DNA of 26,817 bases from a virus (lineage: Duplodnaviria; Heunggongvirae; Uroviricota; Caudoviricetes). How positions within the stretch are numbered: position 1 is the stretch's first letter; each line of letters opens with the position of its first letter. The stretch lies in IMG/VR virus record IMGVR_UViG_2778261176_000016; one strand, 5' to 3'. The notes under the pieces are model-generated. The model searched no databases, had not been told where the DNA came from, and was given only the letters and a program-made list of their open reading frames with translations. The translations under genes were made by a program, and so were the position numbers. Shown piece by piece: positions 1 to 26,817 of the stretch.

Positions 1-8
1 AAGAAATT

Positions 9-37
9 GGGCTTCCACCTGGGAAGCCCTTTCTTTT
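9..37 (+). terminator. Intrinsic terminator hairpin (8-bp GC-rich stem GGGCTTCC/GGAAGCCC, 5-nt loop) followed by TTTCTTTT
   Basis: Read directly: perfect 8-bp stem at 9-16 and 22-29, then a T-run at 30-37. Lies downstream of pspG on the other strand, so it may act in both directions. Confidence 0.5.
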
Positions 38-164
38 ATAGTTCGGCTGTATGTAGGGTACAGCTCGATGAATTTGTTTGACGCGCAATAGTGACAGATT
101 TGATTATCAATTCCTATTTTGTTCTAAGGATAAAACCTTAGGTTGTGATCATCCGCACAATCCC

Positions 165-407
165 TTAGTAACGCCAGCGGTCATAACGCTGATATTTCGG
201 CACTTTTGGTGCTTTAATTGCCCTGATCACCCACACCACCGCAACCGCCAACAGCAGCCACGGCAGCAACTTAATCATCAATGCCAGCATACCGCCGAGG
301 AACATAAAGGCCGTCGCCACAATCAGCGCGGCGATAATACCCAGCAACGAAACACCGGTGACCATCAGCATGACAAAAAAGCCAATTACAAAAAGTAGTT
401 CCAGCAT
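165..407 (-). CDS. pspG: Phage shock protein G (small inner-membrane protein)
   Basis: The last 80 codons of ORF 165..617 (MLELLFVIGFFVMLMVTGV...KYQRYDRWRY) match PspG as I remember it. ATG at 407-405 is preceded by a GGGAGAG Shine-Dalgarno; the longer upstream extension of the ORF is not supported. Confidence 0.85.
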   Translation of the reverse strand: MLELLFVIGFFVMLMVTGVSLLGIIAALIVATAFMFLGGMLALMIKLLPWLLLAVAVVWVIRAIKAPKVPKYQRYDRWRY

Positions 408-442
408 GATGCTCTCCCAAATATGAAATCTCTTGCTGGCAT

Positions 443-458
443 TACAAGAATCATGCCA
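443..458 (-). promoter_or_regulatory. Candidate sigma54 (-24/-12) promoter for pspG: TGGCAT-N5-TTGTA
   Basis: Minus strand reads TGGCATGATTCTTGTA about 35 nt upstream of the pspG ATG. Same spacing as the psp-type sigma54 promoters I recall; not verified. Confidence 0.45.
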
Positions 459-540
459 AAAATAATCTGTTGATTTAACAGCAAAACACCCCGCGACGGT
501 GCGCAGGGCGTGGTGAATTTGACTACTTTTTGGTGAAAAG

Positions 541-1578
541 TTAACGCTTATCCGCCACCAGTTTGAGCGCGTGTTCCAGCACATTAATGTCTGCACCCGC
601 TTTATGGGCATTTTCACTTAAATAACGCCGCCACTGCCGCGCGCCAGGAATACCCTGGAACAAGCCCAGCATATGCCGGGTAATATGGCCGAGATACGTA
701 CCCTGGCTGAGTTCACGCTCAATGTACGGATACATGGCGCGCACTACCGCCACCGGATCGGCATCGGTATCCGAGGAACCAAAAATCTCTCGGTCTACCG
801 CCGCCAGAATCCCCGGATTCTGATACGCCTCGCGCCCGACCATCACGCCATCCATATGTTGCAAATGCGCTTTAGCTTCTTCCAGCGACTTGATACCACC
901 GTTAATCGACATCGTCAGATGCGGAAAGTCACGCTTCAGTTGATACACACGCGGATAATCGAGCGGCGGGATCTCACGGTTTTCTTTCGGACTTAACCCA
1001 GAAAGCCAGGCTTTACGTGCGTGGATGATGAACATCTCACACTCACCTTTGCCGGAAACGGTGTTGATGAAATCGCAGAGAAATTCATAGCTGTCCTGAT
1101 CATCGATGCCAATACGCGTTTTCACCGTCACCGGAATCGACACCACATCGCGCATCGCTTTCACGCAGTCGGCAACCAGCTGCGCATTACCCATCAGACA
1201 CGCACCAAACATGCCGTTCTGCACCCGGTCAGACGGGCAGCCGACATTCAGGTTGATCTCATCATATCCGCGCGCTTCTGCCAGCTTCGCACACTGTGCC
1301 AGCGCCGCCGGATCGCTACCCCCGAGTTGCAACGCTACCGGATGTTCTTCTTCACTGTACGCCAGGTAATCACCTTTACCGTGAATAATCGCCCCTGTGG
1401 TCACCATTTCGGTATACAGCAACGTATTGCGGGAAAGCAGACGCAGGAAATAACGGCAATGTCTGTCCGTCCAGTCAAGCATAGGAGCAATGCTAAACCG
1501 AGAATTCCAGTAAACACCAGTTTTTTCAGGCATCACGCTGGTTTGATTAATTTTTTGTGTTTCATGATTATCGTGCAT
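541..1578 (-). CDS. dusA: tRNA-dihydrouridine synthase A
   Basis: 345-aa ORF with the Dus signature ([31 protein letters not shown]) and ATG at 1578-1576. It is divergent from the integrase 88 bp away, the arrangement expected for dusA-targeting elements. Confidence 0.9.
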
Positions 1579-1611
1579 TTTTGAACATTTCAGGCTATTT
1601 TTCTCGCGTTA

Positions 1612-1646
1612 GGTTCCCGCACAGGTTCCCACGTTTTATGGGAACC
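1612..1646. repeat. Three copies of GGTTCCC (two direct at 1612-1618 and 1624-1630, one inverted at 1640-1646) in the dusA-int intergenic region
   Basis: Read directly: aGGTTCCCgcacaGGTTCCCacgttttatGGGAACCc. Candidate recombinase or regulator binding sites. Confidence 0.35.
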
Positions 1647-1666
1647 CGAAATAACGAGGTCGTGTA

Positions 1667-2764
1667 ATGGCGTACTATAACATAGAGAAACGACTAAAAT
1701 CCGATGGCACACCACGCTATCGCTGTAATGTGATTATCAAAGAAAAAGGTGTTATCACTTACAGGGAAAGCAAAACATTCCCTAAACATGCTCATGCCAA
1801 AACATGGGGCACACAGAAAGTGATGGAATTAGATCTATATGGCATTCCATCATCAAATGCAGTTGACGGACTTACAGTCCGTGACTTACTACACAAATAT
1901 TTAAATGACCCAAATGCCGGAGGTAAAGCAGGCCGTACTAAAAGATATGTGCTGGAACTGCTTATGGATAGTGACATCTCCGCGATCAAACTATCTGAAC
2001 TGACAGAAAATGACGTAATTGAACATTGCAGGCTAAGAAACAACGCTGGTGCAGGTCCAGCTACAGTTAGCCACGATGTTAGTTATCTTGGCAGTGTTCT
2101 GGATGCTGCCAAACCTGTATATGGAATTAATTACACATCAAACCCAGCAAAAGCCGCTCGTCCATATCTACTTAAACTTGGTTTAATTGGTAAATCAAAT
2201 CGTCGTAATCGTAGACCGGCATCTGATGAACTGGACATGCTCATTGAAGGTCTTCAACAACGATCTACACATAAATGCTCAAAAATTCCGTTCGTTGATA
2301 TCCTCAAATTTTCTGTGTGGTCATGTATGCGAATCGGTGAAGTATGCCGATTACGATGGGAGGATCTCGATCAGGAACAAAAATCCATACTCGTAAGAGA
2401 TAGGAAAGATCCACGTAAAAAGGAAGGCAACCATATGAAAGTAGCCTTGCTTGGGGAAGCCTGGGATATCGTCCAACGACAACCCAAAAAATCAGAATTC
2501 ATTTTTCCATATAACAGCACTTCTGTTACTGCGGGATTCCAGAGGGTAAGAAGCAAATTAGGTATTAAAGATCTGCGATACCATGATTTGCGTAGAGAAG
2601 GGGCAAGTCGCTTATTTGAGGCTGGTTTTAGTATTGAGGAAGTCGCCCAGGTTACAGGGCATCGTTCATTAAACGTGCTATGGCAGGTATATACCGAACT
2701 GTATCCGAAATCTTTACATAATCGTTTTGAAGAGCTCCAAAGGAGCAGAAATAAGACCTCTTGA
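1667..2764 (+). CDS. int: Tyrosine-type site-specific integrase (dusA-targeting class)
   Basis: 365-aa ORF; C-terminal catalytic region contains R...HDLRR...GH...Y (DLRYHDLRREGASRLFEAG...VTGHRSLNVLWQVYTELYP). GAGG Shine-Dalgarno 8 nt upstream of the ATG. Position next to the dusA 5' end. Confidence 0.9.
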   Translation: MAYYNIEKRLKSDGTPRYRCNVIIKEKGVITYRESKTFPKHAHAKTWGTQKVMELDLYGIPSSNAVDGLTVRDLLHKYLNDPNAGGKAGRTKRYVLELLMDSDISAIKLSELTENDVIEHCRLRNNAGAGPATVSHDVSYLGSVLDAAKPVYGINYTSNPAKAARPYLLKLGLIGKSNRRNRRPASDELDMLIEGLQQRSTHKCSKIPFVDILKFSVWSCMRIGEVCRLRWEDLDQEQKSILVRDRKDPRKKEGNHMKVALLGEAWDIVQRQPKKSEFIFPYNSTSVTAGFQRVRSKLGIKDLRYHDLRREGASRLFEAGFSIEEVAQVTGHRSLNVLWQVYTELYPKSLHNRFEELQRSRNKTS

Positions 2765-2790
2765 CACTGTTTATCCATACAGTTAAAAAT
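2761..2790 (+). promoter_or_regulatory. Sigma70-type promoter for the dinI-like gene (-35 TTGACA at 2761-2766, A/T-rich -10 about 17-18 bp downstream)
   Basis: Consensus TTGACA read directly, overlapping the integrase stop codon; TAAAAAT at 2784-2790 serves as the -10. Confidence 0.5.
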
Positions 2791-2792
2791 AA

Positions 2793-2812
2793 TACTGTAT
2801 ACAAACACAGTA
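2793..2812. promoter_or_regulatory. LexA (SOS) box TACTGTATACAAACACAGTA
   Basis: Perfect CTGT-N8-ACAG palindrome with flanking TA/TA, immediately downstream of the -10 and 14 bp upstream of the dinI-like start. Confidence 0.65.
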
Positions 2813-2825
2813 TAGAGGGACTTTT

Positions 2826-3074
2826 ATGCGTATTGAAATCTGCATAGCCAAAGAAAAAATGACTAAAATGCCAACCGGTGCTGTGGATGCGTTAAAGGAA
2901 GAATTAACCCGACGCATCAGTAAACGTTATGACGATGTAGAGGTGATCGTAAAAGCCACCAGCAACGATGGCCTTTCTGTTACACGCACCGCAGATAAGG
3001 ATTCTGCAAAAACTTTTGTTCAGGAGACTCTGAAAGATACCTGGGAATCTGCTGACGAGTGGTTTGTTCACTAA
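2826..3074 (+). CDS. dinI: DinI-family DNA-damage-inducible protein
   Basis: 82 aa; MRIE.IAK...GA.DAL..EL.RRI...LSV...[14 protein letters not shown] matches the DinI family throughout. AGAGGGA Shine-Dalgarno. Confidence 0.85.
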
Positions 3075-3322
3075 TTAACACGTAAAATCGGTAACGGCTG
3101 GAAATCATTCAATACTCGCACTATCGAAAGTTCGCCAGCCAACCGCAGCGCGTTCTTGCATACGACGTGGCTGCGGTCTCAACTCCGTCCCCCACCAATC
3201 ATGATTGGGCAGTACCAGTACAGCACTAGTAAAAACTGGAAATAAGCAGTCTCAGCAAAATACCGGCCAGACGGTGAGAAGACAAAAAAGATTCGCAAAG
3301 TAGCCGCGGCCCTTAGTGACAT

Positions 3323-3348
3323 GAAATCCCGCTATACGGGCTTTTTTG
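3323..3348 (+). terminator. Weak intrinsic terminator (CCCG-CTATA-CGGG + TTTTTTGT)
   Basis: Read directly: short 4-bp GC stem followed by a T6 run, about 250 nt downstream of the dinI-like gene. Confidence 0.35.
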
Positions 3349-3422
3349 TATCTGCACACGATTGATTATTAGGTCCGTATAGCTAATAGTGGTCTTAACC
3401 TACATATAGAATCAGAGACTTT

Positions 3423-4118
3423 ATGAAAAAGGAAATACTCAAGGCTCTTTGCCCTACATGCGGTGGGTTACGTAACTGCACTGTGCATGGGAAGCTAACC
3501 ACTAGCTGGGAGGATTCCCAATATCCAGTTTATGGGTACCATTACCATCACCTACTCCAATGCAATGGCTGTGATACTGTCTTCTATCACCACAACGAAC
3601 ACTTCAGTGAGCATACTACCCACGAATATCGTGATGGTGAATTTGTAGAAACGCCTATAGATATGATCACTACCTATCCTGCCGCTGAAACATTTCAAGC
3701 TCCGATATGGTTATCCAAGCTTGAATCAGTTGATCGTCAGCTCTTTCAAATATTTAATGAAATGTATTCTTCATATACTTCTGACCATTTCATTCTTTCG
3801 TCCATCGGTTTACGGACGATTTTTGATCGAACTGCTGAACTGTTACAAATTCACCCCGGTTTGCCGCTTGGTGAAAAAGTTGAAAAATTAAAACAAGATG
3901 GAGTCATAGGCGACACTGAGGCATGCGTTATATCTTCAGTAATTGATGCAGGAAACGCCGCCGCACATCGCAGTTGGAGCCCGAATAAAAGTGAGTTCGA
4001 ACAAATGCTAGAAGCTATAGAAAGTTTTGTCCAAAGAACTATCTTGGGCAAAAAATCACTTGAACATATAACCAAACAACTCCCACCTCGGGTTACAAGA
4101 CCTAAAAATAGTGCATAA
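3423..4118 (+). CDS. Hypothetical protein: N-terminal 4-Cys zinc ribbon (CPTCGG...CNGC) and C-terminal helical domain with a GNAAAH motif (possibly DUF4145-like)
   Basis: 231-aa ORF in an AT-rich segment between the SOS module and the tail-fibre end. The only long plus-strand ORF besides int and dinI. No family confidently recognised. Confidence 0.7.
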   Translation: MKKEILKALCPTCGGLRNCTVHGKLTTSWEDSQYPVYGYHYHHLLQCNGCDTVFYHHNEHFSEHTTHEYRDGEFVETPIDMITTYPAAETFQAPIWLSKLESVDRQLFQIFNEMYSSYTSDHFILSSIGLRTIFDRTAELLQIHPGLPLGEKVEKLKQDGVIGDTEACVISSVIDAGNAAAHRSWSPNKSEFEQMLEAIESFVQRTILGKKSLEHITKQLPPRVTRPKNSA

Positions 4119-4144
4119 TCCGCGATCATCAATGTGGCGTAAGG

Positions 4145-4540
4145 TTATGGTTTACTTGCTACAGGGAATTTTTTATACACCGTTGAAATACCCAGATCAT
4201 AAATCAGTGCGACTTGCTGCTGATATATTCCCGATTCAATCAACCTGCCAGCCTGCTCCCATTGTTCTACTGTCAGCTTTGGCTTTCGCACACCGTTCCT
4301 CCCTTCTTGTCGTGCTGCGGCAAAGCCCGCCCTAGTACGTTCGACAATAAGCTCTCGCTCCATTTCAGCCAAGGCACCCATCACATGAAAGAAAAAGCGC
4401 CCCATTGGTGTGCTGGTATCAATTAAATCAGTCAGACTACGAAAGTTGATGCCTCGTTCGCGCAACTCCTCAACCAGAATGACCAGATGCCGCATACTAC
4501 GCCCCAGCCGATCCAGCTTCCAGACAACCAGTGTGTCACC
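4145..4540 (-). pseudogene. N-terminally truncated Gin/Pin/Cin-type serine DNA invertase
   Basis: From GDTLVVWKLDRLGRSM.HL...ELRERGINFRSLTD.IDTS.PMGRFFFHVMGALAEMERELI.ERT.AG..AAR..G..GGR.PKLT...WEQAGRL the ORF matches Gin-type invertases. The first ~55 residues, including the catalytic Ser region (VRVSTxDQ), are absent and replaced by unrelated sequence. Confidence 0.6.
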
Positions 4541-4583
4541 TGCCGATAATGTCACAACTGACTGGCGGGTGGAATTAATGCTT

Positions 4584-4706
4584 GGTGATATCAGCAGTAC
4601 AGATAAAGAAAAACTATCTGCCTGGATAGAATACAAAAAAGAAGTAAAAGCCGTCGACACTTCGACGGCACCTGAGATTAGCTGGCCTGAACTGCCGGAG
4701 GCGTAG
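4584..4706 (+). pseudogene. Remnant of an inverted second tail-fibre-assembly gene (C-terminal ~40 codons only)
   Basis: Plus-strand reading ...GDISSTDKEKLSAWIEYKKEVKAVDTSTAPEISWPELPEA aligns without gaps to the C-terminus of the intact Tfa on the other strand (...GRLKDEELAQYNLWLDYLDALDLVDTSSAPDIEWPTPPAV). The two are convergent with overlapping 3' ends. Confidence 0.45.
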
Positions 4707-5085
4707 GCCATTCAATATCTGGCGCACTGGAGGTATCCACCAGATCCAGTGCGTCCAGGTAATCCAGCCACAAATTATATTGCGCCAGTTCCTCGTCTTT
4801 CAGACGACCAATAGCCGCTTTACCGGGCCACTGCTTGCTGTTAATAAAATCATTTGCAGCACGTATGCGTCCTTCTTTTTCGAGTTCTGCTTCCTGGATT
4901 AACTGTTCTTTAGTTTTCTCAGGTTCGGGAGGGGCTGTGAAATTATTTCCGTCATAGATCCATCCAATATCAACTGCAACACCAGAGATATTAACTGCCT
5001 TAAAATCGGCAAACATATCTCCTGCACCATCCCAAACAACGATATTAACAACAATATTGTTTTTAATTAGTGCGTATCTGTTCAT
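4678..5085 (-). CDS. tfa: Tail fibre assembly protein (Tfa/U-type chaperone)
   Basis: N-terminal IKNNIVVNIVVWDG and C-terminal VDTSSAPDIEWP motifs. Start taken at the ATG at 5085, which overlaps the tail-fibre stop (TAATG). Confidence 0.8.
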   Translation of the reverse strand: MNRYALIKNNIVVNIVVWDGAGDMFADFKAVNISGVAVDIGWIYDGNNFTAPPEPEKTKEQLIQEAELEKEGRIRAANDFINSKQWPGKAAIGRLKDEELAQYNLWLDYLDALDLVDTSSAPDIEWPTPPAVQAS

Positions 5086-6089
5086 TAGCCGTATACCCAC
5101 AAAATCGCCAGACCGTCAGCCCCTGCTCCACCTGACATAGACACCCCGGTAGACCCTGAGCCATAAACAGAGACCGCGCCGCTTCCGCCAGAGCCATTGC
5201 CTCTGGCATTATTTCCCGCCGATGCATTGACTCCCGAACTAATTCCGATTGCCACACCGCCCACTCCGAACTCAGAGTCAGCCCCTTTCCCGCCAAGCGC
5301 ATTTTTATCCGAGAACAGAAATCCAGAGCTTCCACCATACCCGATATGCTGTGCTATCAATTCTGCTCTACCAGGAATGGTGTTATTAGCATTCGGAGAC
5401 GCTGTAGGCCCGCCGGTTGGCAGAACATTAAATGCTGCCCCCTTAGCTCCACCTCTCCCACCAGTAGCAGTAATACCGTCGATAATCGTAGCACCACCGT
5501 CACTTCCATTAGCTCCGGTTGCGGGAGTTGGCACGCCCCCCGCACCACCTGCGCCAATAGTAATATTAATTTTCTGACTGGCATCAACTGTGAATTTTGC
5601 TACCACACGGCTACCTGAATTCCCGCCCTGTCCTGCTGACGCATATCCGGGTTGTACGGTCGTGGAGTTACTGCCACCGCCGCCTCCGCCACCAATCAAA
5701 TCTGCCACAACAAACTTGGCATCTTTCGGCAGTGTAATTTGCCGGGATGTGTCAATCCGGTACACTGCAATGAGTCTTCCTGTTCCATCTCCCAAACCAA
5801 GGTTTTCGAGAGCCGTTTTCACCGTGCCATCCGATTTGATATCGCCAAACGGATTATTGCGGCTTAACAGCAGCGCACGAAGTGCGGTAAGCAGCTGATC
5901 ATGCTGCCCTTTCTCCAGGCTGGCACCGGAGGCCTCCACCACGCTGCAGAGTTCTTCCTGCAACATGTCAAAGTAGTCATCATCCAGATCGGTGGCAGGT
6001 GTGCCGGTCTGGGGGTTACCACGGGTAAAACCGTTCTTACCCGCGCCGAACTTATCCTTCTGCGCGGTTTTCGTGTCTATACGATGCAT
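5085..6089 (-). CDS. Tail fibre protein (glycine-rich)
   Basis: 334 aa; N-terminus [21 protein letters not shown] is typical of tail-fibre and collar proteins. Long Gly/Ser/Ala-rich repeats and the position directly upstream of tfa. Confidence 0.8.
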
Positions 6090-6092
6090 GGA

Positions 6093-6677
6093 TTACTCCG
6101 GATATTTAAAAATTACGTAGGTATGCGACGGGCAGAGTTTGTTAAGCACGCACTCGACAACGGTGTCCCCCCAGATACGCAGTGCGGAATCACAGGGATC
6201 GCCACATGTCATCCAGGTGGTGTTGGTGGCGGCTGGCATGTTGACCTGCCAGTAATACCGCCATTCCGGCGCATTCACAGCGTCAGTACAGGCCGATGAG
6301 CAGGTGAACGTGCTTTTGTCGTATCGCGTGATGGCGGCATCTGGTCTGCCCAGGGCAGCAAGCTGTGCAAGATAAAAATCCTCGTTGATGCCACCCGCCA
6401 GGTTAACCTTCGCATCCAGCCGTTGCTGACGCTGGCGAAGGGTCTGTGTCCCTGCGGGAATACATTCATCCGGCAGGCCGCACAGACGCTCCCAGCGATT
6501 TATCAGTTCGGTGGTGGTGCGCGGATCCAGCTCCCGCATCAGGGCATCCGCACGCTGATGAACACGAGTTAATGACGGTGCCGCACCGGCAATCGCCGGA
6601 TCGCTGGCTGACCACGCCGGACCGGGCGGCAGCAGCGCCGACAACAGACGGATGTAATCATCGTTTGTCACGTCCAT
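6093..6677 (-). CDS. Baseplate/tail protein, Mu gp48 / YmfQ-like
   Basis: 194-aa ORF between baseplate J and the tail fibre with tight gene spacing; recognition-level match to the Mu gp48 family. Confidence 0.7.
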
Positions 6678-7726
6678 GAAATCGTCCCCAGAACTGCCAG
6701 CTCATTTTTTGCAATGGAGATATTGTCCGCTGGTGCAAGCAACTGATGGCTGTATTCCCCGTTCGCACCGGAAATCGCTTCACTGATACGCGACACCTTC
6801 AGTTCTCCCTGCGGATAACCATCACGCAGCAGGAACGAACGCAACTCGGCGGTGATGGCAGCCCGTATTTCGGGTGTGTCCGGCGTCACGCGGATATGAA
6901 AATCCACCGTATGCGCCACCGGCCTGAACACATACAAATCAGAGCCTGCCACCGGAGCCAGTGGCCCGATATGTTGTCTTGCCGCCGTTTCCGTTGATTC
7001 TTCCGGAATGGGATTAATCAGGTCACTGCCGGCAATCATCACACCGACAGTCCCCGTTCCCATCCAGTGACGGTATGTCCATGCGCGGGTAATGCCGGGC
7101 ACTTCTTTAGCCCAGACGACATAGTCCCCGTCAGCCCCGCCCTGCGGCGTCCAGTAATACCGCTCAATGACGCGGGCGCGCCACGTTTCCAGATCTTCAG
7201 TATCGAATCCGCCAGTCAGGGTATCTGCCACACCGGAAGACGGCAGACCATTCACCGGCGTGACCAGGATTAATGCCGTACCGTCGTCAGCGTTACCGAC
7301 CGCGCCTGCAGTTGAGCAGGCGATCGGCACGCGCAGGACTCCACCTGAGCTGGTTGCATCAGAAGTTGCCGTGTACTGAACCAGGTCATCGCGCTGAATA
7401 ACACTCCCGGCGGTCACCTTCAGGCCATCGCTGACACCTTCCCAGCGCATATACCCGCTGGCAGACGTGGCCCCCTTGCGCGGACACCGTTTCATCGCAG
7501 CATGTCGCGCCAGCCAGGACTCATCGCACAGGTCAGGCAGCATGTTCATTGCCAGATAATCGATGTAACCGTAAACCGTATGCAGCGCCGCCGCATACAC
7601 CTTTGCCCGCACGTCTTCATCCATGCGCCGGAGCGTGTCGCTGACGTCCAGCCTGGCGAATAAATCGTTACGGAGCATACTGATATTTTCTGCCAGCGTC
7701 GGGCGCTGAAATTCACTGTTCGCCAT
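6668..7726 (-). CDS. Baseplate J-like protein (Mu gp47-like)
   Basis: 352-aa ORF overlapping both neighbours, in the conserved baseplate position. Confidence 0.8.
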
Positions 7727-8141
7727 GCGTTATCGCACTCCACAGATCATCAAAAGAAATCATTACCGGTCCGTCACGACGCCAGAGAGTGATACTGTTA
7801 CCCAGTTCATTAATCCCGGTGCGGCGGATATCCAGATCAATACGGGACACCACGCCGTCATCAATCATCCATTGCAGGCATTCGCGGATATACCCCCTTA
7901 CCGTCTGCACCAGCTGATTGGTCAGTTTGCTGCGTTGAAGCAGCCACAGTCGGGAGCCGTAACGGTCATTCTGTACCGCAGGCCAGGTATCCCCCCACCA
8001 TCCCATCGGGACGTCGGCATTGTCATCAGGCTCCGCCCGCCGCCAGGTAAACAGGGAAATCACCACGGCGCGGGTCAGCGGATCCAGCGGTGCGCTGGCG
8101 CAGGTGCGTTTACCGTTCACCGTCAGCCACACTTCCATCAT
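7713..8141 (-). CDS. Baseplate protein, Mu gp46-like
   Basis: 142-aa ORF overlapping the upstream gene by ATGA; position between the V-like and J-like genes. Confidence 0.75.
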   Translation of the reverse strand: MMEVWLTVNGKRTCASAPLDPLTRAVVISLFTWRRAEPDDNADVPMGWWGDTWPAVQNDRYGSRLWLLQRSKLTNQLVQTVRGYIRECLQWMIDDGVVSRIDLDIRRTGINELGNSITLWRRDGPVMISFDDLWSAITHGEQ

Positions 8142-8686
8142 GCCTCCATCGCTTTATCAGGTTTGTCGGTGTTACTGCCCTGACCGTTCTCTCTGTGACG
8201 ATGCCCGTTATAGGCAAGCCGCATCGCTGACATGGTGGTGCCGCTGGAGTCGCACAGGTCTTTCACCTGTCCGGTCACTTCCAGGTCCATTTCAAAACGT
8301 GCTTTAGGTGAATTGCGAAACGTGATCGTTTTACCTGCACCGTCCACCACGATCCCCTCCCGGGTCAGCGTCACGGACTGCCCCTGATCGTCATAGACCG
8401 CCACCTCACCCGTCTGCAGCCCTTTCAGGCGGTAGCGCCGGTCCGACACCGTAACAACCACCGCATGAGAACGGTCGCCATCCGGAAACAACACCACCGC
8501 TTCCGCACCGCTGTTTGCCCTTGCGGTAAAACCGTAGGGTTCAAGATGTTCAACCCCGGCTTTGGGTTCACCGGCAATCAGGGACACATCCACGGTCTGA
8601 CATTTCGTGGCGGCACTGATGCTTTTCACCACGGCCCGCCCAATCAGGCCGAGGAGTTGTCGCTGCATGGCTTCAATCGCCCTCAT
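8138..8686 (-). CDS. Baseplate assembly protein V / spike (Mu gp45-like)
   Basis: 182-aa ORF in the conserved position downstream of the hub gene. Confidence 0.75.
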   Translation of the reverse strand: MRAIEAMQRQLLGLIGRAVVKSISAATKCQTVDVSLIAGEPKAGVEHLEPYGFTARANSGAEAVVLFPDGDRSHAVVVTVSDRRYRLKGLQTGEVAVYDDQGQSVTLTREGIVVDGAGKTITFRNSPKARFEMDLEVTGQVKDLCDSSGTTMSAMRLAYNGHRHRENGQGSNTDKPDKAMEA

Positions 8687-17927: not shown

Positions 17928-19157
17928 TCAACCACCAACGCTACCTTTCCCCACCAGCGCTTTAATGGCAGAGGTGTCTTCCAGGATACAGTCAAAACGA
18001 TGGAAGGCCAGAAAACCGGTCTGATCATATTCCGCGTAACGCTCAACCAGGCGTTTAAGAATCATGTATCGCACACGACGGATAATGAAGCGATCAAAGT
18101 CACCACAGAACATGAATTTTTTACCCGCCCCGATATCATCAATTTCCTGATCAATGACATACGGTACATTCAACACTGAAGCAGGTGCCACACCAACAAT
18201 ATCCGGCAACCATAAAGGACGTCCCTGACCGTCTTCCATCTCACTGATCAGTTTCAGCGTATTATCGTTAAACGCCAGGCGGAATTTCGGTCCGCGACGA
18301 TATGCAGGATCAATGCTGTGTTTCAGAGCCAGAATTTCCTGCCACTTCACCGCATTTGCCGCGGCAGTCTGTGTTGTGCCGGTCACTGATGCTGCCAGCC
18401 CTTTGGGTTGTTTAGGCGTACCAGCCCCCGTCCCCTGAATCAGATAACGGGCTTCACCACGACCAATACGTTCAGCAATGCGACGGGCAAGATAAGCTTC
18501 CATATCGATCGCACTGTCCTGCAGCAACTCATTAGACACACGAATTATTTTCGATGTCATTTTGAGCGCCCCAAGGCTTCCCATACCGAAATCGGTGTCT
18601 TCTTCACCGGCTTCTTCATTTTCGCCCAGCAGAACACCAACTTCGGAAGTACCATCAGCTGTTGCCCACTCCATAGTGCGACCGTCAGAAGTGGTCAGAA
18701 TCTGCGCCACACTGGCGATGCCACCGTAGGATTTCATCTTCTCAACAACTTTCGCCAGGAATGTTTCTGGTACGGTATATCCGCCCTTTTCATCCTGAGC
18801 TACACCCTGGGCACGAAGTTCACGCAACGCCTTTCGTTCTTCTGATGTCAGCTCACTGGCACCGTGACGCATCCACTTATCAAAAACCTGAGCTCGTTTC
18901 TCATCCTGTTGCGGATTGTTTTCCGGATCAAGATTCTGACGCTGCTCTTCCTCATTGCTTTCAATGTACGCCTGATCCTGACGACGCAGTTCTTCTTCGC
19001 GTGCAATTCGTTCATCAAGCGCTTCCAGTTCGGATTTTGCTTTGTTCCACTCAGTGCGCTGCTCTTCCGTCCATGCGTTATCACCAATTTTTTCATTCAG
19101 GGCGCGCATGTCAGTTGCGATAGTATTACGTTTCTGTTTCAGTTCATGCAGTTTCAT
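17928..19157 (-). CDS. Major capsid protein, HK97 fold
   Basis: 409 aa with an N-terminal coiled-coil delta-domain-like region (MKLHELKQKRNTIATDMRALNEKI...) followed by the capsid body. Located after the prohead protease. Confidence 0.9.
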   Translation of the reverse strand: MKLHELKQKRNTIATDMRALNEKIGDNAWTEEQRTEWNKAKSELEALDERIAREEELRRQDQAYIESNEEEQRQNLDPENNPQQDEKRAQVFDKWMRHGASELTSEERKALRELRAQGVAQDEKGGYTVPETFLAKVVEKMKSYGGIASVAQILTTSDGRTMEWATADGTSEVGVLLGENEEAGEEDTDFGMGSLGALKMTSKIIRVSNELLQDSAIDMEAYLARRIAERIGRGEARYLIQGTGAGTPKQPKGLAASVTGTTQTAAANAVKWQEILALKHSIDPAYRRGPKFRLAFNDNTLKLISEMEDGQGRPLWLPDIVGVAPASVLNVPYVIDQEIDDIGAGKKFMFCGDFDRFIIRRVRYMILKRLVERYAEYDQTGFLAFHRFDCILEDTSAIKALVGKGSVGG

Positions 19158-19167
19158 GATGTTTCCT

Positions 19168-19770
19168 TTACGCGTTAAGAAGGGTCAGGACGCGTTCACG
19201 CGCCATACGTTGATTAATGGCTTTCTGTAGCGCGCCACTGTTGCGCGCCTCCTGCCATGCTTTCATGGAGCGAACAGCCGAGTCAGCCTCCTGATAGGCA
19301 GGATATGTCACAGGACTGACATCCAGCAGACGGGAAAAGCGGGTTATCTCGCGAATAACAACCCCATCCTCATCCTGATACCACTCCTCACCGTCACGGG
19401 CGACACGGAAAGCGAAAGATGACTGGTTAATATCTCCACGTTGCATCGGGGCCAGCACCAGATCACGAATGGTCTGTGTCTCCGGAGCCTGGATGTCATA
19501 GCGCAATCCGCGCTCATCAACTGAAAGATTCAGCGTGCCTGCTGCACTACGCCCAAGAATAAAATTAGGATCGTGGTTAAACAGTGCGCGTACATCATCA
19601 CCAAGCACATCGTCAAAAGCGCCGGGCCGGATGATTTCGCGGAATGAACCGAATATCAGCTCAGAACGACAGTCAAACACCGATCCATAACCGATAATGT
19701 GCGCCGGGTTATCGTCATGCCTCTCAGCACGCACCTCACCGCTGTAACAACGGATTTCACGGTCATTCAT
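19168..19770 (-). CDS. Prohead protease (HK97 family)
   Basis: Start taken at ATG 19770 with a GAGGG Shine-Dalgarno, rather than the ORF-track start at 19785. Position between portal and capsid. Confidence 0.85.
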   Translation of the reverse strand: MNDREIRCYSGEVRAERHDDNPAHIIGYGSVFDCRSELIFGSFREIIRPGAFDDVLGDDVRALFNHDPNFILGRSAAGTLNLSVDERGLRYDIQAPETQTIRDLVLAPMQRGDINQSSFAFRVARDGEEWYQDEDGVVIREITRFSRLLDVSPVTYPAYQEADSAVRSMKAWQEARNSGALQKAINQRMARERVLTLLNA

Positions 19771-20989
19771 TGGTTTTTCCCTCATCGTTTTTTGGGGGCT
19801 TAAAATCTCCTGCCGGGTTAGCAGCGTTCACGCTTACCAGCATCTCATCCAGCCCTTCAACCGGATTCATATCCTCGAATGCGCGGGCCTCATTACGGCT
19901 CATCCATCCATCGGTAATAGCGAAGTGATAGAATTGCGCGCGCTCCTGCGGAGTTCCGCGTAAAAGCCCCGTCAGATTGAACCTGACGTAATACCCGGCG
20001 GCTAACTCAGCGCGGGTAAACAAGCGACGGTTAAGCTCCTGCTCCCAGTTCGTCACCCACGGCATCATCGTGTAGCGGACAAACTGAATCGCCTGCGCAG
20101 AAATATTGGAGAAGGTGGCTTTTTCGAGGTCATTAATCATGTGCGCAGGAATATTGAAAATACCGGCAATCATTGAACGGTTCAGTTTCATCATGTCAAT
20201 GATCTGAGCGTCAACTGGCGACACAGTCAGTGCCTTGTAATCCAGATCGGCTGGCAGCAGCATGGTTTTGTTTTCCTGGCGGCGTAACGCCTGCGATGCC
20301 TTCTGCCACTGATCTTTAAGCCAGCCCCAGCTTTCCTTATTGAGTCCGCTTTTAACGGATACTATCCCCGCCGGACGGGCATTACCGCTGAAGAAGCTTT
20401 CTGTGTACTTCTGACCGCTCATCCCCATGCCTATTGTTTCGGCATGTTGCATAATCGGACTCAGCCCCATCTTCTGATTATTACCCAGCGCACGGATGTG
20501 GATCATATCGTCCGGACTGATCGCAAACGCCCCATATTCGTTGTACAAACCGTAGGTATATCGGCCACCAGTATTCATCAGCGTCGTTTCCCACGGCATA
20601 CAGCAATCCAAGGATATGACTTCACCGCGACGATTACGTTTCACCCAGGTATACCCATTCCCCCAGCCAAGGATGTGACGTTGCTTCAGTTCGCGCCATT
20701 TGTAGCTGGTTTGCCAGGTATTGGGCTCATCATGAACCAGATAAAACGCCGGATGATCGCGTGCGGGTTCAACCTTCCCCTTGTGCCTGCGCATAACATG
20801 CAACGGCATCTGGGCAAGGCTGGAAGACAGGACATAGATACAGGAATACACCGCAGCCAGTTTCATCGCAGTCTCAGGACTGACATAAACGTCTGCCCGG
20901 AACAGCCCATCAGTATCAACGGCATCACCGGTTATCGGGGTGGAAGGATTCTCCAGTGATTTACTTCTGAACAGAGCATCAAGCAGCAC
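19763..20989 (-). CDS. Portal protein (HK97 family)
   Basis: Start taken at in-frame GTG 20989, preceded by AAGGGGGA; the ORF-track start at 21037 is also a GTG. The N-terminus of the longer version is the alternative frame of a small hydrophobic ORF. Confidence 0.85.
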   Translation of the reverse strand: MLLDALFRSKSLENPSTPITGDAVDTDGLFRADVYVSPETAMKLAAVYSCIYVLSSSLAQMPLHVMRRHKGKVEPARDHPAFYLVHDEPNTWQTSYKWRELKQRHILGWGNGYTWVKRNRRGEVISLDCCMPWETTLMNTGGRYTYGLYNEYGAFAISPDDMIHIRALGNNQKMGLSPIMQHAETIGMGMSGQKYTESFFSGNARPAGIVSVKSGLNKESWGWLKDQWQKASQALRRQENKTMLLPADLDYKALTVSPVDAQIIDMMKLNRSMIAGIFNIPAHMINDLEKATFSNISAQAIQFVRYTMMPWVTNWEQELNRRLFTRAELAAGYYVRFNLTGLLRGTPQERAQFYHFAITDGWMSRNEARAFEDMNPVEGLDEMLVSVNAANPAGDFKPPKNDEGKTNE

Positions 20990-21140
20990 GCGTCCCCCTT
21001 CTGGCCATAGCCAGTGCGCCCACCAGCAGTAAAGCACCGGACAAAATCAGAGCCGGAGCCATACCAAACTGCAGGTAAACCCCGCACGTAAGCAGGCCAA
21101 AACCAGCCAGCCCGATAACATCAGCAATTAGTGATTTCAT
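20979..21140 (-). CDS. Small hydrophobic protein (53 aa, two predicted transmembrane segments)
   Basis: Hand translation gives [53 protein letters not shown]. Its ATG overlaps the terminase stop (ATGA). No Shine-Dalgarno, so translational coupling would be needed. Confidence 0.25.
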
Positions 21141-22870
21141 AGAATTAAGAGATCATCGTCCGGATCAAGAGATGAGAGGAAATCGTCAGGTTCTTTGAGC
21201 ATTGCCCGACCGATCGTCATAATCAGTGCAACCGCACCATCGATTTTGTTTTCCGCCTGCTCCTTGACGGGCTTCACTAAATCATCGTTACCTGGCATGT
21301 TTTTGCCGACCACATTGCCGATACACCAGGTCATGATGGGATTGCCGTCATGATGAAAGCGTCCCGATTCAATCGCTGCTTCCAGCTCTTTCATCGGATC
21401 GGACATATTGGCGAAGTTCTGGACGATAGTGACGGGATTCAGATCTTCATCAGCAAGGTCATGTGACAGCCCGGTCGCCCCGAAGGGGTCGATGGGTGAC
21501 TCACTGACCGGGCTGATTTTGTTCGCCGCTTTGGCCTCCTCGAGGATGTAGCGATAATCCACCTCTGCACCATCGGTAACGGTCAGGACGCCCATTTCCA
21601 CCCATTTCTGAAAGCGTTCGGCTGTCCGTCTATCTTCATTTTTCTCGACGCTGTACACCGTGTCATACGGTACCCAGAAGCGCGGGGCCACACTGTAGTA
21701 ATGCGTTTTACCGTCAATCTCGCGGGTATAAAGTCGCGCCATGCTGTTCATATCCAGCTTACGCGCCAGGTCAAAGGCCAGAATGCACGGCTGCCCCTCG
21801 AACTGCTCAAGGGTCAGTGATTTATCCTCGCAGCTCTGCCAGCTCACCAGGTTGAAATACGCCGAACGCGCCGACACCCAGATATTGAGGTGTTTTGTTT
21901 TAAAGACGTTTGCCAGACGGGCGTTATTTTTCGCACGCTGCTGCTGACTTAACAAAAATTCGCGATAAACCGACACGCCAATATTTGGATTGGCTTTTTC
22001 CAGCACCTGCGGGTCGGTCCAGTCGTCACCTTCATCAACGGTATAGATGATCCCGAACAGTTCATCGTTAGGCACCGAGCCGTTGAGCATCTCGATGACT
22101 TCCCGCCGCTTGTCGTAGCACGGCCCCTCAATGTTGTACCCGGCGGTGGTGATGGCCCACATCAGTGGCTGACGTCGCGCCCCCATCCCTGTAAGCATTG
22201 TGGTATAAAGCGCATCGGTGGCGTGCTCGTGATATTCATCAACCACGGCACAGTGGGGTGATGAACCATCACCGGGGTTGCCGATCAGCGGTTCAAACCG
22301 CGCGCCATCCTCCGGACGGTTCATGTTTGAGGCGTTAACCTCAATCCCGAACGCTTCCGTCAGCATGGGTGTGCGTTTACACATCAGTCGCGCCGGGCGA
22401 AAGACTTCCCACGCCTGTTTCTCTGTCGTGGCACCGGAATACACTTCCGCGCCAAACTCGTTATCACAGGCAAAACAATACAGGGCAACACCGGCAGAGA
22501 TTGCTGATTTGCCGTTCTTACGGGGGATTTCGGTATACACCTCCCGGAAGCGGCGCAGCCGGGTACCTTTATTGACCCAGCCAAACGCACAGCAGATCAC
22601 AAAGAGCTGCCACGGCTCCAGCGTGATGGGCATCCGTTTGAATGCCCACTCACCCTTGGTATGCGGCAACAGCTGAATAAATTTGGCGGCCCGTTCAGCC
22701 AGGTCCTTGTCGAAGCGGTAACGAAACGACTTACTTTTTTCCGCCATCAGGTCATCAAGATGGCGCTGGCAGGCCTGAATCACAAACTGGCAGGCCACAA
22801 TCTTTCCGCGAACGACATCCCGGGCATACTGATTGGCAGCATTTACGTTGGGGTAAGATTTCCGGCTCAT
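21137..22870 (-). CDS. terL: Terminase large subunit
   Basis: 577-aa ORF with a true ATG start; size and position between small terminase and portal. Confidence 0.9.
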
Positions 22871-22883
22871 GATTCGATGATTT

Positions 22884-23369
22884 TCAGATTGTCAGAAACG
22901 GGTTAGTGGCTTTCTTCTTCCCCGCCAGGCCAATCAGACGCTGGCGGCTGCTGGGGTCGAGTCCGAGCATTGCCCCCGTGCTGCTCATCTCGGACTCCTG
23001 TTCTTTTTTGGCGGTCAGCTCCGGATTTTTGACCATGCCGCCCATTGCACCGGTGATGGTGTTGCCCTGTCTGGCAATATTTTTCACGGCACGTCGCCAG
23101 AATTCATAGGCCACACACCACCGCTCAAGCACCGCGAGGTCAGTCACGCACAGCAGGCCCTGACCGCAGAGTTCTTTGGTTGTCAGTTGCCACATGATCG
23201 TGGCGAGAGGGAGATCTTCTTCAGCGAACCACTCCGGTGGCTCAACACCTTTGATGGGCGTAAAAACAGGTTCATCTTTGTTCAGGGCTCGCTTGCCGGG
23301 ATTTCCGGCCAGCGCCTTGCGCGCCGTTGGCTTGGGGCGACGCCCGGAACGCCCCGCCGTTCCAGCCAT
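22884..23369 (-). CDS. terS: Terminase small subunit (P27-like)
   Basis: Start taken at ATG 23369 with AGGAG 8 nt upstream; the ORF-track start at 23378 is a GTG. Confidence 0.75.
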
Positions 23370-23494
23370 ATGCGGCACTCCTGGTTAAATTTCATTTTTC
23401 GCGGGTATAAAAAAACGATGGGGCGGGCAGTCCGGAAGACGTCAGGCTGCAGGGATTTGACCCGCCCCTCCCCTCAGACAGTTGAGAATTATTA

Positions 23495-23845
23495 TCACTT
23501 TAACCGTTCACGGGCCGTCTTCGCCTTATGACACGGCCAGCACAGACTCTGCAGATTACTGTCAGCATCAGTGCCGCCATGCGCTTTAGGGATGATGTGG
23601 TCAACAGTTTTCGCCTCACGCACCACACCAGCACGCAGACATAACTGACACAGACCTTTGTCACGCTTCAGAACACGCGCGCGGATACTGTCCCACTTCG
23701 AACCGTAGCCGCGCTGATGACGGGATTGTCCAGGTTTGTATTGCTTCCAGCCTTCGCTTTTGTGGCTTTCGCAGTAGCCTGAAGGGTCAGTAGTGGTATG
23801 GCGGCAGCCGCGAACACGGCAGGCTTTCGGGGTTCGTGGCGGCAT
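23495..23845 (-). CDS. HNH endonuclease (terminase-associated)
   Basis: 116 aa, Cys-rich, with HNH-type spacing (CQLC...DHIIP...N...CWPCH). Sits immediately upstream of the small terminase, as in HK97-like packaging modules. Confidence 0.85.
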   Translation of the reverse strand: MPPRTPKACRVRGCRHTTTDPSGYCESHKSEGWKQYKPGQSRHQRGYGSKWDSIRARVLKRDKGLCQLCLRAGVVREAKTVDHIIPKAHGGTDADSNLQSLCWPCHKAKTARERLK

Positions 23846-23937
23846 TAATGCTTCCCTTTAAGTTATTACGATGGAACAGACCATAGAAATGGCAATAAAA
23901 AACCGCCCGGAGGCGGTTCAATTATCATCTCGATAAA

Positions 23938-24258
23938 CTAAATCAGATCACCAATGTATTTTGCACTAATTGAAATTTGCATCTGAGGCATTCCGACCAC
24001 AGATCCATTTAACAGGTAATCACGTCCTCGTTCCTGCAAAGAAAGACTCAATTCAAAGTTCTTTACCCCAGGGAAAACCGAGGTGACATTTAAATCATGC
24101 TGCGATACGCGCAGAATAAGTTGGCTACCGTCAATTTTTCCCTGATACGTAAAACCAAAATCTCCGCCGTTTACTGCATTGTTTTTGACAACTACGGTAC
24201 CATTACCAAAATCACGTTGATTGCTTCTGAAAACAACAAAATAGATACCATCTTTCAT
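23938..24258 (-). CDS. Hypothetical protein (cargo gene between the lysis and packaging modules)
   Basis: 106-aa ORF in a visibly AT-rich stretch; beta-rich composition, no signal peptide, no family recognised. Confidence 0.55.
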   Translation of the reverse strand: MKDGIYFVVFRSNQRDFGNGTVVVKNNAVNGGDFGFTYQGKIDGSQLILRVSQHDLNVTSVFPGVKNFELSLSLQERGRDYLLNGSVVGMPQMQISISAKYIGDLI

Positions 24259-24350
24259 GTGTAAAGCCCTTTAAAAGAGTCACCAAAATCAGGTGCTTTG
24301 TATCTATTGGGCCATCACATATCAAATCAAGGAACAAAACAAAGTTAACA

Positions 24351-24620
24351 TCATTTTTTTTGCATGATGTGACCACGCTCAACTTCAATCCTTCTGATGT
24401 CAGCTTTATCGGTATTACACTGCGCCAATGCAGACAACAAGGCGACATTCAGATCTAAGCTCGAGCCCCACGTAAAATGATCAGGTAAATCAGGCTGAGG
24501 GGTTTCAGCCGTCAGGCTGGCTGGTAACGGAACTACCGGAACCTGGACGTAAACTGTTCGCGTACTTCCGCAACCGGTCAGCAGCGGCAGCAGGCACAGG
24601 ACGTGAAGCACAATCATCAT
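24351..24620 (-). CDS. Outer-membrane spanin lipoprotein (o-spanin, Rz1-like)
   Basis: Internal ATG at 24620 gives MMIVLHVLCLLPLLTGC... with an LTGC lipobox, then a proline-rich periplasmic domain and a C-terminal Cys. Starts inside the i-spanin gene in another frame. Confidence 0.55.
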   Translation of the reverse strand: MMIVLHVLCLLPLLTGCGSTRTVYVQVPVVPLPASLTAETPQPDLPDHFTWGSSLDLNVALLSALAQCNTDKADIRRIEVERGHIMQKK

Positions 24621-24897
24621 CCGCAACAGCCACTTTGATATCTTCCTGGGTTCTCTGTGACTCCAGTGCGATCTGCTGTTTTGCATGTTGATTCGCCTCC
24701 TGAATGATGTTCGTTATTGCCATAGTACGCAGAACATTCGCGGTGATAGCCTCAGTAGAATCAGCTCGCTGTTCCGCAGCATCAGCACGCTTCTGCTCCT
24801 CCAGAAACTTTCCATGATAGTGATTCGCTGACCAGACAAGACCACCAGCGACACAAGCAATAAACGTTAAAATGAGCGCCCAATAACTCATCTTCAT
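24505..24897 (-). CDS. Inner-membrane spanin (i-spanin, Rz-like)
   Basis: N-terminal transmembrane segment (MKMSYWALILTFIACVAGGLVW) followed by a charged helical periplasmic domain; ATGA overlap with the endolysin stop. Confidence 0.7.
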   Translation of the reverse strand: MKMSYWALILTFIACVAGGLVWSANHYHGKFLEEQKRADAAEQRADSTEAITANVLRTMAITNIIQEANQHAKQQIALESQRTQEDIKVAVADDDCASRPVPAAAADRLRKYANSLRPGSGSSVTSQPDG

Positions 24898-25508
24898 ACC
24901 AGCAGCGCCGCCCGCGCCTTGTTGTATCGGACCTTACGATCCTCAATACCGTTCAAACCGCCGTTAATGATGCGCGTAACACGGTTAATATCGGCACCGT
25001 AGATCATGCAACCTTTAGAGGTGTAGAACCATGCAGCTGAGCGCGCAGCCTGTAGTTCCTGTTCCAGTTGTTCAGGTGAAGTCACCAGATCTAACTTCAG
25101 CGCCGCGCCACAGATGCGATAATTATGGAGGCCAGTGATTTGAATTAATCCTCTACCACGATATTTCCAGCCATCACCTGGTGCTTTGTTACCCAGTCGG
25201 TTGCTATACACCAGATTGGCAATAGCATCCTGACGAGCTGCATGTCCGGATGTTCTGCCAAGGGCATCAGCCTGCTGCTGTGTGATCCTCTTTCCGAACG
25301 TCGCCACAAGCGCAGATGGTGTGTAGTTAAAATTTTCAACTACGGCGCTAAACCCCATCGACTCATGGCCTACCTGAGCGATAAACATTGCCTGATCCGC
25401 TGGTGCTGTAATGCCGAATTCCTTCATCGCCGCATCAATGTGCGGAAACCAGCGCGCAGCCAGCCCGGCGCTAATACCAGCCGCCTTTTGAAATAATTGT
25501 TGGTTCAT
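24894..25508 (-). CDS. Endolysin, glycoside hydrolase family 19 (chitinase-like)
   Basis: 204 aa with the GH19 hallmark GDGWKYRGRGLIQITGLHNY. Confidence 0.85.
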   Translation of the reverse strand: MNQQLFQKAAGISAGLAARWFPHIDAAMKEFGITAPADQAMFIAQVGHESMGFSAVVENFNYTPSALVATFGKRITQQQADALGRTSGHAARQDAIANLVYSNRLGNKAPGDGWKYRGRGLIQITGLHNYRICGAALKLDLVTSPEQLEQELQAARSAAWFYTSKGCMIYGADINRVTRIINGGLNGIEDRKVRYNKARAALLV

Positions 25509-25789
25509 TAGTGCCTCAGATGATCAACCAGACGTGCAACGTTGCCTCTGACGGCCACCAGCACGGAAAGAAAAATAGTGTTCGCCACGATAATGGGCCA
25601 TGAGGAATGAGGATAAATCCCACAGAGATAGGCCAACGGAACAGCACTGTATGTAACAGTAATCAGCCAGGCTAAACGTGAAACCCAAGGACGATGCCGC
25701 GAATCACCACGACGATAAAACATCAGAGTAATAACAACACAAGCACATAACAGCGCATTTATAGTTGCTGTCGGGTCATTTAGCTCCAC
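25508..25789 (-). CDS. Small membrane protein, holin or antiholin candidate
   Basis: 93 aa with about three hydrophobic segments, between the holin candidate and the endolysin. Confidence 0.55.
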   Translation of the reverse strand: MELNDPTATINALLCACVVITLMFYRRGDSRHRPWVSRLAWLITVTYSAVPLAYLCGIYPHSSWPIIVANTIFLSVLVAVRGNVARLVDHLRH

Positions 25790-26162
25790 CTGAACCTCCC
25801 CGGCGCGTTATGAGCGCCACCAGCGAGCCGATATCCTGATTATTCAGGAACGTCAGGATTTTAACGGCTAAAGCAGAGACGATTACGGCACCAATAGCAT
25901 CCAGAGGTTTATCACTGTATCCGGTCAAGTTCGCCAGCTTGGAGCCAACCAACCCAGAGCAAAGAATCCCGGCAATATATGACACGATAAAATATGCCAG
26001 TCGGCGCGATGCACTCAGATCTGCTGCTGTTGCTATGTAGAATACAGCCCCTGCAAATGCGCCAAATACAACGCCGTAATCAGTTCCGGTCAGCAGTCCA
26101 TAAACACTGGCGCCCGTCAGGGCACCACCAGCCAGCCCAGTACCGGAAATCGGATCGGACAT
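25776..26162 (-). CDS. Holin candidate (Gly/Ala-rich multi-pass membrane protein)
   Basis: 128 aa with several hydrophobic segments and a charged C-terminus; first gene of the lysis cassette. Confidence 0.6.
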   Translation of the reverse strand: MSDPISGTGLAGGALTGASVYGLLTGTDYGVVFGAFAGAVFYIATAADLSASRRLAYFIVSYIAGILCSGLVGSKLANLTGYSDKPLDAIGAVIVSALAVKILTFLNNQDIGSLVALITRRGGSGGAK

Positions 26163-26241
26163 TTAGCCCCCTCTTAATTGCTGTTGGTCCTCTCAGATAT
26201 GAGGGGAAGGGATCTTAATGACAGTCTGTTTATTATTTCAG

Positions 26242-26499
26242 TCAAATACTACCCTGTTGATGATTTCTCAGAAGCGAACTTGACTCCCAGGGGAAACTCA
26301 ACTTTCCGTTAAAACCACCAGCAGACATTCGTTCAATTTCCACAGAAATATCACTGAGCCGTTCTTCAAGCTCTGCTTTTTCTTTTACCAGACGGTTATA
26401 GCGGCTTAGATGAAGCTTTTGCTGCTCCAGCCAGTCTTCAAGCTGTTCAACAGTCATACCAGGGTTAAAAAAATATGGCTGCTGCTTTTCGCCCTGCAT
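26242..26499 (-). CDS. Hypothetical protein (85 aa)
   Basis: Start taken at ATG 26499 with GGAGG 6 nt upstream. The longer ORF-track version would run through the terminator hairpin. Confidence 0.5.
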   Translation of the reverse strand: MQGEKQQPYFFNPGMTVEQLEDWLEQQKLHLSRYNRLVKEKAELEERLSDISVEIERMSAGGFNGKLSFPWESSSLLRNHQQGSI

Positions 26500-26510
26500 T
26501 ATTGACCTCC

Positions 26511-26539
26511 AGAAAAGCAAAAACCCCGCCGAAGCGAGG
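26511..26539 (-). terminator. Intrinsic terminator (CCUCGC-UUCG-GCGGGG hairpin + UUUUUGCUUUUC)
   Basis: Read on the minus strand: 6-bp stem including one G-U pair, UUCG tetraloop, then a U-run. Lies just upstream of the 26499 start and downstream of the promoter-like hexamers. Confidence 0.55.
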
Positions 26540-26589
26540 TTTGTTATGATTTCGTTAACGGCAGACATACAAAGCCCATCGTTAGGAGA

Positions 26590-26618
26590 ATCCTAACCAG
26601 ATTTTTTGAAAAATGCAA
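26590..26618 (-). promoter_or_regulatory. Candidate late promoter (-35 TTGCAT, 17-bp spacer, -10 TAGGAT) overlapping a TTAGGA-N3-TCCTAA palindrome
   Basis: Hexamers read on the minus strand, between the partial upstream gene and the terminator. Confidence 0.3.
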
Positions 26619-26652
26619 GCATCATGTCGCCATCTTCGGCGAAAATCATTTA

Positions 26653-26817
26653 TCTTGTCACTTTTCTCAATTGTGTCTCTGCATATGCTTCTTCCTGCCA
26701 GCACTTTGTAACCAGTTTATCAATGACATCTGCATATCCTTTGTACCACTGATAATCCGTCAGATCCGGTACCAGCTTCTGGACATGATGCCGCGCCAGT
26801 GTGGTTGGTAAACGACT
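26653..26817 (-). CDS. 3' end of a gene that begins beyond the window (C-terminal 55 codons); possibly a late-gene regulator
   Basis: Open minus-strand frame from the window edge to TAA at 26652-26650 (...QWYKGYADVIDKLVTKCWQEEAYAETQLRKVTR). Identity not recognised. Confidence 0.4.

Follow-up and report, generated by a model that had tools for sequence, protein, structure and literature searches.

A mobile dinI-like gene under two predicted LexA operators next to the integrase of a dusA-integrating prophage

The dinI-like cassette and its surroundings

The window, i.e. the whole stretch of 26,817 nucleotides that has been analysed (IMG/VR record IMGVR_UViG_2778261176_000016, Caudoviricetes), contains dusA at 541..1578 (ORF list, Pfam), on the strand opposite to a prophage integrase gene; the same dusA/integrase layout is annotated in E. 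coli T309.Ta3. The integrase gene is followed by a dinI-like gene, and our in silico analysis has covered the anatomy of this locus, the quality of its operators, its conservation and the family of its protein. The features of the locus are the following:

1667..2764, + strand: tyrosine integrase gene of the dusA-integrating prophage (ORF list; Pfam Phage_integrase, E=1e-20), given for context only
2761..2766, + strand: -35 hexamer TTGACA, identical to the consensus (sequence, promoter scan)
2765..2784, no strand: predicted LexA box 1, CACTGTTTATCCATACAGTT, with the core CTGT-N8-ACAG at 2767-2782; heterology index 5.77
2785..2790, + strand: -10 hexamer AAAAAT, after an 18-nt spacer (promoter scan)
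2793..2812, no strand: predicted LexA box 2, TACTGTATACAAACACAGTA, with the core at 2795-2810; heterology index 2.82
2815..2819, + strand: Shine-Dalgarno sequence GAGGG, 6 nt 5' of the ATG (read from the sequence)
2826..3074, + strand: dinI-like gene, 82 aa (Pfam DinI, PHROG, PDB homologues, AF2 model)
3075..3141, + strand: conserved 3'UTR that accompanies the gene from phage to phage, with an imperfect hairpin at 3096-3140 (folding)
3142..3177, + strand: putative terminator hairpin CCGCAGCGCG...GCTGCGG, -18.8 kcal/mol (folding)
3328..3347, + strand: GC hairpin CCCG-CTATA-CGGG, followed by C and T6 (read from the sequence)

On sequence grounds, the segment 2758-3177 is a self-contained moron, comprising a promoter, two predicted LexA operators, the gene, a 3'UTR and a putative terminator hairpin. 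The homology breakpoints cluster at 2755-2764 and at 3145-3184, with the right-hand ones located mostly at 3165-3184; homology with phages that have other left neighbours begins at 2755-2764, and the promoter moves together with the gene into other phage contexts. The cassette is flanked by int and a DUF4145 gene in the window, by int and stf in mEp460, and by orf31 and cdtC in the cdtI phage, while in BP-4795 it neighbours an effector-like gene. The placement of the dinI-like gene beside the integrase, to which the preliminary description had drawn attention, is correct in that the cassette abuts int here, but the link is incidental, as the neighbours in other phages are unrelated.

The cassette is located in the part of the prophage that extends from int to the tail-fibre genes, and it is carried by many unrelated lambdoid phages (mEp460, cdtI, Stx phages). 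It has been found in 1831 of 5426 complete E. coli genomes (about one third), at up to 7 places per genome, and STEC or O157 strains have 4-5 copies; a scan of species-representative genomes has given 4 loci, all of them in Escherichia or Shigella. The deposited copies (mEp460 gp21, named "DinI-like protein", cdtI orf30, VT1-Sakai H0001 and the dinI of Stx1/Stx2 phages) are essentially the same DNA, with proteins that are 92-100% identical to the prophage DinI-like protein; the LexA boxes are unmarked in their annotations (mEp460, cdtI phage, VT1-Sakai, Stx1/Stx2 phages). Mentions of these copies in the literature consist of speculation from the DinI name only. Our literature search has found no experimental work on this cassette, and the exact operator strings do not occur in the searchable literature.

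The 3'UTR is found in most copies regardless of the downstream DNA, and its nucleotide diversity is 0.040, compared with 0.067 at CDS third positions (38 cassettes). [quoted passage not shown] We have rejected a DinR-like sRNA from the present 3'UTR that targets ftsZ, since its duplex with E. coli ftsZ (-60..+30) is equalled by 57% of shuffled controls; the diversity of the 3'UTR, only mildly lower than that of CDS third positions, has also been counted against it. Rfam models, applied to the complete 26.8 kb at their gathering thresholds, have returned no match.

The terminator hairpin occurs at the same place in 17 of 17 variants, at -14 to -23 kcal/mol and with differing stem sequences; these variants have been folded one by one, as the MAFFT/RNAalifold consensus was unusable, with the 3' arms out of register. 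In about ten of the 17, the hairpin is followed by a T-run, e.g. TTTTTCTTTTT in mEp460; this copy is without one (TCTCAACTCC), apparently because a mosaic junction is located directly past the stem. The hairpin at 3328..3347, which lies outside the conserved cassette and has been flagged by the scan on the - strand, might, as a weak possibility, act as a back-up terminator ahead of the next gene downstream, the DUF4145 gene, which is absent from SKA5 and mEp460.

Core promoter and LexA boxes

The stop codon of the integrase gene, TGA at 2762-2764, is located within the -35 hexamer of the cassette, as the preliminary description had noted, and the A/T-rich -10 that it had placed after TTGACA corresponds to AAAAAT; in the promoter scan, the pair of hexamers has 10/12 consensus matches. 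The A/T-rich stretch after the -35 reads TTAAAAATAAT. The -10 can alternatively be read as TAAAAA (2784-2789), which leaves a spacer of 17 nt, and a promoter TTGACA-N17-TAAAAA, equivalent to positions 2761-2789 of the window, is annotated in mEp460 (JQ182728); AAAAAT is invariant in 37 unique promoters, while T2784 varies. The transcription start is predicted at about 2797-2799. In diverged cassette copies, the Shine-Dalgarno sequence has the purine-rich equivalent GGAGGG.

Two predicted operators are superimposed on this promoter. Box 1 occupies the interval between the two hexamers and had previously been overlooked, having been taken as spacer; box 2 begins 3 nt past the -10, covers the expected transcription start, and is separated by 13 nt from the ATG at 2826. 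The single operator that had been described is therefore present as box 2, but is accompanied by a second box; it had also been called perfect, which applies to its palindromic arms, while the 20-mer has three mismatches to TACTG(TA)5CAGTA, all of them central.

The scoring with a LexA matrix that had been suggested earlier has been carried out with a Berg-von Hippel heterology matrix that we have built from 18 published E. coli operators (PMC3009722), our literature search having found no published heterology-index matrix. The values of 2.82 for box 2 and 5.77 for box 1 compare with a mean of 6.65 (range 0.58-12.82) for the 18 proven operators in leave-one-out scoring; this matrix differs from the original of Lewis et al. 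1994, and absolute values are not interchangeable between the two. By these values, both boxes fall among the proven SOS operators of E. coli and are predicted LexA sites. The third-best LexA-type site in the window, with an index of 13.95, is far behind both boxes; simulated windows contain 0.017 sites as good as box 1, and the motif CTGT-N8-ACAG has only two exact matches in the 26.8 kb, where 0.25 are expected. Phage SKA5 is nearly identical, and across all 37.5 kb of its genome no LexA-type site other than the dinI boxes has an index below 10.

The comparison of the 37 unique promoters has revealed a footprint: variable columns are 0 of 6 in the -10, 0 of 8 in the arms of box 2 and 2 of 8 in the arms of box 1, compared with 11 of 15 at the other promoter and 5'UTR positions and 10 of 10 upstream of the -35. 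Both boxes are kept in the P-EibC copy, despite its 63% protein identity and its unrelated upstream DNA, and box 1 is also kept in cdtI, PhiR12_2 and Stx2c phages; in BP-4795 box 1 is degraded and in a Klebsiella relative it is absent, which suggests that one box can suffice. The box-to-box spacing ranges from 27 to 29 bp among the copies, which argues against an obligatory cooperative binding of LexA. We have also considered the boxes as operators of an antisense promoter and have dropped this candidate, as the promoter scan of 2500-3600 gave no site on the - strand.

The operator scores, the position of the boxes at the core promoter and the footprint on their arms and on the -10 all favour the earlier reading of the promoter as probably LexA-repressed, for which the Gifsy dinI homologues offer an experimental precedent by analogy.

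The DinI-like protein and its proposed action

The protein matches Pfam DinI (PF06183) with E=1e-19 and 70.9 bits (cut-off 24.2), its residues 16-80 covering profile positions 1-63 of 63. Its similarity to E. coli DinI is full-length: phmmer aligns residues 1-81 with the structures 1GHH/7YWA at about E=4e-13 (3.7e-13), the C-terminal helix ...TWESAD(D/E)WFV of E. coli DinI being included, and BLASTP gives 46% identity. It also matches PHROG 189, "RecA filament binding protein DinI", a profile of 151 positions of which it covers the second half only (71-149). The single-sequence AF2 model, of moderate confidence (pLDDT 77), has a beta-alpha-beta-beta-alpha fold (E2-8, H17-34, E39-45, E50-53, H58-80), and in the PDB it significantly resembles 1GHH and 7YWA alone (E=1e-5, TM 0.64-0.68). 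The DinI residues that contact RecA are L13, L21, W71, W77, F78, E24, E69 and D76 (PMC9926225); the aligned equivalents here are M15, L23, W73, W79, F80, E26, D71 and E78, so that all eight positions are kept, five identical and three conservative. The family membership that had been recognised earlier thus agrees with the sequence, the predicted fold and the eight contact residues, which together point to a RecA modulator. The score against the NCBIfam DinI equivalog NF007893 is 73 bits, below the cut-off of 111; judged by sequence, the protein is a phage-borne paralogue of chromosomal DinI, not an orthologue, and its target could differ. PADLOC defence models have given no match for the DinI-like or the DUF4145 protein.

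We consider it likely that the cassette encodes a tightly LexA-repressed, damage-induced binder of RecA filaments, which would probably act as a brake or timer; what we infer in this proposal comprises the occupancy by LexA, the timing of induction, the binding to RecA and whether prophage induction is hindered or helped. In an undamaged lysogen, host LexA dimers on box 1 and box 2 would exclude RNA polymerase from what appears to be a strong sigma-70 promoter (TTGACA, 18 nt, AAAAAT) placed under two LexA operators; as each operator is at least as close to the consensus as the recA and lexA operators, repression is expected to be tight, and induction to occur only at deep LexA depletion. DNA damage would lead to RecA filaments and to LexA self-cleavage, and the promoter would open; with up to 7 cassette copies per genome, the protein level could climb far. 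DinI occupies the RecA groove, the L2 loop and the basic patch that are used by LexA, UmuD and lambda CI (PMC9926225), and because of this shared docking groove the DinI-like protein would be expected to stabilise filaments and, at a rising level, to compete with the co-protease substrates. The repressor of close relatives consists of HTH_3 and Peptidase_S24 domains (CI-type), from which a damage-induced brake or timer on the RecA-dependent cleavage of the repressor and of UmuD would follow as the most likely net role.

The biochemistry of E. coli DinI is two-sided, since it combines filament stabilisation with occupancy of the groove of the co-protease substrates (PMC9926225), and the protein could conversely sustain or boost repressor cleavage by stabilising filaments, i.e. 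be an accelerator of induction instead of a brake. We regard this reversed effect as less probable: the prophage protein retains every one of the residues responsible, but DinI sits in the sites used by LexA, UmuD and lambda CI, substrates with which a high dose from several cassette copies should compete. Doubt may also be directed at the promoter itself, which would be inactive or constitutive if the boxes were chance palindromes or sequence relics; far too few sites are expected by chance (0.25 motif matches, 0.017 comparable sites), and across the 37 variants the promoter varies least in the box arms and the -10 while the adjacent positions drift, which makes this explanation scarcely credible. 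A switch of the Gifsy or 186 type, in which the transcript matters for an antirepressor and the dinI-like gene is a mere passenger, is suggested by the LexA-controlled operon dinI-gfoA/gftA-irsA of the Salmonella prophages Gifsy-1/-2/-3 (Lemire et al. 2011, PMC3121763; Merida-Floriano et al. 2021, PMC8072944), and by Tum/p95 of coliphage 186, a LexA-controlled antirepressor whose C-terminal half is DinI-like (PMC3121763). The Gifsy-type copies of mEp237, of SEN34 and of phages of Klebsiella and Aeromonas are likewise followed closely by an ORF of 73-82 aa and a gene of the DUF1367 type. In the present cassette, however, the + strand ORFs of 3075-3422 are only 20-32 aa long, with none of antirepressor size; conservation stops at the terminator hairpin, about 100 nt past the stop codon, and the next gene belongs to DUF4145, not to DUF1367, and is missing in SKA5 and mEp460. 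The protein is, moreover, DinI-like across its entire 82 aa, and the self-cleaving S24 repressor of the relatives needs no antirepressor; we judge such a switch very improbable.

The identity of the protein that occupies the boxes deserves a separate consideration. A 108-aa protein that consists of a LexA DNA-binding domain only, without the cleavage domain, is encoded in the nin region of close relatives (SKA5, at 8484-8810, and E. coli SEC470), by synteny about 3 kb past the end of the window; the Pfam profile LexA_DNA_bind recognises it with E=1.7e-18. The recognition helix reads RSVNAAVEHL in this protein and RSPNAAEEHL in E. coli LexA. The boxes could be used chiefly by this look-alike, which would re-repress, or otherwise control, host SOS boxes and the dinI-like promoter after the destruction of host LexA, with the lytic programme under way, and the dinI boxes being the only good LexA-type sites in SKA5 fits this idea. 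At least 30 of 50 GenBank phage records with the 108-aa gene also carry the cassette, and the gene is present in 8 of 9 records with an identical DinI-like protein, counts that are inflated by near-identical Stx2c records. A precedent is found in GIL01, where the truncated phage LexA homologue gp6 acts at the P3 promoter with its tandem LexA boxes (PMC6182141). Against these points, the 108-aa gene lies outside the window and its binding to the boxes is conjectural; it also far outnumbers the cassette in IMG/VR (at least 585 matches, compared with 211). It is present in SfV, whose annotation has no dinI-like gene, and also in SfII and SfIV, neither of which is among the cassette matches listed, while many cassette-bearing Stx1a phages are absent among the 60/61 records of the 108-aa gene that are listed. 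We hold a chief role of the look-alike to be unlikely. It is slightly more doubtful still that tandem operators and an uncleavable LexA mimic constitute an SOS sub-circuit owned by the phage, in which host LexA would silence the cassette in the lysogen, DNA damage would switch it on, and the mimic, produced once the early operon runs, would take its own and the host LexA boxes, so that SOS would be reset or redirected in a way that RecA could not reverse.

The preferred reading, that of a damage-induced brake or timer on RecA, would matter through the prevalence of the cassette, which is often multicopy in the roughly one third of complete E. coli genomes that have it and is located on many Shiga-toxin and cytolethal-distending-toxin phages. 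If the RecA co-protease is indeed modulated, the inducibility of toxin prophages by SOS-inducing antibiotics and the strength of SOS mutagenesis in lysogens would be affected, and the two-operator layout predicts very tight repression and late induction; otherwise, the cassette is a routine addition to the known LexA-controlled accessory genes of mobile elements.

Comparison with known systems

GIL01 resembles this phage type in having tandem LexA boxes in a phage promoter and a phage protein with only the LexA DNA-binding domain; it differs in being a Gram-positive tectivirus without a repressor of its own, whose gp6 activates the late promoter, whereas here the link of the LexA-domain protein to the dinI boxes is conjecture. 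Tum of phage 186 shares with the cassette a LexA-repressed phage promoter that drives DinI-like sequence; in contrast to Tum, the prophage DinI-like protein is without the N-terminal antirepressor half, and for this phage type an induction via the S24 repressor is expected.

The chromosomal dinI of E. coli is similar in fold, length, sequence (the 46% identity given above) and RecA-contact residues, and is likewise LexA-regulated with a box near the start codon; its box, ACCTGTATAAATAACCAGTA, has an index of 3.7 in-sample and 4.95 leave-one-out, i.e. between those of the two prophage boxes. The prophage cassette differs from it in being located on mobile DNA and in the additional operator that its promoter spacer contains.

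The closest proven relative is the dinI of the Gifsy prophages, where a prophage DinI homologue is located straight after a LexA box that overlaps the promoter. Mitomycin C leads to accumulation of the Gifsy dinI homologues, and with nalidixic acid their induction is 14- to 23-fold (PMC3121763; PMC8072944). The small antirepressor of Gifsy alone triggers induction, and non-polar deletions of the dinI homologues leave induction unchanged (PMC3121763), which suggests that the role of the dinI-like gene in induction may be small or absent; the Gifsy repressors, however, are not cleaved by RecA. The Gifsy-type protein has 77 aa and is about 42% identical to the 82-aa prophage protein. Its gene lies in the nin region, with a terminator upstream, a single box, TATACTGT, that overlaps the -10, and a small antirepressor gene and irsA/DUF1367 downstream; the present dinI-like gene, by contrast, is situated outside the nin region, at the int/att/tail-fibre end, without irsA/DUF1367 downstream, and forms a single-gene unit with two boxes and its own putative terminator hairpin. 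Among these systems, the cassette is a well-conserved, ordinary member of the known class of LexA-controlled accessory genes on mobile elements.

Predicted promoter and operators of the dinI-like gene

The 82-aa dinI-like gene is preceded by a promoter with two LexA-type boxes, and the elements of this region are arranged as follows:

2761-2766, + strand: -35 hexamer TTGACA, read from the sequence
2765-2784: box 1, CACTGTTTATCCATACAGTT, a CTGT-N8-ACAG palindrome
directly after box 1: A/T-rich stretch TTAAAAATAAT, read from the sequence
2793-2812: box 2, TACTGTATACAAACACAGTA, a CTGT-N8-ACAG palindrome
2815-2819: GAGGG, read from the sequence
2826, + strand: ATG of the dinI-like gene, read from the sequence

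The integrase stop codon TGA (2762-2764) falls within the -35 hexamer, and the centres of the two boxes are 28 bp apart. A consensus promoter scan pairs TTGACA with AAAAAT (2785-2790) across an 18-nt spacer, with 10 of 12 matches, and the GenBank record of phage mEp460 also marks this promoter, as TTGACA-N17-TAAAAA; we prefer the AAAAAT register, because AAAAAT never varies among 37 unique copies, while T2784 does. In the preferred register, box 1 spans the entire spacer and abuts both hexamers, while box 2 starts 3 nt past the -10 and covers the predicted transcription start, at approximately 2797-2799. The preliminary description had correctly located a TTGACA overlapping the integrase stop, an A/T-rich -10, box 2 and the dinI-like start; its LexA operator stands, but its promoter with a single operator does not, since the “spacer” is itself a second CTGT-N8-ACAG box, a confirmed extension of that description.

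The CTGT-N8-ACAG pattern has only two matches in 26.8 kb, i.e. box 1 and box 2 (0.25 expected from shuffles), and box 2 is the sole site of the window with at most 3 mismatches from TACTG(TA)5CAGTA (0 expected). As no published heterology-index matrix was found in the searchable literature, a matrix was rebuilt from a table of 18 E. coli operators in PMC3009722, using the Berg-von Hippel/Lewis formula. With this matrix, which is not the original of Lewis et al. and whose index values (lower is closer to the consensus) are good for ranking only, box 1 scores 5.77 and box 2, for which matrix scoring had been proposed in the preliminary description, scores 2.82, compared to a mean of 6.65 for the 18 real operators (leave-one-out range 0.58-12.82; recA 7.44, lexA 6.43, sulA 6.05). 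The runner-up site in the window scores 13.95; in 60 simulated windows, sites that match or beat box 1 average 0.017 per window, and no site matches box 2. The reading of the gene as a LexA-repressed RecA modulator is supported in silico.

Conservation, boundaries and spread of the cassette

Our comparison of gene copies covers 80 IMG/VR viral contigs (among the matches listed, of 211), four genomes and further copies from annotated phages, with protein identities from 100% to 37%.

Columns that vary across the promoters of the 82-aa type (37 unique sequences)
-10: 0 of 6
box 2 arms: 0 of 8
box 1 arms: 2 of 8
other promoter and 5'UTR positions: 11 of 15
upstream of the -35: 10 of 10
CDS third positions: 60 of 83

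Both boxes are kept in P-EibC, despite 63% protein identity and unrelated upstream DNA, as well as in the cdtI, PhiR12_2 and Stx2c phages; box 1 is degraded in BP-4795 and one Klebsiella phage has a single box, which indicates that one box can suffice. The inter-box spacing ranges from 27 to 29 bp, so that strict helical phasing is unlikely, and with it obligatory cooperativity. In Stx2c/Stx1a phage records, the dinI-like protein aligns by tblastn to 258 nt rather than 246, pointing to an insertion of 12 nt within the gene; the double operator is intact in these copies.

The surroundings of the cassette (2758-3177) contain the following features:

541..1578, - strand: dusA, at the left end of the window
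1667..2764, + strand: tyrosine integrase, next after dusA
3075-3141, + strand: conserved 3'UTR, about 65 nt long, in which 3096-3140 form an imperfect hairpin
3142-3177, + strand: hairpin after the 3'UTR, a predicted fold
3328-3347: short GC hairpin and T6, a candidate stop for read-through
3423-4118, + strand: DUF4145 gene, 231 aa, with N-terminal CxxC motifs (PHROG 1305, “DNA binding protein”)
4145-4711, - strand: Pin/Hin-type invertase ORF, matching the intact homologue at locus L001
4410..4706, opposite strand to the invertase: 98-aa ORF, overlapping the invertase's unrelated 53-residue stretch

Homology between copies starts at 2755-2764, just 5' of the -35, in phages with different left neighbours, and most copies stop at 3145-3184. 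Of 5426 complete E. coli genomes, 1831 contain the cassette, a single genome having it at up to 7 places; 101 phage records of GenBank have it as well, among them Stx1a, Stx2a, Stx2c, cdtI and mEp460 phages. These boundaries and this spread mark a moron, and thus the integrase adjacency is an accident of mosaicism and no functional pairing; this moron is widespread and well conserved, of an ordinary kind, and predicted to be under SOS control.

The 3'UTR accompanies the gene into many phage contexts, with a diversity slightly below that of synonymous sites. At the position of the hairpin that follows, which is the predicted intrinsic terminator of the cassette, 17 of 17 variants fold a hairpin (-14 to -23 kcal/mol) despite differing stem sequences (CCGCAGC/GCTGCGG, CCGTGGC/GCCGCGG, CCGCGGT/ACCGCGG, CCGCAGTA/TACTGCGG), followed by a T-run in about 10 of the 17, e.g. 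TTTTTCTTTTT in mEp460. The T-run has been lost from the window copy and its nearest relatives to a mosaic junction directly after the stem (TCTCAACTCC); therefore, some read-through towards the DUF4145 gene is possible, and this gene might receive SOS-dependent transcription, which the GC hairpin at 3328-3347 may halt. [quoted passage not shown] An Rfam scan of the window returned nothing, as did PADLOC.

The region 2600-3450 is present whole, with approximately 98.7% identity, in 33 complete E. coli genomes, where it occupies the same dusA site, and the remainder of the window is prophage, whose tail is of the Mu-like contractile kind and whose lysis and packaging genes are lambdoid; this prophage is close to the SfV-like phage SKA5. 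It is integrated at the dusA 5' end, within the region 541-1700. SKA5 carries a 123-nt dusA 5' fragment directly upstream of int (18055-18177), and E. coli SEC470 has a partial dusA pseudogene (174-278), apparently at the far end of its prophage; a dusA fragment together with insertion at the dusA end is the pattern expected of dusA-specific integrases. The DUF4145 gene, whose product has no PADLOC match, is inserted between the cassette and the invertase; it is present in 33 E. coli genomes and absent from SKA5 and mEp460. The invertase ORF matches its intact homologue from residue 54 onward only (97% identity); its first 53 residues, which should contain the catalytic serine region, are unrelated, and we read the overlapping 98-aa ORF, judging by its sequence only, as a tail-fibre-assembly-like C-terminus. 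An inactive invertase is probable, in which case the tail-fibre segment would be frozen.

The DinI-like protein and its proposed role

The 82-aa product matches Pfam DinI (70.9 bits, cut-off 24.2), PHROG 189 (“RecA filament binding protein DinI”) and, over its full length, the E. coli DinI structures 1GHH and 7YWA (E=4e-13, 46% identity), which are also the only significant PDB matches of its AlphaFold2 single-sequence model (pLDDT 77), where the beta-alpha-beta-beta-alpha order of DinI is reproduced. In the RecA-DinI cryo-EM structure, a hydrophobic pocket (L13, L21, W71, W77, F78) takes RecA F203, and E24, E69 and D76 form an acidic contact patch (PMC9926225); these residues align to M15, L23, W73, W79, F80, E26, D71 and E78, five being identical and three conservative. 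The NCBIfam DinI equivalog score (73 bits) is under the cut-off of 111, and the protein is, by its sequence, a phage-borne paralogue and not a DinI orthologue.

Beyond anatomy, operator quality, conservation and protein family, which are in silico observations, we propose that in the lysogen host LexA would sit on both boxes, and LexA on either box should exclude RNA polymerase; as the operators are strong and two in number, repression would be tight, with induction only upon deep LexA depletion. Once made, the DinI-like protein would bind the RecA filament groove, elements of which are shared by LexA, UmuD and lambda CI (PMC9926225), and SKA5 and SEC470, both close relatives, have a repressor of the HTH plus S24 self-cleaving type. 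On these two grounds, the net role that we consider most likely is to brake or time RecA-stimulated cleavage after damage; a serious rival is the opposite effect, i.e. that the protein stabilises filaments and so sustains cleavage.

Related regulators and comparison with known systems

Close relatives of the window prophage carry, in the nin region between dam and rusA, a gene for a 108-aa protein (SKA5 8484-8810, - strand; SEC470 11510-11836), which by synteny would lie about 3 kb past the window's end. [quoted passage not shown] Across the SKA5 genome, no LexA-type site other than the two dinI boxes has an index below 10. The 108-aa gene occurs in 61 GenBank phage records, and among 50 such records at least 30 also have the cassette; in IMG/VR, this gene is much commoner than the cassette (at least 585 versus 211 matches). 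SfV has a gene of this type, no dinI-like gene in its annotation, and one strong LexA-type box, TACTGTAAAAATAAACAGTG (34170-34189, index 5.26), located right where the orf48 DNA methyltransferase gene begins, downstream of Q. A precedent is offered by GIL01, where gp6, a truncated phage LexA homologue, acts at a promoter with tandem LexA boxes (PMC6182141); a functional link between the 108-aa protein and the dinI boxes is a conjecture that we consider improbable.

LexA control of a prophage dinI is, as a principle, already established by the Gifsy experiments, where the LexA box is needed for mitomycin-dependent activation, a tagged DinI homologue builds up after mitomycin C, and the dinI homologues rise 14- to 23-fold with nalidixic acid (PMC3121763/PMC8072944). 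The key Gifsy product is the downstream antirepressor, deletion of the dinI homologue having no effect on induction (PMC3121763/PMC8072944); in contrast, the window cassette has no antirepressor partner after dinI, the + strand ORFs in 3075-3422 being only 20-32 aa long. Publications that deal with Stx phages or with horizontal transfer refer to these “DinI” genes and speculate from the name, and neither operator sequence is printed in any text-searchable paper. The phage dinI copies fall into two types: the Gifsy type, of 77 aa and about 42% identical to the window protein, lies in the nin region, with one box overlapping the -10, a terminator preceding the gene, and a 73-82-aa ORF and a DUF1367-type gene downstream, whereas the window type has 82 aa, is located at the int/att/tail-fibre end as a unit of one gene, and carries two boxes in E. 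coli.

Follow-up and report, generated by a model that had tools for sequence, protein, structure and literature searches.

The closest described system is RAZR (PD-T7-4), a validated single-protein abortive-infection RNase in which a Cys4 zinc ribbon is followed by a DUF4145/HEPN domain (Vassallo 2022; Zhang 2026). PD-T7-4 was found in a functional screen in 2022 as a protein of about 219 aa from E. coli UMB1727 (RRL46918.1, positions 34-694 of its contig); integrases are frequent neighbours of its homologues (Vassallo 2022). The mechanism of RAZR was solved in 2026 (structures PDB 9Y6U and 9Y9C). Its ZFD is the trigger sensor, a variable part that determines specificity, and binds ring-shaped phage proteins, namely Gp77 of SECphi27 and the T7 portal. 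RAZR assembles into a 24-mer, cleaves ssRNA and aborts the infection. R146 and H154 are both essential, and the R146A exchange abolishes defence (Zhang 2026).

The fusion of a zinc ribbon to DUF4145 had already been listed among the known DUF4145 architectures. About 20% of DUF4145 members lack the conserved Arg-His motif, as do some other HEPN families; c2405 and MtlR are examples of families that keep the His without the Arg or conserve the motif in part (Anantharaman et al. 2013). No catalytic activity is known for MtlR and some other HEPN families. HepS and Tha are constitutively made abortive-infection proteins, which become active when a phage structural protein binds to them directly. 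With these two examples, triggering by phage structural proteins emerges as a repeated feature of solo HEPN proteins carried by prophages.

In this study, we analysed a stretch of 26,817 nucleotides (hereafter the window), an E. coli prophage integrated at dusA. A gene on its plus strand, at 3423-4118, had been proposed to be a candidate single-gene anti-phage defence or accessory gene, and the best candidate in the window for a previously undescribed function. We consider the odds slightly in favour of the gene encoding a RAZR-like sensor fused to a HEPN effector, which would act as a stand-alone, prophage-carried abortive-infection immunity protein.

A cargo gene of a dusA prophage

The gene at 3423-4118 is a complete ORF with an ATG start, encoding 231 aa plus a stop codon, as had been claimed. 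Its product is identical to RefSeq WP_001514810.1, labelled 'DUF4145 domain-containing protein', exact copies of which are encoded by at least 1000 contigs. When 1.84 billion representatives were searched exhaustively with a profile, 2708 related proteins were found at E <= 1e-3 and 289 clusters (50% identity) at E <= 1e-30. Nearly all of the best 150 relatives are 215-260 aa long and are matched across both domains. The AlphaFold2 model has a mean pLDDT of 84 overall and of 93 in the N-terminal domain. In view of the RefSeq identity, the number of contigs, the 289 clusters, which are nearly all full length, and the pLDDT values, the ORF is a genuine gene and not a chance ORF. The GC content of the gene is 41.5%, compared with 57% for the structural module and 51.5% for the entire window.

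The order of genes is dusA (541-1578, minus strand), which is the integration site; the tyrosine integrase of the prophage (1667-2764, plus strand); a dinI-like gene (2826-3074, plus strand); the DUF4145 gene; a serine-invertase ORF (4145-4711, minus strand) convergent with it; and then the tail-fibre assembly, tail-fibre and baseplate genes. The gene had been placed between dinI and the tail-fibre end. This is correct on the dinI side, but the immediate 3' neighbour is the invertase ORF, which is truncated at its 5' end and lacks the catalytic N-terminus, and the tail-fibre assembly and tail-fibre genes come only after it. The SOS control ascribed to the dinI-like gene is supported by two perfect LexA boxes of the form CTGT-N8-ACAG (2767-2782 and 2795-2810) directly upstream of it. 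LexA control of the DUF4145 gene itself was considered and rejected, since the boxes lie only upstream of dinI and none is found near the gene.

Homology to prophages in which the slot is empty stops at position 3176 in blastn comparisons, and the non-coding region at 3177-3422 (plus strand) is specific to the cassette when compared with SEC470, BS15R-A and JNE21-003. A terminator-like hairpin, CCCG-CUAUA-CGGG followed by U6, is found there at 3328-3347 on the plus strand (fold energy -9.6 kcal/mol, z = -2.3). It would insulate the DUF4145 gene from read-through out of dinI. Our own scan gave two weak sigma-70-like promoter candidates at 3362-3412 on the plus strand, TTGATT-17-AATAGT and CTAATA-18-TAGAAT, each with 8 of 12 matching positions; a promoter-prediction scan of the region upstream of the gene gave none at the threshold of the tool. 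We infer a constitutive, low expression in the lysogen. No upstream regulatory region is conserved across genera; DNA homology is confined to the ORF.

The slot was then surveyed in 5426 complete E. coli genomes, counting the integrase-dinI module at a coverage of at least 80%. The module is present in about 723 genomes and the DUF4145 gene in 34 of these genomes; copies of the gene are at least 99.7% identical, and their flanks are 96-98% identical. The slot is empty in the SEC470 and BS15R-A prophages. In JNE21-003 it holds a class I SAM-dependent methyltransferase gene (L013, 6851-7519), and in strain 7784 three DUF1076/NleG-type effector genes (L014, 6569-8566). The slot content is thus variable among related dusA prophages, and the description of the gene as a lone occupant of an integrase-proximal cargo slot was borne out. 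These alternative occupants indicate that the slot after dinI is a general cargo hotspot, which receives virulence genes as well as defence-type genes.

The invertase ORF travels with the DUF4145 gene in intact versions of the block. In the window, it matches only positions 59-144 of the Resolvase model plus HTH_7, and the region of the catalytic Ser is lost. Collinearity with the intact locus of E. coli LR-46 stops at 4552 (window positions 4553-4681 lie beyond this point), and about 1.29 kb is gone in comparison with LR-46, comprising the 5' end of the invertase together with an alternative tip of the tail fibre and the gene for its assembly. The switch for tail-fibre inversion appears to be locked. 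In E. coli SX12, the integrase-dinI-DUF4145 block occurs twice, in the chromosome and in a 55.6-kb 'plasmid' record (NZ_CP142783.1, 4485-5265; NZ_CP142787.1, 12008-12788). The 55.6-kb record may be an excised circular prophage, which would mean that the element is active.

Domain architecture and conserved residues

The protein consists of an N-terminal zinc-binding beta domain (aa 1-86; 3423-3680, plus strand), a linker (aa 87-96; 3681-3710, plus strand) with near-invariant P94 and W96, and a C-terminal domain with the HEPN fold (aa 97-219; 3711-4079, plus strand). The translation contains the two predicted CxxC pairs, C10/C13 and C47/C50, and each of the four Cys residues is kept in 153-163 of 166 aligned relatives; two further cysteines, C19 and C168, are not conserved. 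Family-wide conservation therefore upholds the zinc-binding part of the predicted N-terminal zinc ribbon. The domain is, however, larger than a minimal ribbon: in the predicted structure, about 86 residues form an antiparallel five-strand beta-sheet bearing the two CxxC knuckles. This sheet, which we propose to be the sensor, has no neighbour in the PDB.

A stretch at aa 40-67 (window positions 3540-3623) is rich in His (H40, H42, H43, H56, H57, H60, H64 and H67). It is kept among enterobacterial members and not across the family, and may serve as a further site for metal binding or as a surface for binding that is specific to this lineage.

The C-terminal domain is an all-alpha helical bundle of the HEPN fold, as expected from the predicted helical domain of DUF4145 type. 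The tentative assignment to DUF4145 proved correct in the Pfam profile search, in which aa 115-199 matched positions 4-87 of the 88 positions of PF13643 with 39 bits, above the gathering cut-off of 23.1. All ten longer relatives tested also pass this cut-off. The PHROG profile phrog_1305 matched over the full length (E = 5.3e-43; aa 2-225 to profile positions 11-224 of 226). Searches of NCBIfam, Rfam and the sequences of solved structures gave nothing informative for the gene or its product.

Conservation was analysed in the alignment of 166 relatives, the mean column identity of which is about 32%. R131, H182 and W185 are present in all 166 sequences, R183 in 162 and Y115 in 157; position 135 is D in 160 and E in the other 6. 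These residues lie mainly in two motifs. The first is a conserved helix motif, G129-L-R131-T-I-F-D135-R136 (3807-3830, plus strand). The second, A176-G-N-A-A-A-H182-R183-S-W185 (3948-3977, plus strand), contains the GNAAAH motif pointed out in the original prediction (G177 to H182) and is the putative active-site motif, on the basis of its conservation and of the mapping of H182 to RAZR H154 through the Pfam model. The conservation of R131, H182 and W185, together with near-invariant R183 and D135, looks like selection on an active site. The two domains differ in variability: the mean pairwise identity is 29% in the zinc domain and 38% in the HEPN domain, and the zinc domain is the less conserved one in 89% of pairs.

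The R-x(4-6)-H motif of HEPN proteins, which takes the form R-x7-H in RAZR and DUF4145, is incomplete in this family: H182 is kept, and the Arg is gone. The H-8 position, which corresponds to the canonical HEPN Arg according to the mapping to RAZR R146 through the Pfam model, is I174 in the window protein (codon 3942-3944, plus strand). Across the 166 relatives, it is occupied by T (57), V (55), I (45), A (8) or S (1) and never by Arg, and no Arg is found anywhere at positions 171-177; in 162 of the relatives, an Arg (R183) instead stands directly after the His. The Arg that is essential in RAZR has given way here to Ile, Val or Thr, so that the domain cannot be taken to be an active RNase. 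The missing Arg is the main uncertainty of our analysis. Its role may be taken over by R183 or R131; alternatively, the domain may have no nuclease activity.

The latter case would correspond to a HEPN domain that is dead or repurposed. The protein would then act by binding alone, for example as a regulator of the prophage that binds nucleic acid or protein, or as a decoy or poison subunit directed against RAZR-like immunity of the host. The loss of the canonical Arg from every aligned relative would be expected in this case, and the HEPN families without Arg or with a partial motif, such as c2405 and MtlR, set a precedent. The gene is also carried by a phage, and phrog_1305 is annotated as 'DNA binding protein', which we counted against the defence reading; no experimental basis was, however, found for this label. 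The absolute conservation of H182, R131 and W185 and the near-absolute conservation of R183 have the look of an active site and not of a scaffold. Furthermore, the family also occurs on plasmids, on islands and in defence-type neighbourhoods without phage genes. We therefore regard a dead or repurposed domain as unlikely.

It seems similarly improbable that the HEPN site has been rebuilt without Arg from His182, Arg183, Trp185, Arg131 and Asp135 and is combined with a structurally unprecedented zinc-sheet sensor for a class of phage or plasmid trigger other than the rings of RAZR, or that the protein is a pseudo-nuclease with which prophages poison RAZR-type immunity of the host.

Some members deviate from the common architecture. 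Four proteins of 406-507 aa (P0078, P0105, P0108 and P0164) have an extra N-terminal region of about 180-280 aa with weak matches to Lar_restr_allev-like zinc ribbons, which suggests that the long members carry a duplicated or additional zinc sensor module. Conversely, WP_172966218.1 from a Cupriavidus pauculus plasmid (172 aa; L022, 2890-3408) consists of the HEPN part alone, without the zinc domain. Its motif is GHATIHRG, likewise without Arg at H-8. The arginine-less site would thus predate or outlive the zinc fusion.

Relatives on other mobile elements

The family spans mobile elements of alpha-, beta- and gamma-proteobacteria, and the dominant context in Enterobacteria is the end of a prophage. 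In Enterobacter and Citrobacter, proteins of 67-70% identity are encoded at prophage ends; the tails of these prophages are P2-like, lambda-like and P22-like. DNA similarity to these prophages is limited to the ORF, and the neighbouring genes are other morons (DinI, UmuDC-like, SRAP, Gtr and Macro genes). Among 50,697 phage genome records, no homologue was found, which we counted against the defence reading.

Outside these prophages, a member is found on a mobilizable island of Cedecea, and a distant one near partition genes on a repABC plasmid of Brucella. Other plasmids also carry members, among them pMT1 of Y. pestis, whose protein is 40.9% identical to the window protein (NC_004835.1, 78466-79188; L020, 6001-6723). 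The pMT1 member is flanked by IS100, IS256 and IS1618, with the gene for phospholipase D (murine toxin) about 5 kb away, and recurs in dozens of Y. pestis plasmid records. A Burkholderia member adjoins Gabija-like genes, PRTase and RT. Other members adjoin an ABC-ATPase with PLD and HNH, VapC with an AAA-S8 pair, or SymE. One distant member, P0188, does not fit the mobile-element pattern and was counted against the defence reading. It lies on a metagenomic contig (L027, 8001-8699), overlaps the 3' end of gyrB by 8 nt and has housekeeping-like surroundings.

Several of these loci bear on the possibility that the gene serves the maintenance or competition of selfish elements, as a solitary stabilising toxin or as an anti-plasmid immunity protein like Ishtar1, a DUF4145 protein that blocks a conjugative plasmid. 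Members are found on plasmids beside repABC and partition genes, one is carried by pMT1, and some lie beside the toxins SymE, PemK and VapC. However, no conserved partner gene of the toxin-antitoxin type was found across about 15 neighbourhoods, and no antitoxin recurs across the sampled loci. The domain order of Ishtar is opposite to that of the window protein and its second domain is different, and prophage ends dominate in Enterobacteria. A role in maintenance or competition is thus rather improbable.

Comparison with RAZR and proposed function of the protein

Like RAZR, the window protein has a Cys4 zinc domain in its N-terminal part, which a linker connects to a C-terminal HEPN domain of DUF4145 type with a conserved His of the catalytic type. 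The zinc domain is the less conserved half of either protein, and both families lie near integrases on mobile elements. Given the same domain order and genomic setting, the window protein shares the architecture and the genomic habit of RAZR.

The differences appear to lie in the zinc domain and in the active site. The zinc ribbon of PD-T7-4 (residues 9-59) is of the TFIIS/Cren7 type and comprises about 50 aa, whereas the window protein has an 86-aa five-strand sheet. Residues were mapped indirectly through the Pfam model (PD-T7-4 87-175 = model positions 1-90) with an accuracy of about two residues. H154 of RAZR corresponds to H182, and R146 to I174; no Arg lies within the mapping error of about two residues. 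In place of the catalytic R146, the window family has Ile, Val or Thr, and it has a conserved set of its own (R131, D135, R183 and W185).

Profile searches also kept the two families apart. The PADLOC profile of PD-T7-4 (PDLC04109) did not match the window protein at E <= 10, and among 100 relatives it gave 4 weak matches (best E 0.021); it is the most frequent weak PADLOC match among the relatives. Neither phmmer with the window protein nor two family profiles found the RAZR chain among the PDB sequences at E <= 10; that the copy of the PDB contained 9Y6U and 9Y9C was shown with a Gp77 probe. With a 100-sequence profile, a word-indexed search at E <= 10 retrieved only members of the same clade. 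Relaxed tblastn searches of plasmids and phages for RAZR gave only clade members or a zinc-less relative. We therefore concluded from the missing PADLOC and PDB matches, the apparently different zinc domain and the absence of an R146 equivalent that, at the sequence level, the window family is separate from the RAZR family.

A true RAZR orthologue, which would form a large ring around portal or Erf-like recombinase rings and cleave ssRNA non-specifically, is hence very unlikely: the comparable length (231 aa and about 219 aa), the shared domain order and effector, the location of PD-T7-4 homologues beside integrases and the weak PD-T7-4 matches among relatives speak for it, but the PD-T7-4 HMM and the PDB chain are missed, the zinc domain appears as an extended sheet of about 86 aa and the R146 equivalent is absent.

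Other known systems resemble the window protein in part. HepS (from the Gifsy-1 prophage) and Tha (from S. aureus prophages) are, like the prophage-borne window protein, solitary HEPN proteins; unlike it, they have no zinc domain and belong to different HEPN families. HepS is a tRNA anticodon nuclease with a canonical RX4-6H motif (R100-H105), the Arg of which the window protein lacks. In BxaP (BREX-associated) and Ishtar1 (anti-plasmid), a DUF4145 HEPN domain is the presumed effector of a single-protein defence, as we propose here; in these proteins, however, the DUF4145 domain is at the N-terminus and its partner is a HEAT-like or beta/alpha domain, with no zinc ribbon. Within generic DUF4145 (PF13643), the window protein is a member by its Pfam score that has kept the His and lost the Arg. 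DS-38 (DefensePredictor; WP_001313577.1), a validated E. coli defence protein, also combines HEPN with zinc fingers. It was rejected as a member of the same family on its sequence (Table S8): the protein has 366 aa and the reverse domain order, with an N-terminal canonical HEPN domain (RHRNRVVH) and a C-terminal array of several zinc fingers.

We return to the RAZR-like immunity protein, which we prefer among the readings given above. An anti-phage role of the single gene is the best supported one, since the same architecture has been experimentally validated in RAZR/PD-T7-4. We also counted for defence the conservation that resembles an active site, the variable cargo slot, the mobility of the ORF, the sensor-like variability of the zinc domain, the occasional defence neighbours and the precedent of the validated systems BxaP, Ishtar1, HepS and Tha. 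The window protein had no match among the DefensePredictor table rows listed, which was counted against it, and PADLOC (v2), one of the checks proposed with the original prediction, gave no match for the protein either. The defence candidate put forward there thus agrees with RAZR in architecture and context, on which the proposed defence function is based.

The proposed immunity protein would work as follows. In the lysogen, a weak promoter of its own would drive its synthesis, and the protein would stay inactive. Its HEPN domains probably form dimers or higher oligomers, by analogy with other HEPN RNases. Upon superinfection, the variable zinc-beta domain would bind a component made by the incoming phage, and the binding would shift the oligomeric geometry of the HEPN domains. 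A composite site around His182 and its conserved partners would then cleave RNA, and the cleavage would lead to a shutdown of translation and to an aborted infection.

The claim of a previously undescribed function was overstated. The fusion was catalogued in 2013, the defence was validated in 2022 and the mechanism was solved in 2026, and the RefSeq label of the protein already names DUF4145. The gene does not represent undescribed biology; it belongs to a kind already characterised by RAZR, within which it represents a separate family whose active site is non-canonical and whose sensor appears to have a fold of its own.

If the gene provides active defence, it would represent a second widespread family in the class of zinc sensors fused to a DUF4145 RNase, in which RAZR now stands alone among the validated systems that we found, and the PADLOC v2 annotation would be missing this family. 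A comparison of its sensor fold and arginine-less site with those of RAZR would reveal what is general in ring-activated HEPN immunity, and the family would serve as a test of whether a HEPN RNase can dispense with the R of Rx4-6H. It would also account for a variable cargo gene that about 5% of a common E. coli dusA prophage lineage carry. If the gene has no phenotype, it would be one more DUF4145 moron.

Two other ORFs of low GC content were observed in the window. A 106-aa ORF of 39% GC near the lysis genes (23941-24258, minus strand) matches phrog_2483 (unknown function), and its score of 26.7 bits with Pfam GrlR, a negative regulator of T3SS, is just below the cut-off of 26.8. A 173-aa ORF of 34.5% GC (11195-11713, minus strand) lies inside the tail module of 57% GC. 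It has no Pfam or PADLOC match and matches phrog_5586 (unknown function) with E = 1e-84, and it is a candidate for a second moron in the window.

Follow-up and report, generated by a model that had tools for sequence, protein, structure and literature searches.

Gene content of the locus

The window, i.e., the whole stretch of 26,817 nucleotides under analysis, is a piece of E. coli chromosome that runs from pspG and dusA into a prophage integrated at dusA (Table 1). There, the integrase gene abuts the 5' end of dusA, which corresponds to the layout described for prophages with dusA-specific integrases (Farrugia et al., 2015, PMC4482086). The genes pspG, dusA and integrase are annotated by PGAP in the matching genomes, and at least 80% of the stretch made up of pspG, dusA, the integrase gene and dinI is present in 731 of the 5426 complete E. 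coli genomes. The DUF4145 gene that separates dinI from the invertase is a conserved cargo of all sister dusA prophages, the N-terminus of its product displaying a CxxC...CxxC zinc-ribbon-like region; a PADLOC scan of this protein and of the neighbouring invertase remnant returned no defence-system match. Concerning virion morphology, the prophage combines an HK97-type head with a Mu-type contractile tail, and its late region looks complete, with holin, endolysin, terminase, portal, protease, capsid, sheath, tape measure and baseplate genes all present. As such, a fixed tail fibre could matter to a live phage.

The tail-fibre gene comprises a constant part, common to the window and the sister prophages, and a variable glycine-rich tip, and is accompanied by an intact tail-fibre assembly gene (tfa), the product of which is a proper member of the Caudo_TAP family (E 3.5e-22). 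A pair of glycine-rich fibre and tfa genes 96% identical to this one is also part of a prophage at argW/yfdC in E. coli HCP4S3_I4 (L007 3486-4885), where it comes with neither an invertase nor a second, inverted tfa gene (tfa') and where acyltransferase genes come next; the fibre module thus circulates among switch-bearing and switch-less prophages. As for the GC-rich hairpin found just past the stop codon of tfa, it is plausible that it constitutes the terminator of the late fibre operon; its sequence falls within the part of the convergent tfa' that codes for the conserved C-terminus.

Table 1. Position of the genes, gene remnants and sites discussed in the text, numbered from the first nucleotide of the window.
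Feature	Position	Strand	Description
dusA	541-1578	-	Prophage integration site, adjoins the integrase gene
Tyrosine integrase	1667-2764	+	Directly beside the dusA 5' end, divergently oriented
DinI-like gene	2826-3074		Downstream of the integrase
DUF4145 gene, 231 aa	3423-4118	+	C-terminal DUF4145 domain (E 9e-10)
Chimeric ORF, 188 aa	4145-4711	-	First 53 codons, antisense of the tfa' remnant; rest, invertase residues 51-185
Invertase remnant	4145-4553	-	Residues 51-185 of a 185-aa Gin/Pin-type serine invertase at 4552-4148; stop codon 4147-4145
Probable deletion junction, TGCCGATAATGTC	4541-4553		13-bp microhomology of the invertase gene (antisense strand) and tfa'
tfa' remnant	4542-4706	+	Last 54 codons and stop of a 131-aa P2-type Tfa; no start codon of its own
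Terminator-like GC-rich hairpin, GCCGTCGAAGTGTCGACGGC, then T-run	4650-4669	-	Just past the tfa stop, inside the chimeric ORF
Intact tfa, expressed	4678-5100	-	135 aa from ATG at 5085 or 140 aa from GTG at 5100
Tail-fibre gene, 334 aa	5085-6089	-	Constant N-terminal part, about aa 1-96 (6089-5801); variable glycine-rich tip (5800-5085)
Orphan gix/pix-type site, TCTCCCAAACC-AA-GGTTTTCGAGA	5788-5811		Constant/variable boundary of the fibre gene, codon ~97
Mu gp48/YmfQ, baseplate J, gp46, gp45, tape measure, sheath		-	Past the fibre gene
HK97-type capsid, protease, portal, terminase, endolysin, holin		-	Late region of the window

Remnants of an invertase and of a second tail-fibre assembly gene

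When the intact invertase of a sister prophage, namely that of E. coli T309.Ta3 (L001), is aligned to the window by tblastn, only its residues 51-185 are recovered, at 97% identity (E 3e-88). In a Pfam search with the 188-aa ORF that includes this remnant, the Resolvase profile is covered only at positions 59-144 of 145 (E 7e-31) and is followed on the C-terminal side by a match to HTH_7 (E 3e-10), while residues 47-181 of Gin (PDB 3UJ3) align with the remnant (E 4e-61), which makes it a close relative of Gin. Profile search, Gin alignment and tblastn alike bear out the first-pass annotation, where the minus strand had been read as encoding a Gin/Pin-like invertase deprived of its catalytic N-terminus. 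With two intact invertases as queries, residues 1-50 gave no significant match in the 26.8-kb window, in any frame of either strand, the best candidate (25801-25673) reaching 29% identity with an E of 0.11; an intact N-terminus in another frame, which would have spoken against the truncation, was thus not found. The missing residues include the catalytic Ser9 and the motif YVRVST, and the start codon and native upstream region are absent as well. As such, the remnant lacks the N-terminal catalytic domain with its serine nucleophile (Ser9/10, YxRVS) by which Din serine invertases are recognised. Within what is left, a G138V substitution turns the linker into GVRKP, where the glycine of GGR(K/R)P is invariant in three intact invertases and in Gin.

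On the opposite strand, the tfa' remnant matches Caudo_TAP (PF02413) at positions 77-131 of 131 (E 2e-13) and, in the P2-like phage Cartapus, has its counterpart in residues 78-131 of a Tfa of 131 aa; with a partial profile match and no start codon, it does not qualify as a member of the family. It is convergent with the intact tfa and their 3' ends overlap by 29 bp, as convergent tfa and tfa' likewise do in intact switches (L001 3992-4020; Cartapus 3138-3166). Both the profile and the Cartapus match agree with the earlier description of this plus-strand frame as the C-terminus of a second, inverted tfa gene facing the intact one. Gene calling in the source assemblies (L008-L010) reports the chimeric ORF, which runs through both remnants, as a Resolvase plus HTH_7 protein without any truncation flag.

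Intact relatives and the deletion junction

The prophage of the window is also present at dusA in E. coli T309.Ta3, with flanks 98-99% identical to those of the window, a stretch from the DUF4145 gene to the invertase 96-98% identical, and integrase, DinI, DUF4145 and invertase 3' part 96-99% identical. The two elements have in common the integration site, the constant fibre part and the baseplate genes, but the T309.Ta3 prophage possesses the full invertase, both repeats, the alternative tip S'v and the full tfa', and the variable cassettes differ, i.e., a gp53-like tip in T309.Ta3 versus the glycine-rich tip of the window. In the intact sisters, the order is invertase, gixR, S'v, tfa', tfa, Sv, gixL, Sc, and in T309.Ta3 it takes the form of an intact 185-aa invertase, a promoterless S'v fragment, tfa', tfa and fibre. 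The best inverted repeat of this locus, AAACCTTGGTTTGGGAGAAG and its complement, is 20 nt long with arms 1794 nt apart, one lying 62 bp upstream of the invertase start and the other within the fibre gene, at the very point from which different fibre alleles become homologous; the P segment of e14 is bounded by nearly identical repeats (PMC12529663). The DUF4145 gene, a full-length invertase gene and gixR are contiguous in 33 of the 5426 complete E. coli genomes. Comparison with related prophages had been advised in the first-pass annotation, and the sister dusA prophages do hold an intact switch. The tfa' allele of the window also exists as a full gene in intact switches, and judging from the annotated gene order it is silent in Cartapus and expressed in a P2-like prophage of strain H15, from which it follows that the module occurs in both orientations in nature.

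In the window, the stretch homologous to the invertase gene reaches 4553 and the one homologous to tfa' sets in at 4541, leaving the 13-bp overlap TGCCGATAATGTC. This 13-mer is found exactly in the invertase gene of T309.Ta3 and in tfa' of Cartapus, and the invertase gene of Cartapus has a copy with one mismatch, on the same strand and 835 bp upstream of the tfa' copy; being on the same strand, the two copies form direct repeats whenever tfa' is silent. No filler or foreign DNA is present at the junction, both flanks reaching the 13-mer uninterrupted, which is the kind of junction that one deletion between short direct repeats leaves. What the window lacks in comparison with the sister prophages is precisely the 5' portions of the invertase gene and of tfa', together with gixR and S'v in between, which amounts to a deletion of 822 bp according to the layout of Cartapus or about 1.1 kb according to that of T309.Ta3. 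The exact parent, i.e., a dusA-type invertase beside this very tfa' allele, was found in none of the 5426 complete E. coli genomes, hence the size of the deletion and its single-step origin are reconstructions. It had initially been proposed that the junction lay between about 4541 and 4584; the location holds, and the limits of homology narrow the interval to 4541-4553. The broader proposal, namely a former switch of the Mu G type that lost a fibre module and the invertase 5' end in one deletion, is supported by the sister prophages, the 13-bp microhomology and the lack of filler.

Recombination sites and locking of the switch

In the fibre gene of the window, identity to the constant fibre part of T309.Ta3 starts at 5788, where the orphan gix/pix-type site is located. 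This site matches the repeat of the e14 P segment, CCTTCTCCCAAACCAA (PMC12529663), at 15 of 16 bases, and it is the one gix-like site observed in 26.8 kb against 0.02 expected by chance. A second gix site was found in the window neither with the core motif nor with the 24-nt degenerate site at up to three mismatches, and an inverted-repeat search of positions 4100-6200 returned short chance pairs only. The search for gix-like repeats suggested at first pass thus ended with a single site at 5788-5811 and no partner in the window. Considering two of the elements that define an invertible segment, i.e., two inverted gix-type sites on the one hand and two alternative tips, each with its tfa, on the other hand, the window exhibits one site where T309.Ta3 has the pair, and one Sv-tfa pair plus 54 tfa' codons, the alternative tip S'v being absent from the window.

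In experiments, the P segment of e14 is inverted in trans by PinE, PinQ and PinR (PMC12529663), because of which the loss of the invertase in cis would not by itself lock the switch. The lock would rather consist in the absence of a partner site and of a second fibre cassette, as judged from the sites and cassettes left in the sequence: a single site without an alternative cassette cannot give rise to inversion, whichever invertase acts in trans. A fixed host range would follow from such a lock of the fibre. In gin and hin, the Fis-dependent recombinational enhancer is located in the 5' part of the invertase coding sequence; by analogy, an enhancer in this canonical position would have been lost together with the first 150 nt of the invertase gene. 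As the locus illustrates, it is the count of recombination sites, and not the presence of an invertase gene, which decides whether a switch of this type is locked.

Proposed history and alternative explanations

Very probably, a single deletion between TGCCGATAATGTC repeats killed a tail-fibre switch of the Gin/Cin/Pin type and left non-functional DNA in its place. In this scenario, an ancestor prophage would have possessed such an invertible switch, and a deletion between the direct copies of TGCCGATAATGTC carried by the invertase gene and by the silent tfa' would have fused invertase codon 51 to tfa' codon 78, presumably by short-homology slippage or illegitimate recombination. The invertase upstream region, its start codon and residues 1-50 with the catalytic serine would have been removed, along with gixR, the alternative tip S'v, the first 77 codons of tfa' and, presumably, the enhancer. 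The fibre would thereby have been frozen in one form, its constant part being followed by the glycine-rich tip and the cognate Tfa, with one orphan gix site inside. Everything that inversion needs would thus have been lost through a direct repeat of 13 bp that the invertase gene happened to share with a silent chaperone gene.

Alternatively, the deletion could have come about in another way. Since Cin acts on quasi-cix sites, as known from the P1 literature, the invertase itself could be thought to have deleted the segment by recombining two directly oriented quasi-gix sites, the more so as both breakpoints lie inside the switch and as the invertase gene of strain CT29 was independently truncated about 5 bp away, which might point to a preferred site. 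This course of events is nonetheless highly improbable: the AAACC-NN-GGTTT core is absent from both parental junction sequences, its only match in the window, even when one mismatch is allowed, is at 5794-5805, and the junction is a 13-bp identity and not a 2-bp crossover with 12-bp half-sites. An invertase-mediated deletion was rejected on the ground that neither breakpoint has a gix-like core. An origin in several steps, where the silent cassette was replaced by foreign DNA and a deletion occurred later on, or else the import of the scar by homologous exchange of the fibre module, appears unlikely. The ClpP-like cargo gene of CT29 at almost the same invertase position, the same scar in an unrelated prophage beside pphA, and a tfa' allele of P2 type versus an invertase allele of the dusA-prophage type would all fit such a course, but the junction includes neither filler nor foreign DNA, with flanks running into the same 13-mer, and the import of a finished scar would change the place of the event, not its nature. 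As to an artefact of assembly or a chimeric contig, which the abrupt change of homology alone could evoke, its probability is practically nil, as the identical arrangement is present in independent NCBI and Logan assemblies and the same junction in two complete genomes; with four independent contigs and two complete genomes, the junction is not an assembly artefact. The single deletion between direct repeats thus stands as the preferred reading.

Regarding what this deletion left behind, it could be argued that the chimeric ORF is a working gene, encoding a catalytically dead fragment with E-helix and HTH that would bind gix and modulate inversion by a resident Pin. Its frame is open from the ATG across the junction, HTH_7 and residues 51-185 are retained at 97% identity, and the ORF is identical on four contigs. 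Such a role is very unlikely, as intact Cartapus, in which the frame has stop codons, already has the ATG and most of the open antisense frame; these were therefore not created for the chimeric ORF. Moreover, no Shine-Dalgarno-like sequence was seen ahead of the ATG, a terminator-like hairpin sits between the ATG and the invertase part, G138V strikes the conserved minor-groove linker, the copy of strain BCE049 is broken by indels and stop codons, and the native upstream region of the invertase is deleted. The chimeric ORF is an accidental read-through, not a gene. That small amounts of a truncated invertase, translated from an internal start or as the product of the chimeric ORF, interfere with the Pin invertases of co-resident prophages is extremely unlikely; if they did, a dead gix-binding protein would bias the P-segment inversions that are reported to affect the adsorption of phage T2 (PMC12529663). 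In a related way, the orphan gix site could be a target for Pin-mediated exchange with other prophages.

Distribution of the scar and other routes of decay

The exact chimeric ORF is present on four independent contigs, with the same gene neighbours, among the matches listed, in GCA_012846515.2, GCA_013064025.1 and SRR7613587. The configuration of the window at dusA was not found among the 5426 complete E. coli genomes. Exact-pattern scans of contigs from species-representative genomes and from metagenomes gave no match to the junction pattern, and with empty scans of this kind these two sets are uninformative on the distribution.

In two complete E. coli genomes, namely BCE049 and MFDS1022581 (L004/L005 3709-4260), the same 13-bp scar is part of an unrelated prophage, one located next to pphA whose baseplate is of the DUF2612 type. 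There, PGAP labels the remnant as a pseudogene, "recombinase family protein, missing N-terminus," and additional lesions are visible, i.e., a 33-bp deletion by which KLDRLGRSMRH is lost, an 8-bp tandem duplication of GTGGAATT and one added A. The 3' half of this invertase remnant is a different allele, which makes the module a mosaic, and the presence of the scar in an unrelated prophage means that it moved laterally with the fibre module. From the G138V substitution in the window and from the 33-bp deletion, 8-bp duplication and 1-bp insertion in the BCE049/MFDS1022581 copy, the remnant appears to be under no selection. On the evidence of these sequences, the scar would be older than either of the elements hosting it and would be decaying neutrally.

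Other routes of decay are encountered among related prophages. In strain CT29 (L006 2740-3600), the invertase of a dusA prophage was truncated independently at a point equivalent to about 4548 in the window, i.e., about 5 bp from its breakpoint. Past the cut come about 110 bp of unrelated DNA, then a ClpP-like protease gene (L006 2859-3410) and another tfa' fragment than that of the window. That independent breakpoints fall twice at codons 49-51 may be due to chance (about 2% for a 5-bp window in 558 bp) or to a local hot spot; the CT29 breakpoint hints at such a hot spot, or at a history more complex than simple slippage. Strain 873.10 (L002 2346-4310) displays a third route, where PGAP annotates a frameshifted invertase, one remaining tfa and a partial fibre gene.

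The practical value of these observations is in annotation, as the chimeric ORF would falsely flag a live invertase and a phase-variable fibre and is hence a trap for surveys of invertases and of phase-variable loci. Their biological significance is small; the locus offers a fully worked example of how a host-range switch dies.

Comparison with known systems

Programmed inversions in tail-fibre genes are well catalogued (PMC9881135), and what is described here is a known and ordinary kind of prophage decay; added to the first-pass annotation are the exact junction with its microhomology, the orphan site, a lock attributed to the missing partner site and not to the missing invertase, and the lateral spread of the scar. 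The P segment of e14 (pinE, stfE/stfP, tfaE/tfaP), the G segment of Mu with Gin and the C segment of P1 with Cin rely on invertases of the same family as the remnant of the window, related genes being named pinE by PGAP. The window also shares their layout, in which the constant fibre part is followed by a gix site, a variable tip, tfa and a convergent tfa', but retains only half of such a system: the catalytic N-terminus, the second site and the alternative tip are missing, and tfa' is reduced to 54 codons. The closest likeness in the kind of decay is found in P1-like plasmids, e.g., pSvP1 and pTZ20_1P, where cin is truncated and the C segment lost or altered, and where tail switching was judged by the authors to be presumably lost (PMC6906374). 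As in the window, an invertase gene is truncated and an invertible segment is damaged or lost; the lesions of these plasmids are, however, IS-mediated and spared other portions of the gene, which in one of them is the N-terminal catalytic domain (PMC6906374), whereas the lesion of the window would be a clean microhomology deletion that leaves the C-terminal two-thirds of the invertase.
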